From Alphaproteobacteria bacterium (lineage in GTDB: Bacteria; Pseudomonadota; Alphaproteobacteria; UBA8366), in assembly GCA_049601975.1 (NCBI GenBank), contig JBMYRC010000005.1:6494-70493 (forward strand): a stretch of 64,000 nt of DNA, given 5' to 3'. The notes beneath the pieces are model-generated. The model did not search any database and was not told the DNA's origin. It saw nothing but the letters and a program-made list of their open reading frames with translations. Below are positions 1 to 64,000 of this stretch, in pieces. The number at the start of each line of letters is the position of its first letter. Within the stretch, counting starts at the first letter, position 1. The translations under genes were made by a program, and so were the position numbers.

Positions 1-857
1 ACGTTCCGACCAACGTCCCCAAATATGTGGATAAGGCGCACACCCGCGGCGCGGACGCCATTCAACTTGACCTCGAAGACAGCGTGCCGAATTCGCAAAA
101 GGCCGAAGCCCGAAAGCTCGTCCAGGAAGCGGCAGAAGTCGTCTCACAGGACGGCGCTGATGTGGTTGTGCGCATCAATCAACCGATACGCCATGCGATA
201 CCCGACATCGAGGCCTGTATCTCGCCCCGCATCGCTGCTCTGGCTCTGCCGAAATGCAACAGCGCCGGACATATTCAACTCCTTGCGGAGATGGTTGAGG
301 AGCTCGAGGAAGAGCGCGGGATGGTATCCGGCCACACCAAGTTTATGGCGATGGTGGAAACAGCCGAGGCCTTCTTCGAGCTGAAGGATATCGCGAGAGC
401 GCATCCGCGCGTCGTCGTACTTATGCTCGGCGGCGAGGATTTTGCACTTTCGCTGCACATGGAGCCGACCCCGGAGACGATGCTCTATCCCAAACAGCAT
501 GCGGTCATCGCGGCGCGCGCGGCAGGCATTCTCCCTTATGGTATTATTGGAACCGTCGCCGATTACTCCGACCACAACGCTTATCGCGACATGGTGCGGA
601 AATCGGCCAGGTTCGGCTTCGAAGGCGCTTCCTGCATTCACCCAGCCATCGTTCCGATGCTGAACGAAGGTTTCACGCCTACGAAGGAAGACGAATATCT
701 TGCCCGGCGAATTGTCGATGCCTGGGACGAGAATGAAGCAGCCGGCCGGGGCTCCTTTGAGCTCGAGGGCAAAATGATCGATGTTCCGGTGGTATTGCGC
801 GCCCAGCGCGTCATCGCGAAATGCGATGCCATCCGCGCGAAGAACTCTAAGGGGTAG
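1..857 (+). CDS. HpcH/HpaI aldolase / citrate lyase beta (CitE)-like lyase, 5' end cut by window edge
   Basis: Frame 3 is open from the left edge (..VPTNVPKYVDKAHTRGADAIQLDLEDSVP..). The blocks DLEDSV, MAMVETAEA, LGGEDFALSL and CIHPAIV are typical of CitE/HpcH family lyases. Stop is at 855-857. Confidence 0.8.
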   Translation, partial: VPTNVPKYVDKAHTRGADAIQLDLEDSVPNSQKAEARKLVQEAAEVVSQDGADVVVRINQPIRHAIPDIEACISPRIAALALPKCNSAGHIQLLAEMVEELEEERGMVSGHTKFMAMVETAEAFFELKDIARAHPRVVVLMLGGEDFALSLHMEPTPETMLYPKQHAVIAARAAGILPYGIIGTVADYSDHNAYRDMVRKSARFGFEGASCIHPAIVPMLNEGFTPTKEDEYLARRIVDAWDENEAAGRGSFELEGKMIDVPVVLRAQRVIAKCDAIRAKNSKG

Positions 858-999
858 ATAACAAACACCGCTTTCCCCGATCGAAGCACGGCGTAGAACC
901 GGGACCCAGTTTTCGTGAGGCATCTTACCTGACTAGGTCCCGGATAACGCTAAAGCGTTTCTGGGAAACCCATATCTTTTGAAATCAAAGAAAACAATC

Positions 1000-2112
1000 C
1001 TAACTCACAACTTCGACGGTTTTCGCCTTGATCAAGTCAAAGTCGATCTCGGCCCCAATGCCAGGCCCGTTCGGAGCGTGAACCAATCCATTCGCATCGA
1101 CCTCAATGTCCTGTACCAATCCGTATTTTTGCGATGCGTCAGGTAACAACACCTCAAAATATTCACAATTCCGGATCGCCATGATCATATGCAGATTGGC
1201 AACATTGTTGTGTGAATTGCCGCCGTGATGAACTTCGTAATTCATCCGGAACCCTTCCGCCATATGCGCCGTCTTCAAGCAGGATGTAAGCCCACCCTTC
1301 ACCGCGACATCACCCCGCAGGAAGTCCGTCGCTTGATGGACGATCCAAGGCGCGTATGAGGCTGGGTGGCCGCCGGGGGCGTATTCCGTCGCCATGATCG
1401 GAATATCCAGTTTCTCTTTCAGCTTCACATAATTCAGGATGTCGTCATCCGCGAGCGGATCCTCGTACCAATAAAAGTTCAACTCCTCAGCCGCCTTGCC
1501 GACACGCAATGCTTCTTCGTAGCGATAGGACCACGTGGAATCGAGCATGACACGGTAATCGTCCCCGACACCCTCTCGAACAGCCTTGCAGACCTCGATG
1601 TCTTCTTCCCACCGGGTCGGCGGATGGATCTTATATGCCGTCCATCCCTTTCCTTTAATCTCCTGCGCCTCTTCTACATACGCACCTATATCTTGGTGGA
1701 CGGGTGAGCTGGCGTAGCCGGGGACACTTGAGCGGAAAGAGCCCATTAATTGGTGAACCGGCAAATTGGCGACTTTACCCGCGATATCCCAGAGCGCGAT
1801 ATCGACTGCGCCAATGGCGCGCAGCGTCGTCGATCTATTGAACTGCCAAAGGCCGTGCCAAAGACGTTCGCGGTCGAGTGGGTTTTGCCCCATCACGACC
1901 GGCTTTAGATGCTGAATCAGGGACGAGGCGTCATGAATGGCGGAGCGCGAAGCCGATCCCAGAAAGGCATGACCTTCGACGCCGTCATCCGTCTTCACCG
2001 TTAGCAAACCCAAGTGCGAGCGGCCTTTGAATTCCGCCGTATGGCCGCCGTATTTAGTCGCGGGAATATCGTCCCAGGCAAACAAAGTCAGAGTCACATC
2101 ATCGATCTTCAT
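1000..2112 (-). CDS. enolase-superfamily enzyme (mandelate racemase/muconate lactonizing family, acid-sugar dehydratase-like)
   Basis: ORF 1000..2178. MKIDDVTLTLF N-terminus and the blocks YKIHPP, DSTWSY, YWYEDPL, MATEY are typical of the MR/MLE family. ATG 2112 has an AAGGGA SD about 8 nt upstream; alternative starts are 2121 and 2178. Confidence 0.8.
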   Translation of the reverse strand: MKIDDVTLTLFAWDDIPATKYGGHTAEFKGRSHLGLLTVKTDDGVEGHAFLGSASRSAIHDASSLIQHLKPVVMGQNPLDRERLWHGLWQFNRSTTLRAIGAVDIALWDIAGKVANLPVHQLMGSFRSSVPGYASSPVHQDIGAYVEEAQEIKGKGWTAYKIHPPTRWEEDIEVCKAVREGVGDDYRVMLDSTWSYRYEEALRVGKAAEELNFYWYEDPLADDDILNYVKLKEKLDIPIMATEYAPGGHPASYAPWIVHQATDFLRGDVAVKGGLTSCLKTAHMAEGFRMNYEVHHGGNSHNNVANLHMIMAIRNCEYFEVLLPDASQKYGLVQDIEVDANGLVHAPNGPGIGAEIDFDLIKAKTVEVVS

Positions 2113-2242
2113 CGCTTCCATCCCTTCCACACCAAATGCATATCGTCGTGTCGATCCTCCTATTGACCTAGGCAGCATCCCCTAGAGGACGAGAGGATAA
2201 ACGCGTTGACACACCTTCGAGCCGGCTATAGTGAAGATGTAA

Positions 2243-2300
2243 CGTGGTGATTTGGCCCGACCGGCTTGCGGCCACGTAAAAAAATTGGCTAAAAGGTCGG
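2243..2300 (+). promoter_or_regulatory. SAM-II-class riboswitch candidate in the metZ leader
   Basis: CGUGGUGAUUUGGCCCGACCGGCUUGCGGCCACGUAAAAAAAUUGGCUAAAAGGUCGG. P1 pairs CGUGG (2243-2247) with CCACG (2272-2276). It has the U-rich 5' loop, GGCUUGC, A-run and GCUAAAA blocks I recall from SAM-II (metA/metZ leaders of alphaproteobacteria). Loop CCGACC (2257-2262) can pair with GGUCGG (2295-2300) as a pseudoknot. The location upstream of a methionine-biosynthesis gene fits. Confidence 0.55.
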
Positions 2301-2315
2301 AGTGTTCGCAAAGAA

Positions 2316-2349
2316 CCCCTGGCCCCCTTTGGTCGGGGGATTTTTATTT
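2316..2349 (+). terminator. rho-independent terminator/attenuator between the riboswitch and metZ
   Basis: CCCCUGGCC (2316-2324) pairs with GGUCGGGGG (2331-2339): 9 bp including 2 G-U, with a 6-nt loop, followed by AUUUUUAUUU. It lies in the 5' leader on the same strand as metZ. Confidence 0.5.
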
Positions 2350-2386
2350 GCAGCACGCCGGCCCGTCCAACCTGTAGGAGGTTACA

Positions 2387-3583
2387 ATGGACGGTTCACG
2401 CGATTTATATTCGAGCGACTGGCAACCCCAGACGACATTAGTACGCGGCGGTCTTCACCGCTCCCCCCATAAAGAAACCAGCGAAGCGCTCTACCTGACG
2501 TCGGGCTTCGTCTATGACACGGCGGAGGAAGCCGAGGCCGCGTTTAAGGGCGACCACAAGCGTTACATATACGGACGCTATGGCAATCCAACCGTTACTG
2601 CTTTTGAAGAACGACTGCGTCTCCTGGAAGGTGCCAAAGCCTGCAAAGGCACAGCGAGCGGCATGGCAGCCGTCCATGCGGCTCTTATTTGTCAGCTCCA
2701 AGCGGGCGATAAAGTCGTCGCTTCCCGAGCCCTCTTCGGCTCCTGCCATTATATTATCAACGAGCTGTTACCGCGCTTTGGTGTCGAGACACATCTTGTC
2801 GACGGTACAGATTACGACCAGTGGGAAGCGGCAATCGGCTCCAATGTCACGGTCACTTTTCTGGAAAGCCCTTCAAACCCCACTCTCGAAATTATCGATA
2901 TCGCACGCGTTGCAGAACTCACACACGCAGCGGGGGGCAAACTCGTCGTCGACAACGCCCTAGCGTCACCGGTGGTTCAAAAACCACTCTCACTTGGCGC
3001 CGACGTGGTTATCTACTCCGCGACAAAGCATATCGATGGGCAAGGCCGCAGTCTCGGTGGCGCGATTTTGGGGCCGACGGAAATCGTCGAAGAAAAATTA
3101 TCGAATATCATGCGACACACGGGACCGTCACTTAGCCCCTTCAACGCTTGGATTTTACTGAAGGGTTTGGAGACACTTGATCTCCGCGTGGAACGACATT
3201 CCCGGAACGCACATCAAGTGGCAGCGTTCCTGAACAATCATTCGAGTATCTCAAAGGCCCTCTACCCGGGCCTTGCCACCCATCCCGACTACGCCCTCGC
3301 GCAGAAACAGATGCGCGACGGCGGCACGGTCGTGACGTTTGAGTTGGACGGTGGCAAGGAAAAAGCATTCCAATTCCTGAACGCCCTTCAAATTGCCGAT
3401 ATCTCAAACAATCTCGGGGATTCGAAAAGTCTCGTCACACATCCTGCCACGACAACCCATCAGCGGCTCGAAGAAGAGGAACGCGACCGGCTCGGTATTA
3501 GTGGCGGGATGGTACGTCTTTCCGTTGGCCTCGAAGACCCAATCGACCTAATTAGTGATATCGAACAGGCACTCGACGCCTAA
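2387..3583 (+). CDS. metZ: O-succinylhomoserine sulfhydrylase (Cys/Met-metabolism PLP enzyme)
   Basis: 398 aa with an AGGAGG SD 6 nt upstream. TLVRGG, YGRYGNPT, ESPSNPTLEIIDI and SATKHIDGQGR (PLP-Lys) blocks are typical of MetZ / cystathionine gamma-synthase family. A SAM-II-like leader precedes it. Confidence 0.85.
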   Translation: MDGSRDLYSSDWQPQTTLVRGGLHRSPHKETSEALYLTSGFVYDTAEEAEAAFKGDHKRYIYGRYGNPTVTAFEERLRLLEGAKACKGTASGMAAVHAALICQLQAGDKVVASRALFGSCHYIINELLPRFGVETHLVDGTDYDQWEAAIGSNVTVTFLESPSNPTLEIIDIARVAELTHAAGGKLVVDNALASPVVQKPLSLGADVVIYSATKHIDGQGRSLGGAILGPTEIVEEKLSNIMRHTGPSLSPFNAWILLKGLETLDLRVERHSRNAHQVAAFLNNHSSISKALYPGLATHPDYALAQKQMRDGGTVVTFELDGGKEKAFQFLNALQIADISNNLGDSKSLVTHPATTTHQRLEEEERDRLGISGGMVRLSVGLEDPIDLISDIEQALDA

Positions 3584-3610
3584 GGATTAATCGACGCGCC
3601 GGAGAATATC

Positions 3611-4231
3611 ATGTTGAAACTATTTTACTCACCAGGCGCCGTTGCCTTGGCCTCTCATATCGCACTTGAGGAATCCGGTCTCGACTACGAGACGGTTCGC
3701 ATCAATTTCGGAGACAACGAACAGAAAGCATCAGAATATTTAAAAATAAATCCGAAAGGTCGTGTCCCCTCATTGGTGACAGACAGAGGAATTCTCACGG
3801 AAACGCCCGCAATCCTCGTCTACATCAGCCAACTGTGCCCAGAAAAGAATCTCGCACCTTTAGATGATCCATACGCTTTTGCGGAAGCCCAATCTTTCAA
3901 CAACTATCTTTGTTCCACTGTACACGTCGCCCACGCACATGGCGGGCGCGGCCACCGTTGGGCGGACCAAGAGACATCCTTCGCGGACATGAAGCAAAAA
4001 GTCACCCGAACCATGACCGAGTGCTTCGAGTTGATCGAAGGTGAGTTGGTGAAGGGGCCGTGGGTCCTAGGCGACACATTCAGCGTCTGCGACATGTATC
4101 TTTACACCGTCGCCCGTTGGCTCACCGGCGACCAAGTCGATATTCGTCAGTTCGACAAGGTCGCGGCGATTTCCGATGGAATCGAGGGGCGATCGGCGGC
4201 AGCACGGGCAATTGAAACACACTTCGTGTAA
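3611..4231 (+). CDS. glutathione S-transferase family protein
   Basis: 206 aa. MLKLFYSPGAVALASHIALEE..INPKGRVPSLV is a GST N-terminal thioredoxin-like fold motif. Probably co-transcribed with metZ (27-nt gap). Confidence 0.85.
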   Translation: MLKLFYSPGAVALASHIALEESGLDYETVRINFGDNEQKASEYLKINPKGRVPSLVTDRGILTETPAILVYISQLCPEKNLAPLDDPYAFAEAQSFNNYLCSTVHVAHAHGGRGHRWADQETSFADMKQKVTRTMTECFELIEGELVKGPWVLGDTFSVCDMYLYTVARWLTGDQVDIRQFDKVAAISDGIEGRSAAARAIETHFV

Positions 4232-4250
4232 TCGAAAGCCCGTTTGACGC

Positions 4251-5129
4251 CTACTTCAATCCCGACATCGATTGCCCAATCGAGCGTGGATCGCGGGTCT
4301 TAAAGTTGCCCGTATCGACCGACACCAGAAAGGCTTGAATTAAGCCGTTGAACAAGTCGGGGTCTTCCAAATTAATGGCGTGACCAGCGTTCGGCATGAC
4401 CGCCAACCAGGACGTCGGAATTGTCCGTTTCATCATCAGGTTCGGATCGAGGCACGGCTCGTCCTCGTCACCAGTCATGATGTATGTCGGCACCGTCATC
4501 GCCCTCATCCCGTCTTGTAGGTCATAGAGCGATGGGCGTTCGCCTTGTACGCCAAGAAAGGTGTTGGCGCAGCCAAGGGGCGAATGCTCGTTAAAGCGCT
4601 TCACGAACGCAGCAAATCCGCGGGGATCTTTATTCTCAAATTGCACGCGGGTCGGCCCGTATGCATAAAACTGGCTAACGCCTTCCATCCCCAAATCGAG
4701 AAATCTTTGCGCAATTTCAGCGGTCTCTTTACGCCATTGGTCACGGTCACCACCCGCGCCATATCCGCAACCGGCTACCACGAGCGAGTGCGCCATCTCG
4801 GGGAAATTCAAACCGAAATGCAAGGAGGCAAAACCACCCATCGACAGCCCGACGATATGCGCCTTCTCAATGCCGAGATGCTTGAGCACGTCGCGGGCAT
4901 CCTCGGCTGCTCGCAACTGACTGTATGAGCTCGAATTCTCCGGCACGTCGGAGGGCGGGTATCCTCGCGCGTTATAGGCGATACAACGATAGTTCCGGGA
5001 GAAGTAGCTGAATTGCAGCTCCCATGTGCGCAGATCATCCGCGAATTCATGAATGAAAAGGATCGGCGTCCCCTCGCCCGCCTCTTCATAGTAAAGCTTC
5101 ACGTTATCGTCCGTTACCGCATAAGGCAT
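4251..5129 (-). CDS. alpha/beta-fold hydrolase
   Basis: 292 aa. HEFADD oxyanion region, nucleophile elbow GLSMGG, and C-terminal NAGHAINLE (His) are typical alpha/beta hydrolase features. Confidence 0.8.
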   Translation of the reverse strand: MPYAVTDDNVKLYYEEAGEGTPILFIHEFADDLRTWELQFSYFSRNYRCIAYNARGYPPSDVPENSSSYSQLRAAEDARDVLKHLGIEKAHIVGLSMGGFASLHFGLNFPEMAHSLVVAGCGYGAGGDRDQWRKETAEIAQRFLDLGMEGVSQFYAYGPTRVQFENKDPRGFAAFVKRFNEHSPLGCANTFLGVQGERPSLYDLQDGMRAMTVPTYIMTGDEDEPCLDPNLMMKRTIPTSWLAVMPNAGHAINLEDPDLFNGLIQAFLVSVDTGNFKTRDPRSIGQSMSGLK

Positions 5130-5146
5130 GACGCCCTCCCTCTCTC

Positions 5147-5521
5147 TTATTGTGATGCCGCCGTCTTTCGGCTCTCCATTTCAACCCCGACGCTATCGCA
5201 GTCGGGATATACATCCGGCTTCCGGGTCGATACCCGGGCACCCACGACGCGCTCCGGCCGCAGACAAATCTCCAGTATCTCCGCGCACAGAGTTTCTTGA
5301 AGATTGAAATGGCGACCGTCGACAATTTCGCGAATCCGCTCACGCAGAAAATCATAATCCAGCACCGTCTCAATCCGATCCTCGGCGGTATCTGGCGCCA
5401 AATCTCCCAACAAGTCCAACGAGACATCGATGATGATCCGTTGGGGATTTTGGCGCTCAAACTCATGAATACCGATGGAGGCAATCACTTCATAGTCGCG
5501 GAGAAATATTTTTCGCTGCAC
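5147..5521 (-). CDS. folB: dihydroneopterin aldolase
   Basis: KIFLRDYEVIASIGIHEFERQNPQRIIIDVSL..VLDYDFL..NLQETLCAEI resembles the FolB family. GTG 5521 has a GGGAG SD 6 nt upstream. The longer ORF to 5602 overlaps the upstream SDR and was not used. Confidence 0.75.
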   Translation of the reverse strand: MQRKIFLRDYEVIASIGIHEFERQNPQRIIIDVSLDLLGDLAPDTAEDRIETVLDYDFLRERIREIVDGRHFNLQETLCAEILEICLRPERVVGARVSTRKPDVYPDCDSVGVEMESRKTAASQ

Positions 5522-5537
5522 GTTTCGCTCCCAGGCC

Positions 5538-6290
5538 CTACTCGTTGAGGAAGGCGACGTCCCTTGGTAGCCGCAACAAAGTTTGGCCCCCATCGACGAC
5601 AATTATCTGTCCGTTGTACATACGCGAGCCCAGAATGAAACGCACGGCCTTCGCAATCTCTCCGATGTCGCTGGAGCGTTCCAAAAGATTTTTCGTGCTC
5701 TGTTGTTCAAAATCTTCTGCCGTTTGATCTCCACTGATGGTCGTTAAACCAGGTGCAATTCCGCAAACCCTAATACGCGGCCCAAGGCTCATAGCCGCCA
5801 TTTCGGTCAATCCCTTTAGGCCAAATTTACCGATCGAATAAGAAAAGTAATCCGGATTAGGGCTGAAAACTTTGTTGTCGAGCATATTGATAATGCAGCC
5901 TTCGCGATCCTCTGGAAGGGCCTCGGCGAAGGCTTTAGTCAGCAGGGTCGGCGCACGCAAATTCACGTCCAATTGACGTTGCCAAAGGGCTGGCTCCACG
6001 CTAGTTAGCCAATCCGGCTCGAAAAGGGACGCATTGTTGATCAGACAATCGAGCGGCCCAACCAATTTGTTACATTCCGGAATGAGATTGAGCGTCGCAT
6101 CCAAATCGGAAAGATCGCATCCAATCGTCTCCATGGAACTGCCCGATGCGGTCAATGAGCCGGCAAGGGCCTCGGCCTCGGATGCGGAAGCATTATAATG
6201 TATCAACACCCGCCACCCATCTTCCGCCAATGCTCGGACAATCTCGGCACCGATCCGTTTGGCGCCTCCGGTCACGAGTGCCGTCTTCAT
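5538..6290 (-). CDS. SDR-family oxidoreductase, pteridine-reductase-like (adjacent to folB)
   Basis: 250 aa. MKTALVTGGAKRIGAEI is a Rossmann motif and YSIGK is the catalytic YxxxK. Sits directly upstream of folB on the same strand. Confidence 0.75.
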   Translation of the reverse strand: MKTALVTGGAKRIGAEIVRALAEDGWRVLIHYNASASEAEALAGSLTASGSSMETIGCDLSDLDATLNLIPECNKLVGPLDCLINNASLFEPDWLTSVEPALWQRQLDVNLRAPTLLTKAFAEALPEDREGCIINMLDNKVFSPNPDYFSYSIGKFGLKGLTEMAAMSLGPRIRVCGIAPGLTTISGDQTAEDFEQQSTKNLLERSSDIGEIAKAVRFILGSRMYNGQIIVVDGGQTLLRLPRDVAFLNE

Positions 6291-6328
6291 TCAAAACTCC
6301 TCATTTCACGGACTTCCAGGGATATAGG

Positions 6329-6673
6329 TTATTTGGCGCAGCCGACGCAGGTGGGAATCGCGGGATCGAGTTCGAGGCGCTTTTCCTCAATTTCGTCACC
6401 GCAGGTCATGCAATAGCCGAACTCGTCCTCTTTCATCCGCGCGAGGGCGGCGTCGATCCGATGAGTCTCGTCAATACGACGGCGCTCCGTATCTACCGAC
6501 ATCGCTTGGTTCTGGATTTCGTCCATCCGCGAGAGACGGCCAACGGTCGTTTGATCCAAGACAACTGGGCGGGTGTCGTCGTGATGTGCCGTAACCAACC
6601 GCTCCAACTCTACTTTACGGTCGATCAATTGCTGCTTCAGCGCTTTCTCGTCTATGTCTTTGCGGTAGCTCAT
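6329..6673 (-). CDS. DksA/TraR-family C4 zinc-finger protein
   Basis: C-terminal CMTCGDEIEEKRL..IPTCVGCAK is a C4 finger, preceded by a coiled-coil N-terminal part. ATG 6673 is preferred over GTG 6703. Confidence 0.8.
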   Translation of the reverse strand: MSYRKDIDEKALKQQLIDRKVELERLVTAHHDDTRPVVLDQTTVGRLSRMDEIQNQAMSVDTERRRIDETHRIDAALARMKEDEFGYCMTCGDEIEEKRLELDPAIPTCVGCAK

Positions 6674-6765
6674 CGGTCCAATAAAAAGCGCCTTGCAGCG
6701 CACTCATTGTTGCATCTGTAACATTTTGCGCTCATATGGGTGTCGACGACAATGGAGAATCTGAC

Positions 6766-8382
6766 ATGGCCTATGCACTGCCCGCCGCGAGCGACGGTGC
6801 GACCGGGCATCCCGCGACGCGTCGGCGGACCTTCGCCATCATCTCGCACCCGGATGCCGGTAAGACGACGCTCACCGAAAAACTGCTGCTATTCGGCGGC
6901 GCCATTCAGCTTGCCGGTGCAGTGAAAGCACGTGGAGACCGGCGACGCGCCCATTCCGATTGGATGAAAGTGGAGCGCGAACGGGGCATTTCGGTCACTG
7001 TTTCGGTCATGACCTTCGACTATGATGGCCTAACATTCAATTTGTTGGACACACCCGGACACGAAGACTTCAGCGAAGATACCTACCGCACCATAACGGC
7101 GGTCGACTCCGCCGTTATGGTGTTGGACGCGGCACGCGGTATCGAAAATCAGACACGGAAACTATTCGAGGTCTGCCGGTTACGCGATATGCCCATCGCC
7201 ACTTTTATTAATAAAATGGACCGCGAAGCTCAGGACCCGTTCGACCTTTTGGATGAAATCGAGCAAAGCCTGGCCTTGGACGTCACACCTGCCTCATGGC
7301 CGATCGGCATGGGACGGAATTTTCTTGGCTGTTACGATCTCCTCCGTGACCGCCTGCTGCTGACCCAACGCAGCAAAGGCAACACGATCGACAAAGGCAT
7401 CCCCTGCGAGGGGCTCGACGATCCGAAGCTCGACGAATTACTTCCCGCCGACGCTATCGCCAAATTGCGCGAAGATGTTGAGATGGTGCGAGGCCTCTGT
7501 CCCGAATTTGATCTGGACGCCTACCGAGAAGGTACATTGACCCCGGTTTATTTTGGCAGTGCGATCAACAATTTCGGGGTGCGGGAGTTGCTCGACGGTA
7601 TCGGTGCCTATGCGCCACCGCCACGCCCACAACCGACAGCCAGGCGTGAAATCATGCCAGAGGAAGACAAAGTCAGCGGTTTTGTTTTCAAAGTTCAAGC
7701 CAATATGGACGCGAAACACCGGGACCGAATTGCATTCGTGCGCTTGTGTTCAGGAAAGTTTAGACGCGGCATGAAGCTAAAACACATCCGCAGCGGCAAA
7801 ACGATGACCGCGCACAATCCGCTGCTATTCCTAGCGCAAGACCGTGAATTGGCGGAAGAAGCATGGCCCGGTGACATCATTGGCATTCCCAATCACGGCA
7901 ATCTTCGGATTGGCGATGCATTGACCGAGGGCGAAGATTTAGCGTTTACCGGCATCCCGAGCTTCGCACCCGAACTGATGCGGAAAGTGCGACCGGAAGA
8001 CCCGATGAAGGCAAAGCATCTAGGTCGTGCGTTATTGCAGATCGCAGAGGAAGGTGCTGCACGCGTCTTCAAACCGGTGATGGACCCGGACTGGATTGTC
8101 GGCGTCGTCGGCGCATTGCAATTCGAGGTGCTCGCCGACCGTATTCGCACGGAATACGACATACCGGTTCGCTTTGAGACAAGCTCCCTACATACCGCCC
8201 GTTGGCTGGATTGCAACGATGAGCGCGACATTAAAAAACTTCGCGATTCCGGTCCATCGGCAATGGCGGAGGATCACGACGGCGCGCCCATTTTCCTGGC
8301 CCGAAACGCGTGGCACTTGGAAACAGCTGAAAAAGAATGGCCGTCGATTAAGTTCCTGAAGACCAAGGAACAAACGACCTAA
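6766..8382 (+). CDS. prfC: peptide chain release factor 3
   Basis: RRRTFAIISHPDAGKTTLTEKLLLFGGAIQLAG..DWMKVERERGISV..LLDTPGHEDF..NKMDR are GTPase motifs colinear with RF3. ATG 6766 has a GGAG SD 8 nt upstream; ATG 6736 is the alternative. Confidence 0.93.
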   Translation: MAYALPAASDGATGHPATRRRTFAIISHPDAGKTTLTEKLLLFGGAIQLAGAVKARGDRRRAHSDWMKVERERGISVTVSVMTFDYDGLTFNLLDTPGHEDFSEDTYRTITAVDSAVMVLDAARGIENQTRKLFEVCRLRDMPIATFINKMDREAQDPFDLLDEIEQSLALDVTPASWPIGMGRNFLGCYDLLRDRLLLTQRSKGNTIDKGIPCEGLDDPKLDELLPADAIAKLREDVEMVRGLCPEFDLDAYREGTLTPVYFGSAINNFGVRELLDGIGAYAPPPRPQPTARREIMPEEDKVSGFVFKVQANMDAKHRDRIAFVRLCSGKFRRGMKLKHIRSGKTMTAHNPLLFLAQDRELAEEAWPGDIIGIPNHGNLRIGDALTEGEDLAFTGIPSFAPELMRKVRPEDPMKAKHLGRALLQIAEEGAARVFKPVMDPDWIVGVVGALQFEVLADRIRTEYDIPVRFETSSLHTARWLDCNDERDIKKLRDSGPSAMAEDHDGAPIFLARNAWHLETAEKEWPSIKFLKTKEQTT

Positions 8383-8407
8383 CAATACATCACCTGGGGA
8401 AGACACC

Positions 8408-10105
8408 ATGGCCGACGAAAATGAAAAGGGCCTGGCCCGCGGATTGACCAATTACGGCGATAAAGATTTCTCACTCTATCTTCGCCGTTCCTTCGCCAAG
8501 GCCATGGGCTTCACCAATGAGAGCCTAGAGAAACCGATCGTCGGCATCGCCGACACCACCAGCAGCTACAACAACTGCCACCGCAACGTGCCGGAACAGA
8601 TTGAAGCGGTGAAACGCGGTGTGTTAGCGGCCGGTGGTCTGCCGATGGTGTTTCCGACCGTCTCTCTTGCGGAAGCCTTCCTGCATCCAACCAGCATGAT
8701 GTACCGGAACCTCATGTCCATGGACACGGAGGAGATGATCTCTGCCCAGCCAATGGACGCGGTTGTTGTTGTCGGCGGGTGCGACAAAACGGTCCCGGCG
8801 CAGCTCATGGGCGCGCTTTCGGCCAACCGGCCCGCAATTCAATTGATCACGGGCCCGATGATGACCGCCCGTCACGAAGGCGAGCAACTCGGTGCGTGTA
8901 CCGATTGCCGACGGTTTTGGGCGATGTATCGCGCCGGCGAGTTGAACGACGAGGAGATTGTCTCTGTAGAATCGCGTCTCTCCACAACCGCCGGCACTTG
9001 CCCGGTCATGGGCACTGCAAGCACGATGGCCTGTATTGCCGAGACACTCGGCATGGCACTACCCGGCACCGCCGCGATCCCGGCGGTCCACGCCGACCGG
9101 CTGCGCGCTGCCGAGGAGACCGGAAAGCGCGCGGTCGAAATTGCAGTGGCCGGCCTCACACCTGATAAGATCGTCACCGAAAAATCCGTCGAAAATGCGC
9201 TTCGTGTGTTGCTCGCCATCGGTGGTTCCACCAATGGCATCATTCACCTGACCGCCATCGCGGGTCGGGCCAGGATTGATATATCGCTCGACCGTTTGAA
9301 TGAAATTAGCGACGAGACCCCAGTGCTCGTAAACCTAAAGCCATCCGGCGACTACTACATGGAAGACTTTTTCTCGGGCGGCGGTCTCGGTGCCGTGCTG
9401 CGTAAAATCAAACACTTGATGCATCTGGATACGCTCTCAGTTACCGGCGAGACATTGGGCGACAGGCTGGAAGAAGATCCGGGCTATATCGACCACGACA
9501 TCGTGCGCCCCTTCGACACGCCCCATTATCCCCTTGGCGGATTGGTAGCGCTCTTCGGCAGCTTAGCGCCCAATGGCGCCATATTGAAACGGGCCGCTGC
9601 CGACGATACATTGTTCGAGACGGAAGGCCGCGCAGTGGTCTTCTCCTCGCCCGCCGATATGGCGGACCGAATCGACGATCCAGACCTCGAAGTGAATCCG
9701 GAAGATTTTATTGTCTTGCAGAATGCCGGCCCTAAAAGCGGATATGGCATGCCGGAATGCGGCTATCTGCCGATTCCCGGCAAACTCGCCCGTTCCGGTG
9801 TCAAAGACATGGTACGCATTTCAGACGCACGGATGAGCGGTACAGCCTACGGCACGATTATCCTGCATGTCTCTCCGGAAGCCGCCGATGGCGGGCCGCT
9901 TGGCTTGGTCCAAAACGGCGACCTTATCCGCCTTTCGGTCAAGGATCGGCGCTTCGATCTCCTTGTGCCAGAAGAGGAATTGGCCAAACGCAAGGCGGCT
10001 TGGAGACCGGTAAACGCGGAGCCGCGCGGATACGCTAAGCTATATCAAGATCACGTCCTGCAGGCGGAAGAAGGCTGCGATTTTGATTTCTTAAGATCGG
10101 TTTAA
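8408..10105 (+). CDS. IlvD/Edd-family dehydratase (sugar-acid / dihydroxy-acid dehydratase-like)
   Basis: 565 aa. The blocks PIVGIADTTSSYNNCH, VVVVGGCDKTVP, TAGTCPVMGTASTM, LAIGGSTN and RISDARMSGTAYG are typical of the IlvD/Edd family. Confidence 0.85.
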   Translation: MADENEKGLARGLTNYGDKDFSLYLRRSFAKAMGFTNESLEKPIVGIADTTSSYNNCHRNVPEQIEAVKRGVLAAGGLPMVFPTVSLAEAFLHPTSMMYRNLMSMDTEEMISAQPMDAVVVVGGCDKTVPAQLMGALSANRPAIQLITGPMMTARHEGEQLGACTDCRRFWAMYRAGELNDEEIVSVESRLSTTAGTCPVMGTASTMACIAETLGMALPGTAAIPAVHADRLRAAEETGKRAVEIAVAGLTPDKIVTEKSVENALRVLLAIGGSTNGIIHLTAIAGRARIDISLDRLNEISDETPVLVNLKPSGDYYMEDFFSGGGLGAVLRKIKHLMHLDTLSVTGETLGDRLEEDPGYIDHDIVRPFDTPHYPLGGLVALFGSLAPNGAILKRAAADDTLFETEGRAVVFSSPADMADRIDDPDLEVNPEDFIVLQNAGPKSGYGMPECGYLPIPGKLARSGVKDMVRISDARMSGTAYGTIILHVSPEAADGGPLGLVQNGDLIRLSVKDRRFDLLVPEEELAKRKAAWRPVNAEPRGYAKLYQDHVLQAEEGCDFDFLRSV

Positions 10106-10401
10106 GTCGCAACTCTTTCACCATCCCGAATGGTCTGTTTCCAACGGCAAATGGTAACGCTGTCGAATAAGCCGATCCAAAAATAGGGGTCGGCTTCGGC
10201 AAACCGCGTCGCCACGTCACGATCTTCAGTATCGAGGATAGTTAAACTCCCTACCCCGCCTTTGCCATCATCATCCATCAATGGTCCGGCACCGATCATC
10301 AATGCCATTTGCGTGGCGAGAAATTCACGGTGCGCGAAGCGCGTGTCGTTGCGCAATTTCAGACTATTCGGTTTGTCCTTCGAGAAAATTGCATAGGGCA
10401 T
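10102..10401 (-). CDS. YciI-family protein
   Basis: MPYAIFSKDKPNSLKLRNDTRFAHREFL..GSLTILDTEDRDVATRFAEADPY is YciI-like. ATG 10401 is chosen. The stop overlaps the ilvD-like stop region (convergent). Confidence 0.75.
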   Translation of the reverse strand: MPYAIFSKDKPNSLKLRNDTRFAHREFLATQMALMIGAGPLMDDDGKGGVGSLTILDTEDRDVATRFAEADPYFWIGLFDSVTICRWKQTIRDGERVAT

Positions 10402-10495
10402 CGTGTCTCCTCCCGGCATAGTTTTACGAGCACTCATAAGCTACGTTAATGGCTCCACTGACTGCACTCTAACCTATCGGACTGGGAATCCATCA

Positions 10496-11596
10496 ATGGC
10501 AACGAACGAAACAGATACACAAGAGCTGGGTTACATGAAGTTCTTACATGCCGGTCGTGTTGGAGAACTCTTCCCGATCGCCTTGATCAACGCGCTTTTG
10601 AATATTCTCACCCTGACCCTCTATCGATTTTGGGGTAAAACCCGCGTTCGCTCTTATCTCTGGGGCAGTACCAGCCTTTTGGATGACCGGCTCGAATACA
10701 CCGGAACCGGAGGCGAACTCTTCAAGGGATTTCTCTTCGTCCTATTCGCTATATTCCTACCCGTCGGCATCTTGAATACTGTGGTTGAGTTCAATTTTTC
10801 GCCCGACGATCCCGTTTCCATTGCCTATAACGGGCTACTGTTTGCGGGCATTTGGTTTTTGGTCGGAATCGCTCTCTATCGTGCACGGCGGTATCGGCTC
10901 AGCCGGACACGGTGGAGGGGGGTCCGCGCTGGGCAGACTGGTTCAGCCGCGGCATATGGCGGCAAATACCTCGGCTTCTTTATCTTAAATATTCTTACCC
11001 TCGGTTGGACCTATCCGCTGATGCGCATGCGACTAATGCATCAAATGATGAACAATACCTGGTTCGGCGACCGACGTTTCGCGTTCTCCGGTTCGGCCCG
11101 CCATCTCTACGGTCGATTCGCTGTCAGTTGGATTACATTCGTTGGATTATTCGTACTGCTCAGCATCGTCAGCGGAATCATTGGCGTCATAGGGGCGTAT
11201 GCCGCACTAAACAGCATAGACAGCATAGACAGCATTTTTCCATTAGCTGCCACTATTCTTGTAGTCGGATTTCTTGTCCTCCTCCCCATAATTTTTTGTT
11301 GGTACAAAGCAGCAGAAGTTTCGTATTTCGCTAAGTCAACGCGTTTCGAAGGCGCAGCATTCGAATTAGACACGACTTTGGGAAGTCTTTTATGGCTCTT
11401 GGTCGGTAATCTTTTGATTAGTATTTCTACTCTCGGCTTTGGCGCAGCTTTCACTCAGATGCGGACATTTCGTTACGTTTGCAACCGGCTCCACGCCCAC
11501 GGCATTATCGATTTCGATGCCATTATCCAAAGTTCGGACAAGGGCCCCGGTTTCGGCGAAGGCCTGGCGGACGCGTTCGATGTCGGCGCTGTCTGA
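10496..11596 (+). CDS. YjgN/DUF898-family inner-membrane protein
   Basis: FLHAGRVGELFPIALINALLNILTLTLYRFWGKTRVRSYLWG, plus a second half with LTLGWTYPLMRMRLMHQM, gives the duplicated DUF898 architecture with multiple TM segments. Start is uncertain (10403/10496/10535). Confidence 0.7.
   Translation: MATNETDTQELGYMKFLHAGRVGELFPIALINALLNILTLTLYRFWGKTRVRSYLWGSTSLLDDRLEYTGTGGELFKGFLFVLFAIFLPVGILNTVVEFNFSPDDPVSIAYNGLLFAGIWFLVGIALYRARRYRLSRTRWRGVRAGQTGSAAAYGGKYLGFFILNILTLGWTYPLMRMRLMHQMMNNTWFGDRRFAFSGSARHLYGRFAVSWITFVGLFVLLSIVSGIIGVIGAYAALNSIDSIDSIFPLAATILVVGFLVLLPIIFCWYKAAEVSYFAKSTRFEGAAFELDTTLGSLLWLLVGNLLISISTLGFGAAFTQMRTFRYVCNRLHAHGIIDFDAIIQSSDKGPGFGEGLADAFDVGAV
11212..11235. repeat. 9-bp tandem repeat CAGCATAGA x2.7 inside the DUF898 gene
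   Basis: cagcataga cagcataga cagcat read directly from the sequence. It encodes ..NSIDSIDSIF.. Confidence 0.9.
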
Positions 11597-11599
11597 GCG

Positions 11600-12688
11600 A
11601 TGAGCGACGGCGTTTTCTACGACGGTAAATCAGCCAAACGAAATTCGGTACAGATCAGCATCGTCGGCACCGATTTGGAAGTACGCGACGAAGAAACAAA
11701 TGTTTTGGCGCGATGGCCTTTCGTCGACCTGCAGGCGACCATCGAAAGCAGCAAGACAGGGGCTTTGCGTATCATTAACACCACCAGTGAAGACCCCGTC
11801 CTCATTGCCACAAACGCCAAGTTGGTCAGCCGCATACGAGCATTTCTGCCGACGAAACCCCGACAGCATTACCCGCATGGTTTCTCATCTCGACACGTCG
11901 CAGCCGTCTTCGTGGTTACGTTGCTCGTCGGTGCATTAATTTATTTTACACTCCCTAAACTGGTAGAACCCATCGCCACACTGGTCCCGCTCGAGTGGGA
12001 ACGGTCTTTGGGTAAACGCGTCCTCGCCTCTATCCCCGGCGCCGAACTATCGTGCCACGGTCACGCCGGTGTGGAGGCACTCTCAAATCTAACCGCGCGC
12101 TTAAGCGCTGTGATGGAGCTTCCCTATCCCGTAAAGGTTTCGGTGGCCGAACTGGAATTCGAGAACGCGTTCGCCGCTCCTGGCGGTTACATCGTTATCG
12201 GCAATAGCCTTCTCATCGAAATGCAAAGTCCAAACGAATTGGCCGGTGTTCTGGCTCATGAAATGGCACATATCGCCGAGCGCCATCCAATGTCCCGCGC
12301 CGTTCGCACTATGGGGATGTCACTCATCTTCGAAATGTTGATCGGTGGCGATTCAGGGTTAACCGATACATTGGCACAAGGAGCCGGAATTCTGCTGATG
12401 TTTTCGCATTCCCGGGACGACGAACGCATTGCCGATCACATTTCCTTGGACGCTCTCAAACAAGCGCGAATCCAAACGGACGGCCTCGCTGCGTTCTTTA
12501 CCCGATTAGAGAAAAAGTATGCTCATCTGGAAAATGGCTCACTCGGTGCCTTCATGGCCTGGTTACGCACCCATCCAAGTTTCGCCGAGCGCAGACAATC
12601 GGCAGCCATCACGCCATCCGCTACCGAATTACGAGCAGCCATGTCCGACCCAGAGTGGACCGCGCTTAAATCTATCTGCGACTCATAA
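11600..12688 (+). CDS. M48-family zinc metallopeptidase with N-terminal soluble domain and TM segment
   Basis: 362 aa. HEMAHIAERH is the HExxH motif. TM segment VAAVFVVTLLVGALIYF. Starts 4 nt after the DUF898 gene. Confidence 0.8.
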   Translation: MSDGVFYDGKSAKRNSVQISIVGTDLEVRDEETNVLARWPFVDLQATIESSKTGALRIINTTSEDPVLIATNAKLVSRIRAFLPTKPRQHYPHGFSSRHVAAVFVVTLLVGALIYFTLPKLVEPIATLVPLEWERSLGKRVLASIPGAELSCHGHAGVEALSNLTARLSAVMELPYPVKVSVAELEFENAFAAPGGYIVIGNSLLIEMQSPNELAGVLAHEMAHIAERHPMSRAVRTMGMSLIFEMLIGGDSGLTDTLAQGAGILLMFSHSRDDERIADHISLDALKQARIQTDGLAAFFTRLEKKYAHLENGSLGAFMAWLRTHPSFAERRQSAAITPSATELRAAMSDPEWTALKSICDS

Positions 12689-12744
12689 AGCAGACAGTCG
12701 TACTTTGATCGTTCTAATAGATTTCTCTCCACGTCTCGTAAGGG

Positions 12745-13923
12745 TCATGACGCCAAAGTGATCTTTCGCGCTGCGAAATCGTCGATCTGTTCGCTGGTGT
12801 AACCAAGGTCACTCAAAACTTCACGACTATGTTCACCAACACCCGGAGATGTCGCTTTGTCGCCGCGCGCATCGAACGGCTTCAGACCAGGTACATTCGG
12901 CACCGGGACCCGGCCAACACCTGCATGATCGAGCCAGGATACCAATCCGGTTTCTTGCACCTGGGGATGGTCCAGGAATTCAACATAATTATTCACCCGC
13001 TCGTGTAGGATCCGCGCTTCGGTTAGTTTTTCAGAGAGCGCCTTGCAGCCTTGAAGCTTAAAGGCATCGCGAATCAACGGCATGATTTCCGCTTCGTGTT
13101 CGACCCGTTGCGCATTCGTCGCGTATTGCGAATCCGCACCGATCAGCGGTAGGCCCAGCAATTCACACAGCTTGGGAAACTCGTCGTCTTTATACATCAG
13201 GATGGTGATATAGCCGTCTTTCGCTTCAAACACGCCCGCCGGCACCCTTCCAACGACATAGGCACCCTGTTCCAGGTTGACCATCATCATGCGTATCGCA
13301 CCCAAACAAGCCGCACCCTGCATCAAGTTGGTCTCTATCAGGCAACCCTTCTCCTCATCGCGGCGCGCATACAGCGCCGTCGTCAGGGCTTGAAATCCAT
13401 AAAGCGCGGTCGCCATATCGCAAATAACGACGCCGATGCGATGAGGAATACCGTCCTCCCCCTGGTTGACCGACATCAAGCCACAAAAGGCCTGCAATAC
13501 CGGATCCATCGCCGGACGTTCGCGCAGTGGCCCGCCGTTCCCGAAACCGGAGATCGAAAGATAAATCGCCTTCGGACTTATCTTTGATACCTCTTCATAA
13601 GAGAAACCGAGGCGATTGGTCACACCTGGTCGGAAATTCTCGATGAACACATCCGCGTCTTCCAGGAGCTTACGGACCGCGTCTTTCCCCTCCTCGCTCT
13701 TTAAGTTTAGGGCTACGCTCCGCTTACCTAAATTCGTGACAACGGAAAAAGCCGAGTGGTTATCGTAGTCGCGGCTGATGAATCGCCCCCACTCTCCCTC
13801 AAGAGGCTCGACCTTAACGACGTCCGCGCCGTATTGCGCCATTAACATTCCGGCATAGGGCCCGGAGACCCCTTGGCTGATATCCACGACCTTCAGACCG
13901 GCGAAGGGTGCATTGTATCCCAT
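12745..13923 (-). CDS. CaiB/BaiF family III CoA-transferase
   Basis: 392 aa. GLKVVDISQGVSGPYAGMLMAQYGADVVKVEP is the hallmark N-terminus of family III CoA-transferases. Confidence 0.88.
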   Translation of the reverse strand: MGYNAPFAGLKVVDISQGVSGPYAGMLMAQYGADVVKVEPLEGEWGRFISRDYDNHSAFSVVTNLGKRSVALNLKSEEGKDAVRKLLEDADVFIENFRPGVTNRLGFSYEEVSKISPKAIYLSISGFGNGGPLRERPAMDPVLQAFCGLMSVNQGEDGIPHRIGVVICDMATALYGFQALTTALYARRDEEKGCLIETNLMQGAACLGAIRMMMVNLEQGAYVVGRVPAGVFEAKDGYITILMYKDDEFPKLCELLGLPLIGADSQYATNAQRVEHEAEIMPLIRDAFKLQGCKALSEKLTEARILHERVNNYVEFLDHPQVQETGLVSWLDHAGVGRVPVPNVPGLKPFDARGDKATSPGVGEHSREVLSDLGYTSEQIDDFAARKITLAS

Positions 13924-14040
13924 GATTTCACCCCGTTCACGGTGGCTTCGGGCTTTTCCCGCCGCATCAATATGCTATATGCCTCTACCAGACTTGAAGG
14001 CAATCAAGAGCCCCCATTTCGCCGAGCCAAAGGTACCCCG

Positions 14041-15237
14041 ATGGATCTGCAATTTTCCGCCGAACATACCGCGTTCCAGAGCGAGGTTCGTACCTTCATT
14101 GAAGGAAACTTGCCGCTCGATATCCAAGAAAAAGGCCGCCGAGGTCTCAAGATAGAGAAGGAAGATGTTCGGCGATGGCATAAGATTCTATTCGAAAAGG
14201 GCTGGGCCGCGCCGAATTGGCCAAAAGAGCATGGCGGCTGCGAATGGGATGCCGTTCGGCGCTACATATTCGGAGAGGAATTGGCACGTTGCCATGCCCC
14301 CGCGTTGAGCCCCTTTGGCCTCACAATGGTCGGTCCCGTCATCTATACCTTCGGGACAGACGCACAGAAAAAACGCTATTTGCCGAAAATCCTCTCGGGC
14401 GAGGAATTCTGGTGCCAAGGCTACTCCGAGCCCGGTGCCGGTTCGGACCTGGCTTCCCTGCAGACCAAGGCGGTACCGAACGGCGATCATTACATCGTCA
14501 ATGGTCAAAAGACCTGGACCACTTATGCCCAATGGGCCGATCAGATATTCTGTCTCGTGCGGACATCGAGCGAAGGAAAACGCCAAGAAGGCATCTCCTT
14601 CTTACTAATCGACATGAATACTCCAGGTATCGAGGTCCAGCCGATTGTTACCATTGACGGTGGCCGGGAGATCAACAGCACTTTTCTCTCCGACGTCCGC
14701 GTACCATTGGAGAACCGGGTTGGCGAAGAGAACAAGGGTTGGACCTATGCCAAATTCTTACTCGGGAACGAGCGATCGAGCATCGCGCGGGTCGGATATT
14801 CCAAGGCCCGGTTACGGCGGCTAAAGCAAATTGCGGCCGAAGAACAATCTGGTGGGCGCCCGATGATCCAGGACGCCGATTTCCGACGCGCCATCGCCGA
14901 TGTTGAGATAAAGCTCAAAACCCTCGAGTATACCGAGCTCCGATATCTCATGGCGGAGACCCAGGGTGATGGCCCGGGAGCAGAGGTCAGCTTGCTGAAA
15001 ATTCGAGGTACTGAAATACAGCAGGACCTCACGGAACTCTCGATGCAGGCCATGGGCATGTACGCCCATCCCTATGTCCCCGAATCCATGGAATATGGTT
15101 GGAACGAAGACCCCATCGGCCCGGAGATCGCGCCAAGTCTATCGCCCGCCTATTTCAATGTCCGCAAGACATCGATTTACGGCGGGACCAATGAGATACA
15201 AAAGAACATAATGGCCAAAATGGTTTTGGGTCTTTGA
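14041..15237 (+). CDS. acyl-CoA dehydrogenase family protein
   Basis: MDLQFSAEHTAFQSEVRTFIE.., CQGYSEPGAGSDLASL, YIVNGQKTWTT and IYGGTNEIQKNI are ACAD motifs. ATG 14041 was used; the ORF extension to 13873 overlaps the divergent gene. Confidence 0.88.
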   Translation: MDLQFSAEHTAFQSEVRTFIEGNLPLDIQEKGRRGLKIEKEDVRRWHKILFEKGWAAPNWPKEHGGCEWDAVRRYIFGEELARCHAPALSPFGLTMVGPVIYTFGTDAQKKRYLPKILSGEEFWCQGYSEPGAGSDLASLQTKAVPNGDHYIVNGQKTWTTYAQWADQIFCLVRTSSEGKRQEGISFLLIDMNTPGIEVQPIVTIDGGREINSTFLSDVRVPLENRVGEENKGWTYAKFLLGNERSSIARVGYSKARLRRLKQIAAEEQSGGRPMIQDADFRRAIADVEIKLKTLEYTELRYLMAETQGDGPGAEVSLLKIRGTEIQQDLTELSMQAMGMYAHPYVPESMEYGWNEDPIGPEIAPSLSPAYFNVRKTSIYGGTNEIQKNIMAKMVLGL

Positions 15238-15281
15238 GCCGGAGCCGAACGAACGTAACTGCCTGACACAGGGTTAGAAAA

Positions 15282-16415
15282 ATGGACTTTTCGCTTACCG
15301 AAGAACAACAGCTACTCAAGGACAGCGTCGATCGATTTGTCCGTGAAAACTACGAATTCGAATCGCGGCGTAAAATTGCCAACTCGAATGACGGGTACAG
15401 CGAAGACAACTGGAAACAGATGGCCGAACTCGGCTGGCTTGCAGTTGCGTTACCGGAGGAATTTGGCGGTATTGGCGGCGGCAGCACGGAGACCATGGTC
15501 ATCATGGAAGGCTTCGGGCGCGGCCTCGTGCTGGAACCCTTCTTCGCGACGGTTGTACTCGGCGCGAACCTGATCATCCAGGGCGGTAGCGATGCACAAA
15601 AAGAAGAGCTGCTACCGAAACTCGCCGAAGGTGACTTGAGGCTGGCTTTCGCCTATGCCGAACGCCAAGCGCGGTTCGATCTGCACGATGTGGAAACCAA
15701 AGCCGAGAAATCCGGCGACGGCTACACCATCACCGGTGCCAAGGGCGTCGTATTCGGGGCGGCGGCGGCCGACAAGATCATTGTCGCGGCCAGAACGTCC
15801 GGCGATAGCCGAGATACCAATGGCATCACTCTTTTCCTCCTGGATTCCGGCGCGGCAGGCGTCTCTCGGCGCGATTACACCACGAACGATGCCCTACGGG
15901 CGTCCGAGATCGAGTTCGCCGGAGTCCAAGTCGGCGCCGACGCTGTCATCGGCAAAGTTGATGACGGTCATGCGATTATCGAACGGGTGGCGGAGTTCGC
16001 CATCGCAGCACTTTGCGCCGAGGCAGTCGGCTGCATGGATGTCCTCAAGGAAGAGACCAATGAGTATATCAAGACCCGCGAGCAATTCGGCCAGCCAATC
16101 GGCAAGTTCCAAGTGCTGCAGCACCGGATGGTCGACATTCTGATCAATTGCGAGGAAGCCCGCTCCATGGCCTATGTCGCCACCGCCATGATGGACAGTG
16201 ATGACGTAGAAGAGCGCGCAAGGTCAATTGCCGCCGCGAAGGCGCAAATCGGCAAAAGCGCTCGGTTTGTCGGCCAGAACTCGATCCAGATGCATGGCGG
16301 TATGGGTATGACTGACGAGTTGAAGGTTGGTCACTATTTCAAACGCCTGACAATGATCGACCTGACCTTCGGCGACAAGGATCACCACACGAAACGCTTT
16401 GCCACGATGACCTAG
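15282..16415 (+). CDS. acyl-CoA dehydrogenase family protein (second of a pair)
   Basis: 377 aa. MDFSLTEEQQLLKDSVDRF.., YTITGAKGVV, REQFGQPIGKFQVLQHRM and IQMHGGMGMTDE are ACAD motifs. Confidence 0.88.
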   Translation: MDFSLTEEQQLLKDSVDRFVRENYEFESRRKIANSNDGYSEDNWKQMAELGWLAVALPEEFGGIGGGSTETMVIMEGFGRGLVLEPFFATVVLGANLIIQGGSDAQKEELLPKLAEGDLRLAFAYAERQARFDLHDVETKAEKSGDGYTITGAKGVVFGAAAADKIIVAARTSGDSRDTNGITLFLLDSGAAGVSRRDYTTNDALRASEIEFAGVQVGADAVIGKVDDGHAIIERVAEFAIAALCAEAVGCMDVLKEETNEYIKTREQFGQPIGKFQVLQHRMVDILINCEEARSMAYVATAMMDSDDVEERARSIAAAKAQIGKSARFVGQNSIQMHGGMGMTDELKVGHYFKRLTMIDLTFGDKDHHTKRFATMT

Positions 16416-16545
16416 GCGTCGGCTGCGATTAGCGGTCGGTCATCACGGGAAATTGGGCACCAGCCGAGATAACCAATTACCCTCGACCGTATTCGGGTCC
16501 TTCGGCGTTCTCAGAGACACCCATGTGTCTGCGGTAAAGAGACAA

Positions 16546-18855
16546 TTAGCGGTCGGCGAACAATTCCACCACGGCCATCGGCGTCATGGGAGTTGCACCC
16601 ACTCGAACTCCAAAGGGAGAGAGTGCATCTTCGATGGCTGAGATAATGCACGCCGCCGCTGGAACAGTGCCGCTCTCTCCGGTTCCCTTAACGCCAAGGG
16701 GATTCAGCGGTGTCGGTGATTCCATGTGGAAGATCTCGATGCGCGGTATTTCCGGCGCCGTCGGCAGAAGATATTCTCCATAATTCGCGGTGAGCGGCTG
16801 TCCGTCGGGGTCATAGACCATGCGTTCCATCAGCGCATTGCCGATCCCATGCGCGACACCGCCAATTATTTGACCTTCCACTAAGGTCGGATTGATCATG
16901 TGACCACAATCATGAACAACCACATAACGCACGATCTCCATGGCTCCGGTTTCGGGGTCGACCAGAACTTCGCAGGCATGGCTGCCGTTGCAGTAGGAAA
17001 TGCTATCGACTTCGAAATTGATCCGTGACTCTAATCCTGGCGGCAAGCCACCGGGAATTGCGTAACCCGGCTGACCCGCAAGCGCCGTCGCGATATTACC
17101 GATCGGAATTGATCGATCCGATCCCTTTATCCGCACGTCACCGGCAACGATCTCCAAATCGCCGACAGCGGCTTCCAGCATATGCGACGCGGCCTTTAGT
17201 ACCTTCACACGCACTTCCTGCGCGGCTACGGAAACGGACGATCCGGCCGTAACCGCTTGACGGCTCGCAAAGGCGCCGAGCCCGTAGGGTACAACTGCCG
17301 TATCTCCCATCGATACTTTCACATCCGAAAGCGCCACGCCGATTTCCCCCGCCGCGATTTGCACCAGCGCCGTCTCGACGCCCTGCCCCTGAGAGGTCGC
17401 ACCAGTCTCGACCGTCACCACGCCAGAGGGGCCTATGCGCACTACAGCTGATTCGAATGGTCCCCGCCCCGTCCCTTCAACATAATTCGCAAGCCCAAAC
17501 CCTAGATACTTCCCTTCCGTGCGGGCCGCTTCACGCCGAGCCTCAAACCCCTCATATGAGGATTTTTCCAACACCATTGCTTGGGCGCCCGGATAATCCC
17601 CGCTGTCATAGGTCATCGCCTTGCCGTCTCGGGTGACCACCGGTGTCGCATAAGGCATCTCATCGGCGGCGATAAAATTGCGCCGCCGCACTTCCGCGCG
17701 ATCCAACTTGAGCTCGCCGGCAACCCGGTCCAGCAGGCGTTCCATGACAAACGTGCCTTGCGGTCGACCGGCCCCCCGCGTCGGGGTCGCCGGGATTAGG
17801 TTGGTCAGTGCCATTCGTACCTTGAGGTCATAGTTCGGCAGCTTGTACGGCCCCAAGAGATTACTTGCTGAATTCTGTGCCAGCGCCAAACCATAGGGCG
17901 TATAGGCGCCATGATCGTGCACCAAGTCTCCCCGAATACCGATCAAGCAGCCTTTCTCATCGACCGCGACTTCAACATTCCAAAACTGGTCGCGTTCCTG
18001 AGTGGTCGCCGTGAAATGCTCGCGGCGATCTTCTATCCACTTTACCGGTCGCCCCAACAATTTTGACGCCAAAGGTACGGAGACTTCTTCCGAATAAAAA
18101 ACGAACTTTGGCCCGAATCCACCTCCGACATCGGGCGGTACCACTCGGACATCTGCCTCCGCCATGCCAAGGCATCGGGTCAATATCATCTGCGCCCGGT
18201 GCGGCATTTGCGTTGCATTCCAGACAGTGAGATGCCTGCGCGACGGATCGTAATCGGCAACAAGCGCCCGGCACTCCATGGCATGGCCGCCACCTTTGTG
18301 GATTTGGATCTCTTCCTTGAAAACATGTGGTGCCGCCACAAACGCCGCATCGGAGTCGCCGTATGTCACGTCAAAAGCAGCCACCAAATTGTCTGCGACG
18401 TCGGTGCGTACTTGTGGTGCACCCATCGCCAAGGCGTCCCGCGGATCGACACAAGCCGGAAGCGGATCGTAATCGACCCAAACGATGCCGGCGGCATCTT
18501 CGGCCACCTGCTTGCTCTCCGCGATTAACAGTGCGACAGGGTCACCCACATGGCACACTTCGTTCTTCGCCAATACATAAGGGTCGATACGGTGACGGAT
18601 GGCCGGTGCCGGCATTTCGACCGGCATGCGCTCACCGGTTAAATGCGGCAACAGGTCGGCGAGCGTGTAGATCGCCACAACGCCGTCCATACTCAGCGCT
18701 TTCGCCGTATCAATCCCGGTGATCCGTGCGTGCGCCAAAGGGCTGCGCACGAAATGGGCGTGCAGCATGCCGGGCAACTGAATGTCATCCGCAAACCGAC
18801 CGTCACCCCGCAATAGTGCCGGGTCTTCTTTCCGTTTAATTCGTTGACCGAACAT
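16546..18855 (-). CDS. xanthine dehydrogenase/CoxL-family molybdopterin-binding large subunit
   Basis: 769 aa. MFGQRIKRKEDPALLRGDGRFADDI.. N-terminus, TPTRGAGRPQG active-site loop (form-II-like), and VHDCGHMINPTLVEGQIIGG. No medium or small subunit gene is adjacent. Confidence 0.88.
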   Translation of the reverse strand: MFGQRIKRKEDPALLRGDGRFADDIQLPGMLHAHFVRSPLAHARITGIDTAKALSMDGVVAIYTLADLLPHLTGERMPVEMPAPAIRHRIDPYVLAKNEVCHVGDPVALLIAESKQVAEDAAGIVWVDYDPLPACVDPRDALAMGAPQVRTDVADNLVAAFDVTYGDSDAAFVAAPHVFKEEIQIHKGGGHAMECRALVADYDPSRRHLTVWNATQMPHRAQMILTRCLGMAEADVRVVPPDVGGGFGPKFVFYSEEVSVPLASKLLGRPVKWIEDRREHFTATTQERDQFWNVEVAVDEKGCLIGIRGDLVHDHGAYTPYGLALAQNSASNLLGPYKLPNYDLKVRMALTNLIPATPTRGAGRPQGTFVMERLLDRVAGELKLDRAEVRRRNFIAADEMPYATPVVTRDGKAMTYDSGDYPGAQAMVLEKSSYEGFEARREAARTEGKYLGFGLANYVEGTGRGPFESAVVRIGPSGVVTVETGATSQGQGVETALVQIAAGEIGVALSDVKVSMGDTAVVPYGLGAFASRQAVTAGSSVSVAAQEVRVKVLKAASHMLEAAVGDLEIVAGDVRIKGSDRSIPIGNIATALAGQPGYAIPGGLPPGLESRINFEVDSISYCNGSHACEVLVDPETGAMEIVRYVVVHDCGHMINPTLVEGQIIGGVAHGIGNALMERMVYDPDGQPLTANYGEYLLPTAPEIPRIEIFHMESPTPLNPLGVKGTGESGTVPAAACIISAIEDALSPFGVRVGATPMTPMAVVELFADR

Positions 18856-18863
18856 TCAAACGA

Positions 18864-19349
18864 TCAGGGTGCCCGTTTCAGGCATTCAATGAAGATGTCC
18901 AATGCTTCGTCGGTGAAAGCCCACATATTGGCTTCACGATCCGCCGACGCGGTCTCCAAGGTCCGGACGTCGCACACCGGTCCGTCCACCGCGACACAAG
19001 TGTGCCCCGCATCATCGCCATAGCTGTTGCCGGTCGGCCCGGAAGCCCCGGTCTCGGCCAAGCCCCAAGTCGCGCTCAACCTCTCCCGCATGCTCTTCGC
19101 CAGCAGGCTCGCATAGGGCTCGCTGGATGACCGCACGCCGGGGTGATCTTTAAAGTCGATCTCCGTGAGACGTTTGCGCGCCCGGTGCGTATAAATGACA
19201 CCACCGCCCATGAAATATTTGGACGCCCCCGGCACCGCGAGCAACGAGGCCGAGACCAATCCGCCCGCCGAACTCTCGCCGACAGCCACCGTCTCACTAC
19301 GCGCCACTAATAATTTCGCGATTTCCGCCGTCTTGGTGGTTAGCTCCAT
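18864..19349 (-). CDS. CinA-family protein (PncC-like nicotinamide-nucleotide amidase domain)
   Basis: ETVAVGESSAGGLVSASLLAVPGASKYFMGGGVIY is typical of the CinA C-terminal domain. ATG 19349 was chosen (the ORF runs to 19367). Confidence 0.75.
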   Translation of the reverse strand: MELTTKTAEIAKLLVARSETVAVGESSAGGLVSASLLAVPGASKYFMGGGVIYTHRARKRLTEIDFKDHPGVRSSSEPYASLLAKSMRERLSATWGLAETGASGPTGNSYGDDAGHTCVAVDGPVCDVRTLETASADREANMWAFTDEALDIFIECLKRAP

Positions 19350-19411
19350 CTCTTCCTCCAATCTCATATGCCGTATTGGATATAGGTCATTGCCAATATC
19401 CGGTTAGAAGC

Positions 19412-20404
19412 TCAGCTCCGCGCTGTTTGCAGTGTGGTTTCCGCAAACAGGTCTTCCGGTTTGAGACCGGGTTCAGTCAGGCTTTGTTCCACCGAATATC
19501 GAATGACCGCCTCGATCGCCGTCCGATTATCCTCGACCCCGTATGACCATACATCCGGCCCCATGAGTGCCCGCGTCTCTTCCAGCTCTGCGGTGACCCA
19601 CGGGAGCGATACCTTCAATGCGCCCTGAGCTTCCAAATCCGTAAATGCCAAGTCCTTTGAGTGCCGGAATGCCTTATAGAGATTTGCCGGTAGCCATGGA
19701 TACTTGGCTGCGAGTGATTTTTTCACACCCAATATATGCATGATTGGGAAAATGCCGGAGCGGCGAAAGTAATCCTGTTCCGCCGCGCGGAAATTAGGCC
19801 AGAGACGGCCTACATTTGCGGCACCTCGCTGCAAACACGACGGGACCGGAGGACAGATCACTGCGTCGAGTTCACCCGATTCCAACATACCCGAGAGCGT
19901 CTGATCGGGACCGATACGTTGACAGTCAAATTTGTCAGGCAAATTGATCGGCGTGCGCTCTTCGCGACCGGTTTCTTCAAGGCCGCCGGTTCGCCAGGAA
20001 ACCTCCCAGGGCTCAATGCCGAATTCGTCTTTCAGAATACCGCGCTGCCATACCGCCGCGGTCATCTGGTATTCCGGCACACCGATAATCTTGCCTTTCA
20101 GATCAACAGCGGTCTCGATGCCGCGATCTGTCCGGATATAGAACCCGGAATGTCGGAAGACGCGAGAGAGGAAAACGGGGATACCGAGATACTGCGCGTC
20201 GCCTCGTTGTGTCTGCAACATATGGGTCGAGAAAGAGAGTTCTGTCACATCGAATTCCGCGTAGCGGACAGCGCGAAAGAACAGCTCTTCGGGCAGCATA
20301 TTTAGATAGGTGACATCACACCCATCCACTTTGACCCTGCCGTCCTTCACAGCACGGGTCCGGTCGTAGTCATTCGTCGCGATGCTGATTTTCAAATCAC
20401 CCAT
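19412..20404 (-). CDS. 4,5-dihydroxyphthalate decarboxylase-like / NMT1-type periplasmic-binding-fold protein
   Basis: 330 aa. LKISIATNDYDRTRAVKDGRVKVDGCDVTYLNM..FDVTELSFS resembles my recollection of dihydroxyphthalate decarboxylase-family proteins. No signal peptide. Confidence 0.55.
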   Translation of the reverse strand: MGDLKISIATNDYDRTRAVKDGRVKVDGCDVTYLNMLPEELFFRAVRYAEFDVTELSFSTHMLQTQRGDAQYLGIPVFLSRVFRHSGFYIRTDRGIETAVDLKGKIIGVPEYQMTAAVWQRGILKDEFGIEPWEVSWRTGGLEETGREERTPINLPDKFDCQRIGPDQTLSGMLESGELDAVICPPVPSCLQRGAANVGRLWPNFRAAEQDYFRRSGIFPIMHILGVKKSLAAKYPWLPANLYKAFRHSKDLAFTDLEAQGALKVSLPWVTAELEETRALMGPDVWSYGVEDNRTAIEAVIRYSVEQSLTEPGLKPEDLFAETTLQTARS

Positions 20405-20414
20405 GGCCTATCTC

Positions 20415-21926
20415 CTATGCGTCAAATATGCCGCGGCCATCCTGTACGGCCAGTAAGTTCAATCGGTCCGCGACCGGGGTTAAACCCAAGAGGGCACCCG
20501 GCCCCAAGTCCGACACACAACCTGCCGTTTCGACAAACCGCCGCATCTCCTCATCACCGACCGCATATGCGGCAAGCGTTTCGAGCTTTCCGATGTAATT
20601 CTCTCGCACAAAGGGCCGAGCCCCTGCCGGATGCGCGTCGGCGACGGCGATTTCATCTACCAACACGCGCCCGTCTTCCAGGGTAATTTCTACCCGCCCA
20701 CCGAACGCTTTCTTCTTTGGATCGGTATCGTGGTAGCGGGCTTCCCAGTCCGCATCGAACCGCGTCTCCACCTTGCGCCACAGTGCCACCGTTCCCAGTC
20801 TATGTGCGCGTTCCGACGTGTAGGAGTCGATGTGATGCCAGCCGCCATCCTCCAGCGCCACTGCGAAGATATACGGTATCGAATGATCCAGCGTCTCGCG
20901 GCTGGCGTTGGGATCGTACTTTTGCGGATCGTTCGCGCCGCTACCAATTACCGCGTGGGTGTGATGGCTGGTGTGAATGACGACGCGCTCTACCGCTGAA
21001 ATGTCCGATATCTCTTGGCGCATACGCCGGGCGAGGTCGATCAAAGCCTGCGCCTGATATTCCGCCGAATGCTCTTTGGTGAAGCTCTCCAGTATTGCAC
21101 GCTTGGGCTCTCCCCTCTCCGGCAAAGGAATTCTATAAGCTGCCTCCTTGCCATCGAGTAGCCAAGCAACAACCCCGTCTTCCCCCTCGTAAATCGGCGC
21201 AGGGCCAGTTTCGCCGCGCATCGCGCGATCAACCGCCTCCACCGCGAGCTTCGTCGCATGACCGGGCGCATAGGCCTTCCAGCTGGAAATTTGCCCTTTG
21301 CGCGATTGCCGAGTCGAGGTGGTCACATGCAGCACGTGATTTATGGCCTGATAGATAATCTCAACCGGCAGGTCGAGCATGGTCCCGATACCCGCCGCTG
21401 CAGCCGGGCCCAAATGCGCCACATGATCGATCTTGTGTTTGTGCAGCGAGATCGCCTTCACCAGGTCTATGTGTATTTCGTAAGCAGTCGTCATGCCGCG
21501 CACCAAGTCCGCACCACTGCGCCCCGTCTGCTGCGCCACCGCGAGTAACGGAAGAATGTTGTCGCCCGGATGGGAGTATTCTTCCGCCAAATAGGTGTCG
21601 TGATAATCCAGCTCACGCACCGCCGTTCCATTGGCCCAGGACGCCCACTCCGCGGCGACCCGGCAATCGTTTGGTAGACCATAAAGGGTCGCACCGCCAA
21701 CGCGCGGATGCGCCAATGCCTGTTGGCGTGCATTCGCCACCGGTCGCCGCTCCAGCGATGCGATCGCCACGGAGGCGTTATCGATGATGCGATTGCCCAA
21801 CATCTCGACCACCGCTTCTTCAACGGGAACCGGATCAACCGCGAGTTCCGCTAATTGCCAAGCCAGTTCGTCCTCTCGATCATGAGATGCCGCAGACGGC
21901 CAGACATTCAGTTCGTGTATTTTCAT
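20415..21926 (-). CDS. MmgE/PrpD-family protein (2-methylcitrate dehydratase-like)
   Basis: 503 aa. The size and the blocks [21 protein letters not shown] and [14 protein letters not shown] are typical of the PrpD family. Confidence 0.82.
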
Positions 21927-21938
21927 TTTAAGCCTCGA

Positions 21939-22481
21939 TCATTCCGAAAGGAATTGATCCGGTTTTCGGCGGAAACTCAATGGGTAACAACCGACAATTA
22001 TTCGCGACACGTCATCACCTCCGTTGGTCAGCGGCAACATAAAGCGCTCGATCGTATCGACGAAGAAAATGAGATTTGCGTTCATACGGGAAAAATAGGG
22101 GCTCCGTTCCCGATACACAGCTCGATAAAATTCAAGCAGCGTCTCGGAGGAATCTTTCGGGATATCAGTAATTCGCTTTCCCGTCAGGTCTTGGCCATAA
22201 TGGCGCGCGACCTGCGTCCCATGGACGAGGTGGCGGAAATCACGACCACCATCCTCTACTTGCAGCATCAAAAGGTTGCCGATGCACTCTCTGAGCTCGG
22301 TAATATTGATATCCGCACGCGCCGGCACGGACTGACCCGATCTTTCGCACGCAGCCAGCCAAACGCGGTAGAGATTCCGCTGGCGCTCATCAGCCAATAG
22401 AGCATCGGAGATTTCAGCGGTAAATAAATGCACCGCCGCCTTATCGCTCGACATCGTCCCATCCGAGATAAACTTCGCCAC
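21939..22481 (-). CDS. PAS-domain protein (alphaproteobacterial PAS_5-like single-domain protein)
   Basis: 180 aa. ..LYRVWLAACERSGQSVPARADINITELRECIGNLLMLQVEDGGRDFRHLVHGTQVARHYGQDLTGK.. matches my recollection of the PF07310-type family. Confidence 0.5.
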   Translation of the reverse strand: MAKFISDGTMSSDKAAVHLFTAEISDALLADERQRNLYRVWLAACERSGQSVPARADINITELRECIGNLLMLQVEDGGRDFRHLVHGTQVARHYGQDLTGKRITDIPKDSSETLLEFYRAVYRERSPYFSRMNANLIFFVDTIERFMLPLTNGGDDVSRIIVGCYPLSFRRKPDQFLSE

Positions 22482-22549
22482 CCATCCTTAATCAAGTTAG
22501 CACAGAAATCGACGTGTCTTAAGGGTCTGAATTCGGCAATATAATCACC

Positions 22550-23260
22550 ATGTGCGGACGCTATACCCTAACCATGCCCATCGACAGCATGCGCGAATTG
22601 TTCGGCTTCGATGCTCAACCGAACCTCGCGGCGCGGTATAACGTTGCCCCGGGGCAAGATATTCCAGCAGTACGTATCAACGACGCGGGTACGGGTAGAC
22701 AATTGGCCGGTTTCAATTGGGGTCTGGTACCATCTTGGGCCAAAGACCCGACGACGGCCAACCGCATGATCAACGCTCGGAGCGAGACCGTCTCCGAAAA
22801 ACCGTCGTTCCGGGCCGCTTTCCAGCGCAGGCGTTGCTTGATTCCTGCAAACGGATTTTATGAATGGAAATCGGAGGGTAAAGGTATCAAGCAGCCCTAT
22901 TACATCCAACTCGAAGACGGAACGCCATTCGCCTTTGCCGGTATTTGGGAACGATGGGAAGGTGGCGACGGCGATCATTGGGAGACGTGCGCCGTCGTGA
23001 CCACGGAAGCAACGGAAGCGCTGATGCCCATCCATCACCGGATGCCGGTCATATTACCGCCCCAAACGTACAAAACCTGGCTAACGGGTGATGTGAAAGA
23101 GGTTGGCGCGTTGATGGTGCCGTATTCTGGGTCGACCGAGGCGTGGCCTGTCGCAACCATAGTCAATAAAGTGCAAAATGACGGTTCCAAACTTATCGAG
23201 CAAACCGAACCGCTCTCCCCGCCGGCACCGCCGACCCAAAGCCAACTCGATCTGTTCTGA
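22550..23260 (+). CDS. SOS-response-associated peptidase (SRAP/YedK family, abasic-site DNA-protein crosslink)
   Basis: MCGRYTL N-terminus (catalytic Cys2), plus NARSETV, FRAAFQRRRCLIPANGFYEW and HHRMPVIL. Confidence 0.9.
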   Translation: MCGRYTLTMPIDSMRELFGFDAQPNLAARYNVAPGQDIPAVRINDAGTGRQLAGFNWGLVPSWAKDPTTANRMINARSETVSEKPSFRAAFQRRRCLIPANGFYEWKSEGKGIKQPYYIQLEDGTPFAFAGIWERWEGGDGDHWETCAVVTTEATEALMPIHHRMPVILPPQTYKTWLTGDVKEVGALMVPYSGSTEAWPVATIVNKVQNDGSKLIEQTEPLSPPAPPTQSQLDLF

Positions 23261-23958
23261 TGCGCACACTCGCCATACGTCATGTCGGGTTCGAGCATCT
23301 TGATCTGCTGGAAGGTATTCTGGAGCAACGCGGCCATGAGATTCGCTACCTTGATATGGGTGTCGACCGGTTGGACGATATTGACCCGCAGGCCGACGAT
23401 CTTGTTGTAATTCTAGGCGGTCCGATTGGCGTCTACGAATGTAACGCCTATCCGTTTCTCGATGCTGAAGTGGATTTTACCGCTCGTCGTCTCGCAGCAC
23501 GGAAACCGACGATTGGCATTTGCCTTGGCTGCCAAATCATGGCTGCTGCTCTCGGCGCCGAAGTCTATCCCGGCCCGGCCAAGGAAATCGGCTGGAAGCC
23601 ATTGCAACTCACGAACCCTGGTAAGTTTTCGCTACTTGGCGATATCGGCGGAACATCGGTACTACATTGGCACGGCGACACGTTCGACCTGCCGCACGGC
23701 GCCACGTTGCTTGCATCTACCGACCTTGTTCAAAATCAGGCCTTTAGCGTTGAAAATTTTGCGTTGGCGTTGCAATTCCATTTAGAAGCGAGCTTGGAGA
23801 ATTTGGAGAGTTGGTTTATCGGGCATACATTGGAGATATCCACCACCGACGGAATTGACGTCCAAAGCCTGCGCGCCGATACGGCGGTCGCCGCGCCGCA
23901 ACTGGAGCCCGGTACTAGATTGGCATTCGGCCGTTGGTTGGACGACGCCGGACTTTAA
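23260..23958 (+). CDS. class-I glutamine amidotransferase-domain protein
   Basis: 232 aa. LVVILGGPIGVYE and IGICLGCQIMAAALGAEV (nucleophile Cys). The start overlaps the SRAP stop (TGATG). Confidence 0.82.
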   Translation: MRTLAIRHVGFEHLDLLEGILEQRGHEIRYLDMGVDRLDDIDPQADDLVVILGGPIGVYECNAYPFLDAEVDFTARRLAARKPTIGICLGCQIMAAALGAEVYPGPAKEIGWKPLQLTNPGKFSLLGDIGGTSVLHWHGDTFDLPHGATLLASTDLVQNQAFSVENFALALQFHLEASLENLESWFIGHTLEISTTDGIDVQSLRADTAVAAPQLEPGTRLAFGRWLDDAGL

Positions 23959-23980
23959 GCGACACACAGAGGTAGACATC

Positions 23981-24736
23981 ATGACCACGCGCAACGACCT
24001 GAAACAGCGGGGTGACGCCATCCGCAACCGTATCGACGCCAAGGGCAGTGATGCCGACACCGCACCCGGATATCAACGCATGGTCTCGGAAGCGCTCTAT
24101 GGTGGCATCTGGGCGCGTGATGTCCTGCCCTTGGAGGAACGCTACATTTGCGTCCTTTCGGGGCTTATGTTGCAACAGAACGAACCGCAATTGCGCCGCC
24201 ATATCCGAGGTGCGCTAAATATTGGTTTGGCGCCCCGTTCTATTTTGGAAATCTTCGTACAAGCAGGTCTCTATGGCGGCTTTCCCACTGCGGAGAACGC
24301 CATGAGTATCGCGCATGAAGTCTTCACCGCCCAAGGCGTGTCGGTCGAAGCCGAAGTCGACGGAGAGGAAACCTTGGAAGAGTTTTCCGAAATGGGTGGG
24401 GAGATGCTCGCCGCCTTGCATGGCGAACGCGGCACCAAGGGCTATGCATCGCCAGATAATCCGACGACGGGTGGCCTCTATACGATGGCAATTCAATACG
24501 GATATGGTTGGCTCTGGCATCGTGCCGGATTGGATCGACGGCAACGCATGATTTGCGCGGTCGCGTCCTTCACGGTCTTACGCCTGGACAGCCAACTTCG
24601 GAAGTTCGGACTATCGGCCTTGAACGTTGGCCTCACCAAAGAAGAAGTGGTCGAGGCGGTTATGCAGACAGCACCCTATGGCGGCTTCCCACCCGCACTG
24701 AATGCACTCGCCGCACTCGACGAAGCCTTCAGCTAA
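23981..24736 (+). CDS. carboxymuconolactone decarboxylase (CMD/AhpD-like) family protein, two CMD repeats
   Basis: ATG 23981 with a GAGG SD upstream. ..RYICVLSGLMLQQNEPQLRRHIRGALNIGLAPRSILEIFVQAGLYGGFPTAENA.. is repeated as ..VTAFTVLRLDSQLRKFGLSALNVGLTKEEVVEAVMQTAPYGGFPPALNA. Confidence 0.8.
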   Translation: MTTRNDLKQRGDAIRNRIDAKGSDADTAPGYQRMVSEALYGGIWARDVLPLEERYICVLSGLMLQQNEPQLRRHIRGALNIGLAPRSILEIFVQAGLYGGFPTAENAMSIAHEVFTAQGVSVEAEVDGEETLEEFSEMGGEMLAALHGERGTKGYASPDNPTTGGLYTMAIQYGYGWLWHRAGLDRRQRMICAVASFTVLRLDSQLRKFGLSALNVGLTKEEVVEAVMQTAPYGGFPPALNALAALDEAFS

Positions 24737-25839
24737 CCCGCCATTTGAAGTGCCGCCGCACCTTCCGGTAAGTCACCCACATAGGATGAAGCCGGACGGA
24801 TGAGACGTCTGCTTGCGACCTGCTCCTCAATATGGGCACACCAGCCAATGACCCGACCCATGGCGAACGCAGGTGTGAATAGCTCACGCAGCAAGCCGAT
24901 TCCGTCGAGCACCAAGGCGGTATAGAACTCGACATTGGTATCGAGGCGACGATCGGGGTATCGCCCCTCCAGTGTCTCCAACACGCCAATCTCGACCGCT
25001 TCCGCAAAGGCGATCCGGTCCGACGAATTTTTGAGGTCACGGACGATTTCTTTCAACACGTCGGCTCGGGGATCACGCGTCCGGTAGACGCGGTGCCCGA
25101 ACCCCATGAGACGGGAACCATCCGCGAGCGCGGCATGAATCCATGGCATGATTTTCGCTTAGCTCGCAATTTCATTCAGCATATCCATTACCGGTCCGGG
25201 CGCACCCCCATGTAAGGGTCCTTTTAACGTACATAACGCCGCGGCCACGGAGGATATTTCCCGAGCTTGCGTCGACGCTACCACGCGCGCGGTAAAGGTT
25301 GAGGCATTCATGCCGTGGTCTGCGATGGTGATCAGATAGCGTTCCAAAGCAGGTGCGGCCCTCGGCACATGATTGAGCCCCAACATTGCCAAGAAATCGG
25401 CGGCATGTCCTCGCCCCGGATCGTGTGCAATGACACCGAGCATATTGCAGTGGCGCCAATGTGCCGCGATAAATACAGTTGCTGCCCCTGTTAAAAGCAC
25501 CGCACTATCGATCCCATGCTTTTGGGGGTCGCTATCATTCAGAAGCGACCATCCGATCCGCAAAGCTTCAACCGGCGTGGCATCCCCGCTGACCCGCAGC
25601 AAGTGCGGCACCAGATCGGCTGCAACGAGACGCGCACGCCCCAAATCCAATGCAACCTAATCATTGCTCTTCGGCGTCTCTGCATATTCATTCCACAGCG
25701 AAGCCGCGACTTCCGGCAAACTCCAATCCGCCACCAGTTTTTCCACATCGTGTCCGACCACAATCGGTCGTCCGGCTATACCGTCAACGCGGCTGAGACG
25801 TGTTTCAGCAGCGACAATACCCTCAAGGCCAACGCTCAT
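24733..25839 (-). pseudogene. citrate synthase / citryl-CoA-lyase-family gene interrupted by two in-frame stop codons
   Basis: Three consecutive same-frame ORFs (25657..25839, 25159..25650, 24733..25149) together give a colinear citrate-synthase-like protein. Recognisable blocks are DHGMNASTFTARVVAST, LKGPLHGGAPG and GFGHRVYRTRDPRA. The frame is cut by TAG 25657-25659 and TAA 25159-25161. Confidence 0.8.
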
Positions 25840-25933
25840 ATTCCTATTCCTTTGCTGTTTCAGCGCCCTTGACCTAACAGCGCCAAAACATTCAATTCAG
25901 TATTGATAAATACAATCAATATATGGACACCCG

Positions 25934-27138
25934 ATGGAAGACCGTGTTTACCTGACCGCAAGGTAAGCCGCAGCGGAACTAAACGTCAGCCGCGCGACCC
26001 TCTACGCCTATGTCTCGCGCGGTATGGTTCACTCGGAGCCGTCAGAGAACGGTCGAAGCCACTTGTACCGAGCGGAAGACGTCCGTGCTTTGCGAGCACG
26101 GAAGACCCCACAACAGGGGCAGGAAAATGTTGCGCGGCAATCGCTCAGTTTCGAAGAGCCGGTGCTGGACAGCGCCATCGCCTTGATCGCGGATGGAAGG
26201 GTGTATTATCGGGGTCGCGATGCTGTTGCACTGGCGCGCTCGGCACGTTTCGAACAGGTGTCTAACCTCCTCTGGCAGCGCCATGACGAAGACCCATTTT
26301 CCCAACCCATGCTGGAGATAGAACCACCTGGAGGATTAGCGCCTTTGCCCCAGGCGATCAGCATGTTGTCGATCGCAGGTGAGCGCGACCTGAAGGGGCT
26401 GAACTTGTCGGAGCGTGGCATCGCGGAGACCGGCGCCCGGATTGTTCGCCTTCTTACTGCTGGGTTCTCAGGCCAACCAGTTTCTGACAGATCTATACAC
26501 GAACAATTGGCGCAGGCCTGGCGGCTAGATGATGCCGGGGCGGATATCATTCGTGCGGCATTGATGCTCACAGCGGATCACGAGCTCAATACATCAGCCT
26601 TCACCGTCCGCTGCGTCGCTTCCATCCGCGCCACTCCCTACGCGGCCATCGGCGCAGGACTGTGCGCATTACAAGGTCCGCGACATGGTGGCCTCACAGC
26701 ACAGGTCATCGCCTTCCTCTCGGAAATCGCGGCAGCCGCTTCTCCGAAGGAAGCGGTGATGGCTCGTCTCAAACGAGGTCAGCAATTGCCGGGTTTTGGA
26801 CATCCGCTCTATCCGGAAACCGATCCACGCGCGACGGCTATTCTATCGACTATTGAACGCAACTTCTGTTGGATTCCGGCTCTAGATCTGGCGCATCAAA
26901 TATTGGAGGCTGCGAAGGAAGCCATCGGACTAGCGCCAAATGTCGATTTTGCCTTGGCTACTTTGGTGCGCGCGTTGTCATTCCCAGAGACCAGCCCTTT
27001 CGCGATCTTCACTATCGGCCGAAGCGCAGGATGGTTGGCGCATGCACAAGAACATACCGCTTACCCGAATTAATCCGGCCTCGGGCGCGCTATGTCGGGG
27101 ACGAACCACAGACTGGGGTTAGCCGCCCGATCTCGTGA
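25934..27138 (+). pseudogene. HTH (excisionase/MerR-like)-citrate-synthase-family gene with N-terminal nonsense codon and C-terminal frameshift
   Basis: From ATG 25934 the frame reads MEDRVYLTAR-TAA-AAAELNVSRATLYAYVSRGMVHS.. and continues as ORF 26024..27073 (ADHELNTSAFTVRCVAS, LQGPRHGG, GFGHPLY). The conserved end ..ELIRPRARYVG is only readable in frame 1 up to 27138, implying a 1-nt frameshift near 27055-27070. Confidence 0.75.
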
Positions 27139-28141
27139 GTGGCTGATAGAGGCCCTTGATCTCCGCCTTTGTGCGAGCCAACGCATAGACCGTGTCGATA
27201 GTCGGTGTCGCAACGCCCGCCATCTCTCCCATTTCCCTAACCGCTCCCACAATCGGATCAAGCTCCAAGGTTCGACCTGACTGGTAGTCCTGCAGCATGG
27301 AAGTCGGTACATCGCCGAGATTACGGAAATACTCAATTCGACGCTCAATCCCTTCCACCAACGCAGTTTCATCCGCCGCCAGTTCGACGCCATATGCGGC
27401 GGCCACTGCGACGGACTCACGCATCATTTTCGCCATTGTCGCGCGGATATCCGGGTCGCTGCCCAGAACCGAGCAACTCCCTTCCGCGATGGCACTGATA
27501 GAGTTCCCGGAAAGATTACCCCACAGCTTAATCCAAAGATCTCGTCGGATATCGTCGGAGATTGGCGCATCGAAGCCTGCGCCCGTCAGAAGCTCAGAGA
27601 TTACTTCCGCCCGCGCGCTCGAACCTCCGGTCGGTTCACCGAGTGCAAATTCCGCTTCCTTCCCGTGATTCTGAACAATCCCAGGTGCGGGCGACGTATT
27701 CATAACATACACGATACACCCCAACACCCGCTCGACACCGAGCCCGCTCCACGCCTTACCACCTGGATCGACCGCATCTAGATGGCGTTTTCCGCCATCG
27801 TTCGGAATTCCATGGAAGTACCAAAACGGAATGCCATTGATCATCGGAACGACGATGGTATTGGGTCCCAATAAGGGTGTGATTTGATCGATGGCACCGG
27901 GAATCGCATGTGCTTTGGCGCCAATCAGGACGACGTCTTGTGGCCCCAGTGATACAGTATCGTCGGTTGCCACAAGATCATGATGGGATTCGTAATCGAG
28001 ATCGATGAGCTTGAGGCCGTTTTGCCGATACGCCGCAAGACGCTCGCCACGCGCAATAAGGACCGGCGCCTGGCACGCCCGCGCCAACCGTCCAGCCACA
28101 AAGCCAGCAACCGCACCCACACCGAATATCGCAATTTTCAT
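27119..28141 (-). CDS. 2-dehydropantoate 2-reductase (ApbA/PanE family)
   Basis: 340 aa. MKIAIFGVGAVAGFVAGRLA Rossmann N-terminus. The C-terminal domain has ..SMLQDYQSGRTLELD.., typical of ketopantoate reductases. Confidence 0.8.
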   Translation of the reverse strand: MKIAIFGVGAVAGFVAGRLARACQAPVLIARGERLAAYRQNGLKLIDLDYESHHDLVATDDTVSLGPQDVVLIGAKAHAIPGAIDQITPLLGPNTIVVPMINGIPFWYFHGIPNDGGKRHLDAVDPGGKAWSGLGVERVLGCIVYVMNTSPAPGIVQNHGKEAEFALGEPTGGSSARAEVISELLTGAGFDAPISDDIRRDLWIKLWGNLSGNSISAIAEGSCSVLGSDPDIRATMAKMMRESVAVAAAYGVELAADETALVEGIERRIEYFRNLGDVPTSMLQDYQSGRTLELDPIVGAVREMGEMAGVATPTIDTVYALARTKAEIKGLYQPLTRSGG

Positions 28142-28156
28142 TCGCCGTATGGACCG

Positions 28157-28945
28157 CTAGTGCGACAGAATTTGGCTGAGGAAAAGTTTCGTGCGATCCG
28201 ATTGCGGATTGCCGAAGAATTCTTCCGGCTCATTCTGCTCCACGACCTGGCCGTCATCCATGAAGATCACCCGGTGCGCAACTTGACGGGCAAAGCCCAT
28301 CTCGTGGGTCACCACCAACATCGTCATACCGGTCTCCGCGAGATCGACCATCACGTCGAGCACCTCTTTGATCATTTCCGGATCGAGGGCCGATGTGGGT
28401 TCATCGAACAACATGATCTTCGGCCTCATACAAAGAGAGCGCGCGATGGCGACACGTTGTTGCTGACCGCCGGACAATTGCCCTGGAAACTTTAGGGCCT
28501 GCTCCGGAATTTTAACCCGCGTGAGATATTCCATCGCAATTTCTTCGGCTTCCGCCTTCGGCGTCTTGCGAACCCAAATCGGTGCCAGGGTACAATTCTC
28601 TAAGACCGTCAGATGCGGAAACAAATTGAAGTGCTGGAACACCATGCCGACTTCCCGGCGCACACTATCAATCTGCTTGAGATCGTCCGTCAGCTCTATC
28701 TCGTCAACGATGATCGAGCCCTGTTGGTGCTCTTCCAGCCGGTTAATGCAGCGGATCAAAGTCGATTTACCGGAGCCCGACGGCCCACAAATTACGATCC
28801 GTTCGCCCCGGTAAACCGTCAGATCAATATCGCGCAGCACGTGGAACTGGCCGAACCATTTGTTCATGCCATTGATTTGGATGACCCGCTCATCCGAGAG
28901 TTCGGAGACGCTCCGCGCGCGCACTTCGCTAGTGTTTTCACTCAT
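28157..28945 (-). CDS. aapP: general L-amino-acid ABC transporter ATP-binding protein
   Basis: Walker [10 protein letters not shown], signature [13 protein letters not shown], Walker [12 protein letters not shown]. It is last in the J-Q-M-P order. Confidence 0.85.
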
Positions 28946-28960
28946 GTGAGTTCTCCTCGC

Positions 28961-30088
28961 TCAACGGTGACCGGTATCGAGCTTACGCTCGAGCCAGAGG
29001 CTGTATCGCGACATGCTGAAACAGAAGACAAAATATATGATGGCTACAAAGATATAAGCTTCGTGCTCGAGCCCAAGCCATTTCGCATCGGTCACCGACG
29101 CCTTGGCGACGAGCAACAGATCGAAGAGCCCAATGATTGAAACGAGGGCCGTATCCTTAAAGAGGCCAATAAACGTATTGACGATCCCTGGGATAACGAT
29201 CTTCAGCGCCTGCGGCAAAATGATCAGTCGCATACTTTGCCAATAATTCAGTCCAAGTGCTTGTGCAGCCTCGTTCTGTCCTTTCGGTAAGGCCTGTAAC
29301 CCGCCGCGAACGACTTCCGCCATATAGGCGGATGAGAACATCGTGAACCCGATCAAGGCGCGCATCAGTTCGTTGAAGTTGACGCCTTCCGGTGCGAAGA
29401 GCGGCAACATGAAAGACGCCATAAACAAGACCGTGATCAACGGCACCGCCCGCCACAGCTCGATGAAGGCGATACAGATCGTCCTGATAATCGGCATTTC
29501 GGAGCGCCGCCCAAGCGCCAATAGAATACCCAAGGGCAAAGAGAACAAGATCGCGACGGATGCCAACACTAAGGTCAACGCTAATCCGCCCCATTTATCC
29601 GTCGGTACAATTGGCAATCCGAAGGCGCCGTACATCAGCACATAAGCAATGATCGGGAAGATGGCGACAATAAAGACCGCAGCATATGCTCTACCGGGGA
29701 CCCGGTCCGACAAGATTGGAAGCAAGTTCAGACAGAACAAGACAAAAGTCAGATTTACCCGCCAACGCTCTGCTTCCGGATAGAAACCGTAGATGAACTG
29801 TCCGAACCTATTGGGAATAATAGCCCAACATGCACCTTCGATTCCCTTGCAATCCAGATTACTATTTCCGGTCCAAACCGATGACAGGAATACCCAATCG
29901 ATCAACGGCGGTAGAACCGTATACAAAAGATAAAGACTCAATATGGTCAAAAAGGCGTTCAGTGGAGAAGAAAATAGATTCTCACGAAGCCATCCTATAA
30001 CACCCGCTGTTGAAAGCGGCGGCGGGGCTTGCGGAATGTGCTTCTCACGAACGAACACACGGTTAGGAAGGTTTGTTGTATCGCTCAT
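28961..30088 (-). CDS. aapM: amino-acid ABC transporter permease
   Basis: 375 aa polytopic. EAAQALGLNYWQSMRLIILPQALKIVIPG is the EAA loop of polar-amino-acid permeases. Confidence 0.8.
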   Translation of the reverse strand: MSDTTNLPNRVFVREKHIPQAPPPLSTAGVIGWLRENLFSSPLNAFLTILSLYLLYTVLPPLIDWVFLSSVWTGNSNLDCKGIEGACWAIIPNRFGQFIYGFYPEAERWRVNLTFVLFCLNLLPILSDRVPGRAYAAVFIVAIFPIIAYVLMYGAFGLPIVPTDKWGGLALTLVLASVAILFSLPLGILLALGRRSEMPIIRTICIAFIELWRAVPLITVLFMASFMLPLFAPEGVNFNELMRALIGFTMFSSAYMAEVVRGGLQALPKGQNEAAQALGLNYWQSMRLIILPQALKIVIPGIVNTFIGLFKDTALVSIIGLFDLLLVAKASVTDAKWLGLEHEAYIFVAIIYFVFCFSMSRYSLWLERKLDTGHR

Positions 30089-30092
30089 GGCA

Positions 30093-31292
30093 TCACCTCT
30101 CCACCAGCGAGATTTGTCTGTTATACCAGTTCATATATAGCGAGATCAGCAGGCTGAAGGTCAGATAGACCAACATACACATCGCGATAATCTCCAATGC
30201 CTGGCCGGTCTGATTGAGCGATATTCCGCCGAAGACGTTGAACAGGTCGGCGTAGCCAATGGCGATGCCAAGCGAAGAATTCTTGGTCAGATTGAGATAC
30301 TGACTGATCAGCGGCGGAACGATGACGCGCAGCGCCTGCGGAATGATTACAAGTCGCAAGGTCGGCCCTTGGCGTAAGCCCAAAGCATGCGCCGCCTCCG
30401 ATTGACCGTGAGCAATCGCCAAAATTCCAGACCGCACAATCTCGGCGATAAATGCCGAAGTGTAGATCGTCAACGCGGCTAAGGCAGAGAACAGTTCAAT
30501 CGGTATTTCCAACCCACCCGTGAACCGAAACCGACCCAGCGTCGCATATTCCCAAGCCAACGGGAAACCGAGAATCGCAGATACGAGAAGCGGAAAACCG
30601 ATGAGAATAGCAAGAGCCGTCCAAAGAACAGGAAACTGCTGGCCGGTCGCTTCTTGCCGTTTACGAGCCCAGCCTTTTATGTATCCGATCGCCGCAATCG
30701 CAATGAAGACAGAAGTCACTAAATACATAAAGCCGGATTCGGGTACCGGGTTCGGGCCTGTGAGGCCACGGTTGTGGATATAGAAGGTATCGAGAATTGG
30801 AAAGGACTCGCGCACCAGCGGCAAGGATTGGAACACCGCGAAATGCCAGAAGAGAAACTGCAGCAGCAGTGGTACGTTTCTAATCGTCTCGATATAAACC
30901 CCAACAAGCCGAGATATCAGCCAGTTCTTGGACAATCTCAATACGCCGAGAACGAATCCGATGATCGTTGCCAGAACAATCCCCATTATCGAAATCAGGA
31001 ATGTGTTGAGCAGGCCAACGACAAAAACCGCACCGTGTGTCGACCCGCCTTCGACCGAGTACGGAATCAAGGTCAACGGAATTTCAAAACCTGCAGGATT
31101 ATCAAGAAAGTCGAAGCCGGCCTTAATGCCACGCTTCTCGAGATTCTGCATCGTATTTAAAACGATGAAGACGATTACGCCGGCCAGCGCGAGAACGAAC
31201 GCCGCCTGAAAAATGAATGCTCGTACTTTGGGATCGTACCACCAGCGAATACCGCCGGTACCACTCCCGCCCGCTTTTACATCAACCGCCAT
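30093..31292 (-). CDS. aapQ: amino-acid ABC transporter permease
   Basis: 399 aa polytopic. EAAHALGLRQGPTLRLVIIPQALRVIVPP is the EAA loop. The position matches aapQ. Confidence 0.8.
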   Translation of the reverse strand: MAVDVKAGGSGTGGIRWWYDPKVRAFIFQAAFVLALAGVIVFIVLNTMQNLEKRGIKAGFDFLDNPAGFEIPLTLIPYSVEGGSTHGAVFVVGLLNTFLISIMGIVLATIIGFVLGVLRLSKNWLISRLVGVYIETIRNVPLLLQFLFWHFAVFQSLPLVRESFPILDTFYIHNRGLTGPNPVPESGFMYLVTSVFIAIAAIGYIKGWARKRQEATGQQFPVLWTALAILIGFPLLVSAILGFPLAWEYATLGRFRFTGGLEIPIELFSALAALTIYTSAFIAEIVRSGILAIAHGQSEAAHALGLRQGPTLRLVIIPQALRVIVPPLISQYLNLTKNSSLGIAIGYADLFNVFGGISLNQTGQALEIIAMCMLVYLTFSLLISLYMNWYNRQISLVER

Positions 31293-31421
31293 GCCGAGCC
31301 CCCACTCTTAATCAATTGCAGCGCGGAAGTTTTACTTTTCTTATTGGAACGCATCGCCCGACCTGCCGCAATGCGACGGGCCGGGCGTGTGTTCGTTAGC
31401 CGAATTAAATAAGCTTTCGGA

Positions 31422-32447
31422 TCAACGGAACGGAGCTGCGTAGATGATGCCGCCCTTAGTCCAAAGATTGTTCACGCCGCGATCGAGACCGATCGGCGTG
31501 TTCGGGCCGATATGACGATCATAGATCTCGCCATAATTACCGACCGCTTTAATGACCTGATAGGCCCAATCCTTGTTTAGGCCGAGGAAGCTACCGAAGT
31601 CGCCTTCTTCACCGAGGAGACGCTTGATCTCCGGATTGTCAGAGGATTTCATTTGATCGACATTGCCTTGCGTCACACCGAGTTCTTCCGCGACGACCAA
31701 CGCATTGCGAACCCAACGTGCGATATCACCCCAAGTGTTATCGCCGTGGCGCACGACCGGGCCGAGCGGCTCTTTTGAGATAATTTCCGGTAGGACCATA
31801 TGCGCATCTGGGTCTTTCAGAACCGAACGTTGTGCTGCAAGACCGGAGCGATCCGTCGTGTAAACGTCGCAACGATTTGCCGCATAGTTCTGACGGGCTT
31901 CCGCGGCGTCTTCGACAACGACGGATTTGAACTTCATCTTATTCGCACGGAAGTAATCCGCGAGATTGAGCTCGGTCGTCGTACCGGTCTGGATGCAGAC
32001 CGAAGCGTCGTTGAGTTCCTTGGCGCTCTTCACACCGAGGTCTTTGCGAGCGATAAAGCCCTGACCATCGTAATATGTGACACCGACGAATTCGAAGCCG
32101 AGATTCACATCACGTTTGAATGTCCACGTCGTATTGCGGGACAGAATATCGATCTCGCCAGATTGCAATGCCGGGAACCGGGTCTTACCGGTCAACGGCT
32201 TATAAGTGACCTTATCAGGATCGGCAAAAACCGCTGCACTCATTGCACGGCAATAGTCGACGTCAAAACCTTTGAAGACACCCTTATCATCAGGCGCTGC
32301 GAAGCCGGCAAGACCTGTATTAACACCGCAGACCAGCTGCCCCCGTTTTTTAACACTATCTAATGTCGGGCTAGCCGCAGCGGCAGAACCCGCCGAGACC
32401 GCAACCGCCGCAACCGCGCCAAGCGCGGAAAGCACGAAACGATTCAT
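31422..32447 (-). CDS. aapJ: general L-amino-acid ABC transporter periplasmic substrate-binding protein
   Basis: ATG 32447 with a GGGAG SD upstream. Signal peptide MNRFVLSALGAVAAVAVSAGSAAA, then TLDSVKKRGQLVCGVNTGLAGFA.., typical of AapJ/BztA-type binding proteins. Confidence 0.85.
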   Translation of the reverse strand: MNRFVLSALGAVAAVAVSAGSAAAASPTLDSVKKRGQLVCGVNTGLAGFAAPDDKGVFKGFDVDYCRAMSAAVFADPDKVTYKPLTGKTRFPALQSGEIDILSRNTTWTFKRDVNLGFEFVGVTYYDGQGFIARKDLGVKSAKELNDASVCIQTGTTTELNLADYFRANKMKFKSVVVEDAAEARQNYAANRCDVYTTDRSGLAAQRSVLKDPDAHMVLPEIISKEPLGPVVRHGDNTWGDIARWVRNALVVAEELGVTQGNVDQMKSSDNPEIKRLLGEEGDFGSFLGLNKDWAYQVIKAVGNYGEIYDRHIGPNTPIGLDRGVNNLWTKGGIIYAAPFR

Positions 32448-32639
32448 TATTTGAACTCCCTGTTTAATTTTCCCGTTCCTACGAACGATGAACACCGAAA
32501 GATAATTCTATCGGTATCGCAAGTTTCCGAAAAAAAATTACACGGTGATTTCATCCGTCACAAGGCTGTCGCGCCACCAGGACTGCGCAATTACGGTTAA
32601 TGGCATTCTACGTATCAATGAGTTAGTGTTAGACCCAAC

Positions 32640-33791
32640 ATGCAACTAAATGCGGCAAAGAGGCAAAATAGAATGAATGACTCTGGACCGAAAACTTGGT
32701 CGGATGCTACGTGGGATGTGATTGACCCGAGCATCGTCGGCATGGATTCCGAAGCCCTTGGGGCAACCGTCGAGTTTCACCGCGACGAGGAAGCCGACGC
32801 GGACCGCAGTTTATCCAAAGGTCTTCTGTCCGTGGCGGGTAACGCTGAGCCCGAACAATGGGCAGTCCTCCTGGGCCCGACAAAACCACGCGGCGATCCT
32901 AACGGTTTGGTGCTACGTCACGGGAAGCTCGCCGCATCTTGGGGTGATACGGAACGCGTCGACATGACCTTCAGCGCAACGAAAAGTTATCTCGCCGTCC
33001 TTACTGGGTTCGCCGTAGAGAAAGGGTTGATTAAGAACATCGATGAACCGATGCGAAATTACGCCCTCGATGATGGGTTCGAGTCGACGCAGAACCGCGA
33101 CATCACCTGGCGTCATCTCCTGCAGCAAGCCAGCGAATGGGAAGGCACGTTGTGGGACAAACCCGACCTGGTCGACCGAAACAGAGTCGTCGGTGCCGGT
33201 GCGGACAATTCGAAGAAAGGCACGCACCGTGATCTGCAAAAACCCGGTACGTTTTACGAATACAACGACGTACGGGTGAACCGGCTGGCCTTATCCTTGA
33301 TGCAGGTCTTCCGTCGGCCGCTGCCTGAAGTGCTGAAGGAATCCATCATGGATCCCATTGGTGCCAGCGATACCTGGGAATGGCACGGTTACGAGAATTC
33401 ATGGGTGAAAATCGACGGCAAGCAAATGCAATCGGTCCCAGGTGGCGCGCATTGGGGCGGCGGATTATGGATTTCCAGCCGCGATCACGCACGGTTCGGA
33501 TCGCTCATTCTCAATCATGGGCGATGGGGCAGTCAGCGGATCATGGGCGAAGGTTGGGTCGACGCTCTGTGCGAGCCGTCTCCGTGCAATCCCAATTACG
33601 GTTTCATGTGGTGGCTCAATACCGGGCGCACTCTCTTTCCAAGTGCTCCGGCATCCAGTTTCTTCGCTCTTGGTGCGGGTCAGAACATCGTCTGGCTCGA
33701 CCGCGAACTTGATCTCGTCGCCGTTTTCCGTTGGATCAAACAAAAAAGCACGGACGGCCTGATCGGCAAGGTCATGGAAGCTATAAAATAG
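32640..33791 (+). CDS. serine hydrolase (beta-lactamase/transpeptidase-like family)
   Basis: 383 aa. FSATKSYLAVLTGFAVEKG contains the SxxK motif. Start is uncertain (32640 or ATG 32673). Confidence 0.7.
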   Translation: MQLNAAKRQNRMNDSGPKTWSDATWDVIDPSIVGMDSEALGATVEFHRDEEADADRSLSKGLLSVAGNAEPEQWAVLLGPTKPRGDPNGLVLRHGKLAASWGDTERVDMTFSATKSYLAVLTGFAVEKGLIKNIDEPMRNYALDDGFESTQNRDITWRHLLQQASEWEGTLWDKPDLVDRNRVVGAGADNSKKGTHRDLQKPGTFYEYNDVRVNRLALSLMQVFRRPLPEVLKESIMDPIGASDTWEWHGYENSWVKIDGKQMQSVPGGAHWGGGLWISSRDHARFGSLILNHGRWGSQRIMGEGWVDALCEPSPCNPNYGFMWWLNTGRTLFPSAPASSFFALGAGQNIVWLDRELDLVAVFRWIKQKSTDGLIGKVMEAIK

Positions 33792-33919
33792 TCGCCGTCC
33801 ACCTGAACACATAGCATTGCCAAGTCGCCCTTTCAGAGGATTTAATGACAGCGTCTCGTTCGTACGCGGCATCGAATTTGCGCTTGAAACCACAAAATTG
33901 ATCAAGGCGATATACGAAA

Positions 33920-35203
33920 ATGCTTGGTTGGGTTTTAGGGAAGCGGCGACGCAAGAAGCGTAAGAAAAAGCCGAAAGGGAAACGGCCAAGTTACGATCAG
34001 GCAAAGATCATCCTTGAGAATGGCGATGTCGCGGATCGGCGCGACCTCGCTATGCATGAAGATATCGAGCCGGAAATTCTATATTTCCTCGCCAATGACA
34101 AAGATCCCCTAGTTCGCCGCGAAATTGCCGATAATGACGGAACGCCCCTGCAAGCCGATATTATCCTGGCAAAGGATCCGGACGAAGAAGTCCGCAAGGA
34201 GGTCGCCCACAAACTTGGGCGTCTATTGCCGGACATTTCAGCCGATCAACAAGACAAGCTATCGAAGATGGCGCTCGATATTCTCGACACTTTGGCGCGC
34301 GATCAGATGCGAGACGTCCGCGCCATCGTCTCCGATGAAATCAAACACGCTCGAAATGTTCCGAAGAACGTTGTGCGCCGTTTGGCGGAAGATGCGGAAT
34401 CCGTCGTCTCGGCCCCTGTTCTCGAATACTCACCGCTATTGAGCGATAAGGATTTGCTTGAAATCGTGGCATTGGGAATAGAGAGCGGCGCGATGACATC
34501 GATCGCCAAGCGCAAGGAGCTCCCGCAAGAAGTGGCCGACGCCATCATCGTAAGCGGTGACGATAACGCCATACCCGAGCTGTTGGAAAATAAGAGCGCT
34601 AAGATCAGCGAGAAAACCATCGACATGATTGCAATCGAAGCGGAGGGTCATGAGGAATGGCATCCACCCCTTGTCAACCGCGATAACCTGCCAGTCAGAA
34701 CCGTGCGCCGGATTGCAAGTTTCGTGAGTGCCGCGTTGTTCGAGCGCCTGATCGAAAACAACGATGTCGAAGAAAAGGCGGTTGACGAAATGCGAATGGA
34801 GGTTCGCAAACGCATCGATTCCAACGAACTTCTGGACACGGAAACCGACACCGCGAGAGAAAAAGCGACGGAACGCGCGGAGAAACTGTTCAAACAAGGG
34901 AAACTTACGGAAGACGTCGTCAAGAAAGCCATCGACGTCAACGACAGCCACTTCACCCGTTACGCAATATCCCATATGTCCGGTCTGCCGTCCGAAGTCG
35001 TGACGAAAATGCTCGGCTCCGGTAGTGGCAAGGCCGTGACTTCCCTTTGTTGGAAAGCCGGCATGACGATGCGCATGGCGGTCCAGCTACAAAGAAAAGT
35101 CGCGAAGGTACCCCCTAAGTCACTCCTCCGGTCACGGGGCGGAAATGAATACCCGCTTACGGTCGACGATATGGAATGGCAAATCGAATTCTACGAACAC
35201 TAA
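33920..35203 (+). CDS. DUF2336-like HEAT/ARM-repeat protein with polybasic N-terminus
   Basis: 427 aa. N-terminal KRRRKKRKKKPKGKRP. Repeated ..DPDEEVRKEVAHKL.. / ..DKDPLVRREIADN.. helical repeats resemble the alphaproteobacterial DUF2336 family, by recollection. Confidence 0.5.
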   Translation: MLGWVLGKRRRKKRKKKPKGKRPSYDQAKIILENGDVADRRDLAMHEDIEPEILYFLANDKDPLVRREIADNDGTPLQADIILAKDPDEEVRKEVAHKLGRLLPDISADQQDKLSKMALDILDTLARDQMRDVRAIVSDEIKHARNVPKNVVRRLAEDAESVVSAPVLEYSPLLSDKDLLEIVALGIESGAMTSIAKRKELPQEVADAIIVSGDDNAIPELLENKSAKISEKTIDMIAIEAEGHEEWHPPLVNRDNLPVRTVRRIASFVSAALFERLIENNDVEEKAVDEMRMEVRKRIDSNELLDTETDTAREKATERAEKLFKQGKLTEDVVKKAIDVNDSHFTRYAISHMSGLPSEVVTKMLGSGSGKAVTSLCWKAGMTMRMAVQLQRKVAKVPPKSLLRSRGGNEYPLTVDDMEWQIEFYEH

Positions 35204-35225
35204 CAAGCAAGGCCGAGCTTCCGTC

Positions 35226-35927
35226 TTAGAAATTCTCCACCCACGGCCGCAATTCCACTTCCCATGTCCAAGAGCTGCGGTGTTGTCGGTGGATATGCAT
35301 ATAGGTCTCCGCAATCGCATCCGGCTCCAACGTGCCGTCTTCTCCAAGCTTCGCGGCCCTTTCGTCGCCTGGGCCCGCGTTAATACCACCATCGATCACG
35401 AAATGCGCGACATGCACGTTCTGCGGTGCCAATTCTCGAGCCATGCTTTGACTGAGACCACGAAGCCCAAATTTACCCATCGCGAAAGCTGATGAGTTGG
35501 GATAACCCTTCACACTAGCCGATGCGCCAGTGAATAAAATTGTACCGCTACCGCGCTCGCGCATCTGCTTCGCGGCGTGATGGCCGACGAGGAAGCCAGC
35601 ATAACAGGTCACAGTGATCGCCTTTTGCACGGCAATTGGATCAATTTCATGCACACCGCCTCGTACACGGGCACTGGCATTGAAAACAACCAAATTGGGC
35701 TCCCCTATATCTCCATTGACATCCTGGAACAGTTTTTCCACTTCCGCCGGATCGCTCGCGTCGCAAGCATACGTTTTCGCATTCGTCTCCGCCGCGAGTG
35801 CCCTCAACTTTTCCACGTTTCGTGCCGCCAAGGCGACGCTCATGCCTTCCTTATGGCAAAGCCGCGCCATCGAAGCACTCAACCCGCTCCCCACTCCCAC
35901 AATCAGCACCTTCTCACCACTAGTCAT
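35226..35927 (-). CDS. SDR-family oxidoreductase
   Basis: 233 aa. KVLIVGVGSGLSASMARL glycine-rich motif; YPNSSAFAMGKFGLRGL contains YxxxK-like catalytic residues. Confidence 0.8.
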   Translation of the reverse strand: MTSGEKVLIVGVGSGLSASMARLCHKEGMSVALAARNVEKLRALAAETNAKTYACDASDPAEVEKLFQDVNGDIGEPNLVVFNASARVRGGVHEIDPIAVQKAITVTCYAGFLVGHHAAKQMRERGSGTILFTGASASVKGYPNSSAFAMGKFGLRGLSQSMARELAPQNVHVAHFVIDGGINAGPGDERAAKLGEDGTLEPDAIAETYMHIHRQHRSSWTWEVELRPWVENF

Positions 35928-36052
35928 TTACCGCCTCCCGAAAACTTTCCATTTCAACACATGTTACAATGAGCGTACGGAAGCGACGGTCGCGGACAAG
36001 TGAAAAATCGTTACCGCGTATCGATGGCTTGATCGGCCCATCATCAGTTAGG

Positions 36053-36725
36053 ATGAATTCGTTACACAAACTTGGCGGAATGCCGTTCTCATTTTACTGA
36101 TATCATGTGCCATGCACTCCGCGTCGGCACAGAGCAGTCTGGTCACCGAATGCGCACAACGCAAAGATCACCGCGCCATCGAAATATGTCGGCTCGCAGC
36201 CGAACAGAATGCGGATGATCCAAAAGTCTCGAAGTTACTCGCCAAAACGCTCATCAGGCACGGAGCCTTCGCCGAGGCGAGCGAAGTGCAGGGCACGATC
36301 GTCCAGCTACGCCCGGACGATTGGGCCGCGCAATACGACTATGCCGGAACGCTTGGTTTCGTGCGCCGATCAAGCGCGCGACAGCGCCGCGTCCGGATCA
36401 CATACCCTCATATCAATCGGCCACCCTCATCTTCACGATGATGGGACAGCATGCGGAAGCTGTGTCGCAAACCCGCAAAGCGGCGGGACTCGGCAGCTCC
36501 GTCGCGATGTTTGATATGGTCCGCTATTATGCGGAAGGGCTCGGCGTCGAGAAATCCGATGCCGAAGCCTTCAGCTGGACGAAACAAGCTGCGGAAAACG
36601 GGCATCTATTGGCGATGAGAGAGATGATCAAGATTTTTCTTGAAGGCCGCTACGGCCAAGCACCCAACGACACCAAGGCCGTGGATTGGGCGACCCGCCA
36701 ACGCGCAGCCAAGGGAAACCGTTAA
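36053..36725 (+). pseudogene. secreted TPR/Sel1-repeat protein, apparently frameshifted at least twice
   Basis: ATG 36053 reads MNSLHKLGG.. and stops after 15 codons. The signal-peptide-like ..AVLILLISCAMHSASAQS.. continues in another frame (ORF 36112..36441). The Sel1 repeat part (..VAMFDMVRYYAEGLGVEKSDAEAFSWTKQAAENGHLLAM..) is in a third frame (36321..36725). Confidence 0.5.
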
Positions 36726-36728
36726 AAG

Positions 36729-37628
36729 TTAGTTCTTCATCCCCGTGTATACGAGTTCGAGAAACTTCTTCGGCTTAAGAAATCCATTACCCCAATCAGC
36801 ATCGAATTCCGCCGTCGGGCTGGCCGCATAAAGATATTCCAATTTCTTACCGCCAGCGACGGCAGCGGCGATACGCTTGCCGATACTATCGAGCATATTT
36901 CGATAAGCGATCAATTCAGCTTTATTCGAAAGCGGGCCATGCCCCGGTATGATTTTCGTCTTCGGGCCCGCCATCGCAATCACTTTGTCGGCAATTTTAA
37001 TCACACCGTCGATCGAACCGCCGTGCTGGAAATCAATGAACGGATAGCGCCCATTAAAGTATGTATCGCCCATATGGATGACATTTGCACCGACAAAATG
37101 AACCACGGAGTCGCCATTCGTATGCGCGGCCGGAGCATGAAAAATCTGAATGGTCTCGCCATTTAAATGAAAGGTGACACCATCTGAGAATGTTACGATG
37201 GGTAACGCCACCTCTGGTGCTGCTGGAATTTTTTTCCCGAAAGCTTTCAGAAATTGATCGGCGCTCATTAGTTTGCGCACATTGTCGTGGGCAACAATGG
37301 CCACACCGGCCTTACCAAGATTCTCGTTTCCGCCCGTGTGATCGAAATGCCAATGCGTATTAAGGACAAAGCGGATCGGCTCTTCGGAAATTTTCCCGAT
37401 GGCCGCTAATATTTTTGGCGTTAGCGGCGCAAATTGATCGTCGATCATGAAAACACCGTCCGGTCCCGCCGACAGACCAATATTCCCACCTTGTCCGACC
37501 AGCATATGAATGCCTTCACCAAGATCTGTAGCAGTTATCTGCACTTCCTTCTTCTCTTGAGCAGATAGTGAAGCAGCACCCATCATACTTACCGCGACAA
37601 TGGCGCTTCCCATCAAAAAATTGCGCAT
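36729..37628 (-). CDS. secreted MBL-fold metallo-hydrolase
   Basis: ATG 37628 with an AAGGGA SD upstream. Signal peptide MRNFLMGSAIVAVSMMGAASLSAQ. HTHWHFDHTGGN is the HxHxDH motif. Confidence 0.85.
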   Translation of the reverse strand: MRNFLMGSAIVAVSMMGAASLSAQEKKEVQITATDLGEGIHMLVGQGGNIGLSAGPDGVFMIDDQFAPLTPKILAAIGKISEEPIRFVLNTHWHFDHTGGNENLGKAGVAIVAHDNVRKLMSADQFLKAFGKKIPAAPEVALPIVTFSDGVTFHLNGETIQIFHAPAAHTNGDSVVHFVGANVIHMGDTYFNGRYPFIDFQHGGSIDGVIKIADKVIAMAGPKTKIIPGHGPLSNKAELIAYRNMLDSIGKRIAAAVAGGKKLEYLYAASPTAEFDADWGNGFLKPKKFLELVYTGMKN

Positions 37629-37718
37629 GACTAAATCCCTTTGCCCTGACATCTGGTGGAGACGTTTCGGTAATTTATGCCTCAAGGCGACTTCATAAAT
37701 CTACTCAAGACTCCGTGA

Positions 37719-38717
37719 TCACAAAATCTCGTTGACCGCGCCAGTCGGGTGATCCCCTCTCAACGCTTCCAGAATACTCGTGGCCGCTTCTGCTTCGATG
37801 GCTTTTCGGACATCCGTAACGGCAGAGCCGATATGCGGCGTGAAGAGCGTTTTCTCAGGTTGCGCCAGCAATGTCTGCGGAATTTCCTGTGGCCGGTCTG
37901 GACGAGCCCAATCTTCAAACTCGAAAACATCTGCCGCATATCCCGCAAGCTGACCGTCGGCTAATGCGTCGGACACAGCCATCTCGTCAACGACGGAACC
38001 GCGCCCCGGATTCACCAAAATAGCCCCCGGCTTCATCATGTCGATAGCGACTCCATCAATCATATGCAGCGTCTCTGCAGTCAACGGCATGGCCAGGATG
38101 ATAAAGTCAGCGCGGCAAATCAGCTCCTCAAATCCGGCACGTTTGAGATGCAATGAGGCGCCGGTCACCGGATCGAGCGCTTGGTCGTCCGCATAGAGAA
38201 CCGTGGCGTCGAATCCTTGCAGCCGCTGAGCGATAGCCTGCCCGACTCGGCCCATTCCAACGATGCCGACTGTCCGCCCGGCAAGCCCCATCCCATAGAG
38301 CGTCGGCCGCCATGCGGCAAAGCGCCCGGCGCGAATATCTCGGTCGCCAATCATCACGTGTCGGGCAATTCCAATCAATAAACCGATCGCAAGCTCAGCA
38401 GTTGGCACGGTCAACAAATCATCCACGATTGTGACCCACACGCCTCGTCCGGTGCAGGCCTCGACGTCGAAATTGTCATAGCCTTTCAACGCACAGGCAA
38501 CGATCTTCAATTTTGGGCATTGCGCGAGAAAATCATCGTCGATTGAGTCCGGCATAAACACCATCATGGCGTCAGCGTCACGACACCGTTTTATGATTTC
38601 ATCCTCAGACAGCGAGGATTCGCCATCATTGGTGATGACATCAGTCCAATCCTCGAGCATCGCGACGGTTTCCGGAAAAACCCGATGGGTCAGGACAGTC
38701 TTTGGTCGATCAGCCAT
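37719..38717 (-). CDS. ptxD: phosphonate (phosphite) dehydrogenase PtxD-like D-2-hydroxyacid dehydrogenase
   Basis: 332 aa, colinear with my recollection of Pseudomonas stutzeri PtxD. Shared blocks: ..LTHRV.., RCRDA.AMM.FMPD, CALKG.DNFDV.ACT.RGVW, DLLTVPTAELAIGL, GMG.(V/I)G, NP.RGSVVDE, GYAADVFE.EDWAR.DRP and LFTPHIGSA. The Arg/Glu/His catalytic triad positions are conserved. Confidence 0.6.
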   Translation of the reverse strand: MADRPKTVLTHRVFPETVAMLEDWTDVITNDGESSLSEDEIIKRCRDADAMMVFMPDSIDDDFLAQCPKLKIVACALKGYDNFDVEACTGRGVWVTIVDDLLTVPTAELAIGLLIGIARHVMIGDRDIRAGRFAAWRPTLYGMGLAGRTVGIVGMGRVGQAIAQRLQGFDATVLYADDQALDPVTGASLHLKRAGFEELICRADFIILAMPLTAETLHMIDGVAIDMMKPGAILVNPGRGSVVDEMAVSDALADGQLAGYAADVFEFEDWARPDRPQEIPQTLLAQPEKTLFTPHIGSAVTDVRKAIEAEAATSILEALRGDHPTGAVNEIL

Positions 38718-38753
38718 GGCGCTCTCCTACAACAGATATCCAGCGACAGCCTA

Positions 38754-40427
38754 TCAGGCCGGGCGCAGAAACGTGTCGAAATTCTCATCGTGCATCCTAC
38801 CCATCGCCTGGAAGAGCGGGTCATCCGCGATACCACCGCTTCCCAACGCCTCAACATAGCCACGCCAGAAAGCGCCCTCATCGAACGGCTTCCAGAAGCT
38901 GTACGGTGTATCCGGCAGGTACCTGCAATCAACGATAAACCTGCGATAAAAAAGATCGTTTGCGATTAGGGCCCGCGTCTGCTGTGTCTCGTCCTGGCTC
39001 ATTTGCGGCCCTCGGGTTATCGCCTCCAAATAGGTATCCGCAGATTGCGGTTCCTCGCTAAAGCCATTGCCAGCAAAAAAACCGCGCCCCCCTAAGATGA
39101 CAGGCATACCGCAACCGGCAAACTCCAGACCCACCTTGCCATTAACGGTAATCAGAAAATCCGCAAACTGCGCGAGGCTCGCCGTATTCAAACCTTCAGG
39201 TACCACATGAATGTGCGCCACATCTCGTGCGATCGCATAGGCTCTCGAGGCTGGTTCCAGATCGTCGGTGTAATGCGCCAAGTTTGGGTGAAGTTTTACC
39301 AACCAATCGATCTCCGGCTGATCGCGCACGACCTCAAGCGTTTGGATATACCAATCGTAAAAATCATCAAATAGAAGCCCCGGTGAGAAATGATTAGCGT
39401 CGGGAAAAGCATGCAGCATGAGCAATCCTTTCGGTCGCTCAACATCAAGCCCCATCGACCGGCCGAGCTCCTGGGTCGATATTTTGCGCCGCTCCGGCGA
39501 ATATCCCTCTTCATTCAGATACTCGAACTCATTGCCGCTGCCGCCCATACGTCGATGCAGTGTCTCTTCAGCGGTTCGGATGGCGGCCTCACCCTCTTCC
39601 CTCAAAACTCGATCAATATGACCCGGTATGATTCTGGTCATCACATCCGACGCCGCCTCCACACCCTGACGGCGTTGGATACGCATCCCCTTACCGCCGT
39701 AGCGCGCGTAAATATCCGCCCCATGCTCTGCCGCTAACCGAGCCAAAATACCAAAACGGAGATAGACCAGATGTCCCATAACTGCGGCACCTACTTCCTC
39801 GACCTGCAATAGGCGATCAAAGAGCGCATAGTAATTCAGCATAAGCGCAACATAAGCCCGTAAATCGTCATCGACCTCGTGCATCGTTACCTGACGGGTT
39901 TCCCGCAAATAAGTGTCATAGAGAAGATCGCCGACCGGCAAACCGTTCACGTTCAACCCCAAGACCCGGCGTCGCAACTCATGACCGGTTAGCCCTTCCA
40001 ATTGTGCGATAATCTGCACCGCTTCCGGGCGGACGTCTTTCGCGGCCTCATCGCGCACGAACGTGAATTGCTCAATTCCGAAACTGCGTGCTAATAGAAT
40101 TATTTTTTGATCCGTTGCACTGGATACCAGTGCCCATGGTTTCAATCCGCGGGTCAATTCCAGATACTTCCCAAGGATCAGATTGCCGAGGTAGTAAACC
40201 GGGTGATCGACCAGCAAGTCCACTAAGACACGCTTTGGTTTCACGTTGGCACCGCCAGCTGACTGCCGTCGCCAAAAACGGATGCCGTGTGAAATTGCCT
40301 GCTCGAATGCGGCCGAATCGTCGGAAGGGCTCTCTGCGGACAAGCAGTTGGACTCCCAGGTATAAAAGGACGAATTCCATAGTGCCAGCCCCGATACCCG
40401 GGCGCAATTCGATGTGCCACAGTGCAA
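38754..40427 (-). CDS. hypothetical protein (about 500-557 aa), possibly capsule-biosynthesis (KpsS/KpsC-like) or GT-B-like transferase
   Basis: Long ORF with coding-like composition. The C-terminal part ..WLVKLHPNLAHY..ITVNGKVGLEFAGCGMPVILGG.. is reminiscent of Capsule_synth / GT-B nucleotide-binding halves. The start is uncertain (TTG 40427, GTG 40244). Located 36 nt upstream of the ptxD-like gene. Confidence 0.4.
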   Translation of the reverse strand: MHCGTSNCARVSGLALWNSSFYTWESNCLSAESPSDDSAAFEQAISHGIRFWRRQSAGGANVKPKRVLVDLLVDHPVYYLGNLILGKYLELTRGLKPWALVSSATDQKIILLARSFGIEQFTFVRDEAAKDVRPEAVQIIAQLEGLTGHELRRRVLGLNVNGLPVGDLLYDTYLRETRQVTMHEVDDDLRAYVALMLNYYALFDRLLQVEEVGAAVMGHLVYLRFGILARLAAEHGADIYARYGGKGMRIQRRQGVEAASDVMTRIIPGHIDRVLREEGEAAIRTAEETLHRRMGGSGNEFEYLNEEGYSPERRKISTQELGRSMGLDVERPKGLLMLHAFPDANHFSPGLLFDDFYDWYIQTLEVVRDQPEIDWLVKLHPNLAHYTDDLEPASRAYAIARDVAHIHVVPEGLNTASLAQFADFLITVNGKVGLEFAGCGMPVILGGRGFFAGNGFSEEPQSADTYLEAITRGPQMSQDETQQTRALIANDLFYRRFIVDCRYLPDTPYSFWKPFDEGAFWRGYVEALGSGGIADDPLFQAMGRMHDENFDTFLRPA

Positions 40428-40498
40428 CAGGTTTCCCCCTGCGTCCTACGACATAGCTTTGTTCCAGGTCAGGGAAACAGCAAAAAAGGCTCCTAAAT

Positions 40499-41302
40499 AT
40501 GGGTGGATTTCTCGATGGTAAGGCGGCGGTCATTACCGGCTCGACAAGCGGCATTGGGCTTGGATACGCCCGCGCGATCGCTAAAGAAGGCTGCGACATT
40601 CTGCTGAACGGTTTCGGCGACGCGCCCGATATTGAGAATGCGCGGTCCGCTCTCGAATCCGATTTCGGCGTGAAAGCGATCTACCATGGCGCCGACATGC
40701 GCAAGCCCGACGAAATCAAGACAATGATTGATACCGCGACCGATGCCTTCGGCAAAGTCGATATCTTGATCAATAATGCGGGCATGCAACATCGCGCCTC
40801 GATCGAGGAATTTCCGCTCGACGTTTGGAATGACATGTTCGCCGTCAACGTGACTTCCGCCATGCTGACAACACAAATGGTGTTGCCGCAAATGAAGGAG
40901 CGTGATTGGGGCCGGATCATCAACACGGCCTCTGTCAATTCGCAGATCACGTCACCAAACACGTCCGGCTACACCGCCTCGAAGCACGCCATTATGGGCC
41001 TCACGCGAGCCGTCGCACTGGAAACCATCATGACCGGTGTCACCTGCAACGCAATTTGTCCCGGCACCGTGCGTACCAATTTGAGCGAACACCGGATCGA
41101 AACGTTTGCCGCAGAACGACAGAAATCGACGGAAGACGTGATCGACGAGTATCTCGAGCAGAAGATGCCTTACCATCAGGCTATGAAGCGTTTCATCACC
41201 GTCGAAGAAATTGCCGCCGGCGCCATCTATCTCTGCAGCGATGCAGGTGCCGCGATGCGCGGCGCGGCCTTCACCATCGATGGCGGTTGGACCATTCGAT
41301 AA
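40499..41302 (+). CDS. bdhA: D-beta-hydroxybutyrate dehydrogenase (SDR)
   Basis: 267 aa. GKAAVITGSTSGIGLGYARAIA, DILINNAGMQH and YTASKHAIMGLTR resemble the BdhA family. Confidence 0.75.
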   Translation: MGGFLDGKAAVITGSTSGIGLGYARAIAKEGCDILLNGFGDAPDIENARSALESDFGVKAIYHGADMRKPDEIKTMIDTATDAFGKVDILINNAGMQHRASIEEFPLDVWNDMFAVNVTSAMLTTQMVLPQMKERDWGRIINTASVNSQITSPNTSGYTASKHAIMGLTRAVALETIMTGVTCNAICPGTVRTNLSEHRIETFAAERQKSTEDVIDEYLEQKMPYHQAMKRFITVEEIAAGAIYLCSDAGAAMRGAAFTIDGGWTIR

Positions 41303-41322
41303 GAGTTACCGGAACACACGGC

Positions 41323-43368
41323 ATGAATAGAATAGGCGTCGATGTCGGCGGCACTTTTACCGACTTTACCTTGCTCCACGAAAAAGCGGGCAAACTGTAT
41401 TACCACAAGACGCCGTCTACGCCCGGCGAGCCGTCGGAAGCCGTCGAGATCGGGTTATCGGAACTGATTGAGACTCATAATATCGATCCGTCTGAAATAG
41501 GATACCTGGGCCACGGCACGACTGTCGCCCTCAACATGTTGCTGGAACGCCGAGCGCCAACAATTGGTCTATTGACCACCAAGGGCTTTCGCGACGTCCT
41601 CGAGATCGCCCGCCAAATTCGCCCTCATCTCTATGATTACGAAATAACGCGCCCGGAACCCTTGGCCCGGCGGGCCCATCGCATCGAAATACCGGAACGT
41701 ATCGCCGTTGACGGCCGTGTCCTGACACCTCTCGATCTCGATTCCGTCGAGGCCGCCGCCCTGCAACTTCGGGATGCTGGTATCACTTCTGTCGCGATCT
41801 GTTTCCTGCATGCCTATCAGTTTCCCGAACACGAACAAAAAGCCGGCGATATCGTTCGGCGTATTTTGCCCGATGCCTTTGTCAGCCTATCAAGTGAAGT
41901 TTTGTCGGAGTTTCGCGAGTACGAGCGCACATCGACGACCGCGGTAAACGCTTATGTCGGGCCGCGCATGAAAGCTTATATCGGCAAACTTGAAGATCGC
42001 ATCGCCGATTTCGGCATCGACCGTTCCCCTTATATCATCCACTCGAACGGTGGATTGCTCACCATCGAGGCGGCGGCGACCTTTCCCGTCCGCACGTGCC
42101 TTTCCGGCCCTGCCGCCGGTGTTGTCGGCGCCGCTGCCGTTGCCAAAGCAGCGGAACAACCCGACGTTTTGGCCTTTGACGTTGGCGGCACGAGCACCGA
42201 TGTCTCCTTAGTTCTGAATGGACGGCCGCTTTTCACGTCGGAACGGACGGTGGCTGGCCACCCCGTCAAATCACCGGCAATCGACGTGAACGCAATCGGC
42301 GCCGGTGGAGGCAGCATCGCTTGGATCGACGGCGGTGGCGCCCTCAAGGTCGGACCGCACAGCGCCGGTGCCGACCCAGGCCCCGTCGCATATGGACGCG
42401 GCGGCGAAGAGGTCACATTGACGGACGCCAATATCGCGCTCGGTCGGTTGAACCCAGGAGCCCTTCTCGGCGGCCGCATGGCCATGGATGCCGATGCGGC
42501 ACGCCGCGCCATTGAGGACAAAATCGCCAAACCGCTCGGCCTTTCAATTGAAGACGCCGCCATCGGCATTATCCGGGTCGCGGCCTCGGGCATTGCCCGC
42601 GCCATCCGCTCCGTTGCTTCCGCCAAGGGTCACAACCCAGCGGAATTTGCACTCTTCGCCTATGGCGGTGCCGGACCGCTGCTGGCCTCCGACGTCAACG
42701 ATGAGGTCGGTTGCGGGCGCATCCTCATCCCCCGAGAACCCGGCACACTTTGTGCGCGCGGCATCTTACTTTCTGATCTCACTTTCGATTTCGTCCGTAC
42801 CATCCTGCGCCGAGCCGAGGAGGATGGCTGGCGACGGGTCCAGGAAGCCTTCGACGCTCTGGAAGCTCAAGCAGAAGAATGGCTCGCGAAGGATGACGTC
42901 CCGATGGAAGCCCGCTCGTTCCGTCGGTACGTGGAAGCGCGCTACGAAGGTCAAAGCTTCGAAGTACGCGTGGAGTTCGATTGCCCTGTGTCTGAAGTTT
43001 CCCTGAAGACATTCGTCGCCGCTTTCCACGCAGAGCATAAGGCGCAATACAGCTACGACATCCAAGAGCGGAATGTCGAGATCGTAAATTGCCGCCTGGA
43101 AGCCGTCGGCGAAACACCAAAACCACCGATGCAAAGCGCGGAAGGCGACGGAGATGCCTCTGCCGAGATCGGCAAAAGGCGCGTTCATTTTGGCTCTAAT
43201 GGCGGCTGGCTTGAGGCCACCGTCTACGACCGCTCGAAATTGTCACAGGGCGATGCAATCGCCGGCCCCGCTATCGTCGAGGAAATGAGCTCAACAAGTG
43301 TTATCCCACCAACCTATCGCATCACCGTCGACAAGATCGGTAACCTGGTTCTGGAGCCAAGCACATGA
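41323..43368 (+). CDS. hyuA: hydantoinase/oxoprolinase family protein, A subunit
   Basis: MNRIGVDVGGTFTDFTL start at ATG 41323, plus FDVGGTSTDVSL and YGGAGPL blocks. The ORF-track extension back to 40906 overlaps bdhA and is spurious. Confidence 0.85.
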   Translation: MNRIGVDVGGTFTDFTLLHEKAGKLYYHKTPSTPGEPSEAVEIGLSELIETHNIDPSEIGYLGHGTTVALNMLLERRAPTIGLLTTKGFRDVLEIARQIRPHLYDYEITRPEPLARRAHRIEIPERIAVDGRVLTPLDLDSVEAAALQLRDAGITSVAICFLHAYQFPEHEQKAGDIVRRILPDAFVSLSSEVLSEFREYERTSTTAVNAYVGPRMKAYIGKLEDRIADFGIDRSPYIIHSNGGLLTIEAAATFPVRTCLSGPAAGVVGAAAVAKAAEQPDVLAFDVGGTSTDVSLVLNGRPLFTSERTVAGHPVKSPAIDVNAIGAGGGSIAWIDGGGALKVGPHSAGADPGPVAYGRGGEEVTLTDANIALGRLNPGALLGGRMAMDADAARRAIEDKIAKPLGLSIEDAAIGIIRVAASGIARAIRSVASAKGHNPAEFALFAYGGAGPLLASDVNDEVGCGRILIPREPGTLCARGILLSDLTFDFVRTILRRAEEDGWRRVQEAFDALEAQAEEWLAKDDVPMEARSFRRYVEARYEGQSFEVRVEFDCPVSEVSLKTFVAAFHAEHKAQYSYDIQERNVEIVNCRLEAVGETPKPPMQSAEGDGDASAEIGKRRVHFGSNGGWLEATVYDRSKLSQGDAIAGPAIVEEMSSTSVIPPTYRITVDKIGNLVLEPST

Positions 43369-45086
43369 CGACCCCTTCGGACGAAAGAGTCATCGACGCC
43401 ATTGAAATCGAAGTCTTCAACAACCGGGTCCTCGCGATTATCGAGGAGATGGGCGCCAAACTCGTCCGCTCTTCGTTTTCGCCAAATATCAAGGAACGCC
43501 GCGACTGTTCCGTGGCTTTGTTCGACGCCAGCGGTCGCTCCATTGGACAAGCAGCGCATATCCCAATCCATCTGGGGTCGCTAAAAGGCGGTGTCGATGC
43601 CGTCTTGCGGGATTTCCCCATGGAGGAGATTTATCCAGGCGACGCGTTCGTCTGTAATGACGCGTATCTCGCCGGTGGCACGCACCTGCCGGACATCTCA
43701 ATCATCACTCCGATCTTCTATGACGGCAAAATTAAGTTCTTTGCAGCGTGCCTCGGTCATCATGCGGATGTCGGCGGCTCCGTACCCGGGTCGATCAGCC
43801 CCAGCGCAGCCAGCATTTTCGAGGAAGGCATCCGTATCCCTCCAGTCAAAATGGTCCACAAGGGCGTGCTCGATAACGGTATCATGCAGATGATCATCCA
43901 GAACACGCGGGAGCCGGAAGATCGATTGCTCGACCTCAAGGTTCAGATCGCAACCAACACATTGGGGGCGGAACAAGTCGTCGCACTCGTCGAGCGTATG
44001 GGAAGCGAAGCTGTCGACCGGGCAGTCGAAGATTTGATGATATATACCGCACGCCGACTACGGGCGCGGATCGCCGACCTAAAGGACGGCACGCATAGCT
44101 TCACAACGTGGATGGACGATGACGGATTCGGCGGCGAAAAGCTGCCGCTCGCGGCCACCGTGACCGTCGAGGGCGACCGGATGCACCTCGATTTTACGGG
44201 TTCCGGGCCACAATCGCGCGGCGGTTATAACATCATGCCGACCGGCGTGATGGCGACGGTCGCCTATGCGATCAAAGCCTTGCTCGATCCGGAACTCCCG
44301 GCAAACAGCGGGTTGTTTGATGCCATCGAGTTCACCGCGCCCGAAGGGACCATCGTCAATCCTCACTATCCGGCTGCGGTCGGTGCACGAACCACGACAT
44401 GCCAGAAACTTTCCGGCGCGGTCTTTGGTGCATTCGCCGGATTATTACCGCCGGAGAAAGCCATGGCATCCTGCCACGATGTCCTGGGCGCAATGGTATT
44501 TTCCGGCAAATCAAAGAAACACGCCGGCACCTATGTCTACTTGGAAACGCTTGCAGGTGGAAACGGGGCGCGGGACGCCCTTGACGGTATGGACGGCGCC
44601 CACTGCCACATCACGAATTCGCTAAACATGCCCGCCGAAGCAGTCGAGCATGAATATCCGTTGATGGTTGAGGAATATACCTTGGTCGTCGATTCCGGTG
44701 GTGCCGGGCGACACCGAGGCGGCATGGGCGTCGCTCGGGACGTTAAAATTCTCGCGGACGCCACAACCTTCTCCGGTCGGGCGGACAGCTATCTCACTTC
44801 TGCGGAGGGCTATGCGGGTGGGAAACCGGGTGGCAATTGTCGGATCGTGCGAAATCACGGTACCAATCGCGAAGAGGCCATGGCACCGAAACAACGCCTG
44901 CTCACGCTTGACGCTGGAGAGACAGTGCGGATGGAAACACCGGGAGGCGGCGGTCTCGGCAATCCGCAAGATCGTGATATCGTCGACCTCGCTCATGATT
45001 TGGAAGACGGCCGCATGCGGGAAGCCACCGCGCGGCGCGATTATGGCGACGACATGGTTGACCGGGCCTTGGTCCATATCGGATAA
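43365..45086 (+). CDS. hyuB: hydantoinase B/oxoprolinase family protein
   Basis: 573 aa. FSPNIKERRDCSVALFD, NDAYLAGGTHLPD and GGGGLGNP are HyuB blocks. ATGA overlap with hyuA. Confidence 0.85.
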   Translation: MTTPSDERVIDAIEIEVFNNRVLAIIEEMGAKLVRSSFSPNIKERRDCSVALFDASGRSIGQAAHIPIHLGSLKGGVDAVLRDFPMEEIYPGDAFVCNDAYLAGGTHLPDISIITPIFYDGKIKFFAACLGHHADVGGSVPGSISPSAASIFEEGIRIPPVKMVHKGVLDNGIMQMIIQNTREPEDRLLDLKVQIATNTLGAEQVVALVERMGSEAVDRAVEDLMIYTARRLRARIADLKDGTHSFTTWMDDDGFGGEKLPLAATVTVEGDRMHLDFTGSGPQSRGGYNIMPTGVMATVAYAIKALLDPELPANSGLFDAIEFTAPEGTIVNPHYPAAVGARTTTCQKLSGAVFGAFAGLLPPEKAMASCHDVLGAMVFSGKSKKHAGTYVYLETLAGGNGARDALDGMDGAHCHITNSLNMPAEAVEHEYPLMVEEYTLVVDSGGAGRHRGGMGVARDVKILADATTFSGRADSYLTSAEGYAGGKPGGNCRIVRNHGTNREEAMAPKQRLLTLDAGETVRMETPGGGGLGNPQDRDIVDLAHDLEDGRMREATARRDYGDDMVDRALVHIG

Positions 45087-45153
45087 GCCGCTCGACCTTT
45101 CACCGAGTGTGGTGGAAGATGACGAATCCGAATTGCATTGAGGGAGAGTACCG

Positions 45154-45765
45154 ATGGCACGCGTCGAAACCGTCAATCAACTGCGTGAGATTTACCGCCA
45201 GCCAAAGGGTCGCGCGGCGCAAAAGGTCATTCCGCAACTAGAGAAACACAGCAAACACATCATTGAGCTGTCACCGTTTATGGTGATCTCGACAACCGGT
45301 GAAGACGGCATTGCCGATGTATCCCCGCGGGGCGATGCCCCCGGATTTGTAAAAATCCTAGACGATCAAACCATCGCAATCCCAGATCGCCCCGGGAACA
45401 ACCGGCTCGACACTCTTACCAACATTCTCGCGAACCCGGCTGTCGGCACGATATTTTTCGTCCCCGGTGTCGATGAAGTTCTACGCATCAACGGAGATGC
45501 GGAGATTCGAGACGATGCAGACCTCCTCGCGCAATTCGAGATGAAGGGAAAACTTCCCGCCACCGTGCTCGTCATCAAAGCACGGGAGATCTATTTGCAT
45601 TGCGCGAAGGCAATCATGCGCTCCGGTCTTTGGAAGTCCGAAACGCATGTCGAGCGCTCAGTGCTGCCGACCATCGGCCAAATGATCGTCGATCAAATTG
45701 GCGGCGATCGCCCCGAAGAAACCCATGCGGATGTGAAGCGCGAGTACGAGAAAGTTTTGTACTAG
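45154..45765 (+). CDS. pyridoxamine 5'-phosphate oxidase-family (PPOX-type FMN-binding) protein
   Basis: 203 aa. ..FMVISTTGEDGIADVSPRGDAPGFVKILD..PDRPGNNRLDTLTNIL..GVDEVLRINGDAEI.. is typical of PPOX-class flavoproteins. Confidence 0.7.
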   Translation: MARVETVNQLREIYRQPKGRAAQKVIPQLEKHSKHIIELSPFMVISTTGEDGIADVSPRGDAPGFVKILDDQTIAIPDRPGNNRLDTLTNILANPAVGTIFFVPGVDEVLRINGDAEIRDDADLLAQFEMKGKLPATVLVIKAREIYLHCAKAIMRSGLWKSETHVERSVLPTIGQMIVDQIGGDRPEETHADVKREYEKVLY

Positions 45766-45785
45766 CGCTCCGTCCTGGGCCCTCC

Positions 45786-46559
45786 TTACCGGCCTTTCCA
45801 GTTCGGATCGCGTTTCTCGGCGAAGGCTTTCGGGCCTTCAATCATGTCCTCGCTATTGCGCAGCACGTTGACGCTCTCGTATTCCGCCAACATCGCTTCT
45901 TCGACGGACGCGTGCTCCAAACCACGACGTACCACATCAAGGCTGGTGCGGATAGAGACCGGTGAGCATTTCTCGATTTCGGCCGCGAACCGTTTGGCGG
46001 CGCTCAAAGCTTCGCCTTCCGCCACGAGTTCGGTGACGAAACCAATCTCAAGGCCTTCCGCCGCCGGAACGTGACGGCCCGTCAGGATCATGCCCATCGC
46101 CTTCTTCTGCGGTATGGCGCGGGGCAGTCGGTGCAAACCACCCGCGAGTGCCGCCAATCCGACACGGGGCTCCGGTAGCGCAAAGCGGGCATTCTCTGCC
46201 CCGATGATCACATCGCAAGCCAGCGCGAGCTCGAACCCGCCGCCCATGGCGACACCATTCACTGCCGCGATCATCGGCTTGGTGCGGTCAAAACGCTCAG
46301 TTATGCCGCCGAAACCGCTTTTCGGCTTATCGCGTGTCCCGCCTTCGGCTTGGAACTTAAGGTCATTACCGGCACTGAACGCCCGGTCACCTGCTCCCGT
46401 CAAAATACAAACCCAGAGATCCGGATCGGCTTCGAAATCGTTGAACACTTTGTCGAGTTCAAAATGCGCCGGCGAATGCAACGCATTCATGCGCTCTGGC
46501 CGATTCAACGTAACCGTAAGAACGTGCCCGTCAGTTTCCGTATAACTGAATTCACCCAT
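45786..46559 (-). CDS. enoyl-CoA hydratase/isomerase (crotonase) family protein
   Basis: 257 aa. LTVTLNRPERMNAL, ILTGAGDRAFSAGNDLK and AAVNGVAMGGGFELALACD. Confidence 0.88.
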   Translation of the reverse strand: MGEFSYTETDGHVLTVTLNRPERMNALHSPAHFELDKVFNDFEADPDLWVCILTGAGDRAFSAGNDLKFQAEGGTRDKPKSGFGGITERFDRTKPMIAAVNGVAMGGGFELALACDVIIGAENARFALPEPRVGLAALAGGLHRLPRAIPQKKAMGMILTGRHVPAAEGLEIGFVTELVAEGEALSAAKRFAAEIEKCSPVSIRTSLDVVRRGLEHASVEEAMLAEYESVNVLRNSEDMIEGPKAFAEKRDPNWKGR

Positions 46560-46592
46560 CTTCCTGCTCCCTATTTTCTTGTCAGTACAATT

Positions 46593-47936
46593 CTAAAGCT
46601 GTTTGTCGCCGATAAAAGCGCCGTCCGAGATCAGACGATCTTGCAAGGCGTTGCGATCAATATCAGCCGGTTTAACTCTGCCACTACGCGCGAGTTCGGC
46701 TGCCGTACCGACCGCTTGCCCCATCGCGAAACAGGGACCGCTGACGCGCAATGATGCCTGGCCTTCAGGTGTCGTCGAAGCGCACCGGCCCGCGACCAGT
46801 AAATTATCGACACCTTTGGGCACCGTCGTCCCATAGGGGATCTGGTGATATCCACGACCGGCTAGAAAGGTCCATTTCGCCGAACCATGCAGATGCTGCT
46901 CAAGCGGCCAACCGTTACAGCCGACAGAATCGTCAAAATCCCGGCACGATAAAACATCATCCTTGGTCAGGACATATTCGCCAACAATTCGCCTTGTCTC
47001 TCGAATGCCAATTTGCGGGGCTGTTTCCAATAAATACGCATCTTCGAAACCGGGCACTCGTTCCTTCAGAAACCGGAAATATTCCTGCGATTGCTTGCGA
47101 CCCTCGACTTCCGCGAAACTCAAATCGTCCCAATTGCTACCATCGACTGGTGCGCCATCGCGACTGATCTGCGTGAGGTTGGCCCGCCATTCGCCTGCAT
47201 GAGCTTGCGAGCCGAGCACGCCGGTTTTGCGCGGCAAATCAAAGTCGTCGCTCGCTGCGGCGATGAGCTCGGTCAGGTTCGGCTTGCCCTCTCGGTGTAC
47301 TCGTTCGTCGTCCGCATTGGCGATCCGGAACATCGTTGTCGGATAGGCCATGAAGCCGGTCGCGTCACCTTTTTCGTATTCCGCCCCCGACCAATAGGCG
47401 AGGTCCGCATCACCCGAGCAGTCGATGAACATTTCCGCCTTGATCGCGGCGCGCCCCGATTTCGTCTCCACGATCACCGCATCGATCCGCCCACTATCCA
47501 TTGCGACACCGACAGCGGTGCTGTGAAAACGAATGTCGACCCCCGCAGATAGCAACAAATCATCCGCCGCCATTTTATAGGCCGCCGTATCATAGGCTTG
47601 AGCCGCGATATCGTGACCGCCATCAGAGGCCGGCACTGGATGCGGTTCCCGCAATCCCCCAAGGCGATCCAGGCGCGCCAGGATATCGTCCGCGACGCCG
47701 CGCACGACCTGTTGCACTGACCCGTTTATACTCGCGTGCAAACCGCAGAAATTGGTGACCATTGCGGCGGTACCCATGCCGCCAAGAAATCCGTATTTCT
47801 CGAGCAAAAGCGTACGCGCACCGGTTCGGGCCGCCGCTGTCGCCGCTGCGATACCCGCCGGACCGCCGCCGAGGATGAGAATTTCAGTTTCCGCTACGAC
47901 TTCCGTCTCACGGGCAGGTTCCAAGATAACAGCCAT
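46593..47936 (-). CDS. FAD-dependent oxidoreductase (GIDA/FAD_oxidored-like)
   Basis: 447 aa. [38 protein letters not shown] is a dinucleotide-binding motif. Confidence 0.75.
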
Positions 47937-47992
47937 GGGTATGACTTAGCGCGCAAAGGACCTTGCGACCAGATGCCCAATCGACGCGGATA

Positions 47993-49243
47993 TCAGTAGC
48001 GCGCCGTGAGCGTCGAAGCACTGCCATCAGCCTGGACAGTCGAGACGGCCGCCGCAAGATCACGCAAATACGTCTCGCGTATCGGCGCATGTAACATCGA
48101 CAGCATCGCGTGCATGCCTTTCGGCCGCTGGGTCAATCCGGGCACCCAATCCGAGCCGGCCATTTGCTCCGCTACGCTAAAAATATCGACCTCATCCGAT
48201 CCAAAATTAATGATGGTGAGATCTGGTTTAGCGTGCATTCGAAGGTCCGGAATCGCTTCGATACCGGCGACATAGCCGTCAACCATCTCCATTAGATCGG
48301 CAGCGACTTGGGTGTAACCCTCAATTCCGAGGTGCTTGAAAACCGCCCATGCGCCAGCAATTCCACCCGCCGGGCGGGTACCAACGAGGGTCGATGTCGT
48401 CATCCGACCATACGTCCACGGATCGACATCAAAAATCTGGAGCTGAAAATCTTCTTCCGCGCGATACAAGACGGTCGAAGACGGCTTCGGCGCAAAGCCG
48501 AATTTGTGGAGATCGGCGGAAAGCGACCGCACACCCGGAACCGCAAAATCAAAATCGGGAAACACCCGCCCTAACCGTTTGACGAATGGCGCCAGATACC
48601 TGCCAACACAGGCATCCACATGCAGCCAGATATCCGTATCGAGAGCTATTTCGCCCAACTCCGCGATGTCATCGACTACCCCATGGGGGAAACACGGCGC
48701 GGACCCGACGATCATGATTGTATCATCGTCGACGGCTGCTTTCATCGCGGACGGTTCGGCCCTGAAGTCTTCGCGTAGCGGCACGCGCTTCACCGGGATA
48801 TCCATTGAGTCACCCGCCTTGTCGAAAGCCGGATGCGCGCTTGCCGCCGCAACAATATTAAATGGGCCTTTGCGTCCTTTAGCCCCCCGTGCCCATTCTC
48901 GGCAGGCACGCACCGCCATGAAAATACTCTCCGTGCCGCCCGTGGTCATTCCGCCGCCCGCTCCTTCGGGAGCCTCAAACAGGTCGAGCGCCATTTCCAC
49001 GACTTCGCGCTCCATCCTGGCGACGCTATGAAAGGCCCGTTTGCCGCCCAAGGCATTTTCCGCGAAAAATTTAAAATAGGCGTTGCGCCCGACCTCATAC
49101 GCCTCGTCGGTTGCCTTAAAGACATAGAGCGGCACGCGCCCGTCACGCCAACGTTGGTCTCCACTCGCCATTTCCTACAGCTGCGGCTCGATATCCTCCC
49201 AACCGATGCCCTTCTCCGGAAACGAAACGCGAGTGTCGGACAT
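47993..49243 (-). pseudogene. PLP-dependent group II decarboxylase / sphingosine-phosphate-lyase-like enzyme with in-frame TAG at codon 23 (may still be expressed from ATG 49171)
   Basis: ATG 49243 has a perfect AAGGAG SD. The frame reads MSDTRVSFPEKGIGWEDIEPQL-TAG-EMASGDQRWRDGRVPLYVF..TTGGTESI..HVDACVG.. and is continuous. TAG is at 49175-49177; ATG 49171 lies 2 codons later. Confidence 0.65.
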
Positions 49244-49253
49244 GGAACTCTCC

Positions 49254-50171
49254 TTATGAGACCGGAAGGGACGCGGCGACGCTCGCGGCTTCACCAGCCG
49301 CACTCGCGAGCTGGCCGGAGTATCCCTGCCGCACCGCGCCCACCGCATAGACGCCTTCGACATTTGTGGCGAAGGAGGAATCTGTCTTCACGAAACCGGC
49401 GTCGTCGCAGTCCAACGATCCCGCTAAGAATTCCGTATTCGGCTTAAGGCCGACAAATACGAAGACGCCGGAGCATGCGAAATCTTCCGCATCACCACCG
49501 CCCGCAGGTATAAGTTTCACACCCTCGACACCATCGCTGCCGGTAATCTCGGAAACCAGGGTCTCCCAACGAAAGGTGAATTTAGGATTTTCAGCTGCGC
49601 GCGTAACGTAAGATTGTTTGGCCCGCAAACCGTTGCCGCGCGTCACCAAAGTGATCTCGCTGGCGTAATTCGCCAGATGCAATGCTTCCTGCAAAGCGGA
49701 ATCCCCGCCACCGACCACCACGACCTTCTGGTCGACAAAGAACCCGGCATCGCAATCCGCGCATTGCGAGACGCCGCGACCAAACAAACTCTCCTCACCA
49801 GGAACACCCAAGGATTTCAGACGGGCGCCCGACGCCAAAATAACATGCTTCGCCTTTTGGGCGCCCATACCTGTTGAGACGGTCTTAATATCACCATCAA
49901 CCGAAAGGGCCGTGGCCATGTCGGGTACAATTTCGACGCCCAGGTCCAGGATGGCTTCCAATTGTCCGGAGGCCAGCTCAGCGCCGCCGACCGTTCCCAT
50001 CGCAGGATAGCCGTCGAGCGCACTGACGTTTATCACCAGTCCACCCATATGGCCGCCTTCGTCGATACACACGACGGCCATGCCACGCAGCGCCGCATGA
50101 TGCGCCGCCGTCAGTCCTGCCATACCGCCACCGATCACCACCACATCGTATGGATCGCCAGGTCGCCTCAT
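49254..50171 (-). CDS. thioredoxin-disulfide-reductase-family flavoprotein
   Basis: 305 aa. DVVVIGGGMAGLTAA, redox-active CADC in SQCADCDAGFF, and VVVVGGGDSALQEALHL. Confidence 0.8.
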   Translation of the reverse strand: MRRPGDPYDVVVIGGGMAGLTAAHHAALRGMAVVCIDEGGHMGGLVINVSALDGYPAMGTVGGAELASGQLEAILDLGVEIVPDMATALSVDGDIKTVSTGMGAQKAKHVILASGARLKSLGVPGEESLFGRGVSQCADCDAGFFVDQKVVVVGGGDSALQEALHLANYASEITLVTRGNGLRAKQSYVTRAAENPKFTFRWETLVSEITGSDGVEGVKLIPAGGGDAEDFACSGVFVFVGLKPNTEFLAGSLDCDDAGFVKTDSSFATNVEGVYAVGAVRQGYSGQLASAAGEAASVAASLPVS

Positions 50172-51379
50172 TTTCGCATCTCCTCTTCAATCGGTTGCCA
50201 GCCGGACGGCAAGACAATCTCTTTCATAATACGACAATCGGGATATCCCCATGTTGGGAAATAAGCTTGCTGGGCAATTGGGATATCCCCGCCCGCGACC
50301 ACCAATGTTATTTGGTCCGGATCGGCGACGGGTGGTACCCTGCCTTCTTCGATCGCCGCGATGGCCCATGCGGGCCATTCCTTCGCCTTGCCCGCATTTC
50401 GATAAATCCAAAGCGATTTGAGCGTCTCGGACGATATGCGACCATTCTCATGCAGCCAACGGCGGGCATCGACCTTAGAAACACCTTCCTTCGCTAAAGC
50501 GGCCGCCGTGGCGGGAGAAATCGCCACTGTGACGACACCGCCATGGAGCCAAGAAAAAGCCGACGCGGCAGAGCCCATTACGCTTGCCACTTCCTCCAAT
50601 CCGCCGGTCACATTAATGGCACTTTCAGCCCGCAATACGGTGACGACATTTTGGTCCGCCCTGAAACCTTCATCCACGTGAAATGGTGTCCAGGGGCTTT
50701 GCGCCTCGTTTTCCGCAAAGCAGAGCGTATAGCGCCCCGGCTGCCCAAGCCCCGCGAAGGCGACAACCGCCGGCCAACCGCCACCGATATTCTGCATGAT
50801 CAGACGCAGTGCCCGCCCGATGGTCGCGTTGGCGCGCCAACCTGGTCCGAGACATCCAAATCCGTCGTTCATAACGATCTGCCGGGCAATCGGGCCGTTT
50901 ACCAGTATCAACGGCGTCACATTCTCGTCCGTTGTTTGTACACCGCGCAAATTAAAACCTGGTTCAGCAATCGCCTGAACTGCGGCCAGAACGATTGGAA
51001 AATAATCGGGACGGCAACCCGCCATAACCGCATTGATGGCGATCTTTTCGACCGAGGCGACACCCTTGAGCGGGTCCAACTCTCCAATTACCACATCGCG
51101 GGAGAGCGGGGAGTAGTCGAGCATTTCCTCAACCCGGCCCGTGGTCGGCGGCACAACCGGCAGCCCATCTGTCCATCCTCGAAGATCATAAAGCCGCGCG
51201 ACTTCACTGGCGGGATCTATACCGCGAACGACTTCGACGCGTTGGCGCGAGAATTCCGCAACCAGCGGCCATCTGTCCCCCATGTCTCGTTCTTCGACGC
51301 GGGCGCGCAGCGTGTCGTCAATCCAAGCCCCGGACGCAGTTTGTCCGGATGGGTTCAATATCCAAAGAGGTTCTGTCAT
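50168..51379 (-). CDS. conserved hypothetical protein (403 aa), first gene of an uncharacterised operon
   Basis: Clean ORF with host-like codon usage. ..GWTDGLPVVPPTTGRVEEML..EKIAINAVMAGCRPDYFPIVLAAVQAI.. I cannot recall a family match. ATGA overlap with the downstream TrxB-like gene. Confidence 0.6.
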   Translation of the reverse strand: MTEPLWILNPSGQTASGAWIDDTLRARVEERDMGDRWPLVAEFSRQRVEVVRGIDPASEVARLYDLRGWTDGLPVVPPTTGRVEEMLDYSPLSRDVVIGELDPLKGVASVEKIAINAVMAGCRPDYFPIVLAAVQAIAEPGFNLRGVQTTDENVTPLILVNGPIARQIVMNDGFGCLGPGWRANATIGRALRLIMQNIGGGWPAVVAFAGLGQPGRYTLCFAENEAQSPWTPFHVDEGFRADQNVVTVLRAESAINVTGGLEEVASVMGSAASAFSWLHGGVVTVAISPATAAALAKEGVSKVDARRWLHENGRISSETLKSLWIYRNAGKAKEWPAWAIAAIEEGRVPPVADPDQITLVVAGGDIPIAQQAYFPTWGYPDCRIMKEIVLPSGWQPIEEEMRK

Positions 51380-51454
51380 GCGATACGGTACTTTTTCATC
51401 GGCACCGTTGCTGATCTATGGCGAAATCGCCAAGCGGACAGTTTTACGCAGATT

Positions 51455-52705
51455 TTAGTCGGCGGCGTCACGCACGGCGTTTAGTTCGCGATCGTGCGTG
51501 CGGATGAACTCCTTGACCTTCGGCGCAATCTCCCGGCGCCATTTGCCGCCGTTAAAGACACCGTAATGTCCAACGCCTTTCTGCAAATGATACATCTTCT
51601 TTTCATCCGCCAGGTTCGGCGTGATATCGAGTGCCGCCTTCGTTTGGCCAATTCCGGAAATGTCATCGAGCTCGCCCTCAATACAAAGGATGGCGGTGTC
51701 GGTGATCTTCTCGGTTTTGACAGGGTGCCAGCGGTGCACCATCTCACCCTTCGGCAGGGCATGATCTTGAAACACCACCTTGACCGTCTGCAAATAGAAC
51801 TCAGCCGGTAAGTCCATGACCGAGCGATATTCCTCGTAAAAGGCGCGCTTGCGGTCGGCGGCGTCATCGTCACCTTGCACCAAATGCTGGAACAACTCGT
51901 GGTAAGACGCCACATGCTTATCGAAATTCATCGCGATGAAATTCGTCAGCTGTATGAAACCCGGATAAACCTTCCGAAATGCGCCGGGATAGGGCGGTGG
52001 GACGTCGACGACTACATGCCGCTCGAACCAATCGATACTATGTTCTTTGGCGAGCTTATTAACTTGGGTTGGGGATTTGCGGGTATCGATGGGTCCACCG
52101 ATCATCGTCAAGGACGCCGGCACACAATTGTCTTGCCAGCCTGACATAATCGACGTCGCGGCAAGCGCAGGAACCGACGGTTGGCAAACCGCCAACACAT
52201 GAGTATTCGGCCCTAGGAAATGTAGGAAATCGACCAGATAGTCGATATAATCGTCGAGATCGAAACTGTCGTCGACCGCAGGGATCATGCTGCTATCGCG
52301 CCAGTCGCTGACGTAGACGTCGTGATCAGGCAACATCGCCTCGACGGTACCGCGCACCAAAGTTGCGAAATGCCCGGAGAGCGGTGCAAGGATCAATAAT
52401 TTCGGATCATTGCGCTTTGCAGCGCGCTTGAAATGGGTCAGATCGCAATAGGTTCGCTCGATCGCGGTCTCGATTGTGATTTCTACCTTGCGACCGTCGA
52501 TTTCCGTCGAGTCGATATTCCACTCGGGTTTGCCGTAGCGCTGCGTGAAATGCCCCACCATATCGACCGCGGAGCCCATGATTCGACCGGCTGGCACATG
52601 GCTCAGCGGATTAAACGGGTTGTTCAGCGCGACTTTCGCGCCTTCCGCCATCAATTGAACAGGAGCAGCCCAAAGCCGCTGCATTTCATAGAGATAATAG
52701 AGCAT
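51455..52705 (-). CDS. phaZ: intracellular polyhydroxyalkanoate (PHB) depolymerase
   Basis: MLYYLYEMQRLWAAPVQLMAEGAKVALNNPFNPLSH..YGKPEWNIDST..IDGRKV.. is colinear with PhaZ of alphaproteobacteria. ATG 52705 is preferred over 52726. Confidence 0.85.
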   Translation of the reverse strand: MLYYLYEMQRLWAAPVQLMAEGAKVALNNPFNPLSHVPAGRIMGSAVDMVGHFTQRYGKPEWNIDSTEIDGRKVEITIETAIERTYCDLTHFKRAAKRNDPKLLILAPLSGHFATLVRGTVEAMLPDHDVYVSDWRDSSMIPAVDDSFDLDDYIDYLVDFLHFLGPNTHVLAVCQPSVPALAATSIMSGWQDNCVPASLTMIGGPIDTRKSPTQVNKLAKEHSIDWFERHVVVDVPPPYPGAFRKVYPGFIQLTNFIAMNFDKHVASYHELFQHLVQGDDDAADRKRAFYEEYRSVMDLPAEFYLQTVKVVFQDHALPKGEMVHRWHPVKTEKITDTAILCIEGELDDISGIGQTKAALDITPNLADEKKMYHLQKGVGHYGVFNGGKWRREIAPKVKEFIRTHDRELNAVRDAAD

Positions 52706-52776
52706 TCGCTGACTTTCCCATACCAATCAATACAGTCATTGTACAATGTCCATAGCTATAACAAAATGGATTTTTG

Positions 52777-52787
52777 CTGCGCTGCAC
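52777..52787. promoter_or_regulatory. possible PhaR-type operator half-palindrome upstream of phaZ
   Basis: CTGC-GCT-GCAC lies about 70 nt upstream of phaZ. It has one mismatch to the CTGC-N3-GCAG box I recall for Rhodobacter PhaR. Confidence 0.2.
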
Positions 52788-52836
52788 AACCCCGTTTTAG
52801 ATTTATTTTCTAAGGGTTAAGAAATACTTAACCATT

Positions 52837-54213
52837 TTATTCCGCAGCGCGGTAATCTTCGTCCAGAACTTTCTCTCGCATCGTGACGAATTCTTCCGCC
52901 GACGTTGGATGGATGCCGATCGTCGAATCGAAGGTCGCCTTAGTCGCGCCCGCTTTGAGCGCGATGCCGATCCCTTGAATGATCTCTCCCGCTTCGGGGC
53001 CGACCATATGGACGCCAAGAACCACATCCGTCTCCGGGTGTACGATCATCTTCATCAGGGTCCGCTCGTCCCGGCCCGTTAACGTGTGTTTCAGGGCCTT
53101 GAAGTCGGACATATAGACATCGACCTTGCCATGCTTATCCCGCGCTTGCGCCTCGGTCATACCAACGGTCCCAATGCTCGGTTGGCTGAAGACAGCGGTT
53201 GGAATATTCGAATAATCGACCGCGCCCGCCTTGTCGTTGAAAAGAGCATTCGCGACAACCATCCCTTCCGCCAAGGCCACCGGCGTCAGTTGCACCCGGT
53301 CTATGACATCGCCGAGGGCGTAAATCGACGGCACAGAGGTTTTGAAACCTTCATCAACGACAACCGCACCGCCTTTGCCTAATTCAACTCCCGCTTCCTC
53401 TAGACCAATGCCGCTCGAATTCGGCGCTCTACCGGTTGCATAGAGGATGACGTCGGTCCGCATCTGGGTTCCGTCCTCAAAGTCGGCAATCAACTCATCG
53501 CCGTCTTTCTCAATCCGCGCGATATTCGCGTTGAACCGAAGATCCACCTTTTGTTTGCGCATCTCATCGGCGAGATGATGTCGCACGTCTTCGTCGAATC
53601 CGCGCAGAAAATGCGGCCCACGATAAAGCTGCGTCACGTCAACGCCCAATCCATGAAAAACACCGGTCAATTCGACCGCGATGTAACCGCCGCCGACGAC
53701 GATGGCCCGCTTTGGAAATTTCTCCATGTGGAAAAACTCGTTCGAAGTGATCGCATGTTCCTTGCCCGGGATATCGGGCACCACCGGCCAACCACCGGTC
53801 GCGACCAGGATATACTTTGCGGTTACCTGCTTGCCGTCGACTTCGACCGTGTGCGGATCGACGACAGTCGCGCGCGCATTAAAAATATCGACCCCAGCAT
53901 TGCCGAGCATATTCTCGTAAATGCCATTGAGGCGGGTGATTTCCTTGTCTTTGTTGTCGCGCAAGGTTGGCCAATCGAATGTCGTCTCACCGACCGTCCA
54001 GCCGTATGCTGCCGCGTCTTCGAAATCATGCGCAAAATGAGATGCATAGACGAAGAGCTTCTTTGGGATACAGCCGACATTGACGCAAGTTCCGCCCATA
54101 TAGCGGTCTTCCGCCGCCGCGACCTTTGCGCCGAAATTCGCCGCGAAACGGGCCGCGCGAACGCCTCCCGATCCAATCCCGATCACAAACATATCGTAGT
54201 CAAACTCGGCCAT
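52837..54213 (-). CDS. gor: glutathione-disulfide reductase
   Basis: 458 aa. [30 protein letters not shown] redox-active disulfide, and the C-terminal HPTSAEE motif. Confidence 0.9.
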
Positions 54214-54281
54214 AGCACCCTTCTCCTCAATATCGTCCCATTCGCGTGGACGCGATTCTATATACTTTCCGTCATTCGAAT

Positions 54282-54316
54282 GAAACCTTGGAACGCTGCT
54301 CGTCCGCCAAGGTTTC
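54282..54316. other. perfect 10-bp inverted repeat (stem-loop) between the nitrile-hydratase operon and gor
   Basis: GAAACCTTGG (54282-54291), 15-nt spacer, CCAAGGTTTC (54307-54316). No U-tract on either strand. Confidence 0.5.
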
Positions 54317-54409
54317 GTGTCAGAATACCGAACCCGGTTCTCTCCCGTCGATCACCCTGTCTCAATACATTGATGCCGGAGGGAGTGATTTGGTTACGCG
54401 AGATGCGAT

Positions 54410-54784
54410 TTAGTCGGTATTTCGCTCCTGCGACAACTCAATCGGCGCGCCGTGCGGTGTCGCCAAGTAAGCGCGTCGCCATTCCTCTTTGCGCCGCGCC
54501 ATATCGGACACGCCCAGCAATCCCTTACTTGCGACAAGCGTCTCCAACGCATTAAGCCAATGTCGATAATAGGTGTCACCGAGGTCTCGGTCGCCATCAG
54601 CCTGTGCACGATCTATTTCGGACGCCAGGGTCGCCGCCCACTCAACCCACGTGAACACACCTGCCTCGTTCAACCGTACCGCCATCGCAAAGGCATGCGC
54701 TTCCCACGGCTCTCTGAAGACCGGCTCGCTGCCATCGCGCGGCATTCCCGCGAAGAGGTTTAAATCGGGGCCACGAGCGCTCAT
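54410..54784 (-). CDS. nitrile hydratase accessory/activator protein
   Basis: ..EPVFREPWEAHAFAMAVRLNEAGVFTWVEWAATLASEI.. is beta-subunit-like, as in NHase activators. ATG 54784 forms a TGATG overlap with the nthB stop. Confidence 0.8.
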   Translation of the reverse strand: MSARGPDLNLFAGMPRDGSEPVFREPWEAHAFAMAVRLNEAGVFTWVEWAATLASEIDRAQADGDRDLGDTYYRHWLNALETLVASKGLLGVSDMARRKEEWRRAYLATPHGAPIELSQERNTD

Positions 54785-55443
54785 CACACCGACTCCAGAT
54801 GCGACTCCCACAAATCGACCCGCACCAGGTCCAGGGAATTACCGTTGGCGCCCCACAGCTCATCACCGCCGAATTGAACGCTATAGAGATGCTGTCCCTC
54901 TTTCGTGCCATGCGCGTTTTTATCCGCGAAAATGTGGACACCGTGATCGAATTCAACCGTCCCGGTCTTCCCCCGCGCATATCGCGGCGCACGAGTATGG
55001 CCGTCCGGATGGATATTCACGACACGGACACGGTCACCCGGACGAAACCGCGGCTCCAGCGGGATATCCAGGGTCGCCGGCCCGCCCTTGGTGAGCGCAG
55101 ATTCCACATTCTTCGCCGCTAAAATTCGCACGCCGTCGGTTTTACCGATCGGCGCTGCCGTGCGCAATTCTTCTTCACTCACAAGCCCGGCTTCGACGAG
55201 CAGCGTTTCCAATCCTGCCAGCCAGTTTTCGTAATATGTATTGCGAAGATAGTCGGCCGGATGCTGTCGCTCACGCGCGTGGCGTCCTTGATCGATATTC
55301 CATTTGCCGAGAAAGCCCGCCGCCAGATTAAGCGCGAAGGCCCGCCGTTCCCATTCTGCATGGAATACGGGCTCTTCATTCTCCGGCTCCGGATGGATGG
55401 CTCCGAGACCGTGCATACCGCCCAAATCATGACCGCCATTCAT
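54784..55443 (-). CDS. nthB: nitrile hydratase beta subunit
   Basis: [30 protein letters not shown].. is typical of NHase beta. TGATG overlap with nthA. Confidence 0.9.
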   Translation of the reverse strand: MNGGHDLGGMHGLGAIHPEPENEEPVFHAEWERRAFALNLAAGFLGKWNIDQGRHARERQHPADYLRNTYYENWLAGLETLLVEAGLVSEEELRTAAPIGKTDGVRILAAKNVESALTKGGPATLDIPLEPRFRPGDRVRVVNIHPDGHTRAPRYARGKTGTVEFDHGVHIFADKNAHGTKEGQHLYSVQFGGDELWGANGNSLDLVRVDLWESHLESV

Positions 55444-56072
55444 CAGCTTTCACCCGGCGCCGGCGGTGACACGATCTCAACACCAATCATCGAGTTGCGC
55501 GTCACCAAGGCCTCCAATCGATCCGCGGCCCAATCCTCCGTACCCTCCGGCCGTAGGGGCAACACAAGATAGCGCATCTCCGCGGTCGAGTCCCAAACGC
55601 GGACTTCCATATCTTCCGGCAACTCGGTCCCAAACTCCCGTAACACGCCGCGCGGGTCCGCCACGACACGGGAGCGGTAAGGCGCGGCTTTGTACCAAAC
55701 AGGGGGCAATCCCAACACCGGCCACGGATAGCAAGAACACAAGGTGCAAACGACCACGTTATGGAGCGACGGCGTGTTCTCTACCGTCATCATGTGCTCG
55801 CCTTGGCGGCCGGTGAAACCAAAAGACGCGATCGCTTCCGTCGCATCTTCCAGAAGCCAAGCCTTATAGTCGGGCTCGGTCCAAGCTTTGGCGACGACCT
55901 TCGCGCCGTTGCGCGGCCCGACCTTATGCTCGTAGGTATCGATTAAGACATCGAGAGCCGCCGGATCGACCAATCCTTTTTCGACCAAAAGCGATTCGAT
56001 TGCTTTGACCCGCAACTCAAGATCGCTGGGGGGGTCGGTATGATCGCGATCGTGATCGTATGAATGCCCCAT
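55443..56072 (-). CDS. nthA: nitrile hydratase alpha subunit, cobalt type
   Basis: 209 aa. The metal-binding claw [14 protein letters not shown] has the Thr/Tyr variant characteristic of Co-type NHase. Confidence 0.9.
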
Positions 56073-56081
56073 CCCTGCGTG

Positions 56082-57476
56082 CTACAATTCGTCGGAGCGC
56101 AGAACCATCATCTTCTCGATCTGCATTTCATGCATGGAGTAAGGAATGCCTCCAACACCGTGACCCGACTGCCGTGCGCCGGCGAACGGCATCCAATCGA
56201 CTCGGAAAGCCGTGTGCTCGTTGACCATTACCGCCGTCGCATCGATACGGTTATAGACACGCATCGCGGTGTCGATGTCCTTGGTCATGACCGCCGCCTG
56301 GAACGAGACGGGAAGCGAGTTCGCCTTCTCGATGGCGTCATCGATATCGTCATAAGAATAGACGCAAATGACCGGCCCAAAAATTTCCATCGTCGAAACG
56401 TTGGCGTCCTCCGGCGGGTTCAAGAGGACCGTCGGCTTGTAGCAGCTTTCCGATATCCGCTCACCGCCTGTCAAGCATTTCGCACCGCCTGCAATTGCCG
56501 CCTGCACCCATTCATCAACCCGGTCGACCTCAGCCGTACGAATCAACGGGCCCACTTCCGTGTCTCGGGATGTCGGATCGCCGACCTTCATCTTCGAACC
56601 CAGCTCAGCCAAGGTCACCGCTGCTTCCTCGGCGATCGAAGAGTGAGCGAAAATCCGTTGCACGGACACGCATACTTGACCGGCATGATAAAATCCGCCC
56701 TTGGCTAAACGCGGCAACGCATCGTCGAGATCGGCGTCCGCCGCCAATATCACCGGGGCCGCACCGCCGTGCTCAAGTGCGCAGCGCGTACCGGGCGCCA
56801 GTTTGGAGCGCAACATCCAACCGACACGCGCCGACCCAATGAAACTGAAAAAGGCATTTCGCGGATCGGACACCAACGCGGTCGCCACTTCTAAGTCCTG
56901 CGGCACCACGATCTGGCACCATTCTTTCGGCAGCCCGGCCTCGTATAGAATATTCACGAAAGCAAAGCAGGAGAGCGGCGTAATGTCCGCTGGTTTGACG
57001 ATGACGGGGCAGCCGACCGCAATGGCCGGCGTGACCTGATGAACGATCAAATTAAACGGATGATTGAAAGCGCTGACAGCTACTACCGGCCCGATTGGCT
57101 CAAATTGTGTAAACGCAATACGTCCGGTCGACGACGGGTTTAGGCTCATCGGAATGACCCGCCCCCCTTCCGCCCGCAACACCTCGACGCAATTCTCAAC
57201 GCCGTCTGCCGCCCGGTCAATTTCGACCAGTGAATCCATCAACGGCTTGCCGCCCTCACGCGCGGCTTCCAGCGCCAATTCCTCGCGGCGCTCCTTGATG
57301 ATCTCCGCGGCTCGTTTCAAAATTTCGATGCGTCGGGGTTTCGATAGCCAGCCGTCGCGGTCGCGATAGAGCGCATGCGCCTTCGCCAGAGCATTCTCGA
57401 CATCTTGCTGCGTTGCATTCGGCACAGATGAGATATCTGAACCGTCGAAAGGCGCTGTCACAGAAATATTAGTCAT
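56082..57476 (-). CDS. NAD(P)-dependent aldehyde dehydrogenase
   Basis: 464 aa. The EHGG (ALEHGGAAP) and GQVCVSVQR catalytic Glu/Cys regions fit the ALDH family. Confidence 0.85.
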   Translation of the reverse strand: MTNISVTAPFDGSDISSVPNATQQDVENALAKAHALYRDRDGWLSKPRRIEILKRAAEIIKERREELALEAAREGGKPLMDSLVEIDRAADGVENCVEVLRAEGGRVIPMSLNPSSTGRIAFTQFEPIGPVVAVSAFNHPFNLIVHQVTPAIAVGCPVIVKPADITPLSCFAFVNILYEAGLPKEWCQIVVPQDLEVATALVSDPRNAFFSFIGSARVGWMLRSKLAPGTRCALEHGGAAPVILAADADLDDALPRLAKGGFYHAGQVCVSVQRIFAHSSIAEEAAVTLAELGSKMKVGDPTSRDTEVGPLIRTAEVDRVDEWVQAAIAGGAKCLTGGERISESCYKPTVLLNPPEDANVSTMEIFGPVICVYSYDDIDDAIEKANSLPVSFQAAVMTKDIDTAMRVYNRIDATAVMVNEHTAFRVDWMPFAGARQSGHGVGGIPYSMHEMQIEKMMVLRSDEL

Positions 57477-57574
57477 GTTTTAAACCGCGTGATGTTGGAA
57501 TTTTGTTCACTATATCGTAGGGATCGTGACAATTGGTCGTATCCCTGATGACAGGGTAGGCAGATTAACCTTAA

Positions 57575-57973
57575 TTGCCAATCGCGGAATTACGAATTGC
57601 AGACCCGTCGACCGGAAATGGGACAAGCGCATTGAGTGACGAGACACCTCCAAAGGCAAAACCGTGGTTGCGTGCCTGCGTGAATTTCCGTGCGGGCAAC
57701 CGGCTGACGTCTTGCGGAGCCAAGAGAAGCCGAGAGATGGTCGCCGCCCTGGAGGCCGGCATCGCTTCACGCGGTCTTTCCTGGCAAATCGAGAAGGTAC
57801 ATTGCATGGGCAAATGTCATCTCGGGCCGACCATGCGCATTCTGCCCAATGGATCCTTCATCGTGGGCGCACGGGAGGCCGACGTCCCTCGAATACTCGA
57901 CTTGCTGGAGAACAACGACCTGAACGGTCTCGCGAACACCTATCCTCTACCACCTCAGGACCCCAATGGCTGA
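57575..57973 (+). CDS. thioredoxin-like [2Fe-2S] ferredoxin-domain protein
   Basis: Cys pattern ..ACVNFRAGNRLTSCGAK..VHCMGKCHLGP.. The start is uncertain (TTG 57575, or TTG near 57668). Confidence 0.6.
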   Translation: MPIAELRIADPSTGNGTSALSDETPPKAKPWLRACVNFRAGNRLTSCGAKRSREMVAALEAGIASRGLSWQIEKVHCMGKCHLGPTMRILPNGSFIVGAREADVPRILDLLENNDLNGLANTYPLPPQDPNG

Positions 57974-58685
57974 TCCCATTTGCCTCGATACCTTTGAAGG
58001 CGCATCAGTCCTCCTTCGGAGAACGAATCGCAAGAAATCGATCTCCCTCTCAATTCGAGATGGCGGCATCGTGATCTTAGCCCCAAAGCGGGTTACGGAT
58101 CGTGAAGTATACGATCTCATGGTTAAAAAGGCTCCATGGATTCTTTCCAAGTTGGCTAAACAAGCGACGTTACCGCATATCGCCGAACGGAAATTCATAG
58201 ACGGCGACATATTTTTATTTCTTGGCGAAGCATATCCGCTGCGCGTCATGGACGGCCCCAAAGCCAAAGCGGAACTCGAAGAAGGGGTGTTCATAGTCCA
58301 AGCCCGACGCGCCCATATTCAAGAGCGTCGCGCGCGGAGTGTTCGTGCGGCATTTTTACGTTGGTACAAAGAAGAAGCGGAAACCCTATTCACGGACCGG
58401 ACGAGTTACTACGCCGATCGGATGGGGGCTGCGCCGGGGCGCATCTTGTTCCGCGACTACAAAAGCATGTGGGGCAAATGCACGGTCCAGAGAGAGATTA
58501 CCTATAACTGGAAACTGGTAATGGCACCGCCACGAATCGTCGACTATGTGATCGTCCACGAATTAGCGCATCTGCATCATTTAAATCATTCGCGGGATTT
58601 TTGGAATTGTGTGGAGAAAGTGATCCCCGACCACAAGGCCCGGCGCAAATGGCTGAAGGATCACGGCCAAACTCTGACGATTTAG
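57966..58685 (+). CDS. YgjP/DUF45-family (M48-like) metal-dependent hydrolase
   Basis: 239 aa. WGKCTVQREITYNWKL and VIVHELAHLHHLNHSRDFW are hallmarks of the YgjP family. Confidence 0.85.
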   Translation: MADPICLDTFEGASVLLRRTNRKKSISLSIRDGGIVILAPKRVTDREVYDLMVKKAPWILSKLAKQATLPHIAERKFIDGDIFLFLGEAYPLRVMDGPKAKAELEEGVFIVQARRAHIQERRARSVRAAFLRWYKEEAETLFTDRTSYYADRMGAAPGRILFRDYKSMWGKCTVQREITYNWKLVMAPPRIVDYVIVHELAHLHHLNHSRDFWNCVEKVIPDHKARRKWLKDHGQTLTI

Positions 58686-58870
58686 TTCGACGTCAGATCA
58701 GGTAACCCATGGCCTGTTTCGATGAGATTCGATCCAACCCCAATCCAAAGTCATCATTCTCTCCAGATAAATAATAAAATTCGAGAAACGCCAGATATTG
58801 TCTGCGGGTCGCTGGTGGAAGGAAGCGAATCGGGTTAAACATTAGGCTTCGCAAAAAGGGAGATTTAACC

Positions 58871-59317
58871 ATGGTCAATGTTGGTGATCAGGCCCCTGCC
58901 TTCAGCATACCGAACCAATCGGGCGACGCTATTTCGCTCGACAATCTTTCGGGTAAATACGTTTTGATCTGGTGGTATCCGAAAGCCGATACCCCCGGTT
59001 GAACCATCGAAGGCAACGGGTTCCGTGATAGAATCCAAGATTTCGAGAGTAAGAACGCGGTGATTCTCGGCTGTAGTATGGACAGCCCCGAGGATAACCG
59101 CGCGTTTAAGGAAAAATTCGATTTTCCTTATGACTTGTTAAGCGACACGGACAAATCGATGTCCATCGCTTACGGCGCCGCCGAAGCGGATTCGCCACGA
59201 CCGGCCCGTATCTCGGTCCTTGTCGGGCCGGACGGCAAAGTCGCGGCAGTGTATCCAAAAGTGACCCCGGCCGATCATCCGGACGAGGTCTTGGCGACGC
59301 TGAATAGCCTCGGCTAA
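58871..59317 (+). CDS. bcp: Bcp-type peroxiredoxin with in-frame TGA at the peroxidatic Cys position (candidate selenoprotein; alternatively a nonsense pseudogene)
   Basis: GGGAG SD, then ATG 58871. MVNVGDQAPAFSIPNQSGDAISLDNLSGKYVLIWWYPKADTPG-TGA(59000-59002)-TIEGNGFRDRIQDFESKNAVILGCSMDSPEDNRAFKEKFDFPYDLLSD.. is colinear with E. coli Bcp (YFYPKAMTPGCT..). The frame is open on both sides of the TGA. Confidence 0.7.
59007..59046 (+). promoter_or_regulatory. SECIS-like stem-loop 4 nt downstream of the bcp TGA
   Basis: Lower stem 59007-59012 pairs with 59041-59046 (UCGAAG/UUUCGA, 1 G-U). Upper stem 59018-59023 pairs with 59031-59036 (GGGUUC/GAAUCC, 1 G-U). The apical loop CGUGAUA begins 24 nt from the UGA. 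Confidence 0.45.
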
Positions 59318-59328
59318 GAGTGTATCAA

Positions 59329-59357
59329 CCGGGTCGCGGAAGCGACCCGGTTTTTTT
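59329..59357 (+). terminator. rho-independent terminator after bcp
   Basis: CCGGGUCGC-GGAA-GCGACCCGG is a 9-bp GC-rich stem followed by UUUUUUU, 12 nt after the bcp stop. Confidence 0.85.
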
Positions 59358-59403
59358 CATCCTGCCTTAAATTCGAATTGGGAAGACAAAAACTTTTCGG
59401 AAA

Positions 59404-60333
59404 CTAGGACAGATAATCCGCCAGGGCGCTATGTGTTGCCTCGCGGGATTTTTTATCGTGCGTCACAACCTGAATCCGCAAATCTGTGGCACCCGCCTTC
59501 GCGTATTCCGCCAGTCCATCGAGAACTTGCTGCCAGCTGCCAATCAAGTGCAGGTCCGACGCATCATCAAGACCTTCATGCTTGGTGGCCTCGGTATAGG
59601 ATGGGATGGCCTGATAATGTGCGGATATCTCTCGTGCGAGGGCTTTTGCTCCTGCAAAATCATCGGTGACGCAGACCCGCACCAACGCCATGACGCGCGG
59701 TTTAGTATCACGATTGACGCTCTCAGCACCCGCTTGAAGGTGTGGCAGAATATAAGTCGATATGGTCCGAGGTCCGCATTGACCGAGAGTCGTTCCCTGC
59801 AACCGGCTACCGGCAAAGCGCAACATTAGCGGACCGAGTGCTGCCAATAAGATCGGTGTTCCTTTTGCTTCGATTGCGAGCTCTGCATGTGCGGAAATCT
59901 GCTCGCCGTCCGTATCCGCCGGCTCACCGCCGAGCAACGGCTCCAACGCCGCCAAGAACTCTCGCGTGTAGGAGAATGGTTTGTCCCACTTTAGGCCAAG
60001 CACCCCTTCGACATGGCGCCTGGAAGCAGTTCCAACACCAAGGGTAAAGCGCCCCTCCAAGGCGCTCTGAGCGGTCCGCACCAGCTGGCCGAGGCCAACC
60101 GGATGACGGCCATATAGTGGCACGACCGATGTGCCCATTTCTGCAAGGCCCGGAAAATCACCGCCGATGCACGCTAGCGCCACAACGGGATCGATTCCCG
60201 TTGCGTGGGAGATCCACAAACTGTCGAAACTCGCATTTTCGGCAAATTTAGCAGCGTTGCGCGCATCCTCAATTGATGCAAGCGCCGAGCCCCCAGCATA
60301 GCCCCAATGAATCCCAAAGCGGTCGTTCGCCAT
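59404..60333 (-). CDS. LLM-class (luciferase-like) flavin/F420-dependent oxidoreductase
   Basis: MANDRFGIHWGY..FDSLWISHATGIDP.. and the overall TIM-barrel LLM pattern. ATG 60333 was used (the ORF runs to 60414). Confidence 0.75.
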   Translation of the reverse strand: MANDRFGIHWGYAGGSALASIEDARNAAKFAENASFDSLWISHATGIDPVVALACIGGDFPGLAEMGTSVVPLYGRHPVGLGQLVRTAQSALEGRFTLGVGTASRRHVEGVLGLKWDKPFSYTREFLAALEPLLGGEPADTDGEQISAHAELAIEAKGTPILLAALGPLMLRFAGSRLQGTTLGQCGPRTISTYILPHLQAGAESVNRDTKPRVMALVRVCVTDDFAGAKALAREISAHYQAIPSYTEATKHEGLDDASDLHLIGSWQQVLDGLAEYAKAGATDLRIQVVTHDKKSREATHSALADYLS

Positions 60334-60433
60334 TGATCTGTCCCCTACCGTTAAGCCGGACGGTCCATCTTGAAACCTTTGGAAATTATTCCAACGTGAC
60401 GGACTTTTTTCCAAAGGATGGGTCTGTCACGAT

Positions 60434-61283
60434 CTAAACTCCTGTCTTCAGAGTTTTTTTTGATCCATCGTGCTTGGATACGAAAGACCCTAGCAGACTT
60501 TGGGTGATATTTCCCTCGATTAGATCATAGCCCATCGACTTCATGGATACATCCCGATAATCCAATGAATCCCCAACAATGGGATATTTGAAAATGATAT
60601 CAATAACATGCTCATGCGTATCAGGATCAAGGTACACCGTTAGTCGATCCACTACCCTTTCGAGGTAGTCTTTGCGATCCTCTGGTGATATGTGGTCAAC
60701 GTCATCATACATCTCATTAAACTTGCCGACCCAATCTATCCACCGTTTCTGATTAACTGTTTCTTGGATGTGTAACTTAATCTGTTCCAAGTCACCCTTT
60801 GCAGAATCCAATTTATTCCAAAGGTTCTTCTTTACCGGGCGATATAGTTTTTCATCCATGCGTTCTAGCAAACAGTCTGTCTCGATCTTTGCGATGGATT
60901 CTTCAATTCGTTGGATGCCGGTCTTAATCCTTTCTCTACCTTCCTTTGATTTCTGATATCCGACTTATATTCTAACTTAGCGTGATCCTTATTTTTTAGG
61001 AGTTCCGTCTTCACACGCTTCTTGAGGATACTAGATTTTGACACGGTGGATTTCACACGTTCCCAAACCGCAGAGTCGGTCGCAGGGATATTAAGCGATT
61101 TGCGCATCGAACATCCTCGACCCCTCACCCATTTTTAACGTCCCTCGGTTGATCTTTGACCCAAGTCCGTTCTCTCTCTGGACAGTAATAGTAGTGTTGA
61201 CACACCTTTTTGTTGGTCCGACCACCAATCAGCCTACCGCAATCGCCTCACACCATGAGGTCATGGAGTGTAAGCTGCAGTTA
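60434..61283 (-). pseudogene. large serine recombinase remnant (zinc-ribbon and coiled-coil C-terminal part only; frameshifts, a nonsense codon, and 5' truncation)
   Basis: ..LHDLMV-TGA(61248-61250)-GDCGRLIGGRTNKKVCQHYYYCPERERTW.. is the recombinase zinc ribbon. There is a frame change near 61125 to ..CSMRKSLNIPATDSAVWERV.., then another near 60955 to the coiled coil ..YQKSKEGRERIKTGIQRIEESIAKIETD..LERMDEKL.. (ORF 60434..60871). No catalytic N-terminal domain is present. Confidence 0.7.
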
Positions 61284-61718
61284 CTCGTGGAACGCCATTT
61301 CCTTCGGAGTACATCAGACCCAAATTGTACTTGGCATTGGCAAACCCCTGTTCAGCAGCAAGTTTGTAATACTTCACCGCAGTCTTATGGTTGTTCGGAA
61401 CACCTTGTCCAAAGCAGTAAATCTCTCCAAGATTGTACTGCGCATTGGCATTAACCTTTTTGGCAGCAAGTCTATACCACTTTGCGGCAGTCCTTTGGTT
61501 CCTCATAACCCCCTTTTTCCGCTTTCGTACACTACACCCAGTTCGTTTTGGGCAGAGGCATCCCCATGTTCCGCATGAGGTTTCCATTCACGCAGAGCAG
61601 TTGCCTAATCACCACTATCGTATGCGGTTAGACCCTTTTGGAAATCAGACCCTCTCACCTCAGCGGTGCAAAGAAGCATGGCAAGGGTCAGGCAGATGAT
61701 GTCAGGTAGAGTTCTCAT
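61261..61718 (-). pseudogene. secreted Sel1-repeat protein with in-frame TAG and a homopolymer frameshift
   Basis: ATG 61718 reads MRTLPDIICLTLAMLLCTAEVRGSDFQKGLTAYDSGD-TAG(61605-61607)-ATALREWKPHAEHGDASAQNELGVVYESGK. A frameshift in the C5T5 run 61509-61518 leads to ..GVMRNQRTAAKWYRLAAKKVNANAQYNLGEIY..KYYKLAAEQGFANAKYNLGLMY.. (ORF 61261..61587). Confidence 0.75.
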
Positions 61719-61727
61719 ATAAATGAG

Positions 61728-61760
61728 TTTAGTGGATTTTGAGTGTGTGGGTAGAGAACC
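61728..61760. repeat. copy A of a conserved ~33-bp intergenic motif
   Basis: TTTAGTGGATTTTGAGTGTGTGGGTAGAGAACC. On the minus strand it starts 5 nt after the stop of ORF 61766..62047. Confidence 0.85.
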
Positions 61761-61765
61761 AGACA

Positions 61766-62047
61766 CTATTCAACCTTACTGACTACAAACCCAGATGCAC
61801 CCTTACCCTTCGACCGTTTGATAATGTATCCCTTGCTGCCCAAACGGAATGCGTTGTCATGCACCAACGAGGATAGGGCAACTTTGATTTTCTCAGCAAC
61901 AGGATCAATCTGAACCGTGTTCTCTTTGGTCTGCGTCTTCATCCATTTTGCGAATGCATTATCTGCGATTTCATTTCCCAGACTTTTACGAAGAGCGTTT
62001 AATTTACGGGTTTGACCTTTCGTTAGAGTATTTTCGTTGATTACCAT
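61766..62047 (-). CDS. hypothetical protein (93 aa)
   Basis: Intact ORF MVINENTLTKGQTRKLNALRKSLGNEIADNAFAKWMK..; lysine-rich. I recognise no family. Confidence 0.5.
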   Translation of the reverse strand: MVINENTLTKGQTRKLNALRKSLGNEIADNAFAKWMKTQTKENTVQIDPVAEKIKVALSSLVHDNAFRLGSKGYIIKRSKGKGASGFVVSKVE

Positions 62048-62293
62048 GATCTTTGATAAACCTTTTGTTTGTTATTTAGGAGATTTGAGATGCGGTTATA
62101 TACAAGCGAGCACTGCATGGATAGACCCATCGAATATTGTTATTGGGATGAAGTGTATAGATAATTATCCGTCATCCTCTGAAACCCTATCCTTCCTCTT
62201 TAAGGTTTGATTTATGCTCAGTTCAGGCATATCGGCGGTTCTGGTCTTATCTTGATTAAGATGGCAGGTGGGTTTTAAAACCGAGGTCTTTAG

Positions 62294-62470
62294 ATGGGCG
62301 GATTTGGTCTCTTAGATTATATCGTATTATTAATGGCAGTTTGTCCAGCAATGGGCGTTTTCAGAAGTGTAAAGAACGGTTCCATATTACACGCACTCTT
62401 ATCCGTTGTTATCCCTTTGTATGGAATCTTCTACTTCTTCCTAGGGAAGAAAAAGCAAGGTGTGACTTAA
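62294..62470 (+). CDS. possible small membrane protein (58 aa)
   Basis: GAGG SD 7 nt upstream of ATG 62294. MGGFGLLDYIVLLMAVCPAMGVFRSVKNGSILHALLSVVIPLYGIFYFFLGKKKQGVT has two hydrophobic helices and a basic tail. Below the ORF-track length cut-off. Confidence 0.35.
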   Translation: MGGFGLLDYIVLLMAVCPAMGVFRSVKNGSILHALLSVVIPLYGIFYFFLGKKKQGVT

Positions 62471-62471
62471 A

Positions 62472-62505
62472 TTTAGTAAAATTTGAGTGCGTGGGTAGAG
62501 GAACC
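62472..62505. repeat. copy B of the conserved ~33-bp intergenic motif
   Basis: TTTAGTAAAATTTGAGTGCGTGGGTAGAGGAACC matches copy A at 29 of 34 aligned positions. On the minus strand it starts 2-3 nt after a TGA (62508-62510) that ends an open frame ..KELAQIAKNQTVMVICNP. Confidence 0.85.
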
Positions 62506-62507
62506 CA

Positions 62508-62720
62508 TCAAGGATTACAGATCACCATCACGGTTTGGTTCTTCGCAATCTGTGCGAGTTCCTTGGTGTATTTCCGTTCAGTCCGACTAGACCATTTGGT
62601 GGGTAATCCAACGGAGTTCAGAAACTGTCTGACCGTGGATGCTTTGATTCCAAAGTTCGCATTCTCTGGAAGTGGCCCGATTGCTTCTGCGACTTTGAGT
62701 TTATTAAGTAGGGATATGAC
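62508..62720 (-). pseudogene. start-less C-terminal gene fragment (unknown family)
   Basis: The minus-strand frame is open for more than 90 codons (..RRIVISLLNKLKVAEAIGPLPENANFGIKASTVRQFLNSVGLPTKWSSRTERKYTKELAQIAKNQTVMVICNP*) but has no ATG/GTG/TTG near its 5' end. Confidence 0.3.
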
Positions 62721-62813
62721 TATCCGTCGTCGGGGGTTTTGGAACAGAAGGCTGTGATCGCGAAGGAGATGGGGATAAGACGAGCGAGTGTCTATCGGGC
62801 ATTACAGGTATGA
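62712..62813 (+). pseudogene. resolvase/invertase C-terminal HTH fragment
   Basis: ..GVLEQKAVIAKEMGIRRASVYRALQV* is the typical HTH_7 tail of small serine recombinases. There is a stop codon immediately upstream (62709-62711) and no catalytic domain in any + frame. Confidence 0.55.
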
Positions 62814-63397
62814 AACCCCTTACTCATCCATCCGTTCTCTATTCTCGTTCAGCGGTTCTATCCAACACTTCACCAGTTCCCACCGAACGAGGTTTGTATG
62901 CGTGGTTTTTCAAGGAAATCCCCGGCATCACTCCAACAGACGGATGTATAACCAAAGACAACTTCATTCTTCTTTATGTCGGCATTTCACCGAAGAACGA
63001 TACGAGTAAAGGAAATCTTCGCAAACGGATTACCTACCACTATAAGGGCAACGCAGAAGGCTCCACTTTACGTCAAACCCTTGGAGTTCTCCTAACGGAT
63101 AAGAGTGATTATCCCTTGCGACGAGTAGGCAGCGGAAAAAGAATGACCTTCACTCATATTGGCGAACGATGGTTAGATGATTGGATGCAAGAAAATGCGT
63201 TTGTTTGTTGGGTGAAACATCCAGCACCTTGGGAAGTGGAAAAAGAAGTGATTGAGAGTTTATCCCTTCCTCTCAACATCCAAGACAATAAGCATCATCC
63301 GTTCAGCAGAACTTTGAGTGATATGCGGCAAAAGGCGAAGCGGATTGCGAGGGATACCCCAGTAGCGAATGAAGGAAACCAGCAGGGACAGATGTAG
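62810..63397 (+). CDS. GIY-YIG-type nuclease family protein
   Basis: 195 aa. ERGLYAWFF..ILLYVGISPKN..LRKRITYHYKGNAEGSTLRQTLGVLL..WEVEKEVIESLSLPLNIQDNKHHPF follows the GIY-(N)-YVG, Arg, Glu pattern. ATGA overlap with the resolvase fragment stop. Confidence 0.7.
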   Translation: MKPLTHPSVLYSRSAVLSNTSPVPTERGLYAWFFKEIPGITPTDGCITKDNFILLYVGISPKNDTSKGNLRKRITYHYKGNAEGSTLRQTLGVLLTDKSDYPLRRVGSGKRMTFTHIGERWLDDWMQENAFVCWVKHPAPWEVEKEVIESLSLPLNIQDNKHHPFSRTLSDMRQKAKRIARDTPVANEGNQQGQM

Positions 63398-63568
63398 GTA
63401 AGCAAATGGGTCGTAGAGATTTCCTAAGTCAACACCCTTTGTATTTCTTACGGACACATTCACGGGCAAGACTCTGTTCCTCTGCGATTTGTGCAGGAGT
63501 TATTATCTTCTCAAACAATATTCGGCAACCTGGCACCCGTCTTGTCTAAATTGGTAAAAGCACGATTT

Positions 63569-63949
63569 TTACCAAAACCTCCACCATCCATAAAACGCCC
63601 AAAATTTCCACCATGGCGTTATTGCATTGATAAGGCTTTGAGCGCCAGGGCTTCCCTGTTCGGCGGCAAGTTTTTCATAGTACCTCGCTTTACGGAGGTC
63701 TTCCTTAACGCCCCATCCTTGGAGGGTTCCCCTGTAATTTCCCGCAAGTTTCCAAGAAGCAATATGATCTCCATTTCCAGAGGCTTGATCTAGCAATTTC
63801 AAGGCTTCTTCATAGTTACCTTTTCTAGCTTCTGAAGAAGCTAAATTTCTCTGTGTGATTCCTTTTTCTAAATCAGCACTCTCGCCCACCCCCGCACTTC
63901 CGATAAGGATGATGAGGGTCAGGCAAAATGGGACTAATAATTTTTTCAT
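63569..63949 (-). CDS. secreted Sel1-repeat protein (126 aa) with Trp-rich tail
   Basis: Signal peptide MKKLLVPFCLTLIILIGSAGVGES. Sel1-like ..GDHIASWKLAGNYRGTLQGWGVKEDLRKARYYEKLAAEQGSPGAQ.. The unusual C-terminus is TPWWKFWAFYGWWRFW. Confidence 0.65.
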   Translation of the reverse strand: MKKLLVPFCLTLIILIGSAGVGESADLEKGITQRNLASSEARKGNYEEALKLLDQASGNGDHIASWKLAGNYRGTLQGWGVKEDLRKARYYEKLAAEQGSPGAQSLINAITPWWKFWAFYGWWRFW

Positions 63950-63952
63950 AGT

Positions 63953-64000
63953 TCAAGTCCTTCCAAGAAGCAGGGCAATCGTCAGGCAGAGTGTGGCGGT
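63953..64000 (-). pseudogene. fragment resembling another Sel1-paralogue signal peptide, ending in TGA 4 nt before the next gene
   Basis: ..TATLCLTIALLLGRT* resembles the signal peptides MRTLPDIICLTLAMLL and MKKLLVPFCLTLIILI of the two neighbouring Sel1 genes. It is cut by the window edge. Confidence 0.3.

Follow-up and report, generated by a model that had tools for sequence, protein, structure and literature searches.

Peroxiredoxins that carry selenocysteine (Sec, U) have been catalogued in marine bacteria since 2005, when the family listed as 'Peroxiredoxin (Prx), COG1225, TxxU' was represented by 43 genes from the Sargasso Sea (Zhang, Fomenko & Gladyshev, 2005; PMC1088965). Twelve members of the Prx Sec family were reported in sequenced bacteria, for which five Cys-to-Sec conversion events were inferred (Zhang et al., 2006; PMC1794560), and 253 Prx (TxxU) genes were later found in the GOS data (Zhang & Gladyshev, 2008; PMC2398784).

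Our analysis concerns a gene in a 64-kb stretch of alphaproteobacterial DNA (hereafter the window), in which a BCP-type peroxiredoxin frame is interrupted by a single in-frame UGA. The gene belongs to the marine Prx (TxxU) clade, already known since 2005, and does not represent a new family; this identity is established by a direct match to an entry filed under '#Peroxiredoxin' in the GOS supplement. This entry, JCVI_READ_560720, shares 65% identity with the window protein over 127 aa; it reads ...LLWWYPKADTPGUTIEGNGFRDRIQDF..., and the 25-residue motif around the U is identical in the window protein; the string ADTPGUT occurs in 34 entries of the supplement. The marine proteins and the window protein have in common the Pfam domain (COG1225/PF00578), the PxxxTxxU motif, the position of the Sec residue and a bacterial-type SECIS directly after the UGA. 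Most of the relatives are marine and nothing substantive differs, the window supplying an alphaproteobacterial member on a genome fragment. COG1225 is what we take to be the Bcp-type peroxiredoxin group.

Comparison with the other described systems places the protein more closely. The Cys enzymes of the E. coli Bcp/PrxQ type (among others PDB 3drn, 5enu and 5iph) share its colinearity with the NCBIfam Bcp model PRK09437 and the active-site Pro, Thr and Arg, whereas the window protein has Sec in place of the peroxidatic Cys and is without a resolving Cys at +5. PrxU of Eubacterium (Peptoclostridium) acidaminophilum (NF040737), which the preliminary description of this DNA had cited as a known Sec-containing peroxiredoxin, has the same Prx fold, a peroxidatic Sec and a bacterial SECIS, but it belongs to another Prx subfamily and is about 233 aa long by model length, against 148 aa for the window protein. 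Membership in PrxU was rejected, the score being 36.2 bits where the cutoff is 270; the correct relatives are the BCP-type marine selenoproteins. The Prx-like 1/2/3 proteins of the GOS data are likewise thioredoxin-fold redox selenoproteins, abundant in the marine samples in which Prx (TxxU) occurs, but these are thioredoxin-like with a UxxC motif, whereas the window protein is a true peroxiredoxin with TxxU.

Gene structure, protein family and active site

The features of the locus are collected in Table 1. The peroxiredoxin frame closes with a TAA at 59315-59317, and the TGA is its sole internal stop. This codon lies in the context ...KYVLIWWYPKADTPG on its 5' side and TIEGNGFRDRIQDF... on its 3' side, which in translation places it between ...WWYPKADTPG and TIEGNGFRD... 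The gene has both its own Shine-Dalgarno sequence and its own terminator. The former is exactly as first described; the latter, originally placed at 59329-59357, was recovered as the same element, with the hairpin at 59327-59352 and the T-run after it. The integrity of the gene and its family are established by the data of this section, and we conclude with high confidence that 58871-59317 constitutes one intact, monocistronic Sec-peroxiredoxin gene of the BCP/PrxQ subfamily.

Table 1. Positions of the features of the Sec-peroxiredoxin locus in the window.
Feature	Position	Strand	Basis
Shine-Dalgarno sequence GGGAG	58858..58862	+	8 nt 5' of ATG 58871; read from sequence
BCP/PrxQ-type peroxiredoxin CDS, 148 codons, Sec (U) at codon 44	58871..59317	+	translation; Pfam, NCBIfam and PDB matches
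UGA (Sec codon) at the peroxidatic Cys position	59000..59002	+	homologous codon TGA in 75/80; U in GOS set
Bacterial SECIS hairpin within the CDS	59007..59046	+	MFE/centroid fold, conservation, synonymous-site collapse, bSECIS criteria
SECIS lower stem	59007-59012/59041-59046	+	MFE and centroid fold
SECIS upper stem	59018-59023/59031-59036	+	MFE and centroid fold
SECIS apical loop CGUGAUA, 7 nt	59024-59030	+	21 nt after UGA
Intrinsic terminator	59327..59357	+	11-bp stem (8 GC pairs), GGAA loop, then T-run

The 148-residue product, with Cys put in place of the TGA for the Pfam search, matches PF00578 (AhpC-TSA) over the whole length of the domain, with residues 4-126 aligned to positions 1-123 of the 124 in the profile (E = 9.1e-31). 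Its top NCBIfam match is PRK09437, to which it is colinear from residue 2 to residue 146 (profile positions 4-154 of 156), in agreement with the end-to-end colinearity with E. coli Bcp noted in the preliminary description. The score of 107.7 bits falls below the equivalog cutoff of 140, and we therefore regard the protein as a member of a distinct clade within the BCP/PrxQ subfamily and not as an orthologue of E. coli Bcp. PrxQ is the next model at 91.2 bits, while the models for other peroxiredoxins score far lower (AhpC 28 bits, Tpx 27 and PrxU 36). The best match in the PDB is the Bcp structure 3drn (1e-24), and the top 13 matches are all BCP, BCP-like or Dot5 proteins.

The active site consists of P37-x3-T41-x2-U44 together with R113, and in an alignment of 32 homologues P37, T41 and R113 are invariant. 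The TGA falls on the Cys of the PxxxTxxC motif, just where it had first been located. A resolving Cys at +5 is typical of many BCPs but is not universal, and a 1-Cys type exists within the subfamily. In the window protein the residue at +5 after U44 is Asn (UTIEGN), only five of the 75 TGA-form relatives have a Cys there, and the 32-homologue alignment contains no invariant Cys elsewhere in the protein. The description of the enzyme as a '1-Sec' type that lacks a resolving Cys is borne out by these counts.

Conservation of the in-frame UGA among homologues

For the comparison of codons, the 80 most similar homologues were taken from GTDB species-representative genomes and their DNA was fetched. 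The codon homologous to 59000-59002 is TGA in 75 of these 80, TGC or TGT in four and unreadable in one; TGG is found at none of the 79 readable loci. The homologues sampled span at least ten phyla. As labelled, the genomes that bear the TGA include Rhodospirillaceae and other Alphaproteobacteria, Gammaproteobacteria (Woeseiaceae, Thioalkalivibrio sp. HK1 and Immundisolibacterales), Gemmatimonadetes (Gemmatimonadota), Latescibacterota, Phycisphaerae, SAR324, Myxococcota, Acidobacteriota, Acidimicrobiales, Krumholzibacteriia and Binatia. In nearly all of the GTDB loci the frame stays open for 43 codons or more 5' of the TGA and for 101-110 codons 3' of it, with amino-acid identities of 50-73% on both sides, and in the alignment of 32 homologues conservation is equal before and after this codon. 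Identity to the window protein is 55-67% for Cys forms such as P0002, P0012 and P0070, and the TGA and TGY codons of the GTDB loci make up a classic Sec/Cys pair.

The preliminary description had set against the Sec reading the possibility of decay from TGC/TGT to TGA; the gene would then be a bcp pseudogene that has lost its Cys codon beside a degraded mobile element. The change from TGY to TGA needs one base, and decay does occur nearby: the adjacent region at about 60.4-64 kb has a low GC content (0.44-0.48), and three-frame translation reveals fragmented, frame-shifted ORFs at 60434-61228. The 'dead recombinase' reported there does consist of frame-shifted fragments, but a Pfam search of the fragments 60434-60871 and 60865-61128 gave no match that would support its identity as a recombinase. 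What refutes decay is the presence of the same TGA, in frames intact and equally conserved on both sides, in different species and phyla. Since independent nonsense mutations cannot yield a TGA in 75 of 80 homologues across at least ten phyla, decay is rejected as very unlikely. The Shine-Dalgarno sequence and terminator of the gene are intact, and the window from 1 to 60 kb is full of densely packed, intact ORFs.

The protein databases seem at first sight to favor a different explanation, namely that an ordinary amino acid (Trp, Gly or Cys) is inserted at the UGA, owing to a variant code, to a suppressor tRNA or to misinsertion of Cys by the Sec pathway. A protein search returned about 70 full-length homologues of 55-73% identity in which the catalytic residue appears as 'W' (ADTPGWTIEG); in more distant homologues it is C, and a few truncated entries start with MEG[NK]GFRD, right after the catalytic position. 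One of the 'W' proteins (P0025), which stands for 127 member sequences, matches the product of locus L032 residue for residue over 90 aa, and the DNA of L032 reads TGA; the database 'W' is therefore a gene-calling artefact, a TGA translated under genetic code 4. TGG is absent from every readable locus, as noted above. Moreover, TGA terminates 13 of the 44 window ORFs of at least 250 codons and hence is an ordinary stop in this genome; the host phyla use the standard bacterial code. An enzyme with Trp or Gly in place of the peroxidatic residue would be dead, yet the Pro, Thr and Arg of the active site are invariant. We consider a standard amino acid at this codon extremely unlikely.

A third explanation takes the UGA at 59000 as a true stop, so that the locus would encode a 43-aa peptide and a separate 85-aa C-terminal protein starting from the GTG at 59060. 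This is how gene callers split the locus (L001, 43 aa + 85 aa), and the 85-aa fragment forms a database cluster of its own with 59 member sequences (P0069). Neither fragment would have a complete thioredoxin fold or active site, with T41 and R113 in separate pieces and codons 44-63 in neither, and no part of the gene is more strongly conserved, in protein or in nucleotide sequence, than the stretch between the TGA and the GTG at 59060. Other pipelines choose other artificial starts, such as 'MEGNGF' from an ATT directly after the TGA (P0116 and P0119). Two separate products at this locus are in our judgement exceedingly improbable. We regard it as almost certain that the internal 'stop' is a codon programmed for selenocysteine and accompanied by an RNA signal.

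The hairpin downstream of the UGA

When the 56 nt from the UGA are folded, the exact MFE and centroid structure (-12.5 kcal/mol) is the two-stem hairpin proposed from the raw sequence, with stems and loop at precisely the coordinates first given. Against dinucleotide shuffles the single-sequence hairpin has a z of -1.84, with 11 of 200 shuffles folding equally well; because z is only -1.84, the lone sequence is unable to decide between Sec and decay. Bacterial SECIS elements have been defined by an apical loop of 3-9 nt, an upper stem of 4-16 bp, a G within the first two positions of the loop, a distance of 16-37 nt from UGA to loop and an MFE of at most -7.5 kcal/mol (PMC13188914). The window element falls within each of these limits: the loop CGUGAUA has 7 nt, with a G at position 2 followed by U, the upper stem has 6 bp, the loop lies 21 nt from the UGA, and the MFE is that given above. 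An MFE of -7.5 kcal/mol or below was found in all 70 of the TGA forms tested, and no counterpart of the hairpin is present in the Cys forms L055 and L056. The hairpin gave no Rfam match, either at gathering thresholds or at a permissive E-value.

Pair support was counted explicitly, with slid and shuffled controls. The structure as first drawn has 86.4% of its cells paired over 69 distinct aligned TGA sequences and 91.8% over the 56 sequences of the window's subtype, compared with at most 60% in the slid controls; none of 500 shuffles reached the observed percentage paired or covariation score. RNAalifold found no consensus in the mixed alignment of 69 TGA sequences; for the subgroup of 56 it returned a portion of the upper stem and nothing more. 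The upper stem is 97.9% paired in this subgroup and almost invariant, and supports the structure by conservation and not by covariation; its sequence is partly constrained by the conserved peptide GFRDRI. Compensatory changes are seen in the lower stem, where pair 12-49 occurs as CG in 19 sequences, UA in 15 and GC in 3, and pair 11-50 as UA in 36 and CG in 3. In the reading frame, column 12 corresponds to the third base of codon +2 and column 49 to the first base of codon +15, a codon that alternates between Glu, Asn, Ser and Gln, and for the coupling of these two columns we see no reason at the protein level.

Analysis of synonymous sites, for which 57 sequences of the window's subtype were aligned by codon without gaps, points to the same element. 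Over the hairpin, from codon +3 to codon +11, the entropy of synonymous codons collapses, and the frozen codons there are Glu GAA (51/57), Gly GGC (49/57), Gly GGG (48/57), Phe TTC (57/57), Arg CGT (53/57), Asp GAT (51/57) and Ile ATC (54/54). The upstream residues Pro, Thr, Pro and Gly are equally invariant and keep 1.5-1.8 bits of codon entropy. This collapse is the signature of an RNA element inside a coding sequence, and the comparative data taken together place the hairpin far beyond chance.

Conservation of the UGA and of the hairpin, covariation in its stem and constraint on its synonymous sites are each established by these alignments, and they bear on the explanations considered above. 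The synonymous-site constraint and compensatory pairs of the downstream RNA speak against a decayed bcp gene, and reassignment of the code needs no dedicated, conserved hairpin. The preliminary description had preferred Sec to a pseudogene and had proposed an alignment of homologous genes as a check; the alignment returned the TGA in 75 of 80 with the hairpin conserved and compensatory changes present, and together with the freeze of synonymous sites and the agreement with the bSECIS definition it upholds this preference.

The TGA forms do not all carry the same hairpin. In 13 of them, mostly from Acidobacteriota, Binatia and Myxococcota, a different hairpin, GGUYGCG[GGUUC]CGCGAC, occupies the same place. 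The 'marine' form has GGGUUC[CGUGAUM]GAAUCC above the covarying lower stem, and in the 'Acidobacteriota/soil' form stem nucleotides of the marine form become loop. The alignments thus suggest two SECIS architectures for one Sec codon, with the common core GGGUUCCG. As both are built on this one core, the SECIS may have been remodelled while the UGA was kept; and as Sec forms predominate over Cys forms in the clade across at least ten phyla, the gene may have spread together with its SECIS. We put this history forward tentatively, as a suggestion drawn from the alignments that we ourselves hold to be somewhat doubtful. The breadth of phyla among MAGs (at least ten) and the two hairpin variants are additions to the marine Prx surveys, in which we did not find them stated.

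A model for selenocysteine insertion and its implications

From the intact, conserved UGA and SECIS we infer that Sec is inserted at this codon in this organism. We propose a model in which SelB·GTP·Sec-tRNA(Sec) would bind the mRNA hairpin at 59007-59046 during translation and bring selenocysteine to the UGA, in competition with release factor 2, to give the full-length 148-residue enzyme. Sec44 would then replace the peroxidatic Cys in the P-x3-T-x2-U / Arg113 site, where H2O2 or organic hydroperoxides are predicted to be reduced through a selenenic acid intermediate. Because Cys is missing at +5 and is conserved nowhere in the clade, the enzyme would probably operate as a peroxiredoxin of the '1-Sec' type. 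An external thiol reductant would recycle it directly, with thioredoxin, glutaredoxin and glutathione as candidates. A distinctive reductant for a 1-Sec BCP without any resolving Cys is a possibility.

The genes for Sec insertion, of which selC (tRNA-Sec) has been reported to lie within selB in Alphaproteobacteria (PMC13188914), were sought around the locus. An exact-match search with the protein of the neighbouring gene led solely to metagenomic contigs no longer than 6.7 kb. The window contains no tRNA genes and hence no tRNA-Sec, and 64 kb is a length not informative on the genome; within the same 64 kb, neither tblastn with E. coli queries nor Pfam searches of size-compatible ORFs found a homologue of SelA, SelB or SelD. 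A SelB-like match at 6832-7272 was rejected as SelB, as it is the GTPase domain of RF3 (6736-8382). In 1.33 Mb of the relatives' flanks, tblastn with SelA, SelB and SelD gave generic GTPase or marginal matches only; the loci of 60 relatives contain no tRNA-Sec, the only tRNA being tRNA-Ala(CGC) in five of them, and no relative has a Sec-machinery gene within 10 kb of the peroxiredoxin gene. The window holds no second selenoprotein among its 115 mechanically defined TGA-interrupted ORFs, the others being without a protein-like redox-motif context.

Our findings have a practical consequence for the annotation of this family. Public pipelines misannotate the gene in three ways: as a split into 43 + 85 aa, with an invented start after the TGA, or with a Trp read under code 4. 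Its closest database relatives thus look like enzymes with an impossible catalytic Trp. The locus also provides a genome-anchored example, complete with Shine-Dalgarno sequence, SECIS, terminator and 64 kb of context, for a family whose members have so far come mostly from short metagenomic reads. The occurrence of two SECIS architectures in one family, the breadth of phyla and the systematic misannotation in databases are mildly new.

The gene is a textbook-quality case of bacterial Sec recoding that opens no new biological question, and it illustrates that a reading of the raw sequence alone can tell a recoded UGA from a nonsense mutation. For the organism, the presence of this gene marks the alphaproteobacterial host as a probable selenium user.

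A second SECIS architecture in the family

Within the family of Sec-prx, the BCP/PrxQ-type peroxiredoxin gene of the window, 13 homologues with TGA at the catalytic codon (within loci L067-L083) share a second, soil-type SECIS architecture, which occurs mostly in Acidobacteriota, Binatia and Myxococcota. It differs from the marine-type hairpin of the window in that the nucleotides forming the upper stem of the latter lie in its loop. Five TGA forms have a Cys five residues past the Sec position, and three of these carry the second SECIS type. In the Acidobacteriota homologue L080 (L080:5115-5170) the catalytic codon is TGC; this Cys form largely keeps the soil-type hairpin (GCUGCGGGUUUCGCGAC, MFE -15.5) and may represent a recent Sec-to-Cys conversion. 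At L064 (10130 onwards) just 72 open codons follow the TGA; the MAG may carry a frameshift here, or the gene may be a genuine pseudogene in it. A search for the active-site motif in L033 did not locate it.

Representation of Sec-prx in protein databases

A protein search returned about 70 public database proteins of the family (within P0001-P0074) with Trp at the catalytic position. This Trp is a TGA that metagenome gene callers decoded with genetic code 4: the DNA of L032 has TGA at the catalytic codon (L032:5244), and the Trp-form protein P0025, representing 127 member sequences, is identical to this locus over 90 residues. Other pipelines cut the gene into pieces of 43 and 85 aa (P0069, 59 members), and for P0116 and P0119 an artificial start was placed directly after the TGA, giving the N-terminus 'MEGNGF', presumably from an ATT/ATC Ile codon.

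Genomic setting

The features of the window and of the related loci are collected in the table. The SAM_alpha riboswitch lies immediately 5' of the PLP-enzyme ORF and marks the alphaproteobacterial source of the DNA. The sole SelB-like tblastn match in the window was rejected as a SelB candidate, as it is the release factor RF3.

Features of the window and related loci
Feature	Position	Strand	Details
SAM_alpha riboswitch	2234-2312	+	Rfam RF00521, 69.8 bits
Cys/Met-metabolism PLP enzyme	2387-3583	+	PF01053, E 4e-130
Peptide chain release factor RF3	6736-8382	+	GTP_EFTU and RF3_C domains
Pyridine-nucleotide disulfide oxidoreductase with dimerisation domain	52837-54213	-	glutathione-reductase or lipoamide-dehydrogenase type; ~5 kb upstream of Sec-prx
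Nitrile hydratase beta and alpha subunits, aldehyde dehydrogenase, YgjP-like metal hydrolase	54784-57476 and 57966-58685	- and +	
Luciferase-like monooxygenase	59404-60414	-	
Frame-shifted ORF fragments	60434-61228		low-GC tail
Sel1-repeat proteins	61261-61587 and 63569-63949		low-GC tail
GIY-YIG_2 protein	62810-63397		low-GC tail
Second SECIS type	A2 (TGA-form alignment) columns 16-34		stem GGUYGCG/CGCGAC, loop GGUUC
tRNA-Ala(CGC)	L037:10704-10779; L039:10629-10704	opposite to Sec-prx	

The low-GC tail (~60400-64000; GC 0.44-0.48 versus ~0.55 elsewhere) begins ~1.1 kb downstream of the peroxiredoxin gene, just past the luciferase-like gene, and resembles a degraded island of mobile or foreign DNA. 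Its ORF fragments, which the preliminary description called a dead recombinase, gave no Pfam match, and that identity stays putative.

In five relatives (L037, L039, L018, L044 and L048) a tRNA-Ala(CGC) lies downstream of Sec-prx on the opposite strand, within ~200-300 nt of it in two. The metagenome contigs L001 and L002 keep the neighbours of Sec-prx (nitrile hydratase subunits, aldehyde dehydrogenase, YgjP-like metal hydrolase and luciferase-like monooxygenase) in the same order as the window. The disulfide oxidoreductase upstream might belong to a thiol-recycling system for the 1-Sec peroxiredoxin.
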